Below, piece by piece: positions 1 through 64,000 of a stretch of DNA of 64,000 nt. The notes beneath the pieces are model-generated. The model had not been told where the DNA came from, did no database searches, and saw only the letters and a list, made by a program, of their open reading frames with translations. Within the stretch, counting starts at the first letter, position 1. Each line of letters starts with the position of its first letter. The position numbers were made by a program, and so were the translations under genes. Origin of the DNA: Ostreococcus lucimarinus. Taxonomy: Eukaryota. The stretch lies in the NCBI GenBank assembly GCA_000092065.1, contig CP000589.1. One strand, 5' to 3'.

Positions 1-147
1 TGCTCAACGCGTTCGGAATCCACGCGAACAACCCCGCGACGAACGCCGTCGCGCCGTGCGCGTCCGCCGCCGCCAGCGCCGGTTCCGCCGCCGCCGCGCT
101 CAGGAACATCGCCGCGCTCAGGAACATCGCCTTCGACACCGCTCGCG

Positions 148-184
<37 letters not shown>

Positions 185-443
185 TGTCGCGACTTCGCCC
201 TTTTTCGCCCCGATCGCGTCGACGACGACCGCCCGCCGCGTCGTCGCTCGTCCCGTCGTCGTCGTCGTCGTCTTCATCTTCATCTTCATCTTCATCGTCT
301 TCGTCATCGCGCGCGTCGTCGTCGCGCGTCGTCGCGCGAGCGCGCCCGCGAGCGCCGTCGAGTTCCGCGTCGTCATCGCCGTCGTCGTCGTCATCGCGCG
401 CGTCTTCGCCCCGACGCGATGTGGCGTCGAGCGCGTCTCGTCG

Positions 444-1679
444 ATGCGCGTGACGTCGCGCCCACACACCCGGGTGTGTGAATCCGGCGCGAATCTGGAC
501 GCGCCCGGTCGTCGCCAGATCGCCGCGGCGCGTCGACGCGCGCGCGCCGTCGCGGCCGCGGTCCGCGCGATGACGACGTCGGTGACGTCGGCGACGCGAT
601 GCGCGCGCGCGGGCGACGCGATGCGCGCGCGAAGATCGCACCGCGCCGGAACGTCGTCCCGGTCGTCGACGCCGACGCGACGCGTCGTCGCGGCGCGGCG
701 CGGGCGTCGACCGGCGCTCGCGTCCGACGACGCGACGACGACGACGGCGGGGACGGGGACGGGGACGGGGACGACGCGCGCGGCGACGACGGCGCCGCTG
801 GCGCACGAGCTGGTGCAGGGCGCGCTGGTGCGTTGGAGCGTGGAAAAACCGGACGGACCGCACCCGCCGACGTGCGTGCTGGTGCACGGAATCCTGGGCT
901 CGCGAAGAAACTTGCAATCGCTCGCGAAGCGCCTGGCTGAAAAGTTTCCGTCGTGGCAGTTTTTGTTGGTGGATTTGAGAAATCACGGGGAGTCGAACAC
1001 GGCGCTGGAGAAGAAACCAGAGGGCGCGAACACGGTGCAAAACGCGGCGAGAGACGTGCTGGGGGTGTTGAATCATTTAAAGATATATCCGTACACGCTG
1101 ATCGGGCACTCGTTCGGGGGGAAGGTGGCGATGTCGATGGTGCACCAGTTTGGACGCGCGTTGCCGCGGCCGGTGCAGGTGTGGGTGCTGGACACGGTGC
1201 CGGGAGACGTGTGGTGCGATGACGTCGGAGATCACCCGAGAGATACGATTCGGTTCTGTACCACGCTCGATAGACCGATCGAAAGTCGCAGATCGCTCGT
1301 GGAGTCGCTCACGGGGGCTGGATTCACCGTGGAAGGCGCGCAGTGGATGACGACGAATTTACGAGCGGATGGGAACGGGAAATTCGATTGGACGTTTGAT
1401 TTGGATGGCATCGCGGAGATGTACGCGTCGTACGAAGCGTGCGATTTGTGGCCGATGGTTGAGACGCAACCCGCGGGATTGAGCTTAGATTTCGTACAAG
1501 CAGAACGGTCGGCGTTCGTGTGGACGCCCGAGGACGTGGCGCGCATTCGCGGCACCGGCGCCAACGTGCACTTGCTGCGCAACTCCGCGCACTGGGTGCA
1601 CATCGATAACCCGAACGGGTTGCTAGACATTCTGGCCCCTTCTTTCGAGAACATGGAGCGCAACTCGAAGGCGCGATGA
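444..1679 (+). CDS. alpha/beta-hydrolase, ABHD11-like (Arg/Ala-rich N-terminal extension, possibly a transit peptide or spurious; true start may be downstream)
   Basis: C-terminal 250 aa: LVHGILGS...VDLRNHGES...LIGHSFGG (GxSxG nucleophile elbow). Collinear with ABHD11-type hydrolases. The N-terminal about 150 aa is low-complexity R/A/T-rich. Confidence 0.55.
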   Translation: MRVTSRPHTRVCESGANLDAPGRRQIAAARRRARAVAAAVRAMTTSVTSATRCARAGDAMRARRSHRAGTSSRSSTPTRRVVAARRGRRPALASDDATTTTAGTGTGTGTTRAATTAPLAHELVQGALVRWSVEKPDGPHPPTCVLVHGILGSRRNLQSLAKRLAEKFPSWQFLLVDLRNHGESNTALEKKPEGANTVQNAARDVLGVLNHLKIYPYTLIGHSFGGKVAMSMVHQFGRALPRPVQVWVLDTVPGDVWCDDVGDHPRDTIRFCTTLDRPIESRRSLVESLTGAGFTVEGAQWMTTNLRADGNGKFDWTFDLDGIAEMYASYEACDLWPMVETQPAGLSLDFVQAERSAFVWTPEDVARIRGTGANVHLLRNSAHWVHIDNPNGLLDILAPSFENMERNSKAR

Positions 1680-1771
1680 GGAAATTGTAATATATATTTT
1701 GCGCGCCGCTCGCCGCGCCGACGCCCGCTTTCATAACAACGATTCCATAAGCTCCCGATGGCTCTATTACG

Positions 1772-2281
1772 TTAACCTCCCATGCGAATGCCGTGTTGAG
1801 ACGAATCTTTCAGGTCCAGATCACCCGTATCGCTCACCAACGGTTCTCCCGCGCCTTCGCACTCGATGCTCTCGCCGTCAAACGTCACCGCGCACGCCTC
1901 GTCGAGATCCGCGACGTTGACCACGACGTACGTGCCGCTTTCGATGCCTTCGCACACGAGTTCACCCTCTCCCGTGAGTTCGCACCGCACCTCGCATCCG
2001 CGCTGTCGCTCGCTGTCGCACCTCGGCGCGTTCCCTTTCCCGTCGTTTCGCGCGCCCGCCCACCACGCCGATACCTGGTACGTCCCGCTCGGAATGTCCC
2101 CCTCCGCCACCATCACGCCGTCCTCGCGCACGACGCAGTTGTACCCCTCATCGAGCGATGATTTCGACACCCCACCGCTCGCCGCTCGCGCGCGCGTCGC
2201 CCCCCCCCCCCGTCGCGCGCGTCGTCCCATTCGCGTCGTCGCCCTCGTCGTCCCCGTCGTCGTCCGCGTCGCCGTCTTCAT
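1772..2281 (-). CDS. hypothetical Gly/Cys-rich protein (uncertain)
   Basis: The ORF has non-repetitive composition (YNCVVREDGVMVAEGDIPSGTYQVSAWW..., repeated GTY motifs). No recognisable domain. Lies between two confident genes. Confidence 0.2.
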   Translation of the reverse strand: MKTATRTTTGTTRATTRMGRRARRGGGATRARAASGGVSKSSLDEGYNCVVREDGVMVAEGDIPSGTYQVSAWWAGARNDGKGNAPRCDSERQRGCEVRCELTGEGELVCEGIESGTYVVVNVADLDEACAVTFDGESIECEGAGEPLVSDTGDLDLKDSSQHGIRMGG

Positions 2282-2468
2282 CGCGCGCGACGCGCCGGTC
2301 CACCGTCGTTTCGCGCGTTCGCGTCCTCCGAAAAGCGCCTCGACGCGCGCGCGTTCGTCGCGTCGGTCGCGTCGCCGAGTCCCGCGCCGCGCCGCTCGAC
2401 GCGTCGCGCGATCGGCATCCGCGTCGAGCGATCCGACGCGGATCGCGCGACGCGCGAACGAATCGGGC

Positions 2469-2487
2469 TTAGGGTTTAGGGTTTAGG
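2469..2487. repeat. interstitial telomere-like repeat (TTTAGGG), about 2.7 copies
   Basis: ttagggtttagggtttagg read directly. Plant/green-algal telomere unit, located in the intergenic region upstream of the GTPase gene. Confidence 0.8.
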
Positions 2488-2578
2488 CGACATCGTTCGC
2501 GTTCGTCGTTCGTCGTCGTCGTCGTCGTCGTCGGCCCGGCACCGCGCGACGTCGGGACGTCGGGACGTCGGGCGCGGT

Positions 2579-3502
2579 ATGAGCGACCGCGCGCGCGCGC
2601 GCGCGGCGTCGGTGACGCGGACGAACGCGACGGAGACGACGACGCATCGCAAGGTGCGCGTGCTCGTGATCGGCGACTCGGGGGCTGGGAAGACGACGCT
2701 GACGCGCGCGCTGGTCGGCGGCGGACGACGCGGGAGGGAAGAGCACGGACGAACGAGCGGGTGCAGCGCGGAGGTGATGCGAGCGAGCGAAGAGGGCGCG
2801 GAGGGGACGACGGGGACGCGCGACGCGGCGACGTACTTCGTCGAACTGTGGGACGTGGGGGGACATCGACAGTATAAACGAGAGCGAGGGATATTCTACG
2901 ATCAGATAAACGGGGTGATAATCGTGCACGATGCGTCGATGCGAGCGAGCGGGGCGCGGTGCGAGGCGTGGGCGCGAGAGGTGGCGACGAGAGGGACGTT
3001 TTCGGCGCCGACGCCGACGGCGGAGAGTTTCGCGAGCGGCGAACAGCCGTGCGTGATGTACGGTTTCGGCGGTTTACCGGTGCCGTGCTTGATCGTGGCG
3101 AATAAGGTAGATTTAGAAAGCGCCGCAAACGATGGGTTCGGTCGAGGAGATGGACTTTTACGGCGTGCGCTAGACTTTTTTGGCGATAAAAGCCGGCGCC
3201 GGCGGTCGATTCTTCCGGAAACCATCGGCGAAGCCGCGCGCGCGAGCGCGTCGGCGGCGCACAGACGCCAACCCTCGTTCGGGGCGACCGCGCTCGCGAA
3301 ACTTCCACCGGGTGGCGGTTTGCGCACGTCCGCGACGCTCGGTCGTATAGACGTGGACGTCATGCATGGGTTCTTTCGCGAGCTCGTCCGCCGTCGATAC
3401 GACGCCGCCGTGATCGACGCCGGCGCTTCGCGCACGTCCGAGCGGCTTTTACACGCCAAGCCCGCCGCGCTCGTGGATGATGATCTCGACGACTTAACCT
3501 AG
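2579..3502 (+). CDS. Ras/Rab-superfamily small GTPase (atypical, with insertions)
   Basis: P-loop GDSGAGKTT (G1), WDVGGHRQY (G3 DxxG), ANKVD (G4 NKxD). Confidence 0.6.
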   Translation: MSDRARARAASVTRTNATETTTHRKVRVLVIGDSGAGKTTLTRALVGGGRRGREEHGRTSGCSAEVMRASEEGAEGTTGTRDAATYFVELWDVGGHRQYKRERGIFYDQINGVIIVHDASMRASGARCEAWAREVATRGTFSAPTPTAESFASGEQPCVMYGFGGLPVPCLIVANKVDLESAANDGFGRGDGLLRRALDFFGDKSRRRRSILPETIGEAARASASAAHRRQPSFGATALAKLPPGGGLRTSATLGRIDVDVMHGFFRELVRRRYDAAVIDAGASRTSERLLHAKPAALVDDDLDDLT

Positions 3503-3631
3503 CCCTCGCCGCCCGGCGTACCTTAGCAAATTAGCCGTGCCATAAGCACTAAGCACTCTTTGACGCGCGCGCGCTCGCCCTCGCGACGCGGATAAAGATG
3601 ACTTGGACGCCATTCATCGACGCGTCGGACC

Positions 3632-4639
3632 ATGTCATCGCGCGCCGCCACGCAGTTGACGGCAACGTCACGCGCATCGTCAGCGTCCTCGCGCAGCGGC
3701 AGACGCTCGCTCGCGCGCGCGTCGGCGTCGCGTCGCGTCGCCGCATCGTCGTCGACGTCGACCGCGACCGACGGCGTCGGTTTCAGCGCCGCTGGTTTCT
3801 TCTTTCCGTACCACGTCGGCGTGTGGGAGGAGCTCGTGGCTCTAAAAGTCATGCGCAGCGACGAGACGCCGTGCGCGGGCGCATCCGCGGGATCGCTCGT
3901 CGCCGCGATGCACTGCTGCGGCTTAACGCCGGCGGATGGGAAAAGAATTTTAATGGACGTCCTGGCGGATTGTCGAGCGAACGGGGTCGTCGGACGCGTC
4001 GGTGCGGTGCTAGAAAATGCGCTGAGGAAAGAACTTCCGAGCGATGCGCACGAGCGGTGCTCGCGTGGGAATTTATTCATCAGCGTATCGTCGCCGATGA
4101 TGCGCGATGGGAAATTTGCGTTGGACGGCGAACTCGTGTCAGCCTTCGAGAGTTTCGACGATTTGGTCGGGGCGCTCCTGGCGTCGTGTCATATTCCGTT
4201 GTATTGTGGGTGGCCGGCGCGAAGGTACCGAGGTAAGTGGTGCGTGGATGGGGGATGGCATAATTTAACGCCGACGCCTCCGGGCTCCGAGCGAAGCGTT
4301 CGCGTGTGTGCTTTTCCGCTTCTCGACGCGTGGCGCAAAGCTGAACCTGGAGATGGCAAAGAGTCTGGTGATGTCTTCGCGCAACAGGCTTCATTCTGGG
4401 CGGGATGGGGCGATGATGACGCGCGAAACTTGCTCGTGGCCCCGGACGCCGCAGGCGGGAAGCCAGAGTGGGATTACTCGGAGGCGATTCGCTTTGCTCT
4501 ACTGCCGGGTTCGAATGACGTCTTGGAGGAGATGATCGTCATGGGTCGCATGGACGCCAGGCGTTGGGCGAAGAGCGTCGGGTTCGATGTCAAACTAGCG
4601 ATGAGAGGTGCGGTAGGCGAGTCTAAAATCACTATGTAA
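3632..4639 (+). CDS. patatin-like phospholipase domain protein
   Basis: Gly-rich oxyanion region FSAAGFFFPYHVGV, lipase GxSxG (GASAGS), catalytic DGG (WCVDGGWH). Confidence 0.6.
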   Translation: MSSRAATQLTATSRASSASSRSGRRSLARASASRRVAASSSTSTATDGVGFSAAGFFFPYHVGVWEELVALKVMRSDETPCAGASAGSLVAAMHCCGLTPADGKRILMDVLADCRANGVVGRVGAVLENALRKELPSDAHERCSRGNLFISVSSPMMRDGKFALDGELVSAFESFDDLVGALLASCHIPLYCGWPARRYRGKWCVDGGWHNLTPTPPGSERSVRVCAFPLLDAWRKAEPGDGKESGDVFAQQASFWAGWGDDDARNLLVAPDAAGGKPEWDYSEAIRFALLPGSNDVLEEMIVMGRMDARRWAKSVGFDVKLAMRGAVGESKITM

Positions 4640-4651
4640 TACTAAGTAGTG

Positions 4652-7600
4652 CTAGTGCGTTGAATCGACGATTTGCGACCAAAGCGCAAGCGTCACGTCG
4701 TCGCGTAATTCTAATAATGTATCCGTCGCTACTTTCGAATACTTACCGTTCAAATTTCTGAGCAGACACGACACCAGTGTTTCCATCATGCCGGATAACT
4801 CGCCTCGCAGGAGATGCGACAAAGTATATGGAAGTGCGAGAATGCACTGCTCTATGGATGTCATCGACAGGAGCGCCGACGTCGGTCCCCACGCTGCGGC
4901 AAGTATAGCGATGCATGGGATCGCATCGACATCGGTGAGATTGGCGGCTTCGTGTATCATTTGTGCTCGAAGTGAGTTTGATGATGTGGTGAGATGACCT
5001 ACCATCGCTCTCAAAGTGACCGTCCTCGTCGCCTTTGGCCAAGTCGCCAGTGATGTGAGCGTTTCAGACGCAACTTGTCCAGCATTGTATAAGCGAGCGC
5101 AGACGATGGGTTTGACGTCGAGCGCGAGCTTCTTCACGACTTGTTCTCGTAATACCGATGAAGTAAATTGACTAACGCACGTGGAGACTGCATCAAGCGT
5201 TCGTGTATCCGTCAAACTTAAACGAGACACGAGTTCGCAAACTGCCGCTGTAGCTGTTTCGCTTTCAGAGACATCAATCAAACCATTCCAAAGCGACTCC
5301 ACGCAACCGTCGGACGCGTGCGGTGAAAACGCCATTTGAGTGAATCGTTTTATCGCACTAGCACCGGTCTCAGACCGTAAAGCGCACGCGTATGGAGCGC
5401 TCAACATCGCCAAGCGCTGTGTCTCCGGCGCCAGATTGAAGAAGTCTGCATCAGAGAGTGCTACGAGCAATTCCAAGACGTCTCGACCTATTGAAGCTTC
5501 CGGGTGCGCACGACACATTCGAAGGCAAGCACACTGAAGCGCATTCTTTTCAACTTTATCCGCATCGCCACTGGAAGTCGCGACTCGCCACCAACGATGC
5601 AAGGCATTTGACCAGCCAGCATTCGGTAAGCGAGCGAGCTCTCGCAGTACATCCAACGCCAACGTCGCGCCGTTCAGTTGCTCTCGGGACGGACAACTCA
5701 CGACATTATCCAAAAGTGCATGCATAATAAATCCAATGATGGTGTCTTTTGGAACAGACGACTTCGAATCAGTTGATCTCGGGCCAATCGTAACGGCAAT
5801 TTGTGCCGCTCTGTCTGACACCCCAGCGAGCGTCCAAATGGTTAAATCTCGCAACGCTTTCGAAACAATATCGCCTGGCGCGTACGCGATACTTTCTAGC
5901 GTCTTCAGAACACGTTTTGCCTCGATCTTTGATTTATCACCGCCCCAGAGCAACGGCGCTGAAAATACCGCACCTTCATCGAATGTTCCGGCGACGCTCA
6001 CATCGTGGCCGTCCCAAGCGCTGCCCAACACCCCAGACAGGGACAGGACACCAATCGAACGGTCGAACGATGTCGCCATGTCGTCTCGGACCGTTGACGT
6101 GACTCTCGCAATAATTTCCTGAACGGTTTGTATCGGAATCGCGCAGCCATGGTCGAGCGTTACACCAAGAATGATGCCGGCGACGGCGCGAATAGCGGGC
6201 TGTTCCGAATCATGCGTCGTCCTTAGCGCCTTCAACGCGAGGACCTCACTCTCGGTATTGTGCCTATGATTGAGTAATGACTTCACGGCAACTGGTAGAG
6301 CAATACTTCCAGGAAATCTTCCGCACGACGTTGCGCCGATGAGCCAGTTTATGATCGCTAAGGTGTTTGTCATGGCTTTGTCATCTTCGAAGACATCCAA
6401 AGCGCACGCTGCCCTCGACAATCCAGTGTAAACTCCACAGACTGCATCGGACAAGTCCCCTTTCGGAGGTGAAATAATGTCATTCGCTGGCTGAACTTTC
6501 AAGACATCTATAAACGGTTCACCGAGCGCGACCAAGGTAGCGCCCAGGAAGCTGTAAATTCTCCTGACGAGATCCAATCGCCATGACGAAGACGAGCCGC
6601 CGGGCAAAACGTTCGACGACAACTCGCGGCACATTAAACCAAGAGCTTCCGCGGTAACACCCATCGTCAATGCGCCATCGATACGGCAATCGCTGATTTG
6701 CTTCATCATAATTTCAGCAACCTTGTTCGGGCGCTGTGCGTCACCTCTATCCTCGAGAGTACCCGCAGCGAGACCGAGGGCGACGTACAACCCACGCTCG
6801 GCGCCCACGATGGATGACTTTTCCTCCAACAGTGAGAGCAATAAATCCACCAATGCTGCACCGAGTCCACCGTTTCCAACCAAAACTGGTGTCGCGAGAA
6901 GTAAAGCTATATTTTGTAATTCATCAGGCATGGAAACATCTTGGAGTGCTTCCATGGCCGTGGCGTTAATGCTCGCTCGAACTTCGGCGTACAGCTCATC
7001 CAATCCGTTCTCGGCGGTTCTCGCCGAAACTTCGGCGTCGAACCAGCGACGAGCAAAACGAGTCCACGCGCGCGTGACGAGATTGACGTGCCATGAACCA
7101 CTCCAAAACACTTGCCTTATCGCGCGCTTAAACTCAGTTCGATACGCCTCCGCACGACTTCGCCTCTGGGAATTCTCATCGACTGAACGCGTCGCTTCCG
7201 ATTTCCCCTTGTGCGGGCGGAACAAAAGTAAGCGAGCGCACGAACACAGCTGACTGTCAAGCAACTTTTTCGGAAGTGTTTGCGTTACTCGATATATGAG
7301 CGGATCCGACGGAGGTGGATGCGAGACTTGTTGAGACTCTCGAGCCACTAAGGCAGTGCGAGATAACAAGCTCGCCTCGTGTTTCGTCATCGTCCGAAGC
7401 ATTCGCGTGGCGCCGACGAACGATTCTTCTCCAAAACTTTCAGACAGCGCGCTCGCCGCAATTTCTGCCGGAGTCGGCGAATCATTTTCAATTATGAACT
7501 CTGGATCGTATTCACTCAACGAATTCCAGGCTTCGTGACGAACACGAGCGTCCTTGGACGTTTTGATTGCATTCCATACTGTGTCAATGAGCGTCGCCGT

Positions 7601-9544
7601 CGCTTCGGGGAACGAAGCGCCGTCGCGACCACCGTGTCGAATCAGTCTGATCCATTTTCGTGCCACAAGTGGGTGCTGCGGAAGGCTAGGTATATGTCTA
7701 GTAACTACCTTGAACGCGGGTAAAAAGTCAAGCGCGTCGTGCGCGCACATGCTGTCAATCGCTTCGAGGGCGAGCGCTTGCGCCTCGGGCCAATCTGATT
7801 TCAAACAGCCTTGCATGGGTATCACCAACTCCGCCGCTCGAAAGGGATGGGCTTTTGCTGCAGCTGCGACTGCGGCGGCGCACCCAACCGTCACTTCGCG
7901 TTCGTGAGAATGCGATGCTTCTTCTAAAGCTCCTCGTAAACGAGGTCCAAGCTCACGATTGTGGATCCACATTTCAGCCAATAGTCGCAGCGCCAATGCG
8001 TGTAGACGAGCGTCGGGTGACTTTTCCCCAGGATTTGTGCTCATGAGCGGAGATATCGCGCGCAACACGGCCGGCGCAGCCATAAAATTAGAAGCACCAG
8101 CGGCTAATGCGTTCAAAGACGCGAGCGTGGACTTCGCGTGACGTGCGTTGGACGATTTCTCGCAAGCCGCTCGCAGGTGCAAGAGCGTCGCCGTGATGTT
8201 CGACAAGCCTTGCGGCCGTTTGCCTCCGAGCTTTCTTCCGAGTGTTTCTGCTGCGCACTCACGAATCGAGGGAACCGGGTGAGACAAGCATGCGAGTTCA
8301 AGCGATGGAGACCTGACGTCGACGTCGTTTCGAATGCATGCGGCGAGCGTCTCCGTGGCGTCTCCGTCGTCCCAATTCGCCGCAAGTGCGGCGCTCACGA
8401 ACCCATCTCGAGTGGCGTATCCCATTAGTCTGCTATTTTCGACATTGCGTACCGAATCATCGTTTCGCAGCGTGGCGAGCGAGAGCGCCAAGCGCGCACC
8501 CGATTCTCCTGGAAGCATGAACGCTGCCGACGCGTGCATCGCGCCGAGCGCGCGCGCGGGGCCGCTCGTTGGAAAGTACGGCGCCAGAAGTGCCAGTAAA
8601 GCAGACGTCTCCTCAGCGCTATGTACAAGCGATAAACATGGTAACAACTCACCACATACACTTACGTCTCCAAGCTCGCTCAATCGCGTCAGCGCGCCGA
8701 CAAAGGGGACGACGCTGTCGCCGGAGCGCGCCGCCGCGCGCGTCTGTCGCACCAATCCCTCCGCCAGCAACGGTACAACTTCGCGCGCAGACGCGTCTTC
8801 GACGTCGAAGAGTCTACACTCGATGGCATCTATGATTTCCGCCGCCGCACACGCAATCCACGACCTTGACTCACTCGTGGGCGCTCGATACGCCCCGAGC
8901 GCCTCGACGCACACCCCTAAAACCGCGCGCGCGTTTTCCCCGCGCCCGCTCGCGATGCCCATCAATCGCGCGTGCAATAACATCGCGAACGAACTTCGCG
9001 GCGCCGGTGCGGGATGTTCCAACAGCGCGCGAAACACAAACTGCCGCAGGGCGTTGAAATCCGAAATCGACCCCCTCGCCAGCTTACTCGCCGTCGCCTC
9101 CAACAACCCGGCGCCCGCGTCCGAGTGCGCCTTCAGCGCGCGCACGAGCGGATGCCCACTCCCCCGCGCGCACTCCCCAGCCAACTCCCCATCCCCGAAC
9201 GCGCAACACAACTCCACCAGCGCTCGCGTCAACGCTCGAACGTTCGCCCTCGTCCTCGCGCTCGCCGCGCCGCTCGCGAGCTCCGTCGCCAACGCGCTCG
9301 CGCTCGCGTTCCCCGACCGCGCGATCGCCACGATCCCTCGCGCCAGCTCATCTTGCGCTCGCGCGTGCGTCGTCGCCTCGCACAGCGTCCGCACCGCGCG
9401 CGCGACGTCCTCCCGTCCCGTCGTCGTCGCCTCGGCGAGCTCCCGCGCGAGTCCTCTCGCCGCCACGCGCGCCGTCGCGCCGTCGTCGTCGTCGCCGTCG
9501 CCGTCCGCGCGCGCGACGTGCGCCAGCAGCGGCGACGGCGCCAT
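4652..9544 (-). CDS. large uncharacterised alpha-helical protein (1630 aa; HEAT/ARM-like by composition)
   Basis: Uninterrupted 4.9-kb ORF with complex composition. Starts MAPSPLL 143 bp from the divergent Rad54-like gene. No motif I can name. Confidence 0.5.
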   Translation of the reverse strand: MAPSPLLAHVARADGDGDDDDGATARVAARGLARELAEATTTGREDVARAVRTLCEATTHARAQDELARGIVAIARSGNASASALATELASGAASARTRANVRALTRALVELCCAFGDGELAGECARGSGHPLVRALKAHSDAGAGLLEATASKLARGSISDFNALRQFVFRALLEHPAPAPRSSFAMLLHARLMGIASGRGENARAVLGVCVEALGAYRAPTSESRSWIACAAAEIIDAIECRLFDVEDASAREVVPLLAEGLVRQTRAAARSGDSVVPFVGALTRLSELGDVSVCGELLPCLSLVHSAEETSALLALLAPYFPTSGPARALGAMHASAAFMLPGESGARLALSLATLRNDDSVRNVENSRLMGYATRDGFVSAALAANWDDGDATETLAACIRNDVDVRSPSLELACLSHPVPSIRECAAETLGRKLGGKRPQGLSNITATLLHLRAACEKSSNARHAKSTLASLNALAAGASNFMAAPAVLRAISPLMSTNPGEKSPDARLHALALRLLAEMWIHNRELGPRLRGALEEASHSHEREVTVGCAAAVAAAAKAHPFRAAELVIPMQGCLKSDWPEAQALALEAIDSMCAHDALDFLPAFKVVTRHIPSLPQHPLVARKWIRLIRHGGRDGASFPEATATLIDTVWNAIKTSKDARVRHEAWNSLSEYDPEFIIENDSPTPAEIAASALSESFGEESFVGATRMLRTMTKHEASLLSRTALVARESQQVSHPPPSDPLIYRVTQTLPKKLLDSQLCSCARLLLFRPHKGKSEATRSVDENSQRRSRAEAYRTEFKRAIRQVFWSGSWHVNLVTRAWTRFARRWFDAEVSARTAENGLDELYAEVRASINATAMEALQDVSMPDELQNIALLLATPVLVGNGGLGAALVDLLLSLLEEKSSIVGAERGLYVALGLAAGTLEDRGDAQRPNKVAEIMMKQISDCRIDGALTMGVTAEALGLMCRELSSNVLPGGSSSSWRLDLVRRIYSFLGATLVALGEPFIDVLKVQPANDIISPPKGDLSDAVCGVYTGLSRAACALDVFEDDKAMTNTLAIINWLIGATSCGRFPGSIALPVAVKSLLNHRHNTESEVLALKALRTTHDSEQPAIRAVAGIILGVTLDHGCAIPIQTVQEIIARVTSTVRDDMATSFDRSIGVLSLSGVLGSAWDGHDVSVAGTFDEGAVFSAPLLWGGDKSKIEAKRVLKTLESIAYAPGDIVSKALRDLTIWTLAGVSDRAAQIAVTIGPRSTDSKSSVPKDTIIGFIMHALLDNVVSCPSREQLNGATLALDVLRELARLPNAGWSNALHRWWRVATSSGDADKVEKNALQCACLRMCRAHPEASIGRDVLELLVALSDADFFNLAPETQRLAMLSAPYACALRSETGASAIKRFTQMAFSPHASDGCVESLWNGLIDVSESETATAAVCELVSRLSLTDTRTLDAVSTCVSQFTSSVLREQVVKKLALDVKPIVCARLYNAGQVASETLTSLATWPKATRTVTLRAMVGHLTTSSNSLRAQMIHEAANLTDVDAIPCIAILAAAWGPTSALLSMTSIEQCILALPYTLSHLLRGELSGMMETLVSCLLRNLNGKYSKVATDTLLELRDDVTLALWSQIVDSTH

Positions 9545-9686
9545 GCGCTCGATCGTCCCGCGGCGACCGCGTCGCGTCGCGTCGCGTCGCGAAATCGCGT
9601 CCCGTCGCGCGACAGCTCGCGCGGAGGATTTGAATCGACGGCGTCGAATCGACTCGCGCGCGCGTCGCGCACTCGCGCGCGCGGCG

Positions 9687-11870
9687 ATGACGACGGCGAG
9701 CGATGCGCCGGGAACGCCGATGCGCGCCGTCGCGGCGTCGACGCCCGTCGACGCCGACGCGACGTCGCCGGGCGTCGTGCGAGAGACGCCGACGAAGACG
9801 ACGCGGGCGCGCGTCGCGTCGGCGCACGACGCGGAGGCGCGAGACGCGCTGGTGTTCGCGACGGAGACGGAGTGCGAGCGGTACGCGGAAGCGACGAACG
9901 GGACGGCGCGCGCGGCGAGCGTGACGTGCGATCCGTTCGTGTCGGGGAAGCTGCGCGAGCATCAACGCGCGGGGGCGAGGTGGATGTATCGAGCGCTGCA
10001 CGGGATCGGAGAAGACGCGGCGAGCGAGGGCGGGACGCGAGGGGTGCTGTTGGCGGATGAGATGGGATTGGGGAAGTCGTTGCAAGTGCTGGCGGTGCTG
10101 TGGACGATGCTGAGGCAAGGACCGTGCGGGAAGCCGACGGCGCGAAGAGCGGTTTTCGTGTGCCCGGCGTCGCTCATCGGAAACTGGGGCGCCGAGTTCA
10201 CGAAGTGGTTGGGAGGCGTGCGCGTGCAGGCGTCGTTGGCGGAAGGGAACGCCGAAGCCGTGGATGCGGCGTGCGATCGATGGTGCGCAGAACCGGCGAA
10301 GGGATCGAAGAGTTCGTTCGATCGGTGGCCGGTGCTCGTGATGTCGTACGAGACGGCGAGGCGCCTGGCGCCGCGCGTGCGGGCGATGAAGCCCGAGCTC
10401 ATGGTGTGCGACGAGGCGCACAGATTGCGCAACGCCATGGGCTCGCAAACCATGACCGCTCTGCGAGAAATCAACGCGCCCATGCGAGTGCTGCTCACGG
10501 GGACGCCGATTCAGAATAATTTGAACGAGTACGCGGCGGTTTTAGACTTTGCGCAACCGGGTATCCTCGGGCCGCTGGAGGATTTTCAGCGCGATTTCAC
10601 GCAACCTATTCAGAGGCAATACGAGCGAGGCGCGAGCAAGGAACAAATCGCACAAGGTCGCAAGGTTGCGGACGAACTCAATCGACGAACGAAAGGGAAG
10701 ATTTTGAGTCGGAAATCTTCGACGAATGCGGCGTACTTGCCAAAAAAGACTGAGCTCGTGGTGCTCTGTCGCTTGACGTCCGCGCAGAGGCAAGCTTATG
10801 AGGCTGGGGCAAAATTAGTGGAGTCGTGGACGAGTAGCGATACGAGTGCGTCCTCTGGCGCGGCGGCGCTTTGTGCGATTGGAATCTTGCGACAGACAGC
10901 GAATGAGGTTGATCAAATCCTCGCGAGTGCCGATTCGCATTCGCAGACTATGACGGATGCGGAAAAGGAGCTCGATGATGAGATGGAGATGGACGCCATC
11001 GCGCGCGCAGGGACGTCCGGAAAGTCAGTGGATGATTTAAAAGCTGCTATGGCCAAAGCTTTGCCTCGAGATTACGCGGGAGGAATCGATGGCTCGGGGA
11101 AATTTACCATTTTGCGGCGCATGCTCGAGGCGCTCAAAGAGCGCGGTGACCCAACAGAGCGCGTCGTTGTCGTCTCCGGTTACTCTGCATCACTCGCGAC
11201 TGCGGAAGATATCTGCAAAAAATTAAACGTAACCACTTCGCGTCTCGATGGCACAGTGGCAGTCGATTTGCGTACATCCATCGTCAAGAATTTCAACTCT
11301 GGTCAAGGCGGTCAAGTCATGCTGCTCTCCGTCGTCGCTGGCGGCGCCGGGTTGAATCTTGTCGGTGCCAATCGGTTGATTCTCATGGACGTATCTTGGA
11401 ATCCTGCGCACGATCGACAAGCGATGGGCCGAATTTGGCGCGATGGTCAGACGAAACCGGTCACAATTTATCGCCTTGTCTCTGCTGGCACTGTAGAGCA
11501 AAAAGTTTTCGAGCGACAGCTCGGCAAAGAAGTGCTAAAGAATACGGTCGAGAGCGGGTACACGGGTTATGAAGGCGATGGATTCACCACGAAAGACTCG
11601 CTCGTGGGTATCGTAAAATTCACAGGTGATGAATTGAGCGAAATCGTCGATTGGGGCCGCCCTTTGGACGTCCACGATGCGTGTCCATTGCTCGGCGCGG
11701 CACGTTCACACGGTGCGGCGTTTCAAGTCATCGACGTCGACGATGGTACCGCCGCCGACGAAGCGCGAGCGAACATTCCGAAAAAGGAACCAATCGAAGT
11801 TCGCGCTAAAAAGTTGGCCCCAAAGCGCACTGCTTTCGAAGATTTATTTTCCGCAAAACGCGCGAGGTAG
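9687..11870 (+). CDS. RAD54: SNF2-family DNA-dependent ATPase, Rad54-like
   Basis: LLADEMGLGKSLQ (motif I), MVCDEAHRLRN (DEAH box), LLTGTPIQNNLNEY, helicase-C LSVVAGGAGLNLVGANRLILMDVSWNPAHDRQAMGRIWRDGQ. The track ORF begins at 8334, but the first 1350 nt are low-complexity antisense of the minus-strand gene. The in-frame ATG at 9687 (MTTASDAPG) is the likely start. Confidence 0.8.
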   Translation: MTTASDAPGTPMRAVAASTPVDADATSPGVVRETPTKTTRARVASAHDAEARDALVFATETECERYAEATNGTARAASVTCDPFVSGKLREHQRAGARWMYRALHGIGEDAASEGGTRGVLLADEMGLGKSLQVLAVLWTMLRQGPCGKPTARRAVFVCPASLIGNWGAEFTKWLGGVRVQASLAEGNAEAVDAACDRWCAEPAKGSKSSFDRWPVLVMSYETARRLAPRVRAMKPELMVCDEAHRLRNAMGSQTMTALREINAPMRVLLTGTPIQNNLNEYAAVLDFAQPGILGPLEDFQRDFTQPIQRQYERGASKEQIAQGRKVADELNRRTKGKILSRKSSTNAAYLPKKTELVVLCRLTSAQRQAYEAGAKLVESWTSSDTSASSGAAALCAIGILRQTANEVDQILASADSHSQTMTDAEKELDDEMEMDAIARAGTSGKSVDDLKAAMAKALPRDYAGGIDGSGKFTILRRMLEALKERGDPTERVVVVSGYSASLATAEDICKKLNVTTSRLDGTVAVDLRTSIVKNFNSGQGGQVMLLSVVAGGAGLNLVGANRLILMDVSWNPAHDRQAMGRIWRDGQTKPVTIYRLVSAGTVEQKVFERQLGKEVLKNTVESGYTGYEGDGFTTKDSLVGIVKFTGDELSEIVDWGRPLDVHDACPLLGAARSHGAAFQVIDVDDGTAADEARANIPKKEPIEVRAKKLAPKRTAFEDLFSAKRAR

Positions 11871-11957
11871 TTGGAATAGATAAACTTAGACTTTTCACCC
11901 GTACTCACGTTCACCGCACTTGCTGACGCGTCGCGTCGCGCGGCGACGCGACGCGAC

Positions 11958-12785
11958 GTGACGTCACGCGCAATGTCCGAAGCCACCGACGCGACTCGTT
12001 CTTCGAGCGGTCTCGCCGCCACGTGCTCGAGAGAACGATCGAGAGCTGCACGAACGGTGCTGAATGAATTCTTTTATCCCGTCGCCGACGGCGCGCGATA
12101 CGCGCTTGATTTGGGCTGCCCGTTTAGCCACGCGCGTGATTTGTTCTACGAGCACGAGACCCACAAGGAACCGGTGCGACATTCCAAGCTTTACTGGCGC
12201 TCGCTGTACAGTGGGAAGGTGTTTAAGAGCGAGTATTACGTCGATAAACACATGGAGCGACGACACGGCGATAAGATTCCATCGACCGCGGACGTGTGTC
12301 TGGCTGATTATTGTGACGTGCTGCAGTGCGATAAGCACGCGGAGTACGTGAAGAATGGGCGTGGGAGCAAACCGACGCGGTGCGATGAAGAACAAATGTC
12401 CCTCGTGCGAGACAAATGTCATGAAATGTTGACGCAATGCTTTCCAAACGAGAACGGGAGTACGCGGGATAACGCGGGAAAGTTGAATGTATATTTCACC
12501 AAGTACTACTGCGATCAAATGACGTGCGCAGACGTCGATGGGGTTTTCGAACTGATGAGCGCTCATCACGATTCGCCGGGAGTCGGCTATTACATCGCTC
12601 TGGCTTTTCTCTTCTTCATCGTCGCCATGTATTACTTAACGGTGTACTCCTGGACCAATGGTCGACGCGTGAGCTCGGATATCAAACGCGCGCGCGTTCG
12701 AGCACGAGCTTCGTGGTCGGATTATCTCCCGCGACCCGTTGCACGGCGCTTCAACCTTGAGCGCCGAAAACGCAAGACGTATTAG
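11958..12785 (+). CDS. hypothetical Cys-rich protein with C-terminal transmembrane anchor
   Basis: Complex composition. One hydrophobic segment YYIALAFLFFIVAMYYLTVY near the C-terminus. No recognised domain. Confidence 0.35.
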   Translation: MTSRAMSEATDATRSSSGLAATCSRERSRAARTVLNEFFYPVADGARYALDLGCPFSHARDLFYEHETHKEPVRHSKLYWRSLYSGKVFKSEYYVDKHMERRHGDKIPSTADVCLADYCDVLQCDKHAEYVKNGRGSKPTRCDEEQMSLVRDKCHEMLTQCFPNENGSTRDNAGKLNVYFTKYYCDQMTCADVDGVFELMSAHHDSPGVGYYIALAFLFFIVAMYYLTVYSWTNGRRVSSDIKRARVRARASWSDYLPRPVARRFNLERRKRKTY

Positions 12786-12880
12786 TTAATAGTAAATCGT
12801 CGTGAAGGACGAGGAGTAGTGGCGCACACAGTCAACGGACGCATGTGTACCAATCGCAGCTTTTGAACGTGTGAACGCGT

Positions 12881-13564
12881 GTGTCATCACATTCTCATCA
12901 ACCCGTCCACGTCTCTCCAGGCTCCTGGTTCACGGCGTGTGCGATAGACGACGCGCTGCGCGAGCTCGAGGACGAGTCGCTGGGGGGAGGCTCGAGGACG
13001 AGTCGCTGGGGGGAGTCGCTGGGGCGAGTCGCTGGGGGGAGGCTGGGGGGTCGCTGGGCGTGCGTGACGGCGTGCGCGGCGTTTCTGGGAGACTTGGAAC
13101 TCGTGCGGTTGGCGCGCGATTGCGGGCACGAGTGGGACGCGTACACGTGCGCGTTTGCCGCCTATAGTGGAAACTTGGAGTGTTTGAAGTATGCGCACGA
13201 GCACGGGTGTCCTTGGAACAAGTCGACGTGCGCATGTACCGCCTATACTGGACATTTGGGGTGTTTGAAGTACGGGAGGATGGTCCACGGCGTCGACGTC
13301 GAGTCCCACGCCTCGACGTCGGGTCCCACTCGCTCCGCGAGCGCTCGAACGCACGCCCTCCGATCGCGCACTGGACTGCCCTTTTCGCAGTGCAGCGCCA
13401 CGCACGCGCATCCTCTGTCGTCAACGTACGCCTCGAGGTGTACGCCATCCATCGATTCGTCTCCCCACGCGGGTTTGCTCACGTGGATATACGCCCCCGG
13501 TGGGGTCAAGAAACGAGTCTCCCACCCTCGCGCGCGGTCCGCGAACGCGTCGCCGAGACGTTGA
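12881..13564 (+). CDS. ankyrin-repeat protein, short (start and end uncertain)
   Basis: Two to three repeats of the algal/giant-virus-type ankyrin signature GxLECLKYAHEHGCPW...TCAxAAYxG. The N-terminus is encoded by a G-rich tandem repeat. Confidence 0.35.
   Translation: MSSHSHQPVHVSPGSWFTACAIDDALRELEDESLGGGSRTSRWGESLGRVAGGRLGGRWACVTACAAFLGDLELVRLARDCGHEWDAYTCAFAAYSGNLECLKYAHEHGCPWNKSTCACTAYTGHLGCLKYGRMVHGVDVESHASTSGPTRSASARTHALRSRTGLPFSQCSATHAHPLSSTYASRCTPSIDSSPHAGLLTWIYAPGGVKKRVSHPRARSANASPRR
12970..13060. repeat. imperfect tandem repeat (GAGTCGCTGGGGGGAG-like units)
   Basis: gagtcgctggggggaggctcgaggacgagtcgctggggggagtcgctggggcgagtcgctgggggg read directly. Confidence 0.6.
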
Positions 13565-13596
13565 AACTCACGATCGAGCGCGGCGCGGTCGGACAT
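13243..13596 (-). CDS. hypothetical protein (uncertain; overlaps the 3' end of the ankyrin ORF)
   Basis: 117-aa ORF with non-repetitive composition (AYIHVSKPAWGDESMDGVHLEAYVDDRGCACVALHCEKG). No domain recognised. Confidence 0.2.
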   Translation of the reverse strand: MSDRAALDREFQRLGDAFADRARGWETRFLTPPGAYIHVSKPAWGDESMDGVHLEAYVDDRGCACVALHCEKGSPVRDRRACVRALAERVGPDVEAWDSTSTPWTILPYFKHPKCPV

Positions 13597-13935
13597 GCCA
13601 GCGGCGCGCGGGGCAGGCGTCGAGTGAGGTGATTAAATGTCAAACAAATCGTAATAAAATAAAGAAGCGCCGCCGCCTCACGGCGCGCGCGGGGGAAGCG
13701 ACCCGAATGGACGCGCGGGCACGGCGCGCAGCGGTCGGTGGTGCTCGAAGCGCGCGGGCGCGCGCGGGGCGCACGCGAAGCGCACACATCGTCCCAGGGC
13801 GACGCACACGGCACACATGACGTCGGCGGGGGGCTCACGACGCGACGCGGTGTGACCCGACGACACGGGGGGGGCACACGCAGGTTGAGAATCGTGACGA
13901 CATGATGACGACATTGTGCCGGTTCATGTCGTCGT

Positions 13936-14151
13936 TTGGTTGTACCGAGTGAAGGGATTGGTCCGTCCAGAACGCGACGCGGCGCGCGACGGGGATCGCG
14001 TCGACGGACGACGATGGCTCTCGTCGGGACGCGATGCCCCGAATTCCACGTGATCCAGCTCGCGGCGGACGGCACGCGGATGGAACGGGTCAGTCTCACC
14101 GAAGCCGTCCGAGGGGGGCCCGCTGTGATTCACTTTTACAACTCTGGGTGA
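13936..14151 (+). CDS. thioredoxin-fold (TlpA/nucleoredoxin-like) N-terminal fragment that stops at TGA inside a CxxC-like motif; possible selenoprotein or pseudogene
   Basis: CPEFHVIQLAADGTRMERVSLTEAVRGGPAVIHFYNSG-TGA-GGC. This matches the thioredoxin-fold pattern xPxFxLxDxxGxxVSLxxxxGKxVVLNFWASWCGPC, with TGA at the first Cys position. Confidence 0.25.
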   Translation: MVVPSEGIGPSRTRRGARRGSRRRTTMALVGTRCPEFHVIQLAADGTRMERVSLTEAVRGGPAVIHFYNSG

Positions 14152-14297
14152 GGAGGATGCCGCAGGACGACTCTCACGTCGACGTAGTCCCCTAAACGTT
14201 TCAACACGTTGTAATTCATTCGAGGTTTTGGTATTCTTCTATGGCGATAAGTAATACAATCAAATCAATGCGTAACTGCTAACTGCCGCGGCGGCGT

Positions 14298-14816
14298 CTA
14301 TTCCGTCCAGCGGACGTGTTGACGGTGTGGTCTCGAGCCATCCTGAATCAGTTCAATCTTCCGAATGAAGACTTGCTCTGTGTAGCAGCACGAGCACGAG
14401 TGCGTGAGCAAGTGCGTGCATCCGTGTCTCGCGACGAGATCCGCGATGTCCGCGAGCGTGGAGCGCTCGATGCTACTGCACGCCCAGTTCACACGCGCGG
14501 GACACGTGGACTCTGGGTCGTCCAACGTGTCGACGACTTGGAGAATCTTATTTTGGAATTGTCGCACGGCGTAATCGGTTCTATTCCACGTCACTCGGTG
14601 TTCGTCAAAGTAAATTTTAACGACTTTCGCGTCGGACACGTCGAGCGGATCCGATTTCCCACTCAACGCTTCGACGACATCCTTGTAATCCTTGTCCTTG
14701 AAGCGATGCTTCTCGTGCAGATCATCGACGAGGGCGAGCACGCGGTGCCGATCAACGTTCGGGCACACCATGTCCGCGGCTTCGCGGCGGCACGCAATGG
14801 CGCGCGCGTCGCGCAC
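14298..14816 (-). CDS. hypothetical protein (conserved-looking, 172 aa)
   Basis: Complex, non-repetitive ORF. Convergent with the upstream plus-strand ORF across an AT-rich 3' region that contains TGTAA. Confidence 0.35.
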   Translation of the reverse strand: MRDARAIACRREAADMVCPNVDRHRVLALVDDLHEKHRFKDKDYKDVVEALSGKSDPLDVSDAKVVKIYFDEHRVTWNRTDYAVRQFQNKILQVVDTLDDPESTCPARVNWACSSIERSTLADIADLVARHGCTHLLTHSCSCCYTEQVFIRKIELIQDGSRPHRQHVRWTE

Positions 14817-14995
14817 GGTGACCGCGTGGGTCCCGTCGCGTCGACCGGTCGCGTCTTGTATGGGAAAATGGCGGGTCCGCTTTAGTGGTATTTGGATCCG
14901 TTATAGTGCTATCTTGGGTCCGCCCTCAGTGGTCGTCCGGAAAAAAAGGAGACTATGTCGACACATCTGGACGCGACGGCACGACGACGAAGACG

Positions 14996-15808
14996 ATGAC
15001 GCGAGCGGCGACGGAAGCGACGACGGAAGCGACGACGACGCCGGACGACTGCGAGGCGAAGAAAGTCGTCGCGGATGCTGCGGAGGTGGATACGAAAATG
15101 GACGCCGAGGCGAACGCGTACGACGACGATGCGCGCGGTGCGGGTGGGAAGATGAGAAAGGACGGTGCCGCGCGCGCCCGAACGGGCGCTCGGATGACGC
15201 CGTACGCGCGACAGCGGCCGGTGATGACGTCTCGGGTGGGAAATCCCGCGGTAAACGCGGACACAAAAGTGTACGTCGGCAATCTTCCGTACGGGTGCTC
15301 GTGGCAGGACTTGAAGGATCACTTCTCGAACGCCATGGGCGGCGAGAGCGTGCGATTCGCCGATATTCTGACTTCGCGCGATGGACGATCGAAAGGATGC
15401 GGCATCGTGACGTTCAATTCGAGCGAAGACGCGAAGAAAGCTATAGAAACGATGCATGACACGGAGATTGGTGAACGAAAAATCTTCGTTCGGGAGGATC
15501 GTGAAGGAGAAAGAGGAAACGACCTTCGAAATCGGATCGGCCCCTCGGCGACGTCCCCGGACGCGTCAGTCTACGTCGGGAACCTTCCTTGGAGCACTCG
15601 ATGGCAGGAGTTGAAAGATATTTTCCGCAAAGTCGGCAATGTCGCGCACGCTGACGTGACGATGGGCTTTGACGGACGATCCAGAGGTTGGGGCGTGGTG
15701 ACGTTTATGGACCCCCAGTGCGCCCAAGTCGCCATCGAAAGGTTGAACGGTACAATGTTGAACGATCGTGCTCTCATCGTCCGCAGGGATGAACGAGCTC
15801 GAAGCTAA
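14996..15808 (+). CDS. RNA-binding protein with two RRMs (hnRNP M / GBP2-like)
   Basis: KVYVGNLPYGCSWQDLKDHF...GRSKGCGIVTF...IFVRED and SVYVGNLPWSTRWQELKDIF...GRSRGWGVVTF...LIVRRDE (RNP2/RNP1 motifs). Track ORF starts at 14885; ATG at 14996 preferred. Confidence 0.7.
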   Translation: MTRAATEATTEATTTPDDCEAKKVVADAAEVDTKMDAEANAYDDDARGAGGKMRKDGAARARTGARMTPYARQRPVMTSRVGNPAVNADTKVYVGNLPYGCSWQDLKDHFSNAMGGESVRFADILTSRDGRSKGCGIVTFNSSEDAKKAIETMHDTEIGERKIFVREDREGERGNDLRNRIGPSATSPDASVYVGNLPWSTRWQELKDIFRKVGNVAHADVTMGFDGRSRGWGVVTFMDPQCAQVAIERLNGTMLNDRALIVRRDERARS

Positions 15809-15925
15809 AAATGTAAGCATCAATAGTAAAGCCTGTAAGGCTAGTAAGTCTTTAAGAGAAGTGTACCGCACTACCACTCTTACCGCACTCTCTCTCTTGG
15901 CCAGGCTTCACATCACGTCGCGCAA

Positions 15926-18900
15926 TTGTCCCGCGTCGCGCGCGCGTGCGCGCGCGCGATGGAGTCACGAAGCGACAACGACGACATCGATGCCTTTGTC
16001 GATCGTTTCGAGCGCTCGTTGTGTCTAATAAACGACGACATCGACGGCGCGTACGAAGAAGCAACGACGTCAAAGTTGCTTTCGGAGACGCAACGAACGA
16101 TTGAGTCTTGCGGATGGACTCCGCGTTCTATGCGCCTCGACGATGGCGACGGGTGGCGAACCATGACGACCGATGCGTTTGATCGCGCACTCGCGGCTCT
16201 TTTACGCGCGCGCGCGCGGACGAAGAGCGAGTCGACGTTGAGATTGTGGTGGTTATCTGTGCTTGAAATTACGAGCGCGAGAGGAGTGAAGAGTGCGAAT
16301 GATAGTTCTAAGAAAAGTGACGCGTTGGAAGAATTGTGTAGAACGCTCGTGGATGATGTCGCGAGATTAGCGGCTTCGAAACAAGCGCCGGATCGAGAGC
16401 GATGGGGAGAAATTATGGAAGAGCTCGCGCTGACGACCCCTGACGTGGCGACGCGAGAAGAGACGCTTGCGTTGGCGATGCGCGCGTTATACGCGATTGC
16501 GCCTGATGTGGTGCTAAACTGTGCGAGAGAAGCGCTGAAATCTAGACAATCTCAGGCTACTCGCGAAGCGGTGTATTGGTTGCTTTTTGCTTTGAGCGCG
16601 GTGGATCCCGTCGCGGATGACGCATGCACGCAGTTGCTGCGATTAGTGGTGGAGTTTTCTCCAATGAAATGGGCACCTTCGTACAGAAAGAGTGATTTCA
16701 GGCACTCTCTGTCGACAACATTAACGGTGGTGACCACTCGATATCTCTCGCGTGGTAGACCGTCGCCAGGAAGTGTGGACGTGGCCGTTGTGAACAAGGT
16801 ACTCGCTGAAGTCGTGAAGTGGTCGAACGAAAATGAGAAAAAGCACAACACAGCGGGATTACCTCTTCGTGCAATTCTTATAGGATTGGGATTGACACAA
16901 GAAGTAATCTCAGCTGATGCGATACCGATATGGCGACTCCTCCTCGAGAGTAGGGTCAAGGCTGGCATTGAGCAAAAAATGAAGATTTCGAGTTTGCTCG
17001 CGGCGATTCGAGGCGTCGTCATGGGCATCTCAGACCAGCATATCACTGTCATGGAATGCGCAAAGCAGAGTTTGAGTGCGTGTATTTCAGCGATCAAATA
17101 TGGCAGCGGCTCGGAGGATATCGAGCGTCCGCTTGCTCTAGCTAATTGTGTCATGGCAATTCACGGCGTCAATCCGGTGGAGGGCTCAAACGTTCTCAAA
17201 ATGTTCCTTGACGAAACGGACGAGTCTATACGTGCTGCTTCCTGTATCTCGTGCGCCAAAATGACTCAAGAAATGAGCGCCGACGAAGTACGCTCAAGTT
17301 CTTTTCTTTGCGAGTACGTTGACGGAGTGTTGCCAAAATACCTGACCGGCTTGTCGGCTTCGGCTTCAGCTGCGACGATAGCGGGGGCACTGCAGTGCTC
17401 GAAGTTCACCAGCCCAAAATATATTGCGCCGTCATCGGTGGAATTCGCGTGCTCTTGGGTTAAAAGTGACTCTGTCGCGGTTCGTAATGCCGTAGAAGAA
17501 TATTTGCTGCACGTCATAAGGTCCAATGTCAGCCTGCGCAACGCAACGCTTCAGGCGGTTGCGTCGGCTGTGTTGAACATGAGAGACTTTGCGCCCGCTG
17601 CTCGGTTATCGGCGATCAACGTTCTCGTGGGTGTTTGCAAAATTTGGCAAGATTGTTTACAAAACGGCGCAAATAGTAAATGTGAGTGTAGCGACGAGCG
17701 CGCAGAGGCGGCAGCTCTTCTACTGGTTTGCGATGCAGACTTTTCAGTGCGCACTGGCGCTGTTCAAGCACTGCGAGAAATTTCCAACCTGCGCGAACGC
17801 GTAGACTCGATGAATGGAGACAATGCCACGTCGCGTGCGGCCCTCTATCCAGTACTACAAAAGTATTTAAACATCACTGATATTCCGACTCTCATCAGGG
17901 AAATCAGCCGAACGACAGCGCTTGAGTGTGCCGCCGTCCATACGACAACGCACGCGCAAGCGTATCAACGAATTCAAGCGATGATGGTCGCCGAGGGAGA
18001 CGGCAAACTCTTGGTCGTCCCAGTCAAGCCGTCCGAGTATAGGTACAACTTATGGCAAAACTATATGCTGTTCGTTTGTTCCACCGATGGCGCGGCTGGC
18101 GGCGGCGGCGGGCTTGATGCACGACAAGTCGTCACGATCGGCCAACGGGGTTCTCTTGCGGGATTGTTGCAAACTGTGATTCCGCGATTGGGTCAATCCA
18201 ATGTTGAAGTCGACGCTATCATGCGACTTTTCCAGCTCGTGCCTGCACAATCAAAAGCGACAATTTTGAGTGCACTGCTTCCGTTACAAAGCGGATTGAT
18301 GAGATACACGCTCATGAGGCGAAAGCGTCGAGAAGACTTGAACATGGTCATCCGCTTCGGGGAACTGTACCAAGACTACGCGTTGCATGGTGTCTTCGCG
18401 TCCACCGCTGATGCGACAAAGAATTTAAATGCAGCTATCGATTTCGTGTTGATGGTTTGTTCCTACTTGAAAACGAATGCAAAAGCAGAGTGTTCGCCTA
18501 CTGAGATAATTCAGCTCAGGTTTTCGGCAGCCGCAATTATCGGTGCAGTGCTCACAGATGCGGAGAAGGTGCGGGCACTACCCGTGGTGACGCATGCTGA
18601 ATTATGGGACAACTTTTACGCGTGGCAAGAGTCGCCAAATCCGAAGGCATTGGATGAGAGTGGCGATTCAACTTCACGTATGCATGTGCAAACGCTCATC
18701 GATGACCTCGCACGCGATCACACGCGAAAACCCACCGAGAGAGACGTTGGTTTTGCATCAAGGGAAGCGCTGGCGGCGCTGAGTCTCAGCGAGCACTTTA
18801 CGCGAGAATCGGCGAAGAAGATTTTCGATTGGGTGAACCGTCTCGCTGAGCTTGGTGACAGTAAGAGTCTAGAACTCTCCAAAAGAGTAGTCGTTGAAAT

Positions 18901-21163
18901 GCTGCGTTCGACTACGTCGGTATTCGAAGCATCTTTGGACTTTTGCTACTCCGCGTCGGCGACGGTGTCTCGCATGTACGTTGTTATTCTCGCCGAAATG
19001 AGCGATGCAGTTGTGGACAATCTTTCCTGTCCTCAACTAATTTCGTTGGTGCTTTACATGACGATGCACGAAGACGACGCAATTCGATCCGCAGCAGGAG
19101 TTTTGTTGCGCGCCGTGAATCGAGAGTGCGGATTGATCGATGGCCATCTCCCCTTGCAAATAGATAACAAAGCGCAGCTTATTGAAGAATGCGAGCGTCT
19201 CGTCAAGACGGATACACAGCAAATTGAAGACGTTCTTCTCGAGGTTTGGAAACGACAACTTAACAAAGCCAAGCAAATGAAGAGTGACTCCAATCCAAGT
19301 CACCTTTCTGCATGCTTAGTTCCGTGGATATCGGCTCTACACCTACCGCATTTAGTCGCCGCTGGCAAAGCCGATGAAGTCTTGCTTGGTTTGTACAACG
19401 TGATGACGCACTCAGATGAGAGCACTTGGGCAGAGTTGGGAGAGCTTTGGTCGGCGATCGGTGTTCAAGCGAGAAACATAGCACCCACACTACGATTTCT
19501 TCAAGAGAGAACGATCACATCGACTGATCGAGACGCGATATCTTTCCGCGCGGCGAAAGCTGCGTGTGGTTGGATCGCGCGGACGTCACCACAACAAGTC
19601 ATCGATCAGTTGGTTTACACAATTTCTTTCCGCGCATTGGAGTCGGACGATAGCGATGCCACGAAGCCACTTCCACAAGATTCTGCGACGTCGAAAATCT
19701 CTTCGGCTGATGTCGGAATCATACTTCTATCTGAGCTCGCGTTGGACCACCGCGAGGACTTCAGGTTTCATTTACCCGTGCTCGCGCACGCCGTCGTGGT
19801 GACTCTCATAGTCACACATGAGCAAACAGTGCGAGAGCATTGCGGTGAGTTGCTCTGTAACCTGGCGATGGGTCAAACGAGTGAGATACGTGCGCTTAAG
19901 AAAAAGAGCCCGGCCTATCGTTTGGGGAAACTGTTTGTGGACGACAGCTCGCAAGCATGGACATCGGGTAAAATCAGAACTCTCATCAACACGTTGCCGC
20001 ATGCGATTGATTTGGATGAAAATTTGCCTCAACGTTGGGCAAACGAAGCTCGAAGATGGATCTTGCGATCACCGTCGTTTTCGTTGGCGTGCGCTTCGGC
20101 CGAAACGCTGATGTCGCTCAACGTTCCTCTTGACGACGAAGCGTTTGAGGCGCTTTTAGCGGCAACGTGCATGTGTGCCTCGATGTCTGGTGAAGTCGAA
20201 GATCAGAGGAATAATGAAATGTCGAAAAAACTCACGCAACACTTGTTGAAAACGCTCGGTGCGTCTTTGTGTGACATGAGTGCGCATGCGACGTTGATGT
20301 ACACGCAAGTTTTCTGGTGCGGGGCAATGTGCTTGAGGACGATGGACGTCTCGCTGTACTCTTCCGCTCTTGATTTATCGTATTTGTTCCTTTACAAGAC
20401 TTTAGATCACTCTACGATGGCGTTTGACGTCATCACTTCGTGTGCGCCTCTACCTCGAGGTTCTTTTTATCCCGACATCCCCATGGTGGAAACGTACGAG
20501 GAATTGCTCTCCATTGTTCCTGCAAAAATGCCCAGCCCGGAGATCTCCTGGGCCGATTTCGTCTTGCTCGTGATCAAAGGGTTGTTCCAAAGGGAAACGT
20601 TCGTGCGTGCCATACGTGTACTGGCTATGCTTGTGCCTTACTTACCTGATCACGACCGATGGAATGGCCTTCAATTGAACGTTTTGATCTCGTATGCCTT
20701 GATTCCGCTCGCCCTCGTTGCGGTTGAAGTTGAATCGTCCGCGGTGATCGGGGATTCAGAGGCGCGAGCGATCGCCCATCGGTTAGCGCAAGGGTTACAT
20801 GGTGATGAACCAGACCTTGCAAAGGCGCTGGCGAAGTTTGCGTCTATTAAACACGATCCTCGAGGAGAGTTTTTGGCGAGCGAGTTTGCGGCGACGATGG
20901 CTCGCCGGCAGTCCAACGCGGCGCACTTGCCGGCACACTGCTTACGCGAATTTTCGCTGTGTTCGGACTCAGCGACGGCAAAGAAGATCCTTCAAATCTT
21001 ATCCAAGGCTCCCAAAGCTTCAAAGTCATTCAATAGAGACTTTTCTGGCTCATGGTCGGCAGATTCGGCTTCAACCATCGCCGCCGCGTCGTACGGCGTG
21101 CTCCTGAGCGCTCGATTGGAGACCGACAACAAGGGTGCCGTTCCATCGTGTCTAGAGTACTAG
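15926..21163 (+). CDS. large uncharacterised alpha-helical protein (1745 aa)
   Basis: Uninterrupted 5.2-kb ORF with complex composition. Alternative ATG at 15959 (MESRSDNDDID). No motif I can name. Confidence 0.5.
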   Translation: MSRVARACARAMESRSDNDDIDAFVDRFERSLCLINDDIDGAYEEATTSKLLSETQRTIESCGWTPRSMRLDDGDGWRTMTTDAFDRALAALLRARARTKSESTLRLWWLSVLEITSARGVKSANDSSKKSDALEELCRTLVDDVARLAASKQAPDRERWGEIMEELALTTPDVATREETLALAMRALYAIAPDVVLNCAREALKSRQSQATREAVYWLLFALSAVDPVADDACTQLLRLVVEFSPMKWAPSYRKSDFRHSLSTTLTVVTTRYLSRGRPSPGSVDVAVVNKVLAEVVKWSNENEKKHNTAGLPLRAILIGLGLTQEVISADAIPIWRLLLESRVKAGIEQKMKISSLLAAIRGVVMGISDQHITVMECAKQSLSACISAIKYGSGSEDIERPLALANCVMAIHGVNPVEGSNVLKMFLDETDESIRAASCISCAKMTQEMSADEVRSSSFLCEYVDGVLPKYLTGLSASASAATIAGALQCSKFTSPKYIAPSSVEFACSWVKSDSVAVRNAVEEYLLHVIRSNVSLRNATLQAVASAVLNMRDFAPAARLSAINVLVGVCKIWQDCLQNGANSKCECSDERAEAAALLLVCDADFSVRTGAVQALREISNLRERVDSMNGDNATSRAALYPVLQKYLNITDIPTLIREISRTTALECAAVHTTTHAQAYQRIQAMMVAEGDGKLLVVPVKPSEYRYNLWQNYMLFVCSTDGAAGGGGGLDARQVVTIGQRGSLAGLLQTVIPRLGQSNVEVDAIMRLFQLVPAQSKATILSALLPLQSGLMRYTLMRRKRREDLNMVIRFGELYQDYALHGVFASTADATKNLNAAIDFVLMVCSYLKTNAKAECSPTEIIQLRFSAAAIIGAVLTDAEKVRALPVVTHAELWDNFYAWQESPNPKALDESGDSTSRMHVQTLIDDLARDHTRKPTERDVGFASREALAALSLSEHFTRESAKKIFDWVNRLAELGDSKSLELSKRVVVEMLRSTTSVFEASLDFCYSASATVSRMYVVILAEMSDAVVDNLSCPQLISLVLYMTMHEDDAIRSAAGVLLRAVNRECGLIDGHLPLQIDNKAQLIEECERLVKTDTQQIEDVLLEVWKRQLNKAKQMKSDSNPSHLSACLVPWISALHLPHLVAAGKADEVLLGLYNVMTHSDESTWAELGELWSAIGVQARNIAPTLRFLQERTITSTDRDAISFRAAKAACGWIARTSPQQVIDQLVYTISFRALESDDSDATKPLPQDSATSKISSADVGIILLSELALDHREDFRFHLPVLAHAVVVTLIVTHEQTVREHCGELLCNLAMGQTSEIRALKKKSPAYRLGKLFVDDSSQAWTSGKIRTLINTLPHAIDLDENLPQRWANEARRWILRSPSFSLACASAETLMSLNVPLDDEAFEALLAATCMCASMSGEVEDQRNNEMSKKLTQHLLKTLGASLCDMSAHATLMYTQVFWCGAMCLRTMDVSLYSSALDLSYLFLYKTLDHSTMAFDVITSCAPLPRGSFYPDIPMVETYEELLSIVPAKMPSPEISWADFVLLVIKGLFQRETFVRAIRVLAMLVPYLPDHDRWNGLQLNVLISYALIPLALVAVEVESSAVIGDSEARAIAHRLAQGLHGDEPDLAKALAKFASIKHDPRGEFLASEFAATMARRQSNAAHLPAHCLREFSLCSDSATAKKILQILSKAPKASKSFNRDFSGSWSADSASTIAAASYGVLLSARLETDNKGAVPSCLEY

Positions 21164-21256
21164 CGCATCAACGACGACGACGTCGATGATATATTTTAGT
21201 CATTAGCAGTCAACATCTACCGTTGTTACAATAGCACGAGCTAGAATAGTCTAAAA

Positions 21257-21763
21257 TCAATCGTCTAAATTCGCGGGTGAATTTCCCAGATACGGCGGCG
21301 GCCACATCGGCGGATCGTACCCTTTATCGCCAAACGGATTACATCGCATGATTCGCCACGCCGTCAGCACGAATCCCTTACTCGTACCATATTTCCTATA
21401 CGCCTGACGCGCGTACTCCGAGCACGTCGGCACGAAACGACAACTCTTCGGCAATATCGGCGACACCTCGCGCTTGTAAAAGTCTAACAACCCCATCGCG
21501 ATTTTCATCGACATCGTGTCTTCCTCCTCCTCGTCGCCTTCGCTCGCCCGCGCCGCGCGCGTCGACTCGCGCGTCGACTCTTCGTCCCTCATCGCTCCCT
21601 TCGCGGCGACGCCCTCGCGCGCGCGCGCGACGACGACGACCGTCCGCGCGCAGTTTCGACACGCGCGCACGCGCAACGGCGCTCCGCGCGCGCGTCGCGC
21701 GGTGCGACGACGACCGTCCCCGACGTTCGAGCGCGCGCGCATCGTCGTCGTCGTCGTCGCCAT
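21257..21763 (-). CDS. yidD: YidD-like protein (membrane protein insertion efficiency factor homologue, PF01809), probably organelle-targeted
   Basis: C-terminal LLDFYKREVSPILPKSCRFVPTCSEYARQAYRKYG...WRIMRCNPFGDKGYDP matches the YidD signature (CRFxPTCSxY...RCHP...G.DP). N-terminal Arg/Thr-rich presequence. Start set at MATTTTTM so as not to overlap the divergent proB gene. Confidence 0.55.
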   Translation of the reverse strand: MATTTTTMRARSNVGDGRRRTARRARGAPLRVRACRNCARTVVVVARAREGVAAKGAMRDEESTRESTRAARASEGDEEEEDTMSMKIAMGLLDFYKREVSPILPKSCRFVPTCSEYARQAYRKYGTSKGFVLTAWRIMRCNPFGDKGYDPPMWPPPYLGNSPANLDD

Positions 21764-21890
21764 CGCGCGTCGTCGTCGTCGTCGTCGTCGGCGGCGGCGG
21801 CGAGTGACGCCGCACGCGCGCCACAGTGCGACGCGTTTTCGTGGCGACGCGTTCCCGCTTCGCGCGAGGCCCGTTCGATGCGCGCGCGCG

Positions 21891-23132
21891 ATGTCGCGCG
21901 ACGACGGCGCGAAAGACAAACGCCCGATCGTCGTCATCAAGGTCGGCACGAGCTCGCTGCTGAAGACGAACGACGGGTGCGTGCACCTGTCCCAGCTCTG
22001 CGCGCTGTGCGAGACGGTGGCCAACCTCAAGCGTCACGGATACCACGTCGTGCTCGTGAGCTCGGGCGCGGTGGGGGCGGGCATGGTGAAAATGGGGATA
22101 AAACCCTCGGCGACGAAGCCGTCGCTGGCGCGTAAACAAGCGCTGGCGGCGATCGGGCAACCGTACTTGATGAGGTATTACACCGACGTGTTTTCGTCTC
22201 TCGGCGCGAGCTGCGCGCAGGTGTTGCTGACGCTGGAGAATCTGTCCAATCGCACGCAATACCAAAAGGCGAAACAGACGTTTGAGCAGCTATTTGAACT
22301 CGGGGCGATTCCGGTGGTGAACGAAAACGATACGGTGGCGGTGGAGGAGTTGAGGTTCGGGGACAACGATACGTTGAGCGCGCAGGTGGCGGCGCTCGTC
22401 GAGGCGCAGTATTTATTCTTATTGACGGATGTCGACGGATTGTACACGTCGAATCCAGCGAGCGATCCCGCGGCGAAGAAGATCGAAACGGTGGAAGATA
22501 TAAACGCCTTAGACGTAGACGTGAACTCGGGCGCAGGCTCAAACGTCGGTACCGGCGGGATGGTGACCAAGCTCACAGCGGCGCGCATCGCGAGCGCGGC
22601 GGGGTGTCAGACAGTCATCTGTCTTGCATCCGTGCAAGGCACAGCCATCATGGACGTGTTGGCTGGTAAATCGGGGATAGGTACCCGATTTTTAGCGGCC
22701 AAGAAAAGCGCGAGAGGGAAGAAGCGTTGGTTATTATCGGTGCCCATCAAGGGCGAGGTGCGAGTCGACGAAGACGGCGCCAAGGCTGTGCTAAACGGCA
22801 TGGCGCTCATGGTTTCGAAATGCGTAGCCGTGGAGGGCACGTTTGGCTTGCAAGAAAGTGTGCGCATTTTAGACGAAAACGGCGCCGAGCTCGGGCGTGG
22901 TCTCTCCAATTACATCATCGGCGCAATGCGCGATTTTCTCCAACGCGGCCCGGCGACGAGCGACGACGAATGGGAAGACGATCTCGACGGGCCGCCCGAG
23001 TTGATTCACTCCAACAACGTGTGCATCACCAACGCCGAGACGCTCGCCAAGTCTTTCGTTCTACGAAATATAGGCACGTATGGGTCGATGATGATGGACG
23101 GAGGCGCCTCGAGCGGCGACGACGAACGATGA
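21891..23132 (+). CDS. proB: glutamate 5-kinase with C-terminal PUA domain (stand-alone, bacterial/yeast type)
   Basis: RPIVVIKVGTSSL, VVLVSSGAVGAG, NENDTVAVEELRFGDNDTLSAQVA, TDVDGLYTSNP, GTGGMVTKL. PUA-like GEVRVDEDGAKAVLNGMALMVS. The ORF's first 125 codons are low-complexity; ATG at 21891 (MSRDDGAKDKRPIVVIK) preferred. Confidence 0.8.
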   Translation: MSRDDGAKDKRPIVVIKVGTSSLLKTNDGCVHLSQLCALCETVANLKRHGYHVVLVSSGAVGAGMVKMGIKPSATKPSLARKQALAAIGQPYLMRYYTDVFSSLGASCAQVLLTLENLSNRTQYQKAKQTFEQLFELGAIPVVNENDTVAVEELRFGDNDTLSAQVAALVEAQYLFLLTDVDGLYTSNPASDPAAKKIETVEDINALDVDVNSGAGSNVGTGGMVTKLTAARIASAAGCQTVICLASVQGTAIMDVLAGKSGIGTRFLAAKKSARGKKRWLLSVPIKGEVRVDEDGAKAVLNGMALMVSKCVAVEGTFGLQESVRILDENGAELGRGLSNYIIGAMRDFLQRGPATSDDEWEDDLDGPPELIHSNNVCITNAETLAKSFVLRNIGTYGSMMMDGGASSGDDER

Positions 23133-23545
23133 GAGGAATAATATTTCAAACGAGTAGACACACAAAGCGAGCGAGATGTAGTACAAACAAACCAGCAGTC
23201 CTTGGAAGCGCGCGCGATGTGGCTGCCGCAAAAAAATCGCGGTCGCAAACGCGAAGGTGATGGGCTTAAAAAAATTGTTGTATATCGAACAGAAGTTTCG
23301 ATCTTCTGACCTTTGGGTTATGGGCCCAACGCGCTTCCACTGCGCCAGTTCGATTTCTTCGTCGCCGTATTGCGGGCTACAATATATCCTCGTACAGCCT
23401 AAATTTCAAACAGTACCCACCCCGTCGCCTTCATCGCGTAAAGTTACGGGTTTCTTCCCGAAGTCAACGGCGGGCGACGGACGCGCGTCGTCGTCCGCAC
23501 TCGCCCCCCCGACGTCGCTCGGATCGCGACCGCGCGCGCGCGCCG

Positions 23546-23995
23546 ATGACGGTGACGGGCAAGACGTCGCCCGCGACCGCGCCGACCGCGTCGCCGACCG
23601 CGCCCGCGTTCAAGACGGAGCGCGACGTGTTAAACTACTGGGAGACTCTGAGTCAAGAGGTGAACCTGGCGCGAGGGAAGATTGGCGAGCTCGCGGTGAG
23701 CCTGCGCGAGCACGTCAACGTGCTCGAAAACGTCAAGAACCTGGACCCCAGTCGACGATGCTTTCGCTCGGTGGGCGGCGTGCTCGTCGAACGGACGGTG
23801 AAGGAGGTGATCCCGGCGGTGGAGTCGAACGCGGCGAATCTGCGTCGAGCGATCGAGGCGATCAAGGAGCAGTGCGCGGTGAAGGAGGCCGAATTGGAGG
23901 CGCTGCGAAAGAAGTATAAAATTCGCGTCCAGGGCGAGGACGCGATGCCGACCGACGCGCGCGAGTCATCGAGCGGCGGCGGTGTTTTAGCGTAG
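23546..23995 (+). CDS. PFD2: prefoldin subunit 2 (beta-type)
   Basis: RRCFRSVGGVLVERTVKEVIPAVE matches the conserved prefoldin-2 core (RxCFRMVGGVLVERTVKEVLP), flanked by coiled-coil sequence. Confidence 0.7.
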   Translation: MTVTGKTSPATAPTASPTAPAFKTERDVLNYWETLSQEVNLARGKIGELAVSLREHVNVLENVKNLDPSRRCFRSVGGVLVERTVKEVIPAVESNAANLRRAIEAIKEQCAVKEAELEALRKKYKIRVQGEDAMPTDARESSSGGGVLA

Positions 23996-24072
23996 AAGCG
24001 TAGACGTGTCGACGAGCGAGAGACGGAAAAACCAACGAGTCAACGACGTCATCTTCGCGCGCGCGCCGCCGC

Positions 24073-24591
24073 ATGGACGACCCGATCGTGTTCTTAGACA
24101 TAGCCATCGGCGCTCGACCGATCGGACGCATCGAGATCGCGCTCGACGTCGCGGCGGCGCCGAAGACGTGCGAAAACTTTCGCGCGCTGTGCGTGGGCGA
24201 ACGCGCGTCGCCGTCGACGCGAAAACCGCTGCACTACGCGTCGAGCGTCGTGCACAGAGTCATCCCGGGATTCATGATTCAGGGCGGGGACTTCACGAAT
24301 CACAACGGCACGGGAGGCGAGTCCATCTACGGGCGAACGTTTCGGGATGAGAACTTCACGCTGAAACACGACGCGCGCGGCGTCGTCTCCATGGCGAACG
24401 CCGGTGCGAACACGAATTCGTCGCAGTTCTTCATCACGCTCGCGGCGACGCCGCATCTCGACGGTAAGCACTGCGCGTTCGGGCGCGTGCTTCGCGGGAT
24501 GGACGTCGTCGACGCCGTCGAAGCCGTCGGTTCGCAGTCGGGCGCGACGTCGGAAGCCGTCGCGGTGACGGACTCGGGACAGCTCAGCTGA
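24073..24591 (+). CDS. cyclophilin-type peptidyl-prolyl cis-trans isomerase
   Basis: [54 protein letters not shown]. Full-length single-domain cyclophilin. Confidence 0.85.
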
Positions 24592-24721
24592 CGGAATGTT
24601 TGTTTGTATTATACGCGGTAGAGTCATAGAATCACGGCGTCTCGGGACCGATCGAGGACCGATCGTTCGCCTCGCCGTCGTCGCGCGCGCCGCGTCTCGT
24701 CGCGTCACACCCCGGCGGTTC

Positions 24722-25447
24722 ATGCTCGGTGGTGCCCGCGCGTTCGCCCGCTCTCCCGCTCGCGTCGTCGCTCTCACCGCGTCCATCGCCGCGTGCGCCA
24801 CCGTCACCGCGCCTCGCGGTTCGATGACGGCCGCGCGCGCGACGTATTCGGACAAACACACGCGCGTGAGCGCGTCGTTCGGTGACGTCAAGGACATTCG
24901 TTTGAGGCCGCTGCCGAAGCGCGACGACGAAGAATCGTTCGCGGCGTCGGGTTTGTGGAGAGAAAAACCGTGCGTCATCGTGGTGATGCGCAGGCCGGGA
25001 TGAGTGCTGTGCCGTGGGGAAGCCGTGAAGGTGTACGAGAGGAAGCGCGAGTTCGACGCGCTCGGGTGCACGCTGGCGTGCGTCCTCAAGGAAGGCTTAC
25101 CCGCGGAGGTGGAGGAGTTTAAGCGAGACTTTTGGCCGGAACACTTATACTTGGACGAAGATAAGGCGTTCTTTAAGGCTGTGGGGGGTGGGAAACTGAA
25201 GAAAGGGTCGCTGAGTGCGTTTTTGAATCCGTTTTCTCGCATTTGGAAACACGCGGGCGACGCGAAGAAAGCCGGCGTCAAGGAACACAATCTGAACGGC
25301 GAAGGGCTGATCATGGGTGGGATGTTCGTGATGAAGCCCGGTTCACAAGGCGTGCAGTATCAGTTTCAAGAGCGAAATTTCGGCGATCACGCGCCCATCG
25401 AAGACGTGTTGGCGGCGGCCAAGGCGGCGTCTGAGGCGTCGAAGTAA
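24722..25447 (+). CDS. SELU: selenoprotein U (PRXL2/FAM213 family) with in-frame UGA (Sec) at 25001..25003
   Basis: One reading frame reads ...LWREKPCVIVVMRRPG-TGA-VLCRGEAVKVYE...GEGLIMGGMFVMKPGSQGVQYQFQERNFGDHAPIEDVLAAAK. Collinear with PRXL2A (AKELWEKNGAVIMAVRRPGCFLCREEA...GEGFILGGVFVVGSGKQGILLEHREKEFGD), with TGA at the first Cys of CxxC. The track splits it into 24596..25003 and 25004..25447. Start at 24722 (MLGG) or 24824, because 24596 is only 4 nt after the cyclophilin stop. Confidence 0.7.
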
Positions 25448-25518
25448 CGTCGCAACGACGTCACGATTCAACGAGCAAGTGCGCCACCGATTGCGATCGC
25501 GTTTCATCAGGCGTGTGT

Positions 25519-25565
25519 ACGTGACGTGATAAACGTAAAGTCTTTGTGTTTCATCGCAAGGATCG
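25519..25565 (+). promoter_or_regulatory. candidate SECIS element in the SelU 3' UTR
   Basis: The core is GUGA, where AUGA is canonical. Potential helix II GUGAUAAAC / GUUU(c)AUCGC. Unpaired AAA twelve nt downstream, in a 13-nt apical loop. A 3' GA (gGAu) placed to form the tandem G.A/A.G quartet. Lies 70 to 120 nt after the stop and before a TGTAA at 25634. Hand-folded only. Confidence 0.3.
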
Positions 25566-25657
25566 TTTCTTCACCGATTTTCATCGCCGCGCGATCGATT
25601 CGGACGTCGCTTCTCTTTTGTCTCATCATCAATTTGTAAATCTGTGCGTTCATGCAA

Positions 25658-26575
25658 TCACTTGTCTTTTGCCTTCTCCTTGTCATCCGACGACGCGGCT
25701 TTTTGTGTCGTCTGCACGCGCTCTTCCTCCGCCTTTTCGTCCGCTTCCGAAGGCTTGTACACGATGACGGGCTTTTTGCATCGATGCAAACAATAGTTGC
25801 ACACGCTCCCGATGAAAAATTCACGAATGCGGCCTTTTGACGATGAAGCGAGAACGACGGCGACGGCGTCGTCGATGAGCGTGGACTTTTCCACCATGAT
25901 CTCTCCCACGGATGACACATTCGTGTCGTACGGGACGATGTCGATTTTGTACGCGATCGAGGCTTCGTCGAGCAGTGGGACGACGTGTTCGTCCATCCAT
26001 CTGAGCGCTTCGTTTCGCCACGCCGTTTCCTGCGCATCAAATACAACAGTACGTCAATCCTCGGTTCTCATCTCGTCCGATCGACGTAGATGCGAAACAA
26101 CCTGCTCTCGCGCGTGGAACACTTCTCGGCGAAGCATCGGCGATGACTGATAGAGGTATCGCATTGCGGCTCTGCGGACGAACGAACGAACGAAAAAACG
26201 ATGATTAATCACTCGCCTGTTCTTCATCTGGCACGGTGACTGGGTAGAAATCGCCCATCAACGCGCTCACGCTGTCCGAAGCCGGAAAAGTTCTGCGCCA
26301 CACGTCAACGAAACGAACGACGCGAGCGCGAGCGCGCGCGCGACGCCTCGAAACGAAACGCACCCCGGAATCACGTGCACCACCCGGCACTCGTCTCGTT
26401 CGCTCGTCGCGAGATTTTCGATGAACCATCGAACCATTGGAACCGTGGTCTTCGCGCAGTCGACGCCCAAGATCCAAATCTTCCGCGCGCGTCCCGCTCG
26501 ACACGCGCACGCCGCGCCGCACGAGCAATTTTCATCGCAGTCCCCTCCGCACGCGCACGTCGCGCAGTCGCACAT
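25658..26575 (-). CDS. universal stress protein (UspA family), two-exon model: exon 1 26575..26375, intron 26374..26030 (GTGATT...TTGAC...GCGCAG), exon 2 26029..25658
   Basis: Exon 1 gives the USP N-terminus KIWILGVDCAKTTVPMVRWFIENLATSERDECRVVH (beta1 / alpha1 / beta2, like plant [33 protein letters not shown]). Exon 2 gives ETAWRNEALRWMDEHVVPLLDEASIAYKIDIV...GRIREFFIGSVCNYCLHRCKKPVIVYK (USP C-terminal GSVS.YC.HH..CPVLVV). Both splice sites are phase 0. Neither ORF alone is a complete USP fold. The Cys-rich first 30 aa may not be real. Confidence 0.5.
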
Positions 26576-26815
26576 CGGCGTCGGTGGCGTCGTCGTCTTC
26601 GTCGTCTTCGTCGTCTTCGTTTCGCTCGTCTTCGCGTCGCGCGTCGTTTCGCTCGCGTCCTCGCGCGCGCCGTTTTACCGGTCGCCGCGCCGTCCCTCGA
26701 CTTTCGCCGTTTTCGCCGTTTCGCGTCGCGGCGCCCGAGACGCGGCGCGCGCGCCCGCGCGCGCCAGGCGGCGACGCGTCCGCGCGCGACGACGACGACG
26801 GCGACGGCGACGGCG

Positions 26816-27526
26816 ATGGCGGACGACGCCGGCGACGCCGTCGCGAACCCCGCGAGCGCGATGCGCGCGCTCGGCGTCGACGACGCCGCGCGCGCGCTGT
26901 CGCAGGGCGCCGAAGCGCGCGTCTTCGCGCTCGAATTCTGCGGGCGGGACGCGATTTGTAAGCAGCGATTCGCGAAAAAGTACCGCTTGCCGGCGCTGGA
27001 CGAACGGCTGACGCGAGCGAGATTGGTGGGAGAGGCGAGGGCGATCGTGCGGGCGCGAAAACTGGGCGTGCGAGCGCCGATGGTGCTGCACGTGGACGCG
27101 AACGAGGCGTGCGTGTACATGGAACGCGTGGCGGGCGTGGCGCTGAAGGAGGCGCTGCGGCGAGAGACGTGCACGAGGGAAGACATCGCGAGGTACGGAA
27201 GAGAGATCGGAGAGGCGATAAGTAAATTGCACGACGGCGGTCTCGTGCACGGGGACTTGACGACGAGTAATTTCATGGTGAGAGACGACGACGGCGCCGT
27301 CGTCGTCATCGATTTCGGTTTGAGCTACCCTAGCGCGGTGCCCGAAGACAAGGGCGTGGATTTATACGTTCTCGAGCGCGCCATCAACGCCGCGCACCCA
27401 TCGCAAACCGAGCTGTTCGATGAAATCATAGCGACGTACAAAAAAACGTCAAAGATGTGGTGCGCGACGCTGAATAGATTCGCCGAGGTTCGCGCGAGAG
27501 GACGCAAACGCTCGATGGTGGGTTAA
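26816..27526 (+). CDS. BUD32: Bud32 / TP53RK-type atypical protein kinase (KEOPS/EKC complex)
   Basis: GAEARVFALEF, ERLTRARLVGEARAIVRARKLGVRAP, VYMERVAGVALK, GGLVHGDLTTSNFMV, VIDFGLSY, DKGVDLYVLERA, EVRARGRKRSMVG. Collinear along its length with Bud32/PRPK. Track ORF starts at 26375; ATG at 26816 (MADDAGD) preferred. Confidence 0.8.
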   Translation: MADDAGDAVANPASAMRALGVDDAARALSQGAEARVFALEFCGRDAICKQRFAKKYRLPALDERLTRARLVGEARAIVRARKLGVRAPMVLHVDANEACVYMERVAGVALKEALRRETCTREDIARYGREIGEAISKLHDGGLVHGDLTTSNFMVRDDDGAVVVIDFGLSYPSAVPEDKGVDLYVLERAINAAHPSQTELFDEIIATYKKTSKMWCATLNRFAEVRARGRKRSMVG

Positions 27527-27769
27527 AAAATCCCTCGCGCCTCGTTTTCAGCGCGCGCGTGTCACACTCATAGTCTTAGGCATCACTCTTCCCATCATTT
27601 TCCGTTTTCGCGCGTTCGAGCGATGCGAGTGTCGATGTGACGCCGATTCGCCAAACGCGGCCTCGCGCCAGCTTTGGCTATCCACACATCCTATCCAACC
27701 GCGCGCCATCGCGCCACTTCCATTCGCGTCTTCGCGTTTCCGCGCCCGAGCGCTCGCGCGCATCGAACG

Positions 27770-28813
27770 ATGGAAGCCATGTCGTGCGTCACGCGCGCCC
27801 GCATCGCGTGCGTCGCACCCACGGCGTCGAAACCGCGCGCATCGTGCGCCGCCGCCCGACGATCGATGACGACACCCATCGCGCAGCCGCGATCGTCCAC
27901 GAAACGCACCGCCGTGACGTCGAACGCGACGAACGAAGCGACGGAGAGCGAGATAAAAAAGCTCACCACGGATTGGCAGATCGATTTCTGCTCTCGACCG
28001 CTTCGTGACGATCGAGGGAAGAAGGTTTGGGAACTCTTGGTGACGGACGACGCGAGAACCTTTGAGCACGCGGAGTACTTTCCGAATAATCGAATCAATA
28101 GCGTTGAACTGGCGCGAGCGCTCGAACGAGTGATGGCGGAAAAGAAGGAAAAACCGAGACGATTCAAGTTCTTTCGGGCGCAGATGCAGACGATCATCTC
28201 TAGGGCGTGCAATGAGGTTGACGTCCAACCGTTGGCGAGCCGTCGATGCCAGACGATGACCAAGTGGCTGAACGAACGAGTGGAGAATGTGTACAAGAAA
28301 CATCCCGGGTACGATGCCAGTGCGCCTCCGTTGATGGCGTTCGAAGCAACGGCACCGAAGCGATTGCCCGATGCGTTGAGAGGGGAGTCGTGGGCGTTCG
28401 TCGCGTTGCCTTTGGTCGGGGTGCGGGAAGAGATGGAACAAGTCAAGCGAGGACGCGTCTTTGGCGCGACGTTGGAAATTGATGAAAACTTACCGGACGA
28501 TACGTTAATTCCCGGAATCGCGGTGTACACGTCTCGTGCTGCCGCGCTCGCGGGATGGACAAAGGGTTTAGAGCTCGCGTGCATCTCTTCCGACACGCAA
28601 ACGAGCTCAATCGTGTTGGAAACTGGGGTGAATGATTCGTGGTCGTACGCGTTTTTCCGCAAGTCGCCCGAGTTGACCAAAGAGGCCAAGGAGTGGGAGG
28701 AAGTAAAGCGCGCGTGCAATGGGTTACATTTCCTCGCCATTCAAACCGACGAGGAAGCGGAGGCGACGGATGGGTTTTGGATATTGCAAGACTCTGACCC
28801 CGCGAAATTTTAG
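27770..28813 (+). CDS. Tab2/ATAB2-like chloroplast RNA-binding protein (DUF1092)
   Basis: TDWQIDFCSRPLRDDRGKKVWELLVTD, FFRAQMQTII, GESWAFVALP, IPGIAVYTSRAAALAGW, GLHFLAIQTDE...GFWILQD match the Tab2/ATAB2 family signatures as I recall them. N-terminal presequence. Confidence 0.5.
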   Translation: MEAMSCVTRARIACVAPTASKPRASCAAARRSMTTPIAQPRSSTKRTAVTSNATNEATESEIKKLTTDWQIDFCSRPLRDDRGKKVWELLVTDDARTFEHAEYFPNNRINSVELARALERVMAEKKEKPRRFKFFRAQMQTIISRACNEVDVQPLASRRCQTMTKWLNERVENVYKKHPGYDASAPPLMAFEATAPKRLPDALRGESWAFVALPLVGVREEMEQVKRGRVFGATLEIDENLPDDTLIPGIAVYTSRAAALAGWTKGLELACISSDTQTSSIVLETGVNDSWSYAFFRKSPELTKEAKEWEEVKRACNGLHFLAIQTDEEAEATDGFWILQDSDPAKF

Positions 28814-28868
28814 CCACGAACGACGCTTGACTTATGATATTACCTTACACCTTAGACGTCACAACGAG

Positions 28869-30725
28869 ATGTCCGCATCACCACGCGAGAAGATCAAGCG
28901 CCTCGCCGTGGCATGCGTGCGACGCGGCTCGTTCATCTCGCTCTGTCTCTACGTCCTCGGCCTCGTCGTCGCCTCGCTCGCGCCGTCGCTCGCGAGAGAC
29001 GTCTACGTGGATGAGAATGCATTCCTCGTAGGCTCCACGCACGCGACGTTTGACGACCTCGACGGCGCGCGCGCGGATGATTACGTCGAGACATTGACTA
29101 AAATCACGTTCGACGCCCGATCGCGGGCGCGAACGACGCGTGAGCGCTTGGAATGGGTTTTAAACGCCCTCGATGAGCGCGGCTTTGAGAGTTACAAATC
29201 ATGGCTCGACGGCGCTGGTGACTTGTTCAACGTCCACGGCGTCGCTCGCGCGGCGCGAGGGAACGGACGAGAATCGATGGCGTTGGTCACGGTCCTGGGT
29301 GACGGTGACGCTGACGCTGAGGCGGCGACGGTCGGATTGGCGTTGCGCGCGTTTGAGAAGATTGGTCGCGCTCCGTGGTTGGCGAAGGATTTAATGTGGG
29401 TCTGCGTCGATGGCTCGCGAGGAGAGATCGATGGGACGATGGCTTGGTTAAAGACGTATTATTCATCTAGCGTTGGGGACTTGGGTGGGGGATTTGAGCG
29501 CGCGGGGGCGATACAGCAGGCGTTTGTGTTTCGCGCGGCGAACCGTGGCGCCGCGGCGTCGGCGGTGCGCGTCAAGTTGGAGGGTTGGAATGGGGCATAT
29601 CCGAATCAAGACATATTTACGATGTTTCGTAGCATCGTGGAGACGTACCCTGTGAGCATGAGAGTAAGCTTGGAGTCGGATGTCGAGGTGCGAGAAGATG
29701 ATCTTTCGCGCTGGAGTTTGATGAAATCGACGGCGCGCTTCATGTGGCGCGCCGCCACGGGAATTCCTTCGGGTGCGCACGCCGCGTTCAAGGCGCACTC
29801 AATCGATGCGATTAGTTTCGAAGCGATCGAACGTCAACAAGACGCTTACGTGCGAAGCGGTTTGCGAGCGTACGTCACTTTGGGACAGATGCTTGAACTT
29901 ACGTTTCGAGCGTGCAACAACTTGCTCGAGCTCTTGCATCACAGTTGCTTTTATTATATCTTGCTCGGTCCAAACAAGTTTCTTGGCATAGCAGAGTACA
30001 TCGCGCCGCAAGCAATTCTTCTCGTCAGTCTTTTACTCACCGCGTTGAAAATGACGACGTTCGGGATGGAAGATACGTCGTCAACAAGCGATGGCGAAAC
30101 GCGAATGTCACATGATTGGTTTGCGGCAATATCGAAACTTTCCTTGGCACTCGTGTTCGGTGCCATCGTAGGTACGAGTTGCGTTTCATTGCATTTGAGG
30201 GAGCTAAATCACGTGACGGTGACTTTGGGTACAGTCGCCGTCGCATTCATCGCTTTCATTACCTTTTTACGCTTGACACTCGACGGCGAGGCGTCTCCGG
30301 TTCGCTCGACGACAAAGGTTTGCGACGTTACCATCGTCCGACAAGAGCAGTGGGTCGGTGTGAAAGTGATCAACATCGCGTGGTTGCTATTTACGATGAG
30401 TGCGTGTACGTTTTTCAACTTCGCTCTCGCGTTTTTAACCACCGTGGCGTTAGCGCCCGCGTGCTTGCTCTGCGCGCCGAGCGGCGACGCCGCGAAACGA
30501 AACCGCGCAGTTGCGGTTCTCGGCGCGCTTCCGCCGACATGGATGTTCGTTCTCAGCCGTTTTGCTGGATCACCGGTGTACGAGTCTTTCGGTCTGCTCG
30601 CCGAACACCACGTACGTTGGAAAACGTTCGCGTTGCCAGTCGTCTTTGGCATCGCGTTCCCGGTGCTGTTAATTTGTTTTGATGTTGCGCGTTCTCCAGT
30701 GAAATCGAAAACAAAAAAGGCTTAG
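28869..30725 (+). CDS. GPAA1: GPI transamidase component GAA1 (GPAA1)
   Basis: N-terminal TM, then RDVYVDENAFLVGSTHATF (compare RTYMSENAMGS). ESMALVTVLGDGDADAEAATVGLALRAFEKIGRAPWLAKDLMWVCVDG (compare [45 protein letters not shown]). Multi-TM C-terminal half. Start at MSASPREK (28869); the track ORF begins inside the previous gene. Confidence 0.75.
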   Translation: MSASPREKIKRLAVACVRRGSFISLCLYVLGLVVASLAPSLARDVYVDENAFLVGSTHATFDDLDGARADDYVETLTKITFDARSRARTTRERLEWVLNALDERGFESYKSWLDGAGDLFNVHGVARAARGNGRESMALVTVLGDGDADAEAATVGLALRAFEKIGRAPWLAKDLMWVCVDGSRGEIDGTMAWLKTYYSSSVGDLGGGFERAGAIQQAFVFRAANRGAAASAVRVKLEGWNGAYPNQDIFTMFRSIVETYPVSMRVSLESDVEVREDDLSRWSLMKSTARFMWRAATGIPSGAHAAFKAHSIDAISFEAIERQQDAYVRSGLRAYVTLGQMLELTFRACNNLLELLHHSCFYYILLGPNKFLGIAEYIAPQAILLVSLLLTALKMTTFGMEDTSSTSDGETRMSHDWFAAISKLSLALVFGAIVGTSCVSLHLRELNHVTVTLGTVAVAFIAFITFLRLTLDGEASPVRSTTKVCDVTIVRQEQWVGVKVINIAWLLFTMSACTFFNFALAFLTTVALAPACLLCAPSGDAAKRNRAVAVLGALPPTWMFVLSRFAGSPVYESFGLLAEHHVRWKTFALPVVFGIAFPVLLICFDVARSPVKSKTKKA

Positions 30726-30800
30726 TATTAGTAGCCGCTCAGTAGAGATAGCTTAGAATTGGCATATGAATATAGAAAGAGTGAATGAGTTCTCTAATTG

Positions 30801-32207
30801 TCAACGCGCGGGCACAGGGTCTACTTTCGTGTCCGTTTCGACTTTCGCGTTCGGCGATTTTTTCAATTCGAGCAACGCCTCGAAAAATTGCATCACCACG
30901 GCGTCCGGCCAAGGCGCGCCGAACGGCGCTTCTGGACCCGCCTCCCATCCCAAATGACCGCCGCTTTCAGTTTCAAGCAAAATCACATTTGGATTTTCCT
31001 CGATGATCGCGCGAGGGATTGAATCGGCGATGGCGATTGGGTCGTCGCGCGCCTGCACCGTCATCAACGGGACGCGAACGTCGCCAATCTTATTCTTGCT
31101 CCCAGAATATTCGTAATACGCATCCACGGACGGAAATCCGAAAGTAACTCGCGTGATTGCTTCGTCGAAATCCCTCACCGTCTTCGCCGCCTTGACGAGC
31201 TCGGGATTGTACTTCGGTAACCCCGCGAAGAGGTTCTCGTGCGGCGCGAAGAGCTTGCGCATGTTCTTCGCCATGGCTTGACTGTACACTTTACCGAAAA
31301 ACCCACTCTCGAGCGCAGTGTCGCACGCGTTCAAGTCGAACGGATTGCACAGCGCCGCAGCACCGGTGACTTTCGCGTTTTCTCCCTCTTCTCCGAGGAA
31401 ATTCGTCAAAATGTTTGCCCCGAGCGACCAACCGATGGCGAAGAGCGGCGCGTCTGGGTATCGTTCGCGAAGCGTGTTCACGACGTGCCTGATATCGCCC
31501 GTGTACGATGCGCTGTAAAATTGCGGCGTCGTCAGCGGCGATTCCGAGGTGCCGCGGCAGTTGAACGCGACGCATCGAAATCCGCGCGCCCTGGCGCGCT
31601 TTAAAAAATGCTTCAAGTACTTGTCGTGCGACCCGCCGGCGATGCCCGACATCAGCACCAACACCGGCGCGTCGGCGGCGATTCGAGCGTGATGCACCGC
31701 CAACCTTCGACGCACGAGCGCGCTCTGATCGAACACCCGACGCACGAACGGCGGTCCGCGCCGCTCAATCTCGCACGCTTCCTCCCCCGAGTCCTCGTAT
31801 TCGCTCAAATCCGCGTCCCCGTCCACGCTCATCGGCCAGTCCAGGGTCGCGTGTCCGCCGTCCGGCATCGCCAACACCTCCCGCTGATACGCCACGTTCA
31901 AATCCCGCCTGAGCAACGAACTCAAAATCGTGCTCGCGTGCCTATTTTTCAACCACGCGACCGCGTCGTACCCTCGCTCCAAGATGGCCCCGCACTTGTC
32001 CAGCACGTACGCGTTTCGCTTCGTCCGCCGCGCCGTCACCCTCACCTCGCTCGTCTCCCGCGCGCTTCCCAGCGCGCACCACGCCGCGCACGCCGTCGCC
32101 GCGACCGCCATCCCCGCGATCGCCCCTCCCGGCGGTCCCAGCGCCGCCGTCGTCGTCGCCGCGCCTCGCCGTCCCGTCGTCGTCGCGCCTCCTCGCGTCC
32201 ACGTCGT
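30801..32207 (-). CDS. alpha/beta-hydrolase of the ABHD1/ABHD3/YheT type
   Basis: PVLVLMSGIAGGSHDKYLKHFL, FRCVAFNCRGTSESPL, FAIGWSLGANIL (GxSxG), VRDFDEAITRVTFGFPSVDAYYEYSGS, ESGGHLGW. The upper 1 kb of the 825-aa ORF is low-complexity; start near MARGTTW/MAVAAT (about 32207 or 32075). Confidence 0.6.
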   Translation of the reverse strand, partial: TTWTRGGATTTGRRGAATTTAALGPPGGAIAGMAVAATACAAWCALGSARETSEVRVTARRTKRNAYVLDKCGAILERGYDAVAWLKNRHASTILSSLLRRDLNVAYQREVLAMPDGGHATLDWPMSVDGDADLSEYEDSGEEACEIERRGPPFVRRVFDQSALVRRRLAVHHARIAADAPVLVLMSGIAGGSHDKYLKHFLKRARARGFRCVAFNCRGTSESPLTTPQFYSASYTGDIRHVVNTLRERYPDAPLFAIGWSLGANILTNFLGEEGENAKVTGAAALCNPFDLNACDTALESGFFGKVYSQAMAKNMRKLFAPHENLFAGLPKYNPELVKAAKTVRDFDEAITRVTFGFPSVDAYYEYSGSKNKIGDVRVPLMTVQARDDPIAIADSIPRAIIEENPNVILLETESGGHLGWEAGPEAPFGAPWPDAVVMQFFEALLELKKSPNAKVETDTKVDPVPAR

Positions 32208-32517
32208 CCCGCGCGCCATCGTCCCGCCCCGTCGTCCCCGCGCCGTCGTCGCGCGCCGACGCGGACGCGAGGACGTCACCGGCGTCGCCCGCGCCGCGCG
32301 CGCGCGCATCCGTCGTCGCGCGCCGCGCTCTGGCGCGCGGCCGCGCGTGCGACGGTCGCACACTGTTTGCGCACACAGCGGTCGGTCGGACGACCCTCGA
32401 CGGCCCCCGTCCGACCGACCGCGATCCGAGCGTATGCGCGAACAGTGCGCGATGTCATTTCGACGACGGCGCGCGCGATTCGAACGTCCCGCGCGCCGCG
32501 CCACACGGCGACGCGCG

Positions 32518-33597
32518 ATGGGCGATCGCGACGCGAAGCGCCAGCGCGGCGCGCGGCGTCCGCGCGCGCAGTCCGACGACATGGACGACCTGCTCGGCGC
32601 CGCGGGCGTGGACGCGCGCGACGACGGACGCGAGGACGACGACGACCGGGGACGCGCGATCGACGGCGACGACGACGACGACGACGACGGGACGCGCGAG
32701 GCGAGCGATGGACGACGAGCGGAAGAAGACGCGAGCGGGAGCGATTCTCGCGCGAAGGGGGCGCGGGACGGCGGCGAAAGCGGCGAGACGCGACGGGAGG
32801 ACGACGACGAGGGGGGACGCGATCCGGGGCGCGAAGACGACGACGACGACGACGAAGACGTGATGGACGCGGAGTGCGGGGAGGAGGAGGAGGGAAGCGA
32901 TGGCGACGCGCGCGAGGAGGACCAGGGGAATAAGACGAACGCGAGGAAGCGAGGGCGGAAACCGAAGGCGGCGAACGAGGAGGGCGCGCGCGGAGACGCG
33001 GACGCGGAGGCGAGCCTGCCGAAACGGACCGAGGTGACCATCACGGGGAACGCGCGAACGAAGGCGGAGTTGATCGGGATGAAGGGCGTAGTGAAGAAAT
33101 CGTTGCCGTCGGGTGGGTGGCATCGGTTGGTGTTGGAAAATGGGCGCGAAGTGCGCGTGCGAAGAAGCGCGTTGACGGCGTCGGAGACGGGGCGCGGAGA
33201 CGAGGAGGGCGAACAGGGCGAAGACGACGACGACGAGGACGACGAGGATGAGGACGACGGCGACGATAAAGACAACATGGCGACTAGAGCTCGACGACCG
33301 ACGCGCGTTCCTGGAAACGGACCTCCGAGCCAGGCGGCGGCGGCGGCGATGAAGCGCCTGCAAGAACGTCGCCGAAGCGCGCGTCCGAACTGTCAATCGA
33401 ACTTCGAGCGTCTGACGCTTTCAACTTTACAAAAGTACAAGAAAGCGTACGAAATGGAAGCCAACCCGGAGACGGACGGCGATAAGAATGCGCTCGTGCA
33501 CGAGGTCGGCAAGCACTTCATGCAGCAAAAGCTCGACGAACAAAAAGTGTTGCAAGCGTTCATGTGCGCCGTGGCGGACACGACGCAGATTGGATAA
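32518..33597 (+). CDS. SAP30-like Sin3-associated protein (acidic N-terminus; start uncertain)
   Basis: C-terminal FERLTLSTLQKYKKAYEMEANPETDGDKNALVHEVGKHFMQQKLDEQKVLQAFMCAV resembles the SAP30 Sin3-binding domain (LSL.KLRRY.KHFKL...K..LV.AV.RHF....V.E.E.L..F). Preceded by NLS-like and acidic tracts. Confidence 0.45.
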   Translation: MGDRDAKRQRGARRPRAQSDDMDDLLGAAGVDARDDGREDDDDRGRAIDGDDDDDDDGTREASDGRRAEEDASGSDSRAKGARDGGESGETRREDDDEGGRDPGREDDDDDDEDVMDAECGEEEEGSDGDAREEDQGNKTNARKRGRKPKAANEEGARGDADAEASLPKRTEVTITGNARTKAELIGMKGVVKKSLPSGGWHRLVLENGREVRVRRSALTASETGRGDEEGEQGEDDDDEDDEDEDDGDDKDNMATRARRPTRVPGNGPPSQAAAAAMKRLQERRRSARPNCQSNFERLTLSTLQKYKKAYEMEANPETDGDKNALVHEVGKHFMQQKLDEQKVLQAFMCAVADTTQIG

Positions 33598-33638
33598 TAA
33601 AATTTTAATCATCGAGTCTAGCGGTTTTTCACATTCTT

Positions 33639-34376
33639 CTAAATCCTAAGGTCGGAAGGCACCACGCCGCTCTTGAGAGCGTTCTCCAACCGACTCACTT
33701 CTTCGAGGGTCTCCGCGTTGGCAATCGCCACCTTGAGCGCCGTGAGTTGTTCCGGCGTCGGCCCGCTCGGTTTAGCGTCCTTCTTCGTCTCATCCTTTGT
33801 CTCCTCCAACCCATCGCCCGGGGTAAACGTCTTCGCCCGCTGCGCCGCGCCATCATCCGCCCCGAACGTCTTCTCCGCCTCCTCGCGTTCGCTCGCGCGC
33901 ACCTTTTGAAAATCCAGCGTCTTCAACGCCTTGCACTTGTAAATCACGTACAACCGATAGTTCTCCTTCGCGCACACCGGATTCCCACACAACGTCAGCA
34001 TCTTCAACTTCTTCAGCGAACCCAACCCATCGCAATCTCCCAAGTTCCGCAGCGCGTTATTCGTCAGCGTCAGCGTCGTCAGCGCCGGCGTCGCCCTCGC
34101 CAGTTCCTCCCCGTTCACCCTCGCGATTCGATTATTCCCGAACATCAGCGTCTTACACCGCGGCATCGACGGCAAATTCTCCAGCCTCACGACGTCGTTC
34201 CCCGTGAAATCGTACGCGTCGTACTGATCCCGCGCCGTCGCCAAGTTTTCCAGTCGCCCAATCCTCCGCCCCCGCAGGTCGATTTCGTGCTCGCCGAGCG
34301 GGTTATACCGTCGATCGGCGTCCGCGATGACGTCCGCGGTCAGCCGGTCGCTCGCGGCGTTCGCGTCGGCGTGCAT
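33639..34376 (-). CDS. SNRPA1: U2 snRNP protein A' (U2A', leucine-rich repeat)
   Basis: EHEIDLRGRRIGRLENLATARDQYDAYDFTGNDVVRLENLP...LTLTNNAL...YRLYVIYKCKALKTLDFQKVRASEREEAEKTF is collinear with human SNRPA1 (RELDLRGYKIPVIENLGATLDQFDAIDFSDNEI...YRLYVIYKVPQVRVLDFQKVKLKERQEAEKMF). Start at MHADANAAS. Confidence 0.85.
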   Translation of the reverse strand: MHADANAASDRLTADVIADADRRYNPLGEHEIDLRGRRIGRLENLATARDQYDAYDFTGNDVVRLENLPSMPRCKTLMFGNNRIARVNGEELARATPALTTLTLTNNALRNLGDCDGLGSLKKLKMLTLCGNPVCAKENYRLYVIYKCKALKTLDFQKVRASEREEAEKTFGADDGAAQRAKTFTPGDGLEETKDETKKDAKPSGPTPEQLTALKVAIANAETLEEVSRLENALKSGVVPSDLRI

Positions 34377-34594
34377 CGCGCGCGCCTCCGCGCGTTCCTC
34401 GCGCGCCGCGCGCGGAGTGCCGACGCCGCGCGTCGATCGGGGCGACGCCGCGCCGTCGTCGCGACCGACCCCGTCGTGTCGAGTCACGACTCGCCGCGAT
34501 CGACAGACCCCCTCGCGTTCGAATCACGACCCGTCGAACGGCGATCGGGGACATTCGGCATTCGTCGCCCCGCGGCACGCGCGCGCGCGGCGCG

Positions 34595-36109
34595 ATGGCG
34601 ACGACGCGACGGTCGAGCGCGGCGAGGCGCGCCGCGGCGGCGCGCGTCGCGAACGACCGCGACGACGACCGCGACGACGACGACGACGAGGACGCGATGA
34701 CACGCGCGGAGGCGACGGAATCGACGGAAATGGAAGACGATTGCGACTTCGTGCGCGAACTCCCGGGCGCGTCGGGAGGGCTCGAGGAGGCGACGCTGGC
34801 GGCGATGCGGGGCGTGTCGCTGGGAGACGCGTGCGCGGCGGCGGGCGTGAGGACGCTGGCGCGAGAGACGCGAGATGGGGACGCGGTGATCGATCGAGAC
34901 GCGGCGGCGGCGACGACGGAGCGGGCGCTGGACGCGGCGATGCGGGAAAAGGCGCTGGTGCTGGAGAGATACGAGGGAAGGACGCACTCGGTGAAGGCGA
35001 AGGAGGGAAGCGTGCAGGGGGCGTTTCAAAGGGCGGTGTTCGCGAAAAAGTTGCACGAGAGGATCACGACGCGCGTGCGGGAGGAGGTGCGAAGACGAGC
35101 GGAGAGCGATTTGAGAACGGCGAGACGAGCGGCGCAGGAGAGACAGTTGAGTGGGAGGCGAGACGCGAAGGCGGCGATGGACGCGAAACGAGAGGCGCCG
35201 CATAAACCGTGGTTCTTGTTGGAGACGCCGAAGGATGAGCAAATGCGATTGCGAAAGGCGGCGATGGTGGACGCGGCGAACGCCGAGGCGGGCGCGGACG
35301 CGGGCGCGGACGCGTCGTCGTCGTCGTGGACGATGCCGGGGAACGTGACGATCGAGCCCGTGCCAGATACCACGGATGAATCGGTGCTAGGTGCGGTGAG
35401 GATGTGCATTTACATGGTCCAGTCGCATCCGAGACCGATTCAGAAGGTTTTGGACTACCTCTTTGGGTACTCGCCCGCGGTGGACGGCGAAGACTTGGAA
35501 GAAATCGACGCGTACTCCAAAGGGCTCCCAGTGTCGCGCGGTCGAATGCCGGCAGATTTGGCGTACTCGTACGCGGCGAATCTCGACAAAACTCTCGGCG
35601 AACGAGACAAAGTGGCGCTCAAGGCGCTCATCAAGGATGTCAAGGAGGAGTGGTCGTCGCACATCAAAGCCGGGTTCGACGCGGTGAAGGAGCTCGAATC
35701 CACCCCGCTCGACTCCGCAGAGGACATTCGCGTGCAGAATCGCGACAGTTGGCTCCGCGCTATGTTCCCAACCCTCGATTGGCCGACGAGAAACGAGAAA
35801 AATTATAAGTTCATGGAGCATTTGCGCGAGCAACAAGCCTTGGACGCTCGCACCGCAGTCTCGACGTCGCGACCAGTTCCCTTGGCTCTCAGTCGCGCCA
35901 ATCGCGCCAAGCAAGCGCAAGAACAAATTCAAACTTATGATCTGGGTGGCTCAAAGATTCACTACAGCAAAGATGGCGTCCCGATCATTGCTCCCGATGG
36001 TTTCTTCCCCAAGGCGAACACCGCGCCTTCGAAACGCGCCGAGACCGCACGCATCCGTCTCGCCGCCTCCGACGCCGAACGAAGGCTCGCCGAGCGGCGA
36101 CGACTATAG
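34595..36109 (+). CDS. hypothetical protein (acidic N-terminus, 504 aa)
   Basis: Complex composition (e.g. VRMCIYMVQSHPRPIQKVLDYLFGYSPAVDGEDLEEIDAYSKGLP). No domain recognised. Confidence 0.4.
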   Translation: MATTRRSSAARRAAAARVANDRDDDRDDDDDEDAMTRAEATESTEMEDDCDFVRELPGASGGLEEATLAAMRGVSLGDACAAAGVRTLARETRDGDAVIDRDAAAATTERALDAAMREKALVLERYEGRTHSVKAKEGSVQGAFQRAVFAKKLHERITTRVREEVRRRAESDLRTARRAAQERQLSGRRDAKAAMDAKREAPHKPWFLLETPKDEQMRLRKAAMVDAANAEAGADAGADASSSSWTMPGNVTIEPVPDTTDESVLGAVRMCIYMVQSHPRPIQKVLDYLFGYSPAVDGEDLEEIDAYSKGLPVSRGRMPADLAYSYAANLDKTLGERDKVALKALIKDVKEEWSSHIKAGFDAVKELESTPLDSAEDIRVQNRDSWLRAMFPTLDWPTRNEKNYKFMEHLREQQALDARTAVSTSRPVPLALSRANRAKQAQEQIQTYDLGGSKIHYSKDGVPIIAPDGFFPKANTAPSKRAETARIRLAASDAERRLAERRRL

Positions 36110-36216
36110 AACACCAAAGTCGATAGCACTAGTCCATCATTGGCCCCTCCTAGCGTTTTAGAAACGAAATTATTCTCTCGACGCTCCTTCGTCGCGTCCC
36201 TCGCTTCGCCCTCACA

Positions 36217-37413
36217 TTGCGCCTCGAGGCGCTCGCCGCCATGATTTACTTCGAGCGCCAAACCTCGCGCCTGTGCGGAGTGCACGCCATAAACGCTCTC
36301 CTCCAAGGTCCCTTCTTTAGCGCCAGCGACCTCGCCGCGATAGCCCGCGCTTTGGACGACGAAGAGCGTTCGTTACTCGACCAATCTTCGCTCCGTCGCT
36401 CGAGCGGTTCGCACGCCGAGCGTTCCGAGAACGTTGGAGACGACGGTAACTTCAGCATACAAGTGTTGTGCAAAGCTTTGGACGTGTTCGGGCTCAGCGC
36501 GCGGTACGCGTCCGCGGATGAAGAGCGCGGGACGGACTCCGCGAAGGAGCTCGCGTTCGTCTGCAATTTATCCGAGCACTGGTTCGCGCTGCGGCGGCTG
36601 GGCGACGCCTGGTGGGACTTGAATTCCATGCACGCCGCGCCGAAAAAAATCGGAACGTTCTATTTGGACGCGTTTTTGAATCAGTTGACCGCGGAAGGGT
36701 ATTCGATCTTCGTGGTGCGGGATTTAGCCGCGGCGGCGTTGCCGGAGATGCTCGGGCAAAACGGCGAATACGGCGAGTGGTTGACGGAGGAGGAATGTCT
36801 GCGGTTGACGAGCGAAGCGGAGACAGCGCAAGCATCGGGACGTGCGCGACTTGCAGCTGAAAGTGCGATGAAGACGCTGAGCGATGGGCCGTCGCGGTTG
36901 GTGGTGGATGGTGGCGTCGCGAGCGACGTCGTCGACTTGACGGCGGATAGAGAGTTGCAAGCCGCTCTGGAGGCGAGCATGGAGGATTACGGCAAGCTTG
37001 ACGCATCGGGTACCGATACCGACGCCGATCTCAAAGCGGTTCTGGCGGCGAGCTTAGAAGAGATCGAAGGTGGCGATGCGTCCATCGAAGCCGCGATCGC
37101 CGCGAGCTTGCGAGACGAAGAGGCGAAGATGGACGTCGACGTCGCGCGATTCGCCGAAGAGCCCGACGCGGGCGACGGAATCGTGTCGCTCGCGTTTCGA
37201 CTTCCCGACGGTGACCGCATCGCTCGTCGCTTCGCGTGCGCGAGCTCGATCGCAGACGTTGAAAAGTGGCTCGAAGTCGCCAAGCGTTTGGACATGCGCA
37301 GCAACTGTCTCGCGCTCGCGTTTCCGCCGCGCGCGCTCGCGGACGCCTCGACGTCCATTCGAGACGCCGGCATCACCGATCGCGAAGTTCTCGCCGTTCG
37401 TCCACGACCGTGA
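36217..37413 (+). CDS. ataxin-3-like Josephin-domain deubiquitinase with three UIMs and a C-terminal UBX-like domain
   Basis: IYFERQTSRLCGVHAINALLQGPFFS...FSIQVLCKALDVFGL...NLSEHWFALRRLGDAWWDLNS...EGYSIFVV is collinear with human ATXN3 (IFHEKQEGSLCAQHCLNNLLQGEYFS...FSIQVISNALKVWGL...EHWFTVRKLGKQWFNLNS...EGYSIFVV). UIMs: LQAALEASMEDY, LKAVLAASLEEI, IEAAIAASLRDEE. UBX-like tail: VSLAFRLPDGDRIARRF...LAFPPRAL. Probable start MIYFERQ at 36241. Confidence 0.8.
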   Translation: MRLEALAAMIYFERQTSRLCGVHAINALLQGPFFSASDLAAIARALDDEERSLLDQSSLRRSSGSHAERSENVGDDGNFSIQVLCKALDVFGLSARYASADEERGTDSAKELAFVCNLSEHWFALRRLGDAWWDLNSMHAAPKKIGTFYLDAFLNQLTAEGYSIFVVRDLAAAALPEMLGQNGEYGEWLTEEECLRLTSEAETAQASGRARLAAESAMKTLSDGPSRLVVDGGVASDVVDLTADRELQAALEASMEDYGKLDASGTDTDADLKAVLAASLEEIEGGDASIEAAIAASLRDEEAKMDVDVARFAEEPDAGDGIVSLAFRLPDGDRIARRFACASSIADVEKWLEVAKRLDMRSNCLALAFPPRALADASTSIRDAGITDREVLAVRPRP

Positions 37414-37518
37414 ATTCAACAAATAGTCCCATTCTTTTCAAGTTTCCAAAAACGTTCTCGCGTCTTGTCTTCGCGTCGCTCGCGCGTAGTCCTCACAACG
37501 CGACTGGGGCGCATCGTC

Positions 37519-37939
37519 ATGGGCGCCACCGCCCTCACTGCCGTGTTCGGCGCCGTCTCTGGCGTCGGCTGCGCGGCGTTCGCGAACGGCTTGCGCAAGC
37601 TCCCACCGTTTTCACGTGCGTTGCTCCCCTCGCGCGTCGCGTCGCCGCGCCGAACGCGTCGCGACGCGATCGATCTAGGGTTGGATGTCGCGCACTCGCG
37701 ACGCGACGCCACCGCCTGACGCGCGAATCTCGCGCCGCGCGATCGGACACTGACGAAGTGTTGTTTGTTTACGTCACGCAGAACCCTGGAAGCACGCCGT
37801 GGCGGCGGGCGTCGGTGCGGCGGCGTTAATGTACAACGCGGATTTGGAAACGTCGCTCAAGGAGGACGTGGAGCGCTTGCGGGCGACGCGCGCCGAGCAG
37901 AACGCGGAGTACATGGCGGAGATACGGGCGAAGCGATAA
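37519..37939 (+). CDS. small two-TM protein (about 84 aa), two-exon model: exon 1 37519..37615, intron 37616..37781 (GTGCGT...CACTGAC...CGCAG), exon 2 37782..37939
   Basis: Exon 1 MGATALTAVFGAVSGVGCAAFANGLRKLPPFS ends in phase 1 at a GTGCGT donor. After a CTGAC branch and pyrimidine tract, an AG acceptor gives exon 2 (Q)PWKHAVAAGVGAAALMYNADLETSLKEDVERLRATRAEQNAEYMAEIRAKR-stop. Two Gly-rich hydrophobic helices, resembling small mitochondrial membrane proteins (Mic10/Romo1-like). Confidence 0.35.
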
Positions 37940-38067
37940 TAGGGAGTTGTGATGATACAGAATGTACAATATATATTCATAAATACGAAGTCTCGATATT
38001 ACCGCGGATGGCGCGCCGTCGGCGCTGAGCGGCGCTTCTCGTAGTTGACTACACCGGTGTACACTTG

Positions 38068-39255
38068 CTAATAGCCAGCCAAGTCCATCAAATTAATTTC
38101 GCTTTGGCAGTGACGCATCTGCTTCGTGCGTCTTAAGCCACTGGGGAGAGGTAAGGTCTCTGGGATCGTGGGTGGATGCAGCGCCGGCGCGCCCGAGTCG
38201 CGAAGAATCTCGTATCGCATCGACTGAACATCCAACTTATCGTCATGCGACGCGTCAGAGTTCGACAAACGATCATCTGAGATGCGCCGTTTAGAGTTTT
38301 GTTGATGTAGCTGCTGATCGTCGAGCGTTGTGTGCTTCATCGGTGCGAAAGATAGGGGCTTTGCGTTGTCCTCATCCTCAACCAACGCCGACAAGTCTGG
38401 ACAGCTTTGAAATGACTTTAGCGCTGAAGTCTTCTCATCCGGATTAGCCTTAACGAAACGACCCTTCACGCGAACGCGCGCGTCTGCGAGCGTTTTACGG
38501 CATTCATAGCGCACCACTTTCTTCAACCCCATCAATCGACGCTCGCGCTTGGCGCGATATCTGTCGAGCTGCGCTTGGCGCTCCTTGCTCACCACGCGTC
38601 GAGGGATGCCGAAGAGATCGCTCGACATCGGCATCATTATGGGTGGAAAAGCCCCGGGTGGATAGGAACCTACCGTCTCTGCGGGCCCACGCTGCGCCGC
38701 GGGCAGTCCCAATCCAAGAGGCGACGGTCGCGGAGTGAAATTATCTCTCGCGCTCTTCGAGACGTACGCCTTGGCGGCGGCTTGATTCGGGCTCACCGCT
38801 TGAATCTGATCCGCCACCGCCTCCAGAGCGGCGGAAATAGACGCCGCATCGCCATCGAATAAAAGCGCCGACTCTGTTTCGGGCATCTCCAGCAAAGAAG
38901 CCAACGGATCGTCGTCCAAATCGAAAATCATCGTGTCGCTATTACTCGACATTCGCGGCGCCCTTGGACTCGTATCCTCTTCTCCGTTCTCACCTAAATT
39001 CAAAAACACGCCCACATCCCACGCACTGATCGTCGCGTCCATGCTCGACGTCGAATCGTGCGTCGTCGTCTTCGCATCGTCCCTCTTAAACAAACTGAAA
39101 CTCTTCTCCCTCAAACTCTCGCTCGTCCCGCGTCCTCGTCCGTCCTCGTCCTCGCGCCTCGCGCTCGCCGTCGCGCTCGCCGCCGCTTTCCAATCCCCGC
39201 ACTCCTTCGCCTCACTCAATCCCGCCTCGAGCGTTCGTTTATACCACTCATCCAC
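38068..39255 (-). CDS. CCT-motif protein (CONSTANS/TOC1-type CCT domain; no receiver domain or B-box seen)
   Basis: RERQAQLDRYRAKRERRLMGLKKVVRYECRKTLADARVRVKGRFVK matches the CCT motif (R...RY.EKR..R.F.KKIRY..RK..A..RPR.KGRFVK). Confidence 0.6.
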   Translation of the reverse strand: MDEWYKRTLEAGLSEAKECGDWKAAASATASARREDEDGRGRGTSESLREKSFSLFKRDDAKTTTHDSTSSMDATISAWDVGVFLNLGENGEEDTSPRAPRMSSNSDTMIFDLDDDPLASLLEMPETESALLFDGDAASISAALEAVADQIQAVSPNQAAAKAYVSKSARDNFTPRPSPLGLGLPAAQRGPAETVGSYPPGAFPPIMMPMSSDLFGIPRRVVSKERQAQLDRYRAKRERRLMGLKKVVRYECRKTLADARVRVKGRFVKANPDEKTSALKSFQSCPDLSALVEDEDNAKPLSFAPMKHTTLDDQQLHQQNSKRRISDDRLSNSDASHDDKLDVQSMRYEILRDSGAPALHPPTIPETLPLPSGLRRTKQMRHCQSEINLMDLAGY

Positions 39256-39830
39256 CGTGATCCTCTCGTGTCTCGCCGCGACCTACGGCGTTCAACCGCG
39301 TCCCGATCGTCAGTCCGTCGCGTCGTCGTCTCGCGCGCCCAGTCGACATCGCTCGTTCGCGCGCGCGTTCGTTTCGCGAATATCCGCGCGCGCGCGCACC
39401 GCGTTCGCCCCGTGCACGCGCGCGTCGCACGTCGCGCACAGGAACGCCTCTGCGCCGAATCGAAGCGCGATCGCGGGCGTAAAAAATCAGTCCCAATCCT
39501 CGTCGCGCGCGTCTCTCGTCGCGCGCGTCGCGCGTCTCTCGTCTCTCGTCTCTCGTCGTCGTCGTCCATCCGCGTCAGCGCGCATCGTGTCGCCGCGCGC
39601 GCGTCCATCCGCGTCTTTTTCGCGCGTTCGCGACGCGTCTCTCGTCGCGCGCGCGCACCGTCGGCGAGACAAAATATATCGGCGTCGCGCGCGCGACACG
39701 CCGCGCACGCGGGCATCGCGACGGCCGCGGCGTCGTGTCGCGCGCGCGATGGCGCGATGGCGCGCGTCACCGTCACACGGAGACACGCGGATCAACGACT
39801 TTGTCGAGACTCGGATAAACACACGGATCT

Positions 39831-41198
39831 GTGGACATCGATCGTCGACGCCGCGCCGCGCCGCGCGACTCGACGACGCGACGCGACGCGACGCGATTCG
39901 GGACGCGTCGAATGTCGTCGCGCGTCGTCGCGCGTCCGACGGTCGCGCGCGACGCGCGGCGCGCGCGCGCGGGCGCGATGGATGGGCGACGAAGGCTGCC
40001 GACGACGACGCGGGGACGACGCGAGCGGACGCGCGCGGGCGCGGGCGCGCCCGGAATCGACGAGATGCTCGACGGACGCGAGCGGAAGTATTACATGGTC
40101 GGAGGCAAGGGCGGGGTCGGGAAGACGTCGCTGTCGAGCTCGCTCGCGGTGAAGTTCGCGAGCGCCGGGCACGAGACGCTGGTGGTGAGCACGGACCCGG
40201 CGCACTCGCTGAGCGATTCGTTGGCGCAGAACGTCAGGGGAGGGCAGCCGGTGGAGGTGAACGATACGGATGGGATGCTGTACGCGCTGGAGATCGATCC
40301 GGAGAGCGCGAAGGCGGAGTTTACGCAATTCGCGCGGGCGACGGACATGAGCGGGGGGGCGAGAGATTTTATGAGCTCGGTCGGTTTGGGCGGGTTCGCG
40401 GACTCGATCGCGGATTTGAAGCTCGGGGAGCTCTTAGACACGCCGCCGCCGGGGTTGGACGAGGCGATCGCGATCGCCAAGGTGTTGCAGTTTACGAAGG
40501 ATGAGAAATTTAGCAAGTTTACGCGCATCGTCTTCGACACGGCGCCGACGGGGCACACGCTGCGGTTGCTGTCGCTTCCGGATTTCCTCGACGCGTCGAT
40601 CGGGAAGATCGTGCGATTACGTCAAAAGCTCACGAGCGCGACGGATGCGGTGAAGGGGATCTTCGGCGTGGGTGAGGACAAGCAGGACGACGCGGTGGAG
40701 AAGCTCGAAAAGCTCAAGGCGCAAGTCAAGGAAGTGCGCACGCTGTTTCGAAACAAAGACACCACCGAATTCATCATCGTCACCATCCCCACGGTGCTAG
40801 GCGTGAGCGAATCGGGCCGCTTGTTACAAAGCCTTCGCGACGAGGACGTGCCGTGCAAGCGGTTAATCGTCAACCAAGTGCTCAAGGTGAACGTCGACGA
40901 CTTTAAAGCCACCGCCGCCGAGGCGCGAGACGCCCAAGACGCCCTCGTCGCGCGATTATCCGGCGACGACGCGGAGGCGTTACAAAAGTACGTCGATTTG
41001 AACGCCAAAGCCTTGAAAGCGGCGCAGGCCGCGGTGACGTTTTGCAGCGTCAAGGAAAAAGACCAGACGCGCGCGTTGCAAATGTGCGAAGAAGACGCGG
41101 GATTAAACTCTCTCAATCGCACCGACGCGCCGCTGTTTGACATGGAAATTCGCGGCGTTCCGGCGTTGAAATTCTTCGGCGACCAAGTGTGGCGATAG
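39831..41198 (+). CDS. GET3: GET3/ArsA-family ATPase (tail-anchored protein targeting factor), N-terminal presequence
   Basis: YYMVGGKGGVGKTSLSSSLA (P-loop), LVVSTDPAHSLSD, FDTAPTGHTLRLL, coiled C-terminal region. Alternative starts at 39912 and 39978. Confidence 0.8.
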   Translation: MDIDRRRRAAPRDSTTRRDATRFGTRRMSSRVVARPTVARDARRARAGAMDGRRRLPTTTRGRRERTRAGAGAPGIDEMLDGRERKYYMVGGKGGVGKTSLSSSLAVKFASAGHETLVVSTDPAHSLSDSLAQNVRGGQPVEVNDTDGMLYALEIDPESAKAEFTQFARATDMSGGARDFMSSVGLGGFADSIADLKLGELLDTPPPGLDEAIAIAKVLQFTKDEKFSKFTRIVFDTAPTGHTLRLLSLPDFLDASIGKIVRLRQKLTSATDAVKGIFGVGEDKQDDAVEKLEKLKAQVKEVRTLFRNKDTTEFIIVTIPTVLGVSESGRLLQSLRDEDVPCKRLIVNQVLKVNVDDFKATAAEARDAQDALVARLSGDDAEALQKYVDLNAKALKAAQAAVTFCSVKEKDQTRALQMCEEDAGLNSLNRTDAPLFDMEIRGVPALKFFGDQVWR

Positions 41199-41332
41199 TT
41201 AGTCTCGTCGCGCGTCGAGATCGCGCGCGCTGTCATTATTACGCTTTCAATTTGTTTCGTCTCGCCGCCTCGCCGTCGCGCCTCGACCGCACTTTCGCGC
41301 GCCCCGTCTCGACTCCCACCGCGCGCGTCGCC

Positions 41333-42192
41333 ATGAATCAGGCGGACGTGGACAAACAGATCAACCAGGTCCGTCGCGTCTCCCGTCGTCGCGCCTCGAC
41401 GACGTCGCCATCGCGCGCGGCCACCGCTCGTCGATCTCGCGACGGAAACCGAGCGCGCGAAACGCGTCCACGCGCGACGACTGACGGCTCCGTCGCGCCC
41501 GCGCGACGCACGCGCAGATGGTGCAGTTCATCAAGCAAGAGGCGAACGAGAAGGCGCGCGAGATCGCCATCGCGACCGAGGAGGAGTTTAACATCGAAAA
41601 GCTCTCCATGGTGGATGGGGAAAAGATCAAAATAGCGAAGGAGTACGAACGAAAAGAAACCACCGTGGACACGGCGAAGAAGATCGAGGCGTCGACGGGG
41701 CGAAACGCGATGCGGTTGAAGGTGCTGAGCGCGCGGGCGCAGGCGATGGAGACGGTGGTGGAGGAAGCGCGCGCGAAACTGGCGGAGACGAGCGCGGACG
41801 CCGGACGATACCGGACGCTGATGACGGCGTTGATCGTGCAAGGGGCGCGAAAACTCGGCGATGCGAGCGTGCGCGTGCGATGCCGGGAGTGCGATGCGGC
41901 GGTGGCGCGCGAGGCGGTGGCGGCGGCGGCGGCGGAGATGCCCGGGACGACGGTGACGTTGGACGAGTCGTCGAGTCTGCCGGCGGCGCCCGCGTGTTCG
42001 GGCGGCGTCGAAGTCGCGAACTCGACGGGTAAGATCGTGTGCGATAACACCCTGGACGCACGCTTGCGTATCGCGTACGAAAACGGTACCCCGGCGATTC
42101 GGGCGAAGATTTTCGGCGAGTCGAGCGCCGACGCCTCCGCGCGCGAGCGCGCCGCGGTTCCCGCCTCCGCGCCCAATTTAATCGCTCTTTAA
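41333..42192 (+). CDS. V-type ATPase subunit E, two-exon model: exon 1 41333..41368, intron 41369..41517 (GTCCGT...CTGAC...CGCAG), exon 2 41518..42192
   Basis: Exon 1 MNQADVDKQINQ plus exon 2 MVQFIKQEANEKAREIAIATEEEFNIEKLSMVDGEKIKIAKEYERKE...CDNTLDARL reconstitutes the conserved V-ATPase E N-terminus (MNDADVSKQIQQMVRFIRQEAEEKANEI...EEEFNIEKLQLVEAEKKKIRQEYERKE). Both junctions are phase 0. Confidence 0.75.
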
Positions 42193-42274
42193 CCCCTCGC
42201 CCCTCGCGCGCGCCGCGCGCCGCGATCTCTACACGCATCTCTAGCCATTGTTACAATCCTATCGAATCGAATCA

Positions 42275-42610
42275 CTACTTGAACGTCGTCGGCGCCTTGG
42301 CCAACCTTCCGCTCGCCGTCGTTCTGATTTGCTCCGCCTCCGCCGCCAACTCCTCCACCACCTGCGAGCTCGCGCTGCTCACGCTGAACGTCCGCTCCTC
42401 CGTCTTGAACGGTTTCACCCTCTTCTGCGCCTGCTGTTTGCTCTGCGCCAGCGCCAGTTCGAACCCTCTGAGGACGTTTCCTCCCGAGCTGTGATCGGTG
42501 AGCAGCGACGTCTCGAGGTCGTACACCTGACGCTCGATCTCCGCCGCGTCGGCCTCGATCTTGGCGCGGCGCTGCTTGAGGTGCGTCATCGTCGCGTTCT
42601 TTTCGCTCAT
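42275..42610 (-). CDS. EAF6: EAF6 (NuA4/HBO1 acetyltransferase complex subunit)
   Basis: LKQRRAKIEADAAEIERQVYDLETSLLTDHSSGGNVLRGFE...KPFKTEERTFSVSSASS is collinear with MEAF6 ([41 protein letters not shown]...KFKEAERLFSKSSVTS). Start at MSEKNAT; the 5' part of the ORF is low-complexity. Confidence 0.65.
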   Translation of the reverse strand: MSEKNATMTHLKQRRAKIEADAAEIERQVYDLETSLLTDHSSGGNVLRGFELALAQSKQQAQKRVKPFKTEERTFSVSSASSQVVEELAAEAEQIRTTASGRLAKAPTTFK

Positions 42611-42772
42611 CGCTCGTCGCGTCGCGCGGGCGAGGCGGGCGAGGTGTGCGGAACGCGAATGAATTCGGTTCGGCATGCATTCATTCTCACGCGCAGCGCG
42701 GCGACTCGGCGAGACGGCGGCGGCGCGGCTACGCGCCACGCGTGGACCCGGCGTTGGACGTCTGAGAGGACG

Positions 42773-44332
42773 CTAAGGACCCGGACGCGCGAGTAACACC
42801 CCGACCAAGGCTTCGTGGTAATCGACGCTCGCGGGGGAGGACTTTAAGCGCTCGGGGAGGGCGTCGGCGAGCGCGCGCTGCGCGGCGACGACGGAGACGC
42901 CGACGGGCGGCGGGAGCGGCGGACCACGGCGAGGGGAATCGCACAGACCCAGACGCTGGCGCAGGGCGAGATTTTCAGCCTGCGCGCGCGCGTGCGCGTC
43001 CACCATGTCGGAGGGGTGCCGCGAAGGGAACACGCAGTCGGCGTGGTCGTTTTCAAATTTGACGTTGACGCACACGGCGCGAGGGATTTGAGCGTCGCGA
43101 ACGCACACCAAGCCGTCGCTGGGCTCGCCGTAGCGATTGTCGATGTAGCGCGCGGATGGAAACAAACCGGCCGCGGCGGATTTCGTCGCCGTGGCGAAGG
43201 ACACCACGGGATAGTGACTCGGAATGGGGTGCGCGGCGAGAAAAGCGCGACGTTCGCGATACGTCAAGTCGCGAATAGGCTCGAGCAATCGAGCGCCGTC
43301 GCCTTTGGGCGCGCTCACCAAAATTTCAAGAAGCGAAGCGACGGGGTCCGCCAACGGCGCGCTGAGTAAATCGGTCGCGATGGGTGACCCTCCGAACGGG
43401 CTTTGCACCGCGATTAAACCGCGCACGAGCTTTCGTAGTCTGTCGTCGTGCAACGCGAGCGCCGCGCCTCCGTCGACGCCGCCCTTCGAGTGTCCAATGA
43501 TCACGACACGTTTCCCAGTCTCGGCGTGAATATCTTCAATCTCGCGCGCCAGTGCCTTTGCGTTCGTTACGACCGCGCCTTCGCCATCGACCAAACGCGA
43601 GATGCGACACTGCGCTCCGCGGTCTCGGAACGCCTGCTCAACGTCGGCGTAGTATCGCGGATAGTACGATCCAAACAAACCTGGCACGAGCAGATAAAAG
43701 TACTCCGCACCCGTCGCGAGCACGCTCCCAGGACGCGCTAAAACTCCTTCCAAAGCTTCCTCGAACGCCGATTCGCCGTCGATCGTCGTTTCCGCCGCCT
43801 CGTCGTCCAACCATCCGACGTCGCCTCGACTCGCCGCCGTGCTCGCGAGCGCGTTCGACATCTGCCGCATCAAATCCGCCGGCACCTCCGTCCAAGACGC
43901 TCGCGCGTCGACGAACGCTCTCGCTGCCTCGCGCGCCGCGCGTAGTCTCGCGACGCTGTCGCCCGCGGCGGCGTCGAGCCACTCCGCCGCCGCCGCCGCC
44001 GCCGGCAAGTCGCGCGCGCGTCGCAGCGCCGCGAGCGCCTCGCCCAGCGCCTCCGCGTCGACGAACGCGCCGCTGTCGACGAATGGAAACCGCGACCTCG
44101 CCGGTGGCGCCGCGACGTCCGTAGCTTCCGTCGCGTCCGTCGCGTCGTCGTTTCCGTCGTCATCGTTCTCGAGCGTGTCTTCGCCAAGTTTCGACGACGA
44201 CGACGTCGCGACGTCGCGTCGCGCGGCCGCGCGCGACGAACGAGCGCGTTGCGGTACGTTCGCTCGGACTGGTGCGAGGCGCGCGCGCGCGAGGGCGAGG
44301 CGCATGAGGACGACGGACGCGATGTGACGACG
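42773..44332 (-). CDS. alpha/beta-hydrolase, lipase-like, with N-terminal presequence
   Basis: YFYLLVPGLFGSYYPRYY...RVVIIGHSKGGVDGGAALAL...GLIAVQSPFGGSP: GHSKGG nucleophile elbow in a lipase-type scaffold. Start set at MRLALARAR (44332) because the 651-aa ORF would overlap the upstream gene. Confidence 0.45.
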   Translation of the reverse strand, partial: RRHIASVVLMRLALARARLAPVRANVPQRARSSRAAARRDVATSSSSKLGEDTLENDDDGNDDATDATEATDVAAPPARSRFPFVDSGAFVDAEALGEALAALRRARDLPAAAAAAEWLDAAAGDSVARLRAAREAARAFVDARASWTEVPADLMRQMSNALASTAASRGDVGWLDDEAAETTIDGESAFEEALEGVLARPGSVLATGAEYFYLLVPGLFGSYYPRYYADVEQAFRDRGAQCRISRLVDGEGAVVTNAKALAREIEDIHAETGKRVVIIGHSKGGVDGGAALALHDDRLRKLVRGLIAVQSPFGGSPIATDLLSAPLADPVASLLEILVSAPKGDGARLLEPIRDLTYRERRAFLAAHPIPSHYPVVSFATATKSAAAGLFPSARYIDNRYGEPSDGLVCVRDAQIPRAVCVNVKFENDHADCVFPSRHPSDMVDAHARAQAENLALRQRLGLCDSPRRGPPLPPPVGVSVVAAQRALADALPERLKSSPASVDYHEALVGVLLARPGP

Positions 44333-44351
44333 CGACGCGACAGTTACTCCG

Positions 44352-46688
44352 TTACACGCGAAAGGACTTTGCGATCGCCTCGATCGCCTCGATGGCGCTA
44401 GATTCCACCCGGTCGTTGTGTGCGATCGATTGCTTGAGGGCACGGATGATATCGCGCGCGGGCGCGACGGCGGGCGGCGCGGCGCGGAGCCAGTCGGCGG
44501 GGAGGACGTCGACGACGGCTTGAAGCGACGCCGCGCACGCGGCTGGATCCACGAGCTGTAAACGCACGTAAGGGATGACTTGGGCGCCGATGATGCCGTC
44601 GGCGACGATGCGCTGAAGCGCGGCGCGGTCGACAATATCTTCAAACGCGAATGCGCTTCGAACGAGATCCAAAGCGAGTCGGAATTGAGCTTGGGCGTGA
44701 CGTGCGGCGTTTGGCGCGCACGTGGCAACTATTGGCGAATACGTCGGTACCGCGCATTCCTCTGCGCATCGCTTCAGTCGACGTTGTAACGCGATGACAA
44801 TCTCCTTTGCCTCTTCGTTCGCGCTCGGTTCGACGTAGACGAAGATATCCTTGAGCGTAGACGCCAGAGCGCGCGATTGCGCCGGATCTCGCGGTTCCCA
44901 CCACTCTTCCACAGCCTCCGATGCGATCGGTAAAACGACGTGCTGCACCATGTTGGGCAACAAATTCGCATCTTCGTCACCTTCGTCGATTTTTCCATCA
45001 ATCACGCCGTAGTCGAACAGTTGTCCGTACCAAGACATTGCGTCCAACGCGCCTGGCGCAGTTTTCCCAGCGAGCGGAAACAACGGAGACCATCCAATCA
45101 GTTCCAATCGCACGAAAGGAGCGAAGAGATTAGGGACGGAGACCGACATATACGTGCTCTTATACGAACCAAGGTGCGTGCGCTTCCATTCCTCGGCGTG
45201 CCTTTTCACCGCGCTGAGCGTCGAGAACTCTTCTGACGCGTCCTTGAGCATCGAGCTCGCCGCGTCTCTGGCGTCCGCCCAATCTTTGTGAAGCAATCCG
45301 ACCTCGCGTTCGTCCTCAGCGACCGCCATTGCCGTGTCGCTCGACTCACGTCGCTTTGATCGCGCCTTGACTTTTTCCCGCATCGCGATGTTCAAGTCTC
45401 TGCCCATGTCGTCCAACTTTTCACCGTGCAAACCTTTGGCGTTGAACACGGCGTCCCGAATAGCCGTCACCGCAGTCGCCTTCGCCTCGGTCTGCGAACC
45501 GCTGCGTTGTAACACTGCGTTCACCGCTTCCGCCGCGGCTTCCGCTTCGATCGCGCTCTCCTCGAACTCGGCATTCATCGCCTGCGTCAGCGCTTGCGCT
45601 CGTTCCGCGTGGAATTTTCTATAATGCTCCTCGAGCTCGTCTAAGATGAGCTTCTTTTCGTGCAGCATGGCGCACGCGTCTCTAAAGTAATCGCGCAACT
45701 TTTGAGTGAACACGTATCGCTCACTCGCATCCTTGAGCTCCTTCTCGTAAAACGCCAAAGCCTCTTGACTCTTCACCGCGTTTTCGTCGGCGCGAGTCGC
45801 CTCCCTTCTCGCCGTCTCGCTCGACGACTCCGCTGCCTCCAACGCGCGTTTCAAACTTTCGAACGCTTCCATACCACCTCGTTCGATCGAAACCCCAGTA
45901 CCCGCCCGCTCCATCGTCGCTCGCGCGTCCCGAGCGCTTCGACGCATCTCCGGCTCGTCCCTGAACACGCGTTGCAACTGCGCGCGCTCAAACTCATCGT
46001 CGTCGCTCCCCGGCAAGATATCACCCTCCACGTACCCCGCATACCTATCTCGCGCACCACCGTCTCGCACGCTCTTAAACGCCACGCGCTCTCGGCGTCC
46101 GCCGCTAGAATCTAAGTCGACGTAATCCGCCGCCGTCGATTTCGCCCTCGCCGCCTCCCGCTTCGCCTTCGCCTCCGCGATCGTCTTCGCGTCCGGAATC
46201 ACCGTTCCCACCCCCCCCGCCGTCTCGCGCGCCGGCGGCGGCGGCGTCCACGCCTCCGCGCTCGTCCCTCCGAAGACGTCGCTCGCCGACCGTCCCGCCG
46301 TCCCGCTCGCCGCCGCGCCCCCCCTGTCCTCCGGTCGATCTCGCAGCGTCGCCTGCTCGCGCCGCAGCGCCGCCAGCGCCGCCGCGTCGTACGTTCGCGT
46401 CTCCCCCGTCGTCGTCGTCGTCGTCCCTCGTCGCGCGTCCATCGCCGCGACGCCTCGTCGTCTCGTCGCCTTCGCCGCGCGCGCGTCGCCGCCGCCGCCG
46501 CCGTCGTCCTCGTCGTCGTCGCGCGGCGCGTCGTCCTCGAACGACAGCAGCGCGCGCGCGCTCGACGCTTTCTTTCGCGCGCGCGGCGTCGTCGTCGCCG
46601 GCGTCGCGTCGTCGCCGTCGCGCGTCGCGTCGCCGTCGCGCGTTCGATTCGCCGACGACGATTTCGTCGCGCGACGACGGAACGCCAT
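44352..46688 (-). CDS. coiled-coil protein, possibly GCFC-domain / PAXBP1-like (identity uncertain)
   Basis: Long charged coiled-coil middle (EALAFYEKELKDASERYVFTQKLRDYFRDACAMLHEKK...) and a C-terminal region (STYMSVSVPNLFAPFVRLELIGWSPLFP) reminiscent of GCFC-family proteins. Start at MAFRRRATK (46688). Confidence 0.35.
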   Translation of the reverse strand: MAFRRRATKSSSANRTRDGDATRDGDDATPATTTPRARKKASSARALLSFEDDAPRDDDEDDGGGGGDARAAKATRRRGVAAMDARRGTTTTTTGETRTYDAAALAALRREQATLRDRPEDRGGAAASGTAGRSASDVFGGTSAEAWTPPPPARETAGGVGTVIPDAKTIAEAKAKREAARAKSTAADYVDLDSSGGRRERVAFKSVRDGGARDRYAGYVEGDILPGSDDDEFERAQLQRVFRDEPEMRRSARDARATMERAGTGVSIERGGMEAFESLKRALEAAESSSETARREATRADENAVKSQEALAFYEKELKDASERYVFTQKLRDYFRDACAMLHEKKLILDELEEHYRKFHAERAQALTQAMNAEFEESAIEAEAAAEAVNAVLQRSGSQTEAKATAVTAIRDAVFNAKGLHGEKLDDMGRDLNIAMREKVKARSKRRESSDTAMAVAEDEREVGLLHKDWADARDAASSMLKDASEEFSTLSAVKRHAEEWKRTHLGSYKSTYMSVSVPNLFAPFVRLELIGWSPLFPLAGKTAPGALDAMSWYGQLFDYGVIDGKIDEGDEDANLLPNMVQHVVLPIASEAVEEWWEPRDPAQSRALASTLKDIFVYVEPSANEEAKEIVIALQRRLKRCAEECAVPTYSPIVATCAPNAARHAQAQFRLALDLVRSAFAFEDIVDRAALQRIVADGIIGAQVIPYVRLQLVDPAACAASLQAVVDVLPADWLRAAPPAVAPARDIIRALKQSIAHNDRVESSAIEAIEAIAKSFRV

Positions 46689-46804
46689 CGCGACGCGCGC
46701 GCGCGACGACGGCGCGAAAACGACGGAATCGGCGTCGCGCGTCGCGTCGCGAGAGCGCGTCGCGCGCGCGCGTGTGGCGCGTTCATGAATGAATCGATGC
46801 GTCG

Positions 46805-49800
46805 ATGGCGCGCGCGCGTTCGACGAAACGGCGTCGCCGCACACCGACGCGCGCGCGCGGCGTCGCGCGCATGGAGCGCTCGAGCGCGCCGTCGCGCGCC
46901 GTCGCGTCGACGCGCGCGCGCTCGCGCGCGTCGAGCGCGTCGAGCGACGTCGACGCGTCGCGCGCGGTGTCGAACGCGCTCGCGCGTTTGAAAACGCTCG
47001 CGACGACGACGACGGCGCGGGAATCGCGCGCGCGCGGCGCGGACGTCGCGCGCGCGATCGTGGACGCGTTCGAGGCGCTGGCGCGCGCGGAGGCGCGCGG
47101 AGGACGACGGGCGGAGGGAGACGCGGTGGAGGCGGCGCGACGCGCGGCGCTCGGACGCGCGGCGGACGACGACGAGGGGAGGGAATCGGACGGCGAAAGC
47201 GAGCGCGACGCGCGCGCGGTGGACGCGCTGTATGGATTGCGGCGGGCGGTGCACGCGGAGGGGTGTTCGGGGGACGTGCGGGTGAATTGCGCGCGCGTGG
47301 TGGAGGCGTTCGCGCGCGAGCCGGCGTCGACGACGACGGAGGCTCGGTGGCGCGCGCTCGTGGATTGCGTGCCGAACACGCCGAGGTCGGGACGCGAGAT
47401 CGTGGCGATGGCGTCGCCGAACGCGCGCGTGGGCGTCGGATCGCGGGATTGGGCGTTGAGCGTCGGCGCGGCGTTGGCGACGGCGGCTCGATGGAACGAC
47501 GTCGCGGCGACGGAATTGTTTGAACTCATCGACGATAAGATTCAGGGAGGCGCGGGCGAGCGCGTGGTTGGGTTGACGCTGCTTCACGCCGCGCTCGCCG
47601 TCGATGGTTTAGTCGCGAGCGATGATTTAGTCGTCGCCGTGCACAAGGCGTTGACGGCGGTGAGCGGCGCGCCGGTGGAGAATGGATTCGCGTGCGCGAG
47701 CGTCGGCATGCGTTGCGTGTGCGCGGCGGCGAGGAACCTTTCCATGGGCGACGTCAGGACGTTACGAAGCGCGTGGCTCGAGCCGAGACTGCGTGCTCAA
47801 GGATTTACCTGGCACAGCGCGCAAAGCGACGAGTCGCGCGCGACGCTTTCGCTCATTGAATATTTAAAAATCCCGCGAGACGAGCGGCTCGGCGCGACGG
47901 CGATGTCGGCGTTTTTGATAGCTGATTTGGATCTCGTCGGTTACGTCGACGCCGAGGAGTTCAAACGCAAAGTCGTGCACGGGTCGGTCGATCTGGATAG
48001 TCCGGCGTTTCGCGCGCTCGCGGCGAGCGAACGCGCCGTCGGACGAACCGTCGCGGCGGCAATCATCGCCACGCAAATGAATCTCATTCACACGCTTTAC
48101 GTCGCACCTGGTCAAGAAGATGACGCGGACGAGTTACGGATGAAAGTAGCTACTGAGGGTGGAAGGATTCTGTGCGGTAAAGCTCTCGATTTACTTCGAC
48201 TGGAGCGCGCGAATACGGCGAGTTTGACAGAGAACGCGCAGATGAAGGTTGAGGAGCTGACCACGGATGCTCAACCGAGCACGTTCTTCGGGGTTTTGAG
48301 CTACGCACTGACGACGAACGTGATCGATATCGATGAAAATGAGCGCGCAAAGCTCGTTTCGTGGTGCTGCGACAAATTGAGTGAAAAATTCGTCACCGCG
48401 ACGGATGCTTCGATGCGCGCGATGATCACCTCTGGCTGCTTGAGCGCTCTCTTACGCCTCGCCGAGACATCGGAGAACGCAGCGATGGCGGACGCATGTA
48501 TGCAGTGCGTTTCGGTGCTCATCGATCTGATATTGGTACCTAGCACACTGTACGACTTTGTCGAAATCATAGCCTTCAAAACACCGTCGTTGGATTTACT
48601 CGGCGTTGAGAGCAAGTCAGAGGACGACAAACGAGCGACTTACGTGGTGGCGGCGCTGAATTGGTCGGTGTCTCGTATTCGAGCCTCATCGACGGTTGCA
48701 CAAGCCGACAAATCACTCAACTTATTCAGAAGATTATTTGTCTTGCTCCCGGAAACGGAGCACACGACTTGGTTGGAATATTTCACTGACGCGTACGCGA
48801 GCGCCGCGTTGTGGGCGGGCTGCGTCGAAAAAGAAGTCGCGGTGGATACTGACCGCGTGCTCGCAGATGACGCGGCGCGCAAGTGTGTAGAGTCGTTCGA
48901 AGCTGATATCTCACGCGAGACATCGAAAAAGACGCCAGAGTGGTTGGGAAATCTTCAAACGCGCGCGAGATGGTTGAATGAAGCGTTTGCTGCGCTCGGC
49001 GAAGACGCCTACCTTAGAGCACACTTCACCGCAGACCTCGCCGCAATCGTGTCAAAGTCTGTGGATGTCGGACTCCAAGGTTCGACCGACCCGAAAGTCA
49101 ATGCATCGTACTGGCCATATGAAAGCAAGCGTCCACTCATCGTCCCTCGCGCGCCGCTGGGACCGGGTGGTATTTTGGCGACGTCGGCTGCGACGTTTGA
49201 TCTCATCGCCAAGCAGCTTGAATCGCAATTTCTCGCGATCGAGACGAGTTTGCAGAAATCACTGATGGAACACACTGGTCTAATTCACATGATGACCACG
49301 GTAACATCAGCCGTCGCCGCCGCTGGCGTCGCCATCAAGACACCGGGCGGCGCGAGCGCGGGGCGCGTCGCCGCCGCCGCCGCGCGAGCGCTCGTCCTAG
49401 TGGCGCAATCCATCACGCATCTGCACGTCACTGTTAACTGCAGTGAGATGCAATTGAGAAACGAAGAACGGGAGCTCCTGTTGCTCACCAAACAGTTACT
49501 CGAAGCGTCCAACGTTATGGAGCAAAGGAAGACGCTTGAAGCCGCGCCGGGGGTGCATCGCCGTCGCTACGCCGCGGCCCGCGCGGCGTTGGCTCGCGCC
49601 CTCAGTCTCACCGATGCCTCCTCCGAAGACATCAAATTCGAGCTCAACAAAATTCGCAAGCGTCGACACTCAAAGCGCTGGACGGAAAAGCACCAGCGTC
49701 CACCGACCGCGCCGCGTCCCGCCTCCGCCGTCAACTTCACCGCTCGCGAAGCCGAGCCCGACGACTTCGTCGACGAGGACGGCGTCTCCATACTCGAAGC

Positions 49801-49894
49801 CTTCGAGCCGAGCACGGACGAGGAATCCGACAGCGGCGATAACGACGACGACGCCTTCGTCGTGCGCGGGATGCAGGACTTCGACGAACCATAG
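46805..49894 (+). CDS. large uncharacterised protein (1029 aa, acidic C-terminus)
   Basis: Continuous 3.1-kb ORF with complex composition after about 150 low-complexity codons. Divergent from the upstream minus-strand gene (117-bp gap). Confidence 0.45.
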   Translation: MARARSTKRRRRTPTRARGVARMERSSAPSRAVASTRARSRASSASSDVDASRAVSNALARLKTLATTTTARESRARGADVARAIVDAFEALARAEARGGRRAEGDAVEAARRAALGRAADDDEGRESDGESERDARAVDALYGLRRAVHAEGCSGDVRVNCARVVEAFAREPASTTTEARWRALVDCVPNTPRSGREIVAMASPNARVGVGSRDWALSVGAALATAARWNDVAATELFELIDDKIQGGAGERVVGLTLLHAALAVDGLVASDDLVVAVHKALTAVSGAPVENGFACASVGMRCVCAAARNLSMGDVRTLRSAWLEPRLRAQGFTWHSAQSDESRATLSLIEYLKIPRDERLGATAMSAFLIADLDLVGYVDAEEFKRKVVHGSVDLDSPAFRALAASERAVGRTVAAAIIATQMNLIHTLYVAPGQEDDADELRMKVATEGGRILCGKALDLLRLERANTASLTENAQMKVEELTTDAQPSTFFGVLSYALTTNVIDIDENERAKLVSWCCDKLSEKFVTATDASMRAMITSGCLSALLRLAETSENAAMADACMQCVSVLIDLILVPSTLYDFVEIIAFKTPSLDLLGVESKSEDDKRATYVVAALNWSVSRIRASSTVAQADKSLNLFRRLFVLLPETEHTTWLEYFTDAYASAALWAGCVEKEVAVDTDRVLADDAARKCVESFEADISRETSKKTPEWLGNLQTRARWLNEAFAALGEDAYLRAHFTADLAAIVSKSVDVGLQGSTDPKVNASYWPYESKRPLIVPRAPLGPGGILATSAATFDLIAKQLESQFLAIETSLQKSLMEHTGLIHMMTTVTSAVAAAGVAIKTPGGASAGRVAAAAARALVLVAQSITHLHVTVNCSEMQLRNEERELLLLTKQLLEASNVMEQRKTLEAAPGVHRRRYAAARAALARALSLTDASSEDIKFELNKIRKRRHSKRWTEKHQRPPTAPRPASAVNFTAREAEPDDFVDEDGVSILEAFEPSTDEESDSGDNDDDAFVVRGMQDFDEP

Positions 49895-49959
49895 CTTAAA
49901 TTGTATTATACGCCCGCGCGTCCCGACCGACGCCCCTCCGCCTCGCCTCACAACCGCCC

Positions 49960-50922
49960 ATGCCCTTCACCTCCCCGCCCCTCCAGCGCGCCTTCGCCGC
50001 CGTCGTGTACGTCAGCGAGGGTCGTCGCACCGCCGTCCTCGACGTCATCGAGCGCGTCGCGCGCGAGGCGACCGCGCCTCGTCGTCCCGTCGCGCTGGTG
50101 AACGTCTTCAGGGACGCCGAGTACAACAGGACTGGGTTCACCCTCGCCGGCCGCGACGTCGATGACGTCCGACGAGCCGCGCTCGACGTCGCCCAGGTGT
50201 CTCTGCGCGAGGTGGACATGCGCGCGCACGACGCCACGCACCCGAGAGTGGGCGTGGTGGACCACGTGAGTTGTCACGCGTTGGCGGGCGAACGCGCCGG
50301 CGCGGCGAAACTCGCGAAATCCATCGGTGAAGGCTTGGGAACGCTGGGCGTGCCGGTAAAATTATACGGAGACGCGGCGAGCGATGGGATCGGGCTGGAT
50401 GAGATTCGGCGACGGAGTGGGTACTTTAGCGGCGCCGCGGGCGGGCGGTGGACGGGGGAGTTCGCCGTCGAGCGCGGGTTCGCGTTCGATTACGGCCCGA
50501 GCGACGTGCCCGAGCGCGAGGGGTTCGGCATGGTGGGCGCGGTGCCTTGGGTGTGTAACTATAACGTCCCTCTGGCGTTCACGTTCGCGGATGAGGGTTT
50601 GGATGCGGAGACGAGGATGACGCGCGCGATGGCGTTTGGACGCGCCGTGGCCAAGCGCGTATCGGCGCGCGGCGGCGGTCTACCCTCGGTGCAATCCATG
50701 GCGTTGCCACACGGCGGAAAAGTCGAGGTGGCGTGTAATTTATTAGACGTCGACGCGTCGTCCACGGCGGACGTGCAGCGCGCGACGGCGGCGGCGGTGG
50801 CGGAGACGGACGCGCTCAAAATTCTAGGCGCCGGCGCGTCGGCGATGGTGGAAGACGGTTACGTCACCAATCAAACCCCAGAGAGCATCATCCGCGCCAT
50901 CGATGCGATCGACGCGCGTTAG
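49960..50922 (+). CDS. formiminotransferase-domain protein (glutamate formimidoyltransferase-like)
   Basis: AVVYVSEGRRTAVLDVIE...LVNVFRDAEYNRTGFTLAG...LREVDMRAHDATHPRVGVVDHVSCHAL follows the FTCD N-terminal pattern (ECVPNFSEGR...D..YNRT..T..G...+DM..H.G.HPR.GA.DV.PF.P). Confidence 0.55.
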   Translation: MPFTSPPLQRAFAAVVYVSEGRRTAVLDVIERVAREATAPRRPVALVNVFRDAEYNRTGFTLAGRDVDDVRRAALDVAQVSLREVDMRAHDATHPRVGVVDHVSCHALAGERAGAAKLAKSIGEGLGTLGVPVKLYGDAASDGIGLDEIRRRSGYFSGAAGGRWTGEFAVERGFAFDYGPSDVPEREGFGMVGAVPWVCNYNVPLAFTFADEGLDAETRMTRAMAFGRAVAKRVSARGGGLPSVQSMALPHGGKVEVACNLLDVDASSTADVQRATAAAVAETDALKILGAGASAMVEDGYVTNQTPESIIRAIDAIDAR

Positions 50923-51040
50923 TTCGCCCCGCGTTCGCTTTAATGCATTCATCTCATTCGCGCGACGCTTCGGCGCGTTCCATCGGCGCGCGCGTCTCGG
51001 ACGCCTCGACTCGTCCTCACACCTCGACGCGCCGGTCGAC

Positions 51041-52039
51041 ATGCCCGACGCCGAATTGGACGATCGCGACTGCCTCACGCGCTTCGCCGCGCACCACCGC
51101 GACGTGTTCAACAAGGAGATTTTGTCCAAGATGAAGACGCCGCGTCGCGCGTGCCCGTGCGGGCGCGCGAACGAAGTGCCCAGTTGCAGAATTCACTACG
51201 CCGTTTTGCGGTGCGTGAACCGCACGTTCAGGAAGTTGCTGCCGCCGTACGAGGAGGTGATGGCGAAGAAGAACGAACTGCTCGTGTGGGATCGCGTCAC
51301 GGGTAGACCAGGGGTTTCGAAAAGCGAATTACAACGTTACGTCTGCATGCACGCCGCGCCGAAATTGATGGAAAAGACGATTCGCGCGCGCGACGAGGCG
51401 GGCGACAGGCTGTGGTGGGCGGTGAAAGAAACACTCGATGATATGGCCGCAGGTCGAGATAACCCTAAGTATGAGTGCGAGGTGTGCGGGAAGTTCGTAT
51501 GCGTCTTCTGTGGCGCGGCTTGTGCGTGTCCAGAATGCAACGACGTGCGAACGTGCCGAGAATGTGCCGAGACGTATGAAAACTTTACGTTCTGCAAGTC
51601 TTGCAAAATCGCGTACTGCAACGATGGCGATGAGTACGACGATGAAAGTAATTGTGACAAAGACATAGTATACTGCTCAGAATGCGATAGATTCCGTTGC
51701 TCGGACGATTGTCAGAACGACCTGATGTTCTGCGAAATATGTTCCGACGCGGACCCATTTTGCTTGGACTGCACATGGCGCCATCATGTCAATTGTGACG
51801 GGTGCGGTGGACATCTCATGTGTGAAGGACACAACGAGGTCGATGAATATCTAACATACGTGGGCGACGACGACGATCAACCAGAAGGGTACTGGTATCT
51901 GTGCGATAGTTGTCTGAATCCACGCCCGTGGAAGCCGCCGATCGAGAAACCTCCACGAAAGGCGCCGATCAAGAAACCGAGAAGCCCAAGCGTTTCGCCT
52001 CGCATGTCGTTCTCAAGCTGCACGGACGACATCGACTGA
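51041..52039 (+). CDS. Cys-rich (probably zinc-binding) hypothetical protein
   Basis: Dense CxxC spacing: CEVCGKFVCVFCGAACACPECNDVRTCRECAE...FCKSCKIAYC...YCSECDRFRCSDDCQ...FCEICSDADPFCLDCTWRHHVNCDGCGGH. Basic/Pro-rich tail. ATG at 51041 preferred over the ORF start at 50903. Confidence 0.35.
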   Translation: MPDAELDDRDCLTRFAAHHRDVFNKEILSKMKTPRRACPCGRANEVPSCRIHYAVLRCVNRTFRKLLPPYEEVMAKKNELLVWDRVTGRPGVSKSELQRYVCMHAAPKLMEKTIRARDEAGDRLWWAVKETLDDMAAGRDNPKYECEVCGKFVCVFCGAACACPECNDVRTCRECAETYENFTFCKSCKIAYCNDGDEYDDESNCDKDIVYCSECDRFRCSDDCQNDLMFCEICSDADPFCLDCTWRHHVNCDGCGGHLMCEGHNEVDEYLTYVGDDDDQPEGYWYLCDSCLNPRPWKPPIEKPPRKAPIKKPRSPSVSPRMSFSSCTDDID

Positions 52040-52089
52040 AGGTGAATATGGAACTATCATCACGATTCAACGACGTAGCATTACAATTT

Positions 52090-52824
52090 TCATTGAAAGC
52101 ATTCGACTAACTCGCAACCGAGGATTTGCCACCCGAGCGACTCTCGAATCCTACGCAACCGCTTACTCTGCTCGCCCAAATCGCTCACGGGCGTCATGAA
52201 AGGATAGACATACTTCACATCCATCGCGAACGAGCGATACAACACCAACGGCCCATTGCCTTCGTCGCCACTCCAGTTTCTATCGCTCACCGGCTCGTTC
52301 TTCACCCAAAATTCGACGACGTCGTCGCCGAGTTTGCCCGGCACGGAAAATCCAACGAACGAGCCCTCCGCCCGATCCTCTCGCATAATTAATTTAGAGT
52401 TCTCCACCGATTCCAACGTCGCGTCCACGAGCGCGTTCGCGGCGTCCTTCGCGTCGCGAAACGTATTCGGCGCCGTCCAAGGCGACGCGTACTTGTCGCT
52501 CTCGCGCGACGACGTGCTCACGCAGTTGTGTTCGCGCGGACAGCCACGCACGCGCCCCGGAGGCTGTAAACCGAGCTCAAGCTCGCCCTCGGGCTCCATG
52601 ATCGTGCGCGCGTTCGTTTGCGCGCGCGCTGTGGGCGCGAACGCCGTCGCGACGAGCGCAGCGCTGGAAAACAAGATGGATCTTCTGTCGCGACGTGCGA
52701 GCGTCGATGGCGTCGACGCCGACGATGTGACCGGCGATGTGACGGACGACGAAGCGCGCGTCGAGTTTTGTATCGCGCGTAGTGCGCGGTCGCATCCGGG
52801 GACGGTCGCGAGTTGGGCGCGCAT
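52090..52824 (-). CDS. DUF1499-family protein with twin-arginine (Tat) signal; probably thylakoid-lumen targeted
   Basis: ARRDRRSILFSSAALVATAFAPTARAQ (RR motif, hydrophobic core, AxA cleavage site). Then GCPREHNCVSTSS...SPW...FVGFSVPGKLGDDVVEFWV...LVLYRSFAMDVKYVYPF resembles DUF1499. Confidence 0.5.
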   Translation of the reverse strand: MRAQLATVPGCDRALRAIQNSTRASSSVTSPVTSSASTPSTLARRDRRSILFSSAALVATAFAPTARAQTNARTIMEPEGELELGLQPPGRVRGCPREHNCVSTSSRESDKYASPWTAPNTFRDAKDAANALVDATLESVENSKLIMREDRAEGSFVGFSVPGKLGDDVVEFWVKNEPVSDRNWSGDEGNGPLVLYRSFAMDVKYVYPFMTPVSDLGEQSKRLRRIRESLGWQILGCELVECFQ

Positions 52825-52893
52825 GGCGAGTGTCGCTGTGAGGGGTGGCGGCGAATTTGTTTCTTACACTGTACAGTACACTGTTTCATCGCT

Positions 52894-55800
52894 TCATTCG
52901 TTGTCGCGGGGATCCACGAGCTCGTACGATGCGTCCGCCTCTTCGTTGAGCATGCGATCGATTTCATCGAGACGCTCGGCGAGCGTTTCGTCTCCATCTT
53001 CGTCGCCCATCGGCGCCGACGGTTTTCCATCGAAATCGCATCCAGTATACGAGTCATTCAACCGGCAGTAATCGATGAGACTCCTCCAGTGCACGTCGTG
53101 GCTCAAGATGTGAGGATTACCCACGATGATCAAGAGTGACATTGCGCGCGTCACGGCAACGTTGAATCGCTTTGGATTCGCCATGAAACCGAGGCGATGG
53201 CGAGCGTCAAACTTCAAATGGGCAGTGTCGCTGCGAACGGTTGATAAGATGACTACGCTAAACTCTTGTCCTTGCAAGAGTTCAGTCGAACCCACGGTGA
53301 CTCCAGAAATCTTTTTCGCTTCGAGGTGTTTCATCATCTTCAGTTTTTGCTTGTGATACGGTGTACAGATGGCGATGTCTTTGGCTGTCAAACCCGTGTT
53401 CTTTCGGTCCAAAATTTTCGTGATCCACGAGCTCACTCGAAGTATCTCGTCGGGATTAAACCAAGATGGCGAATTCGCCTCTCGGAGTTCTTCGCCCATG
53501 ACACCGTCGAAAACGACTGGAAACGATGGATTCGGAAGCTCTTCCCATCCCTTGAAAATGTTCGTCCGCATGGGATCGGCGCAACATTCCAGCCTGTCAA
53601 AGTAGAATAACTTCGACGGAATTTCGATGATGCACGCGTGCGAGCGATAATTTTTCGTGAGCATGCACACTTTACTTGGCTCAAACGTACCGTCCGCGCG
53701 AACGCTATACGGAGTCTCAGTGTACGGCGCCGGAGGTAAGCACAGACGCTCGAGCATACTGACTTCCAAAGCTCTCGATTCCTTGGCTTGCACCAGCGGT
53801 CCCAGCTGTCGGGCGTCGCCGGCCAGAACCAGACGCCCTTTTTTTGGCTCTAATACGCTGACGATGGCGGTGAGAAGTTCGGGCTCCGATGCATGACCTG
53901 CTTCATCGATGATGACATTTTCAAAGCGACGCTCCGGCGATAAAATGAACACTTTCCTCGCTTTCCCTTTTCCGTACTCACCAGAGTCTCGAAACGTCCG
54001 CGTGAGTCTCTGCGCCGTAATCGGTGTCATGGCAACCACTCGAGCTCGCATGAATCTCTCAACAGTCGGCGGACAAAAAACGTTTGCAGTACTATCGTAG
54101 TTTGAGACGTCTAAGAGCTTCGATGGCACCTGATCGGGCATTCGAGAGAAATTGTAGACGCGATACGCTTCGCTCTTTGGAACGCCACCGTGCTCGATGA
54201 CGCGTGAGATGAACAAGTCACACGCCGCGTTACTTGGAGCCATCAACAAGACTCTTCCGCCAGTTTTATACATCTGCGCCGCTATCTCCACGACAGTAGT
54301 CGTCTTACCAGTACCAGGAGGTCCAAAAATGATGAATGGAGATTGTGAACGCGGCGCCATCGCGTTCGCAACTGCGAGCTTTTGTTCCTCGTTTAAGCGC
54401 CGATTCAACATTTTCAGATCTGATCTGCCAGTCGCGTCTACGTCGAGATCGTCGCCAAACTTTGGAAGCAAAAATGACTCATACGACGAAGATTTCAGAG
54501 AGTCTTTAATCGCGCCATGCATGAGTTCTATCGCGGTGCGCGACACTTCAAACGACACGTCAGCCTTGACCCCATTGATGTATGCTTTCGTGAAACCAGG
54601 ATGGAATCGGCACACGATGTGCTCAGCTTCCACGAATTCAACTTTCCCTCGAAATGAGCTTTTAGCCGTGGACAAATCGACGATGATCGAGTCGCCACGA
54701 AGCACCGATGGACGAGCTTCAGCGAGGCCTGGGACGAAAAGTCTATACATGGCTTTGGAATTGGTCTGCGAGAGCGCGACGTTGTGCATATCGTACAATC
54801 TCACGTTTTTGGTCGCCTGCACTTCTTCCATCATGAGCAGCTGACGAAAGAACTGAGCGTAATTCGTCTTCGAGAGATACTTTTGTCCGGTTTCTAGCAT
54901 TTCAGTAACAGAAGATGCCTGTGGTTCCTCGCCGTCGAGCGCTTTCCGAATGTCAGCCATGGGAACGGAAAGCGGAGCCGGCCAGAAGAACTTTGTCTTC
55001 GCGTTTAAAACCTCTTTCGAAGGGCCTGGATCGACGACTTTCTTCGACCCCTTCACCAAACTCGAATTTTTCTGCTGTTTCGGATACGCGAACGCGCTCG
55101 TCGGCCCGAGCGCGATTCGTTCCGCGCTCTCCTGCGCGCTTTCCCTCGCTCGAAGACGCAGCACGAGCACCGAGAGCGTAATCTCGCCCGACTCGACGTC
55201 GTCTTGATACGTTCGATACGAGAAGACGAGTGAAACGTCGTGCACCCCCGCCTTCAAATCCTTCGCCCAATCATCTCTCAAACACACGGCGTTCTCCACC
55301 TCCAGCATTCCTCCCTCCTTCACCTCTCCCTCGAACGTTTTCAGCGTCGGCTCCTCCAACACGCGATCGCCCAAATCGTCTCGGGCGAGCCCGAACGCGC
55401 CGAACAAAACCGTCACCTTCTCCCCCGCATCGATCGGCAATTTCAGCACCACCGACGCGCTTTTCAAATCCGACGCCGACGAGATCTTTCGCGGCACCAG
55501 CGTCTCCTTCGGCGTCGCCTCCGCGCCCGCCTCCGCGCTTCGTCGAAACGTCGCCGCTCGATGTTTCGCGCCGCGCTCGTGCTCCTCTCGTCCGCACGCC
55601 GGCACGTCCACGTCGCACACGTCGCATCGATACGCCCCTAACAGCGCGTCTCGCGCGTCTCTCGCGTTCGAGCGGTGCGCCCTCGTGCGCTCGTGCTCGA
55701 ACCGCGCGCGCGCGGGCATCGACGCATCGCACGCGACGCATCGCCAGGTCAACGAGTCGCGCGTCCGCAGCTTGGCGCGATGCCGCGCGCCGCGCTCGTG

Positions 55801-55938
55801 CGTCGGCATCAAGCGCGCGGGAACGTCGCAATCGCACACTTCGCATCGCGTCGGCGCGCGCGCGCCGTCGACGGGCATGACGCGCGCGCGCGGCGCGATG
55901 TGACGAGTCTCGGAGATCGACGCGACGAGGGGTGCCAT
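52894..55938 (-). CDS. SF1 RNA helicase of the MOV10/SDE3 (Armitage) type with three N-terminal C2H2-like zinc fingers
   Basis: FIIFGPPGTGKTTTVVEIAAQ (motif I), IIDEAGHASEPE (II), VLAGDARQLGP (III), YRSHACIIEIPSKLFY, ICTPYHKQ, TVGSTELLQGQEFSVVILSTVRS, FNVAVTRAMSLLIIVGNPHIL (VI). N-terminal CEVCDCDV..HERGARHRAKL, WRCVACDA..HERTRAHRSN, YRCDVCDVDV..HERGAKHRAA. The ORF's first codon is GTG; ATG at 55938 (MAPLVAS) used. Confidence 0.75.
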   Translation of the reverse strand: MAPLVASISETRHIAPRARVMPVDGARAPTRCEVCDCDVPARLMPTHERGARHRAKLRTRDSLTWRCVACDASMPARARFEHERTRAHRSNARDARDALLGAYRCDVCDVDVPACGREEHERGAKHRAATFRRSAEAGAEATPKETLVPRKISSASDLKSASVVLKLPIDAGEKVTVLFGAFGLARDDLGDRVLEEPTLKTFEGEVKEGGMLEVENAVCLRDDWAKDLKAGVHDVSLVFSYRTYQDDVESGEITLSVLVLRLRARESAQESAERIALGPTSAFAYPKQQKNSSLVKGSKKVVDPGPSKEVLNAKTKFFWPAPLSVPMADIRKALDGEEPQASSVTEMLETGQKYLSKTNYAQFFRQLLMMEEVQATKNVRLYDMHNVALSQTNSKAMYRLFVPGLAEARPSVLRGDSIIVDLSTAKSSFRGKVEFVEAEHIVCRFHPGFTKAYINGVKADVSFEVSRTAIELMHGAIKDSLKSSSYESFLLPKFGDDLDVDATGRSDLKMLNRRLNEEQKLAVANAMAPRSQSPFIIFGPPGTGKTTTVVEIAAQMYKTGGRVLLMAPSNAACDLFISRVIEHGGVPKSEAYRVYNFSRMPDQVPSKLLDVSNYDSTANVFCPPTVERFMRARVVAMTPITAQRLTRTFRDSGEYGKGKARKVFILSPERRFENVIIDEAGHASEPELLTAIVSVLEPKKGRLVLAGDARQLGPLVQAKESRALEVSMLERLCLPPAPYTETPYSVRADGTFEPSKVCMLTKNYRSHACIIEIPSKLFYFDRLECCADPMRTNIFKGWEELPNPSFPVVFDGVMGEELREANSPSWFNPDEILRVSSWITKILDRKNTGLTAKDIAICTPYHKQKLKMMKHLEAKKISGVTVGSTELLQGQEFSVVILSTVRSDTAHLKFDARHRLGFMANPKRFNVAVTRAMSLLIIVGNPHILSHDVHWRSLIDYCRLNDSYTGCDFDGKPSAPMGDEDGDETLAERLDEIDRMLNEEADASYELVDPRDNE

Positions 55939-56036
55939 GTTTTTTTGACGCGACGGGACTGGACGCGTCGACGCGACGAGGGGTGCCGTGGTTTTTCGAC
56001 GACGCGACGGGACTGGACGCGCGCGTCGAGACGAGC
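55922..56036. repeat. tandem duplication (two units of about 57 bp) spanning the predicted helicase start codon
   Basis: cgcgacgaggggtgccATGtttttttgacgcgacgggactggacg followed by cgcgacgaggggtgccGTGgtttttcgacgacgcgacgggactggacg. Confidence 0.7.
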
Positions 56037-56056
56037 GCGGGAGAGAAGAGAAAATT

Positions 56057-56176
56057 GCGTCGATCACACGAAGGAAGCGCGCGCGCGCCGGGTGCTCGAG
56101 ACGCGAGCGAAGCGACGCGCGCTCAACCGAGGGCGGTTAAACCGCTGGTGCCGAGCGTCTCGAGCTTTTCGAACGC
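56057..56176. repeat. dispersed duplicate, copy A (31 nt plus 62 nt with a 27-bp insertion at 56088..56114), of the 3' end of the peroxidase gene
   Basis: gcgtcgatcacacgaaggaagcgcgcgcgcg and acgcgcgctcaaccgagggcggttaaaccgctggtgccgagcgtctcgagcttttcgaacgc are identical to 59371..59463. Here they lie in the intergenic region between the 884-aa gene's stop and the helicase start. Confidence 0.8.
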
Positions 56177-56249
56177 TTTTCGAACGATGGTAGATTTCCC
56201 GGTACGAGCCAGACCCTTGACGTAAAACACGACGTCCCAACCGTCATGA

Positions 56250-58904
56250 TTAAGAAAACGCGAGTAGATTTTCAACGGTCACACGGCGCGTCTTGACAAT
56301 CGCCAACAACTCAACTGAAGCGATGGACACCAAAAGGAAGAAAAACGCGGCGTTACCACCCGCTTGAGACAAAACTTGAAGCGGAGGTAGCTTGTACTTC
56401 CGTGTACACGAGTATGGGAAATTTTCTTTAGTCCAGGCACACATTCGATCGCGACCGATTTCATCAAAAATTGTGCGGAACGTGTTCAAGACGAGCGCGT
56501 CATTTCGATCCATCACTGCCGTATAGCTCACCGCGATGCCGCCCGCTTTATATTCATCTGTTGTGAGTATCAAGGAGCCATGTACTGTTCCGCTGATGTG
56601 GTTGGTAAAATTGGTTTGCTGATTTTGAAAAAAGGTGTCGAAAGTAGCGTTCACCGTGCCCATCATATTTGCGTAGTACTTGTATGAAGGACCAAATCTG
56701 CCCCACGGACGGAGGTAAGCCGATGGCTGCCGCCCATAATCCGCGTCACTATAGCTCAATATCCCTTGGCCAGGTCCAAATGAAGGCGTGGACTGCTCAA
56801 GCTCGCTTAAACCCGAGTTCGTCAGCGATGGTTCTTCGATTTTGGCTAAACATTCATCGTATGTCCAATTCTTGCCATACCAGATAGCGTCCTTCAATGG
56901 ACGACACGTGAAACCTTCCTTTTCGAGGACATTTTCTACCACCGTTTCCGTAAACTCCTGAGTCGCGTAAAACTGCAGGAGCAACGCAAATACAATCAAA
57001 GAGGCTGCCCCGAGAACAAAGCACACTAAAAGTGTGCGTATAGGTGACATGACGAGGTCCAGATCGGTCACTCGGAACCACTTGTCCTCCATCGGTAAAC
57101 GTGCCTTCCAGCCCAGAGGATTGCTCGCGGGGAGGCGCTTGATTATGATGGCCACTATCCACATGAGGCTTGCGGCGATGAACTGAGCGTTACCATATGA
57201 GAGAGAGAGGCGCGTGAGTGTATCGGGCGGGCCTGACTTTTTGCACTCGTACGGCGAGTTTTCCTTCGTGAAAAGGCACACCTCGTCGCCTGCGACATCC
57301 ATCATGGCTTTCCACACCTCGACTGCATCCGCCTTGAGTGCGTCTGTCCATGAGTTGGAAGGTGCATTGATTAGAATACGAGTCGACTGGGGTTTTCCTC
57401 CAACGAGAAACGAAGCCGGATCTTCCCAGTGATCGAGATCGGTCGTCGCGCTGTATTGAGTCAGCGTAGCGTTTGGGCGTTCTTTGCCCCAAAACGCTTG
57501 CGATGAAACGCCTTCTTTGGATGCATTAAACGGAACATATTTCGCTTTGATTGGGACCGGATTCGGCATGTTCAATGGATCGCCCTGCCAGGATTCGAAA
57601 TTAATATTATCCACCGTGATGTCCTGTAAAGCAGCCTTGCAGTCGTCGAACGTATATCGCACACCGTAACCGAGGTTGTCTGTCGTCAACGGCGTGCAGT
57701 TGTATCCAGGCATTGCCCAAGAACCTGTGATTTGAATATCGGTGATGTACTGCGAAGTCGACGAAAAGTACTGGTAAAACCATGCAAACGTTCCTACACC
57801 GACGGCACAGATGGTAAGCGAAAAGAAACCAACGACCAGCGTGTTCGACACGAATTCGAGCGGCTCCTCGTCGTAAAATTCGGGAGGAAAAGATAACTTT
57901 TCAATCCAGGTTTTCTCATTGGTAGCCTTTGGAGCTTTGCGGAAAAAGCCTATGAAGGTGGGTAAAGTAGCAAGGAACACGGTGATCACGAGCCCAGCAT
58001 TATTATTCGACAGACCAATCATTTCTAAAGCAGTCATTCTTTTCGACTTCAAACACTTGTACGGCAAGTTGTGCTTGGTGAATTCGCACACGTCGCCTCC
58101 ATTGACGTATTCAATCGTCTTGCTGAACAACTGCAAGAAATGAGCCGCGCTGGTGTTAAAAGTCTCGCAATCGCCGACGATTCCATTGGTGCTGCCACCT
58201 CCGGAACGCCTGATTTGGCCCGCGTTGCACGTCGCGCCAGACGGGTTTGGGTACTGCCTGCAGTCGCCGTTGTTTACAACTTGATTGATGTATGTTTCAA
58301 TTTCTGGCGTACGTGATTCCGGAAGCTTTGGCCAAATACCTCGATGGGCTTGAACACTACCGAACGGATTGTAATACACCGAATTCTTCACCGAGCAGTT
58401 ATAGGGTATAGTGCCCCCGTTACTATAGTCAGTACGTGTCAGGTAACCTCCAGCGGCGATAGCCTCTGCATTGGCGATATCAAAGCCAATTGCACTCTCT
58501 GTCAATGGCACTATCTTCGTTAAACACTCTTCGTACGTATAGTTTAACCCGTAAAATTCATCCGGGCTCAACGGCGCGCAGTCGTAGCCAGCGATCGCCG
58601 TGGAGTCGCTGATGATCGTATCCGTCACCCAGCGCGCTTCGTCCGCGTAGTAAAACAACGACCCGATGAATGCCAAGGTAGCGAGCGTGTGCATCGTCAC
58701 CGCCCCGCCGTAGGCCATCCACACTGGTCCTTTGAATTCGAGATACCGCTCGCGCGCCCAATAAATTTCAGGTACTGGAAGTCTTCGTATGAATCGCTCG
58801 ACGGAGCCCCTCGCCTTGCGCGCGCGCTGCTTGATCGACGAGGGCGCCGGGGCCGATGCCGACGCGTGCGTCATGATGAACGACGGGCTTCCGCGCGCGG
58901 GCAA
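56250..58904 (-). CDS. multi-pass membrane protein built from three internal repeats (about 250 aa ectodomain plus TM each); unknown family
   Basis: Three repeats each contain G(Y/F)xCxPL...Y(T/N)(Y/F)(E/D)(E/D)C(L/K)(A/T)...C(E/L/A)(F/W)TK(H/E)N(L/S/F)PY(K/E/S)C and end in a hydrophobic helix. Examples: AGYDCAPLSPDEFYGLNYTYEECLTKI / PGYNCTPLTTDNLGYGVRYTFDDCKAAL / EGFTCRPLKDAIWYGKNWTYDECLAKI. Confidence 0.5.
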   Translation of the reverse strand: MPARGSPSFIMTHASASAPAPSSIKQRARKARGSVERFIRRLPVPEIYWARERYLEFKGPVWMAYGGAVTMHTLATLAFIGSLFYYADEARWVTDTIISDSTAIAGYDCAPLSPDEFYGLNYTYEECLTKIVPLTESAIGFDIANAEAIAAGGYLTRTDYSNGGTIPYNCSVKNSVYYNPFGSVQAHRGIWPKLPESRTPEIETYINQVVNNGDCRQYPNPSGATCNAGQIRRSGGGSTNGIVGDCETFNTSAAHFLQLFSKTIEYVNGGDVCEFTKHNLPYKCLKSKRMTALEMIGLSNNNAGLVITVFLATLPTFIGFFRKAPKATNEKTWIEKLSFPPEFYDEEPLEFVSNTLVVGFFSLTICAVGVGTFAWFYQYFSSTSQYITDIQITGSWAMPGYNCTPLTTDNLGYGVRYTFDDCKAALQDITVDNINFESWQGDPLNMPNPVPIKAKYVPFNASKEGVSSQAFWGKERPNATLTQYSATTDLDHWEDPASFLVGGKPQSTRILINAPSNSWTDALKADAVEVWKAMMDVAGDEVCLFTKENSPYECKKSGPPDTLTRLSLSYGNAQFIAASLMWIVAIIIKRLPASNPLGWKARLPMEDKWFRVTDLDLVMSPIRTLLVCFVLGAASLIVFALLLQFYATQEFTETVVENVLEKEGFTCRPLKDAIWYGKNWTYDECLAKIEEPSLTNSGLSELEQSTPSFGPGQGILSYSDADYGRQPSAYLRPWGRFGPSYKYYANMMGTVNATFDTFFQNQQTNFTNHISGTVHGSLILTTDEYKAGGIAVSYTAVMDRNDALVLNTFRTIFDEIGRDRMCAWTKENFPYSCTRKYKLPPLQVLSQAGGNAAFFFLLVSIASVELLAIVKTRRVTVENLLAFS

Positions 58905-59370
58905 TTTTGCGATGACCGTGCTCTCCGATCTGACGTGTCGACGTAATTACCCTAACGACTCCTCACTCGGTCCCCCCTAATTGAATGCGAATGGAGAGGA
59001 AGTGACTAACATATAATGTGGTTTTTAGAGGTATCATATCAGTATCGAGCCCTGGCTCAAGGGCACGCTGGACTGAGTTACCGTGCGCAATGATACATTA
59101 ATTGCATTACTAGGGATTTCGAAAATAATGTATGAGGGTAAAATAGTGAATTTAATTAACCTAGAGACGTCTTGTCGCGCCGGCGCGCGCCACTTCGCGC
59201 CGCGCGCGCGTCCGGGCGGCGCGGAGTCAACCGATGTTTCCGTGTATCGTGATATCCGACCGTTTAAGTTTGAATTCCACGCGTGGGTGTTGACGGAAGA
59301 CGACCGTTGGAGCTCGATGGGCACGTTAACTTTTGGGCCAGATTCTGTCGCGACGGGAGAAGAGAAGAGT

Positions 59371-59463
59371 GCGTCGATCACACGAAGGAAGCGCGCGCGC
59401 GACGCGCGCTCAACCGAGGGCGGTTAAACCGCTGGTGCCGAGCGTCTCGAGCTTTTCGAACGC
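59371..59463. repeat. dispersed duplicate, copy B (original context: last 17 codons plus 3' UTR of the peroxidase gene)
   Basis: Identical to copy A minus the 27-bp insertion. Encodes ...AAFEKLETLGTSGLTALG-stop on the minus strand, contiguous with the APX-like ORF. Confidence 0.8.
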
Positions 59464-60477
59464 GGCGGCGAAGTCTTCGAAGAAAACCTTCTGACTCTTG
59501 GCGTAGACGTCGACGTACTTCTTGAAGTCGGCGTCTTCGATGAGCGCGATGTCGCTCGGAAGCATCATCAAGTTGCCGCTCGGGTCTTTGTATTGGAACT
59601 TTTTGGCGTCCGGATTCGGCTCCCACTTCAAGCCTTTGAGGAGGACGAAGTAGGAGTTGTTGAACAGCAACGGCGTCCCGCTCCACGGTCCGACGTAACC
59701 GGACGCGTCGGCGTGACAACGACCGAGGGCGTGGGCGCCGCTCAACGCGACGATTTCTCGATCGTCGAAACCCATGCGGTAGAAGACGTCGCGCAAGCCT
59801 TGCCTCGTCTTCGGTCCAGGGCCGTCGCCCTTGTCGGCGTCGGGCAAGCGCCCGTCGGGGGTGACCGCCTCGGGATCCATCTCGTCGACGCGACCGTACG
59901 AAAACTTCAACTTCGGCCCGCCCATCTCTTCGATCGCCACGACGCCGACGAACGCGATGAGATCGGCCCACGATACGTCCGGGTGCCGCTTCTTGATCGG
60001 CTCGAGCTTCGCGATCGCCTTATCCAGTCCCGCGTTCCCGCCGTGCGCGAGTTCCTCTTTAAACCGAATCGTCCCGCCGCCGCTCCCACCAGTCTTGCCC
60101 ATCCGGTCGTACGTCCCGGACGAGTGCCACGCGAGTCGCACGAGCGTCGGCCCGAAGTCCGCGTCGGCGCGCGTCAGCTCGACCGCGTCCCGTCGAACCG
60201 ACGCGAAGCGTTCCTCCGCCGTCGCCGCGCGCGCGGGCGCGACGTCGAACGCCGCGAAGAGCGCCGGCGCGAGCGCGATCGACGCGAGCGCGCGTCGTCG
60301 CGGCGTCGATGAATCGGATGGCGATTCGTCCGAAACGACGTTTCGGACGACCGTCGCGCGCGGACGCGGACGCGTCGCCGCGCGCGTCGCGCGAGCGCGC
60401 GTCGAAGCCGACCCGATCGCCGCGCCGAGCTTCGCGCGCGCCGTCGTCGTCGTCGTCGTCGTCGTCGTCGCGCGCAT
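59410..60477 (-). CDS. class I haem peroxidase (ascorbate / cytochrome-c peroxidase type) with targeting presequence
   Basis: LVRLAWHSSGTY (distal His), GGSGGGTIRF, SWADLIAFVGVVAIEEMGGP, LSGAHALGRCH (proximal His). Presequence MRATTTTTTTTT...ALASIALAPALFAAFDVAPARA. Start at 60477; upstream ORF sequence is low-complexity. Confidence 0.8.
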   Translation of the reverse strand: MRATTTTTTTTTARAKLGAAIGSASTRARATRAATRPRPRATVVRNVVSDESPSDSSTPRRRALASIALAPALFAAFDVAPARAATAEERFASVRRDAVELTRADADFGPTLVRLAWHSSGTYDRMGKTGGSGGGTIRFKEELAHGGNAGLDKAIAKLEPIKKRHPDVSWADLIAFVGVVAIEEMGGPKLKFSYGRVDEMDPEAVTPDGRLPDADKGDGPGPKTRQGLRDVFYRMGFDDREIVALSGAHALGRCHADASGYVGPWSGTPLLFNNSYFVLLKGLKWEPNPDAKKFQYKDPSGNLMMLPSDIALIEDADFKKYVDVYAKSQKVFFEDFAAAFEKLETLGTSGLTALG

Positions 60478-60534
60478 GATTAAAACGTGCGAAAAAGTGC
60501 GGTTGTGTCGTAACCGTCCGCCGAATTCCGCAGA

Positions 60535-61701
60535 ATGTCGCGCACCGCGCGCGCGCCATCGACGCGCGTCGCGCGCGTCCCGACGACGAGAGCGTCGACA
60601 TCGCGCGCGCGCGCGTCGGCGATGCGCGACGTCGCGGGCGTGTACGCCGTCAGTGACGTGCACGTCGATCACGAGAAAAACGCCGCGTGGGTGCGCGCAC
60701 TTCGACGTCGCGATGACGTGGACGTCGCGTGCGTGTGCGGAGACGTGAGCGACGATTTAGACGCGCTCGAGGAGACGCTCGAGGGATTCAAGCGCGCGGC
60801 GTTCGCGGAGGTGTTTTATACGTTCGGAAACCACGAGCTGTGGTTGGGCGAAGCCGACGAGACGCGCGGGACGAAGGATTCCAAGGCGAAGATCGAAGAA
60901 GTGTTCGCGATGTGCGCGAGAATAGGGGTGCGGACGTCGCCGATGAAGGTTTGCGATGGGCTTTGGATCGCACCGGTGCACTCGTACCATCATAAGGCGT
61001 TCGACACCGAGCCCGAGGTCGCAGAAGCGGTGCCGCCGGTGGAGCGCGTCATGAACGATTTTCGGTTCTCGAAGTGGCCCGATGGGATGGACGATCGCGA
61101 TTCCGACGACGTCGCGCGATATTGCGATTCACTGAACGATGGCGCGGCGTGGGAGACGTTCTTGCGATCGATCGAGCGGGGCGATAGGGTCGTTAGCTTC
61201 TCCCACTTTCTTCCTCGACTCGAGCTGTTGCCGGAGAAACGCATGCTTTTTTATCCGAAACTCGCGCAAGCGAGCGGTTCGGTTCATCTGCGCAAACGCG
61301 TGGAAGAAATTAAGTCACGCATTAACGATGGTGATATGACGCACGTGTTTGGGCACACGCATTTCGGTTGGAATACGCAAATCGACGGAGTCAGATACGT
61401 CCAGGCGTCGTTGGCGACACCGAAGGAGTGGCAAAAACGCCCGCGTAGTTTAATCATAGGCAACTGGACGAACGCACAACCCGAACCTATGTGCGTATAC
61501 ACGAAAGCGCGTTCGCTGGGGGTCGTCGACGACGCGAAGGCGATGTGGAGCGAGTATTACGCGAAGAATCGTAGAACGCCGGAAGACGTCGAATTGGCGC
61601 CGCACGCGCGCGAGTTCGTTCAAAGGCGCTGGGGCGATCGTCGATTAGAGTCGAACGGCGCTGATGCGCCGTTACCAGGCGCGACGGGTCGGGTCAAGTA
61701 G
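60535..61701 (+). CDS. calcineurin-like metallophosphoesterase
   Basis: VSDVHVDH, CGDVSDD, FGNHE, GHTHFGW (metallophosphoesterase motifs I, II, III and V). Alternative start at 60622 (MRDVAGV). Confidence 0.6.
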   Translation: MSRTARAPSTRVARVPTTRASTSRARASAMRDVAGVYAVSDVHVDHEKNAAWVRALRRRDDVDVACVCGDVSDDLDALEETLEGFKRAAFAEVFYTFGNHELWLGEADETRGTKDSKAKIEEVFAMCARIGVRTSPMKVCDGLWIAPVHSYHHKAFDTEPEVAEAVPPVERVMNDFRFSKWPDGMDDRDSDDVARYCDSLNDGAAWETFLRSIERGDRVVSFSHFLPRLELLPEKRMLFYPKLAQASGSVHLRKRVEEIKSRINDGDMTHVFGHTHFGWNTQIDGVRYVQASLATPKEWQKRPRSLIIGNWTNAQPEPMCVYTKARSLGVVDDAKAMWSEYYAKNRRTPEDVELAPHAREFVQRRWGDRRLESNGADAPLPGATGRVK

Positions 61702-61806
61702 TTTAGCATATAGCATATAGCGTTGGATGATATTTATACGTGATGTCGGTCTCGAAAATGAACAAGACGTGAAATAATGGGCGGTGGTTGGTGCTTTGGA
61801 GGGATT

Positions 61807-62556
61807 TTACGCTACGACGCGCGCCTCGCCGCCTAACAATCGTCGATGGTTGAGAACGATGTGTAGGAAATACCCAGCGAGCACGAGATTGAGCGCAGTA
61901 CACAGCGTTTGCACGCTGCGCGTCTTAAACGTCATCACAAACATCCAAAACGCGGGAATCGACGCCGCGAGCTTCTTGTCGAGCGTGTGCACGGTGTCCA
62001 TGTCGTGAAAATACAGCAACATCACCCCAAGCAGCGCGGTCGTCAAGTACACGCCCCCACTTCCCGTTTCTTCCTTGCCTTTTGAAAACTTTCCCTGTGC
62101 AAAATTCGCCGCCCGTTCGCGCTTGAGCTCGTCGCGAGTCGCGTTCAACTGCTCCCTCAACCGTTCCCGAATCTGTTCCTCTTCCTTTAATTTCGCGCAC
62201 GCCGCGATGAATTTCTCTCGTTCGATCTCCGACATCTTTCGAAACGCCTCAATCTTCTCGCTCGACGACCGCGAATACTCGCGAAATATCTCGCCGTCGT
62301 CTTTGATTTCCGCCGCGCACGCCGCCGCCAGGCTCGGCTTCAACGCCAGCGCGTACAACCCGCGCAACAGCGCCCGCACGTCCGTGCCGCGAGACATCGT
62401 CAATTCGCGCAGCATCGCGCTCGCGAGCTGCATCGGCAGCGCCGCGAACGCCGCCGCGTGCGCGACGACGCCGAGCGGAAGGACGAACAATGCCAGCGTA
62501 ATCGTTGTGCTCAGCTCTTTCGCGCGTCCGAGCGCGCGCGTCGCCGCGTCCGTCAT
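61807..62556 (-). CDS. hypothetical membrane protein with central coiled-coil
   Basis: N- and C-terminal hydrophobic helices ([20 protein letters not shown]; [15 protein letters not shown]; [11 protein letters not shown]) flank a charged coiled segment. No domain recognised. Confidence 0.35.
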
Positions 62557-62726
62557 CGTTCGAGCGCGCTCGATTCGTGCGATCGGTGTCCTTCGTCCTT
62601 CGCGCGCGTCTCGGCGCCCGTTCGCGGCGCGCGACGCGCGTCGGGCGTCGACGCGCGTCGACGAGTAGCGCGACGGTTCAACGAGATCTGCATTCCCACG
62701 CGCGCGGGCGTCGCGGACGAGCGACG

Positions 62727-64000
62727 ATGGCGCGCGATGACGCGGGGCGGCGCAAAAGCGAGTCCACGTCCGATCGCGCGGGCGCGCTGGACGTCGGCGC
62801 GCGCGTGTGGGCGAAGGCGTCGTTCGATGAAAAACGACGGCTCGGGGAAATCGTCGACGTGCGTCGCGAGGACGGCGTCGCGGTGGCGTATTACGTGCAC
62901 TATAGCGAGTTGAATAAACGCCTGGACGCGTGGGTGCCAGTGGAGGACGTGGAGACGCGTAAGGAGGGCGAGGGCGAGGGTAAGGGCGAGGGCGGCGACG
63001 GTCGAGGCGGCGACGGCGACGGCGGCGGCGCGGGGAGCGCCGACGACGCGCTTGGGGCGCACGGTAGAGTGAACGGGAAGCAGCCGAAGACGTTGACGCG
63101 GAATTCTAAGCGGAGATATAATGAGATACACAACGTGGACGCGCCGGTGGAGGATTTGCCGCCCATGGATCAAATGTTTGAGCGCATGCACGAGGAGAAA
63201 ACAAAGGTGAAGAACGTGCACTCGATCGAGCTCGGGCGGCACGAGATGGACACGTGGTATTATTCTCCGTATCCGGATGACTTCGGAAAGTGTTCCAAGC
63301 TGTACTTGTGTCAGTATTGTTTCAAGTATATGCGAAAGGCGAAGACGTGCGTGCGGCACAAGGCGGAGTGCGAGATGAAGCATCCGCCGGGAAAGCGGGT
63401 TTATCGACATCCACAGGGCGAGGGCGAACCGTTGTTGAGCTTTTGGGAAATCGATGGCGCGCACTTCAAAATGTACTGCCAGAATTTGTGTTTGATGGCG
63501 AAACTATTCTTGGACCATAAGACGCTGTACTTTGATGTCGAACCGTTTATGTTTTACGTGCTCACTGAGTCAATGGATGGAGACGAAACGCACGATATCG
63601 TGGGTTACTTTAGCAAAGAAAAGGTTTCAGTGGACGATTACAACTTGGCGTGTATTTTGACGCTGCCGGCGTATCAACGCAAGGGATATGGCTCATTCTT
63701 AATATCGATGAGCTACGAGCTGAGTCGACGCCAAGGCGTGTACGGCACCCCCGAACGGCCGCTGTCTGATCTCGGACAAGTGAGTTATAGAAGCTATTGG
63801 AGTCGAGTCGTTTTGGACGTGCTCCACAAGCACAGAGGAAACCTCAGCGTGAAGGATCTGAGCTCGATGTTGATGTTTCGCGAGGCAGACATTGTCAGCG
63901 CGTTGCAGTCGCTCAATCTGGTCAAATACTGGAAAGGCCAGCACATCATCTCTTCTTCGCCAAAAATTGTGGAAGAACACTTGAGTAGTTTTGAAAAGAA
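62727..64000 (+). CDS. MYST-family histone acetyltransferase (Esa1/TIP60-like) with N-terminal chromo/tudor-knot domain; partial, runs off the 3' end of the window
   Basis: Not in the ORF track (no stop inside the window). [26 protein letters not shown]...[16 protein letters not shown] (tudor-knot); [31 protein letters not shown] (zinc finger); FYVLTE...VGYFSKEK...[53 protein letters not shown] (acetyl-CoA binding core). Frame is open from 62727 to 64000. Confidence 0.85.

Follow-up and report, generated by a model that had tools for sequence, protein, structure and literature searches.

A 45-codon thioredoxin-like reading frame in Ostreococcus lucimarinus is probably the stub of a selenoprotein gene shortened by an internal deletion

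The DNA analysed is a 64,000-nt stretch from Ostreococcus lucimarinus (contig CP000589.1 of assembly GCA_000092065.1), hereafter the window. The frame studied here is situated in the gene order DUF3730 - SNF2 - small ORFs - gene - RRM - MOR2/PAG1 - YidD - glutamate 5-kinase. An ATG at 14014 opens a frame of 45 codons, MALVGTRCPEFHVIQLAADGTRMERVSLTEAVRGGPAVIHFYNSG, starting with MALVG and ending with VIHFYNSG; the program-listed ORF (13936..14151) begins at an upstream TTG. The TGA that ends the frame is followed by GGA GGA TGC CGC AGG ACG ACT CTC ACG TCG ACG and the read-through frame is closed by a TAG at 14185-14187, 11 codons past the TGA. The original prediction had described the ORF, its TGA, the GGA GGA TGC, the nearby TAG and a GTGAGG overlapping the TGA (14148-14153), and all of these are present in the sequence as described, with the codons of the proposed U-G-G-C motif at 14149-14160 (Table 1). 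A Pfam search with the 57-aa read-through peptide alone gave zero matches because only the lead-in strands remain, and the thioredoxin resemblance is therefore not demonstrable from the window by itself. Downstream, the end of a convergent ORF leaves no room for the approximately 100 missing residues of a thioredoxin fold.

Table 1. Positions of the features at the stub locus within the window
Feature	Position	Strand	Basis
Codons 1-45 of the selenoprotein gene, kept (MALVGTRCPEFHV...VIHFYNSG)	14014..14148	+	No difference from the first codons of the intact 324-codon ORF (L002 and similar contigs)
Codons 1-45 as N-terminal beta-strand lead-in of the thioredoxin fold	14014..14148	+	Inside the AhpC-TSA/Redoxin Pfam match, residues 4-82
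Start homologous to Chloropicon MAELTGKRCPAFKV and L015 MSLTGKPMPEFYV	14014..14148	+	Alignment
TGA, ancestral Sec codon 46, first position of U-G-G-C	14149..14151	+	Same alignment column in L002, L013/L014, L015 and L032
GGA GGA TGC CGC, codons 47-50 (G-G-C-R), last coding bases kept	14152..14163	+	Up to the left breakpoint
Deletion junction, AG in place of 974 bp (L002:1794-2767)	14164..14165	.	Comparison with long alleles
Retained distal 3' region of the former gene, intergenic today, with the out-of-frame TAG	14166..14297	+	Collinear with L002:2768 onwards, 99.9% identity
Convergent 172-aa ORF	14298..14816	-	Its stop is the end of the distal 3' region, 147 nt downstream of the stub TGA

When the 45-aa peptide and the 172-aa ORF beside it were looked up by exact match, environmental contigs 98-99.9% identical to the window were retrieved, and these occur in two forms, a short form equal to the window and a long form in which ...GGAGGATGCCGC and GACGACTCTCACG... 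are separated by 974 additional bases. Identity with the long alleles stops after ...GATGCCGC (window 14163, corresponding to 1793 in the long-allele contig L002), and the lesion can equivalently be described as a 972-bp deletion together with one A>G change. The long form reads through the TGA (TGA GGA GGA TGC CGC CCG GTC...) as a 324-codon ORF with a TGA stop and no intron, whereas the in-frame continuation past the stub TGA consists of four homologous codons, then the junction and the TAG. With the 974 bp the window copy has lost a SECIS-like hairpin as well as codons 51-324 and their stop. The 15 long-allele contigs represent 12 haplotypes, each with exactly one internal TGA (codon 46) and a terminal stop, and in six of the contigs (L018, L026, L028-L031) the long allele is flanked by the same genes as the stub in the window, which identifies the window form as an allele of the same locus. 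Intact alleles thus coexist with the deletion allele in natural populations of this Mamiellophyceae alga.

The intact gene encodes 323 residues comprising an AhpC/TSA-Redoxin (TlpA-like) fold, a low-complexity linker and a C-terminal hemerythrin domain. With Cys in place of Sec, the full-length protein scores 31.1 bits against Pfam AhpC-TSA (cut-off 26) and 27.3 bits against Redoxin (cut-off 26.6), both over residues 4-86. The thioredoxin lead-in proposed for the window peptide is borne out by these scores, the peptide being identical to the N-terminus of this full-length conspecific gene. When aligned with PDB thioredoxins, ihFYnsgCggCRpvA falls on vdFWaaWCGPCRmmA with Sec46 on the first Cys of WCGPC, giving Sec46-Gly-Gly-Cys49 as the redox motif, with U-G-G-C opposite C-G-P-C. 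The family homologues also share an invariant cysteine in the sequence QLGCQG, which would occupy the usual cis-Pro loop position of thioredoxin folds.

The C-terminal third of the protein, which is deleted from the window, corresponds to a four-helix hemerythrin bundle with seven di-iron ligand positions (H...HxxxE...HxxxH...HxxxxD), and among 51 homologues the ligand residues are invariant or nearly so. A family profile matched PDB myohemerythrin with E = 8.8e-6. The AlphaFold model of the intact protein has a mean pLDDT of 83, exceeding 90 in the C-terminal domain, and compares with hemerythrin and myohemerythrin at TM 0.78-0.79. Pfam hemerythrin scores were below the gathering threshold in every member tested. 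The conserved ligand positions suggest that the domain of the intact protein may bind a di-iron centre.

The motif V-HFY-x-G-U-GGCR is invariant over L002, Chloropicon (L013/L014) and L015 and L032, which derive from two other metagenomic organisms. The Chloropicon primus genome has VVHFYNAG-TGA-GGCRPAAMQM at this place, as does a spliced mRNA contig whose alignment to the genome resolves into four exons. L015 has VLHFYNAG-TGA-GGCRPVAQQ followed by an intron and then MQAWRR, and L032 has, at the DNA level, VIHFYNGG-TGA-GGCRPCAAQM. The predicted protein from L032 (P0243, L032:337-1296) is stored with W at the Sec position, its source having translated TGA as Trp; the same contig has another TGA in frame close to the C-terminus (CKTSK-TGA-PPAAA) that may be a further Sec codon or an artefact. 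The original prediction had placed the TGA at the first Cys of a UxxC motif, and this TGA lines up with WCGPC at its first Cys and with a TGA in four homologues, which puts the motif far beyond chance. An exhaustive profile search yielded 543 representative homologues, 81 of them below 1e-30, where a word search yields few. Nearly all predicted homologues (P0183-P0331) begin at a Met nine residues past the TGA, which is the signature of Sec genes shortened by gene callers. The intact gene is accepted as a selenoprotein gene, in which Sec is presumably inserted in vivo.

The SECIS-like hairpin of the long form (L002:2655-2710) lies inside the deleted segment, begins 37 nt past the stop codon and has the arrangement ACATGAC-helix-AAAA-mini-stem-helix-TGAT, with an extra apical mini-stem. 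Similar SECIS-like hairpins were found in the 3'UTRs of the L015 (L015:1935-2010) and Chloropicon (L014:1150-1225) homologues, and the hairpins of L002 (2645-2720), L015 and L014 all show the architecture ATGA...AA...GA. The L002 hairpin is no more stable than shuffled sequence (z = -0.65) and is called a SECIS by motif and fold only. According to Lobanov et al. (2007, PMC2375036), most SECIS elements of Ostreococcus have a G where an A would otherwise precede the UGA core. A covariance search with Rfam release 15 (E up to 10) found no SECIS in 13000-16000, in the whole window or in L002; as the SECIS-like hairpin of L002 is among those it does not score, its SECIS negatives are uninformative for these algae. 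A pattern scan of window 14152-14420 with relaxed rules likewise found no SECIS-like pattern, so that the search for a SECIS downstream of the stub, proposed together with the original prediction, has come out negative within the window. The scanner (ATGA/NTGA...AA...GA) finds the L002 and L015 elements and misses the Chloropicon hairpin, which was seen by folding, as well as any SECIS of the SelU-like gene described below, and its sensitivity is thus limited.

The SelU-like (AhpC-TSA_2) gene, mentioned in the original prediction as a sign that the genome uses Sec, is present in the window at 24596-25447 (+) and has an in-frame TGA at 25001-25003 in the motif RRPG-U-xxCR. Here the ORF 24596..25003 ends with CVIVVMRRPG and the TGA, and the ORF 25004..25447 then starts from MLCRGEA. 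ATGA and NTGA pattern scans of 25440-25720, of limited sensitivity, gave no match for a SelU SECIS, and neither a tRNA-Sec nor an SBP2 gene is found in the 64-kb window. As for a second UxxC selenoprotein in this genome, the idea holds for the ancestral gene and the intact alleles and fails for the window, where the stub is not a working gene.

The junction GCCGC-AG-GACGACTC is found in the window and in all nine short-allele locus entries, which correspond to eight distinct contigs (L005 and L009 being the same contig). Identical short junctions in L001, L003-L006, L010 and L011 come from different samples, and a junction common to at least seven independent metagenome contigs indicates that the deletion allele is real and segregates and did not arise during assembly. 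The surrounding block is repeated in two contexts of the metagenome assemblies and is able to confuse assemblers, which could make the short form an assembly or sequencing artefact of a genome that in truth has the full gene at this site. This is very unlikely, however, since GCCGC-AG-GACGAC recurs in at least seven independent contigs from differing projects and assemblers, including the 44-kb contig L001 that is collinear with the window, and since a filler of 2 nt is typical of a biological deletion and not of repeat collapse. Direct repeats or microhomology were sought at both breakpoints without any being found, and because the breakpoints are not flanked by such sequences the deletion may have arisen by end-joining.

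The deleted segment (L002:1794-2767) has a G+C content of 0.52, compared with about 0.60 for the whole window, as might be expected if the short form were ancestral and the 974 bp elsewhere were inserted DNA, for example a mobile element. However, the segment prolongs the ORF without a change of frame and codes for conserved sequence, namely the rest of the thioredoxin fold and the hemerythrin domain; it has homologues in Chloropicon and in hundreds of other sequences, and is without terminal repeats or target duplication, which makes an insertion scarcely credible.

Another alternative, put forward in the original prediction, is that the stub is a first exon, GTGAGG over the TGA being a splice donor and downstream exons supplying the rest of the fold. 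The GTGAGG is indeed present and homologues of other species have introns elsewhere in the gene, but the intact conspecific alleles read through the TGA and are intronless there, the spliced Chloropicon mRNA retains the TGA, and GTGAGG is not conserved in the homologues, L015 having GGATGAGG at the corresponding bases, which is not a donor. When the 974-bp segment (blastn) and the 269-aa downstream part of the protein (tblastn) were used as queries, no match was found in the 64-kb window, hence no downstream exon or copy of the lost segment, and the convergent 172-aa ORF ends shortly downstream of the stub. Completion of the domain by splicing is for these reasons highly improbable and that part of the original prediction is abandoned.

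The stub might also give a functional small product, either the 45-aa peptide or, by read-through, a 57-aa Sec micro-protein, as neither the start codon nor the promoter side is damaged and the 45 codons are unchanged across all short-allele contigs retrieved. Unchanged codons are, however, what is expected of a recent deletion, and they partly reflect retrieval bias. The 11 codons past the TGA come from what used to be 3'UTR and are read outside that context, one short-allele contig (L010) already has a new stop past the TGA, no SECIS-like element is found downstream even with relaxed rules, and a fragment without helix alpha-1 onwards has no thioredoxin fold. A function of this kind is accordingly given very little credence.

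Window 14014-14165 is best regarded as the remaining stub of a selenoprotein gene that one internal deletion has inactivated, i.e. a pseudogene (probability roughly 0.9), and of the possibilities raised in the original prediction it is the decayed pseudogene that agrees with the data, 974 bp past codon 50 being replaced by AG. In the intact gene UGA46 would be recoded as Sec by the SECIS-like hairpin 3' of the stop. One deletion event would then have replaced the 974 bp directly past codon 50 by AG, and as the SECIS is gone the TGA of the stub should act as a plain stop. If the stub is transcribed, the ribosome would be expected to halt at the UGA and release at most a 45-residue fragment (57 residues with read-through), which is predicted to be unable to form the thioredoxin fold, with loss of function as the likely outcome.

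The long alleles differ at 16 nonsynonymous and 8 synonymous segregating sites, and none of the 16 nonsynonymous polymorphisms falls at an invariant residue. With pN/pS about 0.59, the within-species polymorphism of the intact gene is weakly constrained. All short-allele contigs retrieved carry Gly35, and Ala35 is found in 14 of the 15 long alleles, L002 alone pairing the long form with Gly35. This distribution is subject to sampling bias, L001-L006 having been retrieved with the exact 45-aa (Gly35) peptide; L010 and L011 were reached via the neighbouring gene. That the junction is identical in all short-allele contigs and linked to Gly35 indicates that the deletion took place once, on one haplotype.

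When comparing the surroundings of the locus, a block of approximately 2.6 kb, from about 13.06-13.27 kb (13056/13273) to 15.82 kb (15823) and containing a 117-aa ORF, the stub, the 172-aa ORF and the RRM gene, proved to be absent from the syntenic site (265-aa gene / MOR2/PAG1) in sister species with 80-83% identity in glutamate 5-kinase. The block also occurs in a second context, beside ribosomal L14, Rce1-like and pyruvate kinase genes (L027, L016, L017, L019-L021). Its absence from these sister species and presence in a second context indicate that the block has recently moved or been duplicated. Contigs assembled from short-read metagenomes may be chimeric across the repeat, making allele-to-context assignments insecure, and one contig (L004) has the short allele with a right flank like that of the second context. 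The source genome might hold another, intact copy elsewhere, and the organism as a whole therefore need not lack the protein.

A thioredoxin-like selenoprotein family of algae named 'TlpA', in which about 80% are Sec forms and which has a hemerythrin metal-binding domain, has been described (Jiang et al. 2020, BMC Genomics 21:699, PMC7539508), and a 'thioredoxin-fold / thioredoxin-like' selenoprotein was reported earlier from Ostreococcus and Thalassiosira (Lobanov et al. 2007, PMC2375036). Judged by comparison of descriptions alone, the intact gene probably belongs to the 'TlpA' family of Jiang et al., which in turn is probably the thioredoxin-fold selenoprotein of Lobanov et al. The intact allele and the 'TlpA' family share a thioredoxin-like fold, with Sec replacing the first Cys in a motif of the CxxC type, and a hemerythrin domain at the C-terminus; the homologues are mostly Sec forms, and both occur in marine algae. 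The window copy, in contrast, keeps 50 of the 324 codons, is without SECIS and is not a working member of the family.

The lead-in of the intact gene is shared with bacterial TlpA/ResA/DsbE and thioredoxin (PF00578, PF08534), in which it has the form xPxF...V.L....kpvvl.FWa.WCxxCR, and its U-G-G-C-R aligns with C-G-P-C-R of these CxxC oxidoreductases. Unlike them, the intact protein has Sec for the first Cys and the QLGCQG Cys at the putative cis-Pro position; it is a eukaryotic protein fused to a hemerythrin domain, and no signal peptide is evident in it. With hemerythrin, myohemerythrin and DcrH-type domains (PF01814) it shares the four-helix bundle and all di-iron ligand positions; the differences are its sub-threshold Pfam scores and its fusion to a Sec thioredoxin fold, and binding of iron or O2 by it is putative. 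No functional study of the Sec-thioredoxin-hemerythrin family was found in the literature searched.

Massive independent losses of selenoproteins have been reported in several lineages (Lobanov et al. 2007, PMC2375036). As in such losses between species, a Sec gene has here been lost and not converted from Sec to Cys, whereas in this case the loss is seen inside a single species, where the 974-bp deletion allele segregates and intact alleles are still common. As a genomic object the window frame is ordinary, being what a deletion has left of a selenoprotein gene of known kind, and its interest is modest: the loss is caught as a within-species polymorphism, a small concrete example of selenoprotein loss within species, and the family is large and uncharacterised. 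The intact and deleted alleles together constitute a natural loss-of-function comparison for the Sec-thioredoxin-hemerythrin protein. It may be speculated that a selenoprotein loss is in progress and that the frequency of the presence/absence alleles tracks selenium or iron availability; this is rather doubtful, but if true the locus would mark ecotypes and would serve as a knockout of natural origin for this family.

For annotation, the 45-codon ORF should be recorded as a selenoprotein pseudogene or deletion allele and not as a gene, and its TGA should not count toward the selenoproteome of the genome from the window locus. The family as a whole (543 representative clusters) is systematically mis-annotated, the public proteins being without the redox motif because gene callers start at the Met past the Sec codon.

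Several indel polymorphisms were also observed among the conspecific contigs. L026, L004, L001 and L018 have extra diverged tandem copies of window 13133-13274, and a 63-nt segment (window 14876-14938) is missing in L002, L016, L017, L020 and L027. At 15823 there are insertions with an 8-nt overlap (15816-15823), of about 131 nt in L026 and about 860 nt in L016, and L026 lacks a block of about 434 nt (22780-23213) from the 3' end of glutamate 5-kinase. Directly downstream of glutamate 5-kinase a tRNA gene is located at 23283-23354 (-), with an Rfam score of 57.5 bits and the anticodon CAU (Met or Ile2 type). Other relatives lie at 80-90%, and the closest named homologue is Bathycoccus prasinos, with 70% for Tab2 and 52% for glutamate 5-kinase.

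Follow-up and report, generated by a model that had tools for sequence, protein, structure and literature searches.

A probable SelU selenoprotein gene in Ostreococcus lucimarinus with an in-frame TGA and a covarying type II SECIS element

The locus and its reading frame

We analyzed a 64 kb stretch of DNA from Ostreococcus lucimarinus, referred to as the window. The locus lies between a cyclophilin gene and a convergent Usp gene, whose proteins are identical to Ostreococcus lucimarinus CCE9901 XP_001419515 and XP_001419735. Two ORFs are listed between them, 24596..25003 beginning with ATG and 25004..25447 beginning with GTG. The ORF list and a straight translation of 24596-25447 place both in one frame, and the sole interruption is the TGA at 25001-25003. 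Joined, they translate to ...CVIVVMRRPG-(TGA)-VLCRGEAVKVY...GEGLIMGGMFVM...ERNFGDHAP.... The original prediction had described this split, and the two motifs it quoted, GEGLIMGGMFVM and ERNFGD, are found where expected. The cyclophilin gene next door ends in a TGA (24589-24591) that is an ordinary stop, which indicates that the standard genetic code applies and that TGA has not been reassigned across the genome. The coding features are as follows.

24722..25447, + strand: probable SelU coding sequence, extended model; 241 codons plus TAA, frame open, selenocysteine (Sec) at residue 94; PF13911 match with E=1.2e-17
24824..24826, + strand: internal ATG, the published start; Met35 of the extended model; gives a 207-aa model, MTAARATYSDKH..., with Sec at residue 60
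25001..25003, + strand: predicted selenocysteine codon, the in-frame TGA; first position of the UxxC redox motif (U-V-L-C); TGA in all 10 lineages
25010..25012, + strand: second (resolving) Cys of UxxC, TGC, in the sequence TGA GTG CTG TGC; column invariant in 32 sequences
25445..25447, + strand: true stop codon TAA, from sequence, translation and lineage comparison

Family membership and fold

When Cys is substituted at the TGA, the joined protein is assigned to the Pfam family AhpC-TSA_2 (PF13911), to which SelU and PRXL2 belong. The match scores 64.7 bits against a gathering cut-off of 27 and covers profile positions 3-114 of 114. The joined protein was aligned with 31 full-length homologs, as the original prediction had proposed. 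RRPGC..CR is invariant across the 32 sequences, and the TGA occupies the column of the first Cys. Both the PRXL2-family membership and the placement of the TGA on the catalytic Cys of the CxxC motif, claimed earlier from the letters, are thus confirmed.

The closest database relatives, 66-97% identical, are all about 136-147 aa long and are gene calls that start at or just after the TGA position. More distant relatives are full length and come from green algae, plants and fungi (Coccomyxa, Chlorella, Picochlorum, a Mangifera 'peroxiredoxin-like 2A' and others). The retrieved Cys homologs carry the UniRef label 'Peroxiredoxin-like 2A'. Among solved structures, human prostamide/PGF synthase PRXL2B (9us9, E=6.6e-17) is the closest by sequence, and the TGA aligns with the first Cys of its LRRFGCVVCR motif.

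To place the motif in the fold, a Cys homolog that is 55% identical (P0009) was modeled as a stand-in for the window protein (pLDDT 96, pTM 0.91). Its best neighbors in the PDB are PGFS (9usa/9us9, TM 0.77-0.85), followed by PrxQ/BCP peroxiredoxins. In this model the equivalent Cys is located between a β-strand (29-33) and a helix (40-50); upstream of it come two strands and one short helix. The [U/C]-x-x-C motif, in its RRPG-[U/C]-x-x-C-R context, is therefore found after a β-strand and at the N-terminus of a helix, the position being taken from the model. Judged from the model, the TGA would cut the domain in the middle, at the classic active-site position of the thioredoxin fold. Because the part of the domain encoded before the TGA comprises two strands and a helix, neither ORF could be expected to fold alone.

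Conservation of the TGA and selection on its flanks

For comparison, DNA around the gene was taken from metagenome and SRA assemblies of nine other lineages, in which SelU is about 47-87% identical to the window protein. Counting the window, 10 of 10 lineages carry the TGA in one and the same alignment column, in the context RRPG-TGA-[V/I]-[L/F/M]-C-R. The lineages keeping it include O. tauri-like and RCC789-like ones, a low-GC group that is 47% identical (L016-L018) and one that is 57% identical (L021). A further one, L020, is a distinct low-GC lineage related to L016-L018. ATT follows the TGA directly in four lineages (L007, L011, L014 and L019), which leaves the downstream ORF there without a start codon. 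Gene callers make the same two-ORF split in every metagenome assembly, and an identical 147-aa downstream product is found on 361 independent contigs.

We estimated dN/dS by the Nei-Gojobori method between the window and six Ostreococcus lineages. Upstream of the TGA (24824-25000) the ratio is 0.19-0.28. Downstream (25004-25444) it is 0.06-0.16 in four lineages, dS being undefined in L007 and in L014. With dS at least about 1, synonymous sites are saturated or nearly so. On these ratios, both flanks of the TGA are under purifying selection. An in-frame UGA is thus conserved with coding constraint on both sides of it, as is characteristic of a selenoprotein gene. A stop that stays fixed while synonymous sites have turned over, between flanks that both evolve like protein, argues for a recoded codon rather than a pseudogene.

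Ostreococcus-like loci keep the same gene order. Prefoldin and cyclophilin precede the split ORF pair, which is followed by Usp (opposite strand), a kinase and Tab2. A tRNA-Met (CAT) gene is located at 23283-23354 (- strand), just upstream of prefoldin, with a tRNA at the corresponding position in L001, L007 and L009. In two low-GC lineages (L018:329-1523 and L020:214-1362, SelU 46-47% identical) a convergent Usp gene again follows SelU, with more Usp paralogs nearby. The upstream neighbor of SelU differs in the distant low-GC lineage, as seen in L016, which is the same lineage as L018. The SelU-Usp adjacency thus appears to be older than the remaining synteny.

The gene in L021 (1495-1875) keeps the TGA (RRPG-TGA-VMCR). 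Its ORF stops abruptly after ...YQFGT, with a GT at the break, and C-terminal motifs seem to resume later. This suggests that SelU in L021 may contain an intron near its 3' end that is absent in Ostreococcus.

Structure of the SECIS element

The stop codon of the convergent Usp gene is at 25658-25660 (- strand), leaving a 210-nt spacer (25448-25657) that was folded by minimum free energy (MFE) as the 3' UTR. The 3' UTRs of SelU and Usp probably overlap or abut. A SECIS-shaped architecture emerges unaided from this fold, mid-way in the spacer. Its parts, as predicted, are listed below.

25510..25588, + strand: whole type II SECIS; MFE fold, covariance model R1 (70.3 bits) and covariation
25510..25517, + strand: helix I, 5' arm (GGCG-U-GUG), pairs with 25582-25588; MFE
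25521..25525, + strand: core, 5' strand, unpaired G25521 followed by the quartet strand U-G-A-C; N-GUGA-[C/A] invariant in 10 aligned elements
25526..25535, + strand: helix II, 5' arm (GUGA.AAACG), pairs with 25564-25574; four core-adjacent pairs covary
25537..25539, + strand: AAR motif, here an unpaired AAA within the 5' bulge and 12 nt past the core; reads A-R-R across the aligned lineages
25540..25563, + strand: helix III, a long mini-stem of 9 bp, 25540-25548 with 25555-25563; fold and covariation
25564..25574, + strand: helix II, 3' arm; fold and covariation
25575..25578, + strand: core, 3' strand C-G-A-U, with C25575.C25525, G25576.A25524, A25577.G25523 and U25578.U25522; [C/U]GAU invariant in 10 aligned elements
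25582..25588, + strand: helix I, 3' arm; MFE

The element begins 62 nt past the TAA. Its core lies 74 nt past the TAA and 520 nt past the UGA, farther than the spacing of about 50 nt that a SECIS needs. Between helix I and helix II, GUGAC (25521-25525) faces CGAU (25575-25578), placing UGA opposite GA as in a SECIS quartet; formation of the G.A pairs is inferred. Helix II has 9 bp around a 1x2 internal loop. The unpaired bulge is U-AAA (25536-25539), and the loop closing the mini-stem is UUUCAU (25549-25554).

The original prediction had folded a stem-loop by hand at 25519..25565. Its GUGA (25521-25524) and its AAA (25537-25539), with 12 nt between them, are retained in our fold. Its extent and its 3' GA partner are not: no such partner lies inside 25519..25565, and the GA that faces the core is at 25576-25577 in an element spanning 25510-25588. 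The earlier reading probably took GGA 25560-25562 as the 3' GA. With GA 25561-25562 as the core partner, a helix II running from C25525 to G25560 has mismatches, and GGA 25560-25562 pairs in the 3' arm of the mini-stem. The same prediction noted that the core is GUGA rather than the canonical AUGA. The core is indeed GUGA. This is not an oddity, since an unpaired G before the quartet is the norm in Ostreococcus (PMC2375036). In O. tauri and O. lucimarinus a G directly precedes the quartet in all SECIS elements but one per species, and a long mini-stem is characteristic of Ostreococcus SECIS elements (PMC2375036).

Conservation and detection of the SECIS element

Each of the nine lineages for which UTR sequence was available has an equivalent block in its 3' UTR. 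Across 10 aligned elements, N-GUGA-[C/A] and [C/U]GAU are invariant. Covariation was assessed in an alignment built with covariance model R1. Helix I is present in each lineage and was left out of the count because its register differs by lineage. RNAalifold found compensatory changes in 11 of 15 pairs. In the R1 alignment 79% of pairing cells are paired, against at most 58% when partners were slid. The covariation score is 0.448 versus 0.227 in shuffled alignments, and none of 500 shuffles reached 0.448. All four core-adjacent pairs of helix II swap two Watson-Crick types across lineages (GC/AU, CG/UA, GC/UA and AU/CG). The alignment holds 17 G.U cells and 5 A.C cells. This G.U excess, together with the strand-specific UGA/GA core, indicates that the element belongs to the + strand and to the SelU mRNA, not to the convergent Usp mRNA.

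The expected parts, a helix II of about 9-12 bp with covariation, an unpaired AAR and an apical helix, are all recognized, the AAR being only partly conserved. The unpaired motif is AGA (GAGA) in three Ostreococcus lineages (L001:3484-3563, L009:3224-3303 and L011:3437-3519; columns 30-33 of alignment A2), and its register is shifted in L020. From the aligned sequences, AGA in place of the unpaired AAR appears to be tolerated by the SECIS elements of several Ostreococcus clades, a small departure from the AAR rule.

When R1 was run on the 64 kb window, 25510-25588 was the sole strong match. Another R1 match at 20257-20310 (+ strand; 11.7 bits, E=1.8) has GUGAC...UGAU ends and a stem that is too short, and was judged to be due to chance. 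The folding energy of the hairpin is unremarkable (z = -1.0 to -1.1). A hand-written SECIS grammar gave 5 matches in the window versus 1-3 in shuffled copies, and pattern plus energy is not significant. Its other GUGA-type matches, 37323-37376 (- strand) and 50327-50399 (+ strand), were rejected as lying inside long coding ORFs; its ATGA-type matches are at 10903-10993 and 20214-20297 (both + strand). What argues for a SECIS is therefore its position, its conserved core and its covariation, rather than pattern or energy.

The original prediction had named the lack of a SECIS call in a covariance-model search as evidence against it, and formally this is the outcome with Rfam. Searches with cmscan at E<=10 returned no SECIS family for 24400-26100 (1.7 kb) or for 25495-25600 (106 nt). 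The same search of eight orthologous loci called a SECIS in none of them. All that these searches returned were chance snoRNA, sRNA and lncRNA matches. Since Rfam misses all eight orthologous elements, the test has no discriminating power in this clade, and we rejected the miss as an argument against a SECIS. The failure points to a gap in model coverage for Mamiellophyceae. Missing SECIS predictions in this group have been remarked on before (Liang et al. 2019, PMC6627142). Two C/D-box snoRNA-like matches at 25593-25631 and 25531-25579 (both - strand) are weak (E>1) and look like chance.

Start codon and a possible presequence

Three in-frame ATGs come into question as the start. The ATG at 24596 was rejected, being 5 nt past the cyclophilin stop and conserved in no other lineage. 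A start at 24824 agrees with how residues are numbered in the supplement of PMC2375036 (E36 = EESFAAS). Each of the seven Ostreococcus lineages has its first in-frame ATG at the position of 24722 (ATG-ML..). The extension between the two, 24722-24823, spans 34 codons and is open in frame in 7 Ostreococcus lineages. Its product is basic, Ala-rich and hydrophobic, and it is weakly constrained (dN/dS 0.45-1.2). Similar N-termini, MLLARR..ALAAS, are found in the Cys homologs P0014, P0015, P0028 and P0031. The product of 24722-24823 may be a targeting presequence. We give about even chances to translation starting at ATG 24722 rather than at Met 24824, in which case a 34-residue presequence would target the selenoenzyme to an organelle or to the secretory pathway.

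Published SelU and annotation status

O. lucimarinus has been reported to have 29 selenoproteins including one SelU (Lobanov et al. 2007, Genome Biol 8:R198, PMC2375036, Table 2). Additional data file 2 of PMC2375036 prints the O. lucimarinus SelU with U at the position of the TGA. The window translation agrees with the published row, ...EESFAASGLWREKP-CV.VVMRRPGUVLCRGEAVKVY-ERKREFDAL-GCTLACVLKEG...AASEASK, from E36 through to the C-terminal end once OCR noise is allowed for, which identifies the window gene with the published one. The O. lucimarinus SelU, the position of its UGA and the style of SECIS with GUGA and a long mini-stem were thus already published in 2007. The name SelU is not used in 'The algal selenoproteomes' (PMC7539508).

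We saw no accessioned NCBI or UniProt protein for the SelU gene in the interval between cyclophilin and Usp (24592-25657), and its close database matches are all anonymous split calls. The flanking genes have consecutive UniProt identifiers, A4S2E1 and A4S2E2. The SelU gene is probably absent from the deposited annotation.

What is added here are the exact coordinates of the SECIS, a covarying alignment from multiple lineages, the conserved ATG at 24722 and the apparent lack of a protein entry. The upstream start and the tolerance of AGA are refinements of a known gene and not a new kind of system. The value is chiefly for annotation. Rfam SECIS models miss this class of elements altogether, and the exact coordinates with the 10-sequence covarying alignment could seed a SECIS model for Mamiellophyceae and help correct gene models.

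Interpretation and alternative explanations

Taken together, the sequences make it very likely that 24722 (or 24824)..25447 is a single-exon gene for a SelU selenoprotein, a PRXL2-family protein of the thioredoxin fold, with a type II SECIS of the Ostreococcus type. The original prediction of a SelU-branch gene, with Sec replacing the first Cys of CxxC and a SECIS in the 3' UTR, is upheld by family membership, conservation of the TGA, selection on both flanks, the covarying element and the published sequence. The ribosome would read the UGA at 25001-25003 as selenocysteine because the mRNA carries the SECIS at 25510-25588, with its GUGA/GAU kink-turn core, roughly 10-bp helix II, unpaired AAA and 9-bp mini-stem. 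SBP2 would bind this element and recruit eEFSec with Sec-tRNA(Sec). The Sec would then form a U-x-x-C redox center at the N-terminus of the first long helix, right after the central β-strand. This center would be placed as in CxxC thiol oxidoreductases, and the enzymatic substrate is inferred. The 64 kb window holds no genes of the Sec machinery, and its tRNA content is the tRNA-Met only. Sec tRNA and 75Se-labeled proteins have been shown in O. tauri (PMC2375036), and Mamiellophyceae have the complete Sec machinery (Liang et al. 2019, PMC6627142).

A very improbable alternative is that the TGA is a genuine stop, and that the locus is a pseudogene or two short genes encoding a 93-aa N-terminal peptide and a 147-aa protein initiated at GTG. 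The split made by gene callers in every metagenome assembly and the absence of a SECIS call by Rfam would both agree with it. However, a genuine stop would not be expected to stay at one column while synonymous sites are saturated and both flanks are under purifying selection, nor to fall exactly on the invariant catalytic Cys and divide a domain in mid-fold. In four lineages the downstream ORF opens with ATT, and GTG does not normally serve as a start codon in eukaryotes. A conserved SECIS-shaped element follows downstream. We consider it about equally improbable that the UGA is read through without Sec, by a near-cognate Trp, Cys or Arg tRNA, and that the hairpin serves mRNA stability or 3'-end formation of SelU or of the convergent Usp. 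Sec as the inserted residue is a prediction from sequence, the AAR motif is not strictly kept and the 210-nt spacer is common to the Usp gene, all of which fit this explanation. Against this, what is conserved in the element is the SECIS quartet itself (UGA/GA), at the right spacing from an unpaired A-rich bulge and on the + strand only. The family interchanges Sec and Cys, with Sec at this SelU position also in chicken and diatoms (PMC2375036), and the genus has the complete Sec machinery, with 29 selenoproteins in O. lucimarinus and SECIS elements of the GUGA, long-mini-stem kind (PMC2375036, PMC6627142).

Least probable of all is that the TGA arose through an error in sequencing or assembly, or belongs to a small intron that is spliced out. 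This is suggested by general possibility alone. An error is contradicted by the 361 independent contigs with the identical downstream product and by the TGA in 9 other lineages, and an intron has no room because RRPG-U-VLCR aligns to the Cys homologs without a gap. Recoding of the TGA as selenocysteine in a SelU gene remains our preferred interpretation.

Comparison with known systems

The O. lucimarinus SelU of Lobanov et al. 2007 is the same gene. The SECIS style described in that paper, type II with an unpaired G and a long mini-stem, is that of 25510-25588. Their model has 207 aa from Met 24824, to which the ATG at 24722 would add 34 residues.

Human PRXL2B (9us9, 9usa) has a CxxC that aligns with the UxxC of the window protein, but it is a Cys protein of a different PRXL2 subfamily. 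The likeness to PRXL2A of mango (P0035) is moderate, with 48% local identity. Vertebrate SelU1/PRXL2A (FAM213A) exists in a Sec form in fish and birds and in a Cys form in mammals. It shares with the window SelU the Pfam domain, RRPG-[U/C]-x-L-C-R with Sec or Cys at the same column, and the GEG.I.GG and E+.FGD motifs. The SECIS cores of animal SelU1 are AUGA, whereas the window SECIS has GUGA and a 9-bp mini-stem.

The canonical type II SECIS (Rfam SECIS_1/SECISearch, AUGA..AA..GA) resembles the window element in helix I, the internal loop, the UGA/GA quartet and helix II, as well as in the unpaired AAA 12 nt from the core, the extra apical helix and the location in the 3' UTR. Compared to it, the window element has G for A before the quartet and an unusually long mini-stem, and some orthologs have AGA for AAR.

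Follow-up and report, generated by a model that had tools for sequence, protein, structure and literature searches.

Long Direct Repeats of a Peroxidase Gene End in Ostreococcus: The Probable Target-Site Duplication of a Relocated Gene Cassette

1. Introduction

In the 64-kb stretch of Ostreococcus lucimarinus DNA that was analyzed here (the window), the end of a peroxidase gene and the region downstream of it are present twice, and the two copies, which have the same orientation, enclose the whole of an 884-aa membrane-protein gene, an arrangement that marks them as an insertion footprint. We consider it highly probable that these repeats are a target-site duplication arising from the repair-mediated relocation of a gene cassette, and that the insertion is an old polymorphism which still segregates in wild populations. 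The locus carries the traits expected of an insertion: there is an allele in which the single target is uninterrupted, direct repeats lie on both sides of the insert, and filler DNA and a short repeat mark its junctions. The inserted DNA is, moreover, a copy of sequence found elsewhere, namely a 98.9%-identical cassette located beyond the neighboring helicase gene in contigs L022, L023, and L026.

The locus provides a clean natural case of gene movement in a very compact eukaryotic genome, with both the ancestral and the derived alleles present in the ocean. The insertion scar itself is ordinary and well documented; it belongs to a known kind of event, will not surprise the specialist, and overturns nothing. 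It does, however, offer a natural counterpart to laboratory insertion scars, and its anatomy is that of foreign DNA in laboratory transformants of Ostreococcus, which suggests, by analogy, that the same end-joining-type repair may shape gene order in the wild. The three haplotypes described below could also provide a simple marker by which strains of lucimarinus-group populations are told apart in metagenomes.

2. Comparison Sequences

The comparison sequences are marine metagenome contigs from the same Ostreococcus (lucimarinus-group) species, and they represent a population consensus that may be mosaic. Querying with the exact sequence of the peroxidase encoded in the window gave no hit; the loci were instead gathered through a search for homologues and then through the entries for nearly identical proteins. 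Many marine metagenome contigs encode a nearly identical peroxidase, a 73%-identical relative falls into a cluster with Ostreococcus tauri XP_003081147, and one member of the 90% cluster to which the window's protein belongs is of NCBI origin, which places the window in the lucimarinus group of Ostreococcus.

3. The Duplicated Segment and Its Two Copies

The peroxidase, the 884-aa ORF, and the helicase are all encoded on the minus strand, and reading along the genes one meets in turn the peroxidase, copy B, a stretch of 3,177 nt with the 884-aa gene, copy A, and the helicase, so that the two copies, in direct orientation, bracket positions 56177–59353 (Table 1). An automatic repeat search returned an exact 65-nt core (56112–56176 = 59399–59463), which is prolonged by a 55-nt pair at 91% identity, whereas the limits of the full copies, 56038–56176 and 59354–59463, were set by base-by-base comparison. 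The sequence agrees with the initial annotation in that 56057–56176 equals 59371–59463 save for 27 nt (56088–56114, ccgggtgctcgagacgcgagcgaagcg) found only in the 56-kb copy, and in that a GA-rich stretch beyond the identical part, reaching to the limits at 56038 and 59354, is also common to both. The content of the segment is likewise as first described: on the minus strand it encodes AFEKLETLGTSGLTALG-stop of the peroxidase and then continues for 85 nt past the stop, and copy A sits between the 884-aa gene and the helicase, 73 nt past the stop of the former (56250) and 96 nt before the ATG of the latter (55941).

Table 1. Features of the insertion locus in the window (haplotypes H1 and H2 are defined in section 4)
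Feature	Coordinates	Strand	Remarks
MOV10/UPF1-like SF1 helicase	52894..55941	−	PF13087, PF13086, PF21634
Tandem duplication, 54/51 nt	55917..56021	−	Helicase start codon and first 8 codons; adjoins copy A
Copy A of duplicated target	56038..56176	−	139 nt; last 17 codons of peroxidase, stop, and 85 nt downstream
Junction filler, cassette/copy A	56177..56185	−	9–10 nt repeating adjoining target sequence
Gene cassette, ~3.1 kb	56186..59282	−	Common to H1 and H2
884-aa ORF	58904..56250	−	First ATG at 58874
H1-only stretch, copy B/cassette junction	59283..59353	−	71 nt
Copy B of duplicated target	59354..59463	−	110 nt; functional peroxidase 3′ end, stop 59410–59412, downstream part shortened
Class I heme peroxidase (APX/CCP-like)	59410..60477	−	PF00141, E 2.6e-44

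The pair is a real, local duplication and not a chance resemblance. With up to 3 mismatches allowed, the core occurs twice in the 64-kb window as against 0 occurrences in 100 shuffles, and the self-comparison that had been proposed as a check returns just these two copies, as the top self-BLAST match of the whole window, the remaining matches being confined to GC-rich low-complexity sequence. What had been overlooked at first is that the 884-aa gene lies between the copies and that these are in direct orientation. The two small plus-strand ORFs with which the duplication had been associated do exist in the ORF list, but they are mere antisense by-products of it.

Over ~110 aligned nt, copies A and B are 2 substitutions apart, and each has its own derived changes relative to the single copy seen in alleles that lack the insert (section 4). 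Copy A, which is continuous with the helicase upstream region, has kept the ancestral length, including the 27 nt at 56088–56114, and carries one substitution, at 56055, so that it matches the single copy of empty alleles at 138/139 positions (99.3% to L022). Copy B has lost 27 nt (between 59401 and 59402) and, in a separate deletion, 2 nt, and has acquired a substitution at 59367; the loss of the 27 nt by slippage would be unremarkable, since alternating GC runs lie on either side of them.

4. Three Haplotypes in Wild Populations

Three arrangements of the same genes occur among the metagenome contigs. The first, H1, has the order peroxidase–B–884–A–helicase–DUF1499 and is found in the window and in 14 contigs from different samples and assemblers (H1 contigs: L001–L008, L019–L021, L032, and L036). 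The junction at copy A is identical in all 14 filled contigs, and that at copy B in 11 of the 12 that are readable, the exception being L021, in which the distal part differs; the latter count leaves out L020, which begins inside the cassette, and L004, which could not be read. This uniformity of both junctions points to a single insertion event.

In the second arrangement, H3, represented by 5 contigs (L009, L033, L034, L035, and L037), the order is peroxidase–helicase–DUF1499, with one 139-nt copy leading straight from the peroxidase stop to the helicase upstream region. Four of these empty-site contigs (L033, L034, L035, and L037) are up to 123 kb long and encode a 353-aa peroxidase identical to that on the filled contigs L032 and L036. 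Since the same peroxidase occurs on filled and on empty contigs, the insertion is a presence/absence polymorphism within one species.

The third arrangement, H2, has the order peroxidase–helicase–884 and is represented by 3 contigs (L022, L023, and L026). L022, a contig of 14.8 kb, spans the entire arrangement, in which the segment is present once and the cassette lies past the helicase; L023 and L026 start within the helicase and so confirm only the helicase-to-cassette junction, the single copy being directly seen in L022. H2 departs from H1 and H3 26 nt past the helicase stop, where a 119-nt spacer is followed by the cassette. No source for this spacer was found in the window or in any fetched locus, and the cassette at the H2 site is flanked neither by the 139-nt segment nor by any obvious duplication.

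5. Polarity and Age of the Insertion

A diagnostic site distinguishes the three states of the segment: the single-copy alleles (L009, L022, L033, L034, L035, and L037) read GCACTTTTCTC in 6 of 6 cases, full A copies read GCAATTTTCTC in 13 of 13, with the A copy of L020 likewise, and typical B copies read GCACTCTTCTC in 12 of 12. One substitution leads from the single copy to A, and one substitution and two deletions lead from it to B. The single copy is ancestral because its state is intermediate between those of A and B and because none of the six alleles is an A × B recombinant. The 27 nt are present in all single-copy alleles, which makes their absence from B a deletion and not an insertion in A; the "27-bp insertion in the 56-kb copy" that had been described at first thus has its polarity reversed, and the designation of one copy as native does not apply, both A and B being descended from one ancestral segment. 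Assembler jumps across the repeat were considered as a source of the single-copy alleles and rejected: a B/A join that bears the 27 nt would need the A-type base, which none of the six shows.

Gene conversion between paralogous segments, which had been suggested as an origin of the duplication, finds no support either, there being in the insert-less alleles no pre-existing second sequence that could have been its recipient. The fixed differences between A and B are homogenized in no filled allele in which both copies can be read.

Outside the species, the O. tauri peroxidase is directly followed by a convergent FTCD_N gene, the 884-aa gene is absent from its vicinity, and distant homologues of the 884-aa protein (38% identity) lie in an unrelated neighborhood; it follows from the gene order in O. 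tauri and from these homologues that the 884-aa gene is not an old neighbor of the peroxidase. O. tauri is an imperfect outgroup, as the helicase is also absent from this position, and the spot downstream of the peroxidase appears to have changed repeatedly within the genus. A more distant peroxidase relative, L010, has no synteny in common with the window.

Sequence divergence indicates that the insertion is old relative to present diversity, and H1 is geographically widespread. Among H1 cassettes the diversity is 0.30%, those of H1 and H2 are 1.07% apart with 20 fixed differences, and the helicase of filled and empty alleles has diverged by 0.52%; the divergence of the cassettes therefore exceeds that of the helicases, so that present H2 is a relative of the donor and not the immediate donor. 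The two age estimates, from the 2 substitutions in ~110 nt between A and B and from the 1.07% between the H1 and H2 cassettes, agree with each other. Filled alleles and H2 carry the same SNPs at the helicase 5′ end, which fits a related origin, and recombination is evident in the flanking SNP patterns.

6. The Cassette and Its Junctions

The cassette, as delimited by the segment that H1 and H2 have in common (GCACAGAATTCAAAC... to ...GGGAAATCTACCATC, window 59282 down to 56186), consists of the 884-aa ORF, preceded by ~410 nt of AT-rich sequence and followed by 63 nt past its stop, and its H1 and H2 versions, 98.9% identical, lie on opposite sides of the helicase gene.

The two junctions differ in structure. 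For the 71-nt stretch between copy B and the cassette, no source was found in the window or in the 37 fetched loci, other H1 alleles aside, and it may be either filler DNA or DNA that natively flanked the cassette in a donor not seen here. At the junction of the cassette with copy A, the 11-nt unit cttttcgaacg occurs twice, at 56165–56175 and 56176–56186, and from its sequence the 9–10-nt filler looks like a templated or microhomology-type junction; it is missing from H2, where the cassette terminates in ...CTACCATC and the sequence beyond differs.

A search of the cassette for mobile-element features gave negative results throughout. Its ends carry neither terminal inverted repeats nor long terminal repeats (alignment of the two ends scores at best 6–7 over 13–22 nt, which is chance level), Pfam and PHROG reveal no transposase, integrase, or reverse transcriptase in the cassette, the region contains no tRNA and nothing that matches Rfam at E ≤ 1, and no relative of the cargo was found among viral contigs (IMG/VR). 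A transposable element was rejected on these grounds, namely the lack of terminal repeats and of an enzyme gene, and also on account of the 139-nt length of the duplication and its absence at the H2 site. A viral origin of the cargo was rejected because it has neither an IMG/VR relative nor a PHROG match, and a structured RNA or tRNA target, as used by integrative elements, because there is no Rfam match and no tRNA.

The 884-aa protein has no Pfam or PHROG match. An exhaustive search of 1.84 billion proteins yielded 105 representatives of its family, with 1–9 modules and lengths of up to 2226 aa, none of which carries an annotation; the membrane-protein family is uncharacterized. Internal repeats of the 884-aa protein are apparent by eye and from the multi-stretch matches of the family, though BLASTP self-comparison found none. 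About six hydrophobic segments and three cysteine-containing modules can be discerned in the protein.

7. Proposed Course of the Insertion and Its Consequences

In the sequence of events that we propose, the ancestral chromosome would have carried the peroxidase, 184 nt, and the helicase, with the 139-nt segment present once. In one lineage, the chromosome would have been broken at the 3′ end of the peroxidase, with the breaks in the two strands offset by ~139 nt, or else a template switch would have re-copied these 139 nt. Repair of the break would then have joined in a copy of the ~3.1-kb cassette, comprising the 884-aa gene and its own upstream region, which in other strains is found elsewhere, ~3 kb away and beyond the helicase; the movement would thus have been from an H2-like location to the H1 position. 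The 139 nt lying between the two strand breaks (or re-copied) would have been placed on both sides of the insert, and the repair would have left as its residue the 71 nt of filler at one junction and the 9–10-nt copy of neighboring sequence at the other. Copy B would later have lost 27 and 2 nt, and each copy would have gained one substitution.

Such an insertion would leave the peroxidase unchanged, since the duplication starts 54 nt inside its coding sequence and regenerates its 3′ end; the gene is intact because the duplicated stretch holds the last 17 codons, the stop, and the downstream region. The helicase, for its part, has its full native upstream region, copy A included, preserved, and the keeping of this whole 184-nt region is probably what allowed so compact a genome to tolerate the insertion. 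A duplication of this length may thus have allowed insertion into a 184-nt spacer, and even into the end of a coding sequence, without harm to either neighbor.

For the 884-aa gene, the consequence is that a former peroxidase downstream region now lies 73 nt past its stop, and to judge from this placement, its transcripts could possibly end in the duplicated peroxidase 3′ region. Read-through of the 884-aa protein into copy A was rejected, given that the frame of the peroxidase tail differs from that of the 884-aa ORF; for the earlier suggestion that a neighboring transcript had captured a 3′ exon nothing was found, the copy being out of frame with the ORF.

8. Comparison with Known Systems

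The closest parallel comes from the same genus, in the transformed O. tauri line T3, in which directly repeated MetAP2 sequence of 518 bp lies on either side of the insert, one junction containing 83 bp of unknown origin and the other a duplication of 62 bp, an outcome that was credited to an NHEJ-like pathway (PMC8002553). The direct target duplication (518 bp there, 139 bp here), the junction DNA of unknown origin (83 bp and 71 nt, respectively), and the short junction duplication (62 bp and 9–10 nt) all have their counterparts at our locus. The differences are that in T3 a foreign laboratory plasmid disrupts its target, whereas here an endogenous cassette resides in wild populations next to an intact target, and that the insertion described here is old enough for worldwide polymorphism.

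Two kinds of repair process come into consideration as sources of the duplication. Fill-in of staggered breaks or nicks, by which the sequence between offset breaks is duplicated, is the simplest source of a 139-nt repeat on both sides of an insert. Tandem duplications have reportedly been obtained from paired nicks in plants by Schiml et al. in 2016. Fill-in of complementary overhangs by Pol alpha-primase/CST followed by NHEJ is a demonstrated route to duplications (PMC8355091). The fill-in experiments differ from the present case in that they mostly gave adjacent tandem duplications of under 100 bp, whereas here 3.2 kb separates the copies. MMBIR/FoSTeS, on the other hand, resembles the present case in that DNA lying close by in cis, at a distance of about 3 kb, is copied to a new place, with re-copying of the flank and short templated repeats at the junctions; here the short repeat is present at one junction only. 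The sequence by itself would fit MMBIR/FoSTeS and fill-in with capture alike, and the two cannot be told apart by it.

Likenesses to mobile elements are more limited. As with the target-site duplications of transposable elements, direct target repeats flank the insert and empty-site alleles exist, but transposon duplications are short and of fixed length (about 2–20 bp), unlike the 139 nt observed here, which are accompanied by filler and by neither terminal repeats nor an enzyme gene. As in the attL/attR arrangement of bacterial integrative elements, the direct repeats hold the 3′ end of the target gene, which stays functional; these elements nevertheless differ in having an integrase and a defined attachment core, both lacking here, and there is no duplication at the other location of the cassette, so that the likeness would be one of analogy only.

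9. Alternative Explanations

We have weighed several other readings of the locus against repair-mediated insertion. A tandem duplication with subsequent deletion, which we regard as unlikely, would start from an H2-like chromosome (peroxidase–T–helicase–cassette), on which a ~6.5-kb block from the peroxidase 3′ end to the cassette end would be duplicated; the first helicase copy would then be deleted, with 71 nt left behind, and the distal cassette would be lost through recombination with H3. The junction between cassette end and T start is exactly what duplication of T–helicase–cassette would produce, the helicase 5′ SNP signature is common to filled alleles and H2, and small tandem duplications adjoin the site (55917–56021). 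Three events are needed, however, instead of one, the two-helicase intermediate is seen in 0 of about 30 contigs, and the 71-nt filler calls for a separate explanation.

One may also picture the cassette as a repeatedly mobilized "wandering gene" with defined ends, which would move both inside and among Ostreococcus genomes, whose long target duplications protect the neighbors and whose spread is perhaps favored by virus-driven selection on surface proteins. At least three contexts of the cassette or gene are seen in Ostreococcus, with 92–100% identity and one of them beside virus-like genes, yet we give this broader idea little credence.

It is very doubtful that the filled state is ancestral and that homologous recombination between the direct repeats removed the cassette to give the single copies. 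Ostreococcus is recombination-proficient, recombination between direct repeats of ~100 nt is plausible, and filled and empty alleles coexist in near-identical backgrounds; repair pathways have been discussed (PMC8002553). A recombinant that keeps the 27 nt must, however, have crossed over upstream of them and would hence carry the A-type GCAATTTT, whereas 6 of 6 single-copy alleles carry GCACTTTT, which does not occur in A or, in combination with the 27 nt, in B. Nor does this reading explain where the repeats came from or account for H2, which is single-copy despite having the cassette elsewhere.

Equally hard to sustain is the view that the cassette is truly mobile, or travels as a circular intermediate, and enters gene 3′ ends by recombination while bringing along a copy of the end of its target, in the manner of bacterial integrative elements; the repeats would then be attachment-site-like. 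The same cassette with the same ends does occur at two positions (H1 and H2), a 92–93% copy lies in a third context (L024 and L025, between RsfS-like and ABCG genes), and virus-like ORFs are found beside the cassette in some H2 contigs. Against this stand the absence from the cassette of any Pfam or PHROG match to a transposase, integrase, or reverse transcriptase, the lack of terminal inverted or long terminal repeats, of a tRNA, of an Rfam element, and of a relative in viral contigs, the H2 cassette that is unflanked by the 139-nt segment or an obvious duplication, and junction filler that is typical of end joining.

Finally, an assembly artefact, a chance match, or a functional, dispersed 3′-end motif (the first and last having been raised in the initial annotation, together with a dispersed repeat family) has a negligible probability, for nothing more than the general risk attached to repeats speaks for any of them, while 14 metagenome contigs assembled independently, from different samples and by different assemblers, show the same arrangement, zero matches are expected by chance, and the segment, which includes 54 nt of coding sequence, is present just twice in the 64-kb window and once or twice in each related locus, where it is confined to these positions, and is absent, as far as the search reached, from unrelated loci of the genus.

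10. Further Observations on the Locus and Its Surroundings

A number of features close to the insertion deserve mention in their own right. The helicase start region contains the 54/51-nt tandem duplication listed in Table 1, whose upstream unit has ACG where the downstream unit has the ATG at 55941; this duplication is separate from the insertion and older than it, since empty alleles have it. At 59278–59283, exactly on the boundary between filler and cassette, the window reads GCGTGG in gene orientation and L001, L022, and L023 read GCACAG. In L021 (VMHT01110763.1, positions 1080–1130), the distal ~32 nt of copy B are swapped for ~35 nt of unrelated GC-rich sequence, a change that would represent a second rearrangement at the copy B junction.

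The surroundings of the cassette and its gene vary outside H1. In H2, the DNA past the cassette is not found in the window, and L022 and L023 part ~55 nt after it (L022 8700–9060). Positions 5945–11854 of L023 hold virus-like ORFs, including one for a 321-aa Peptidase_S74/tail-fibre-like protein (Pfam 1.8e-13, PHROG 4.8e-15), and L023 also gives a weak GIY-YIG match (E 0.008); no close relative of the virus-like ORF was found in IMG/VR. The third context, in L024, L025, L028, L029, and L031, consists of a 92–93% copy of the 884-aa gene between RsfS-like and ABCG transporter genes, with flanks that are unrelated from the stop codon onward; this copy may belong to a sister lineage or mark the original locus of the 884-aa gene, and in L025 the ORF is split into parts of 563 and 350 aa. 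Only ~75 nt upstream of the 884-aa start codon are common to H1, H2, and the sequences L026 2419–2909 and L027 1–130, and on this comparison the upstream region appears to have been rearranged more than once.

In O. tauri (L011–L013), comparison with window positions 50900–59400 shows that the block comprising the 884-aa, helicase, DUF1499, and 378-aa genes is missing, and an ABC transporter lies upstream instead. Within the window, the 5′ part of the helicase ORF (55573–55848) contains three repeats of ~105–114 nt, whose translation gives a series of zinc-finger-like CxxC...H...H motifs that precede the MOV10-type core.
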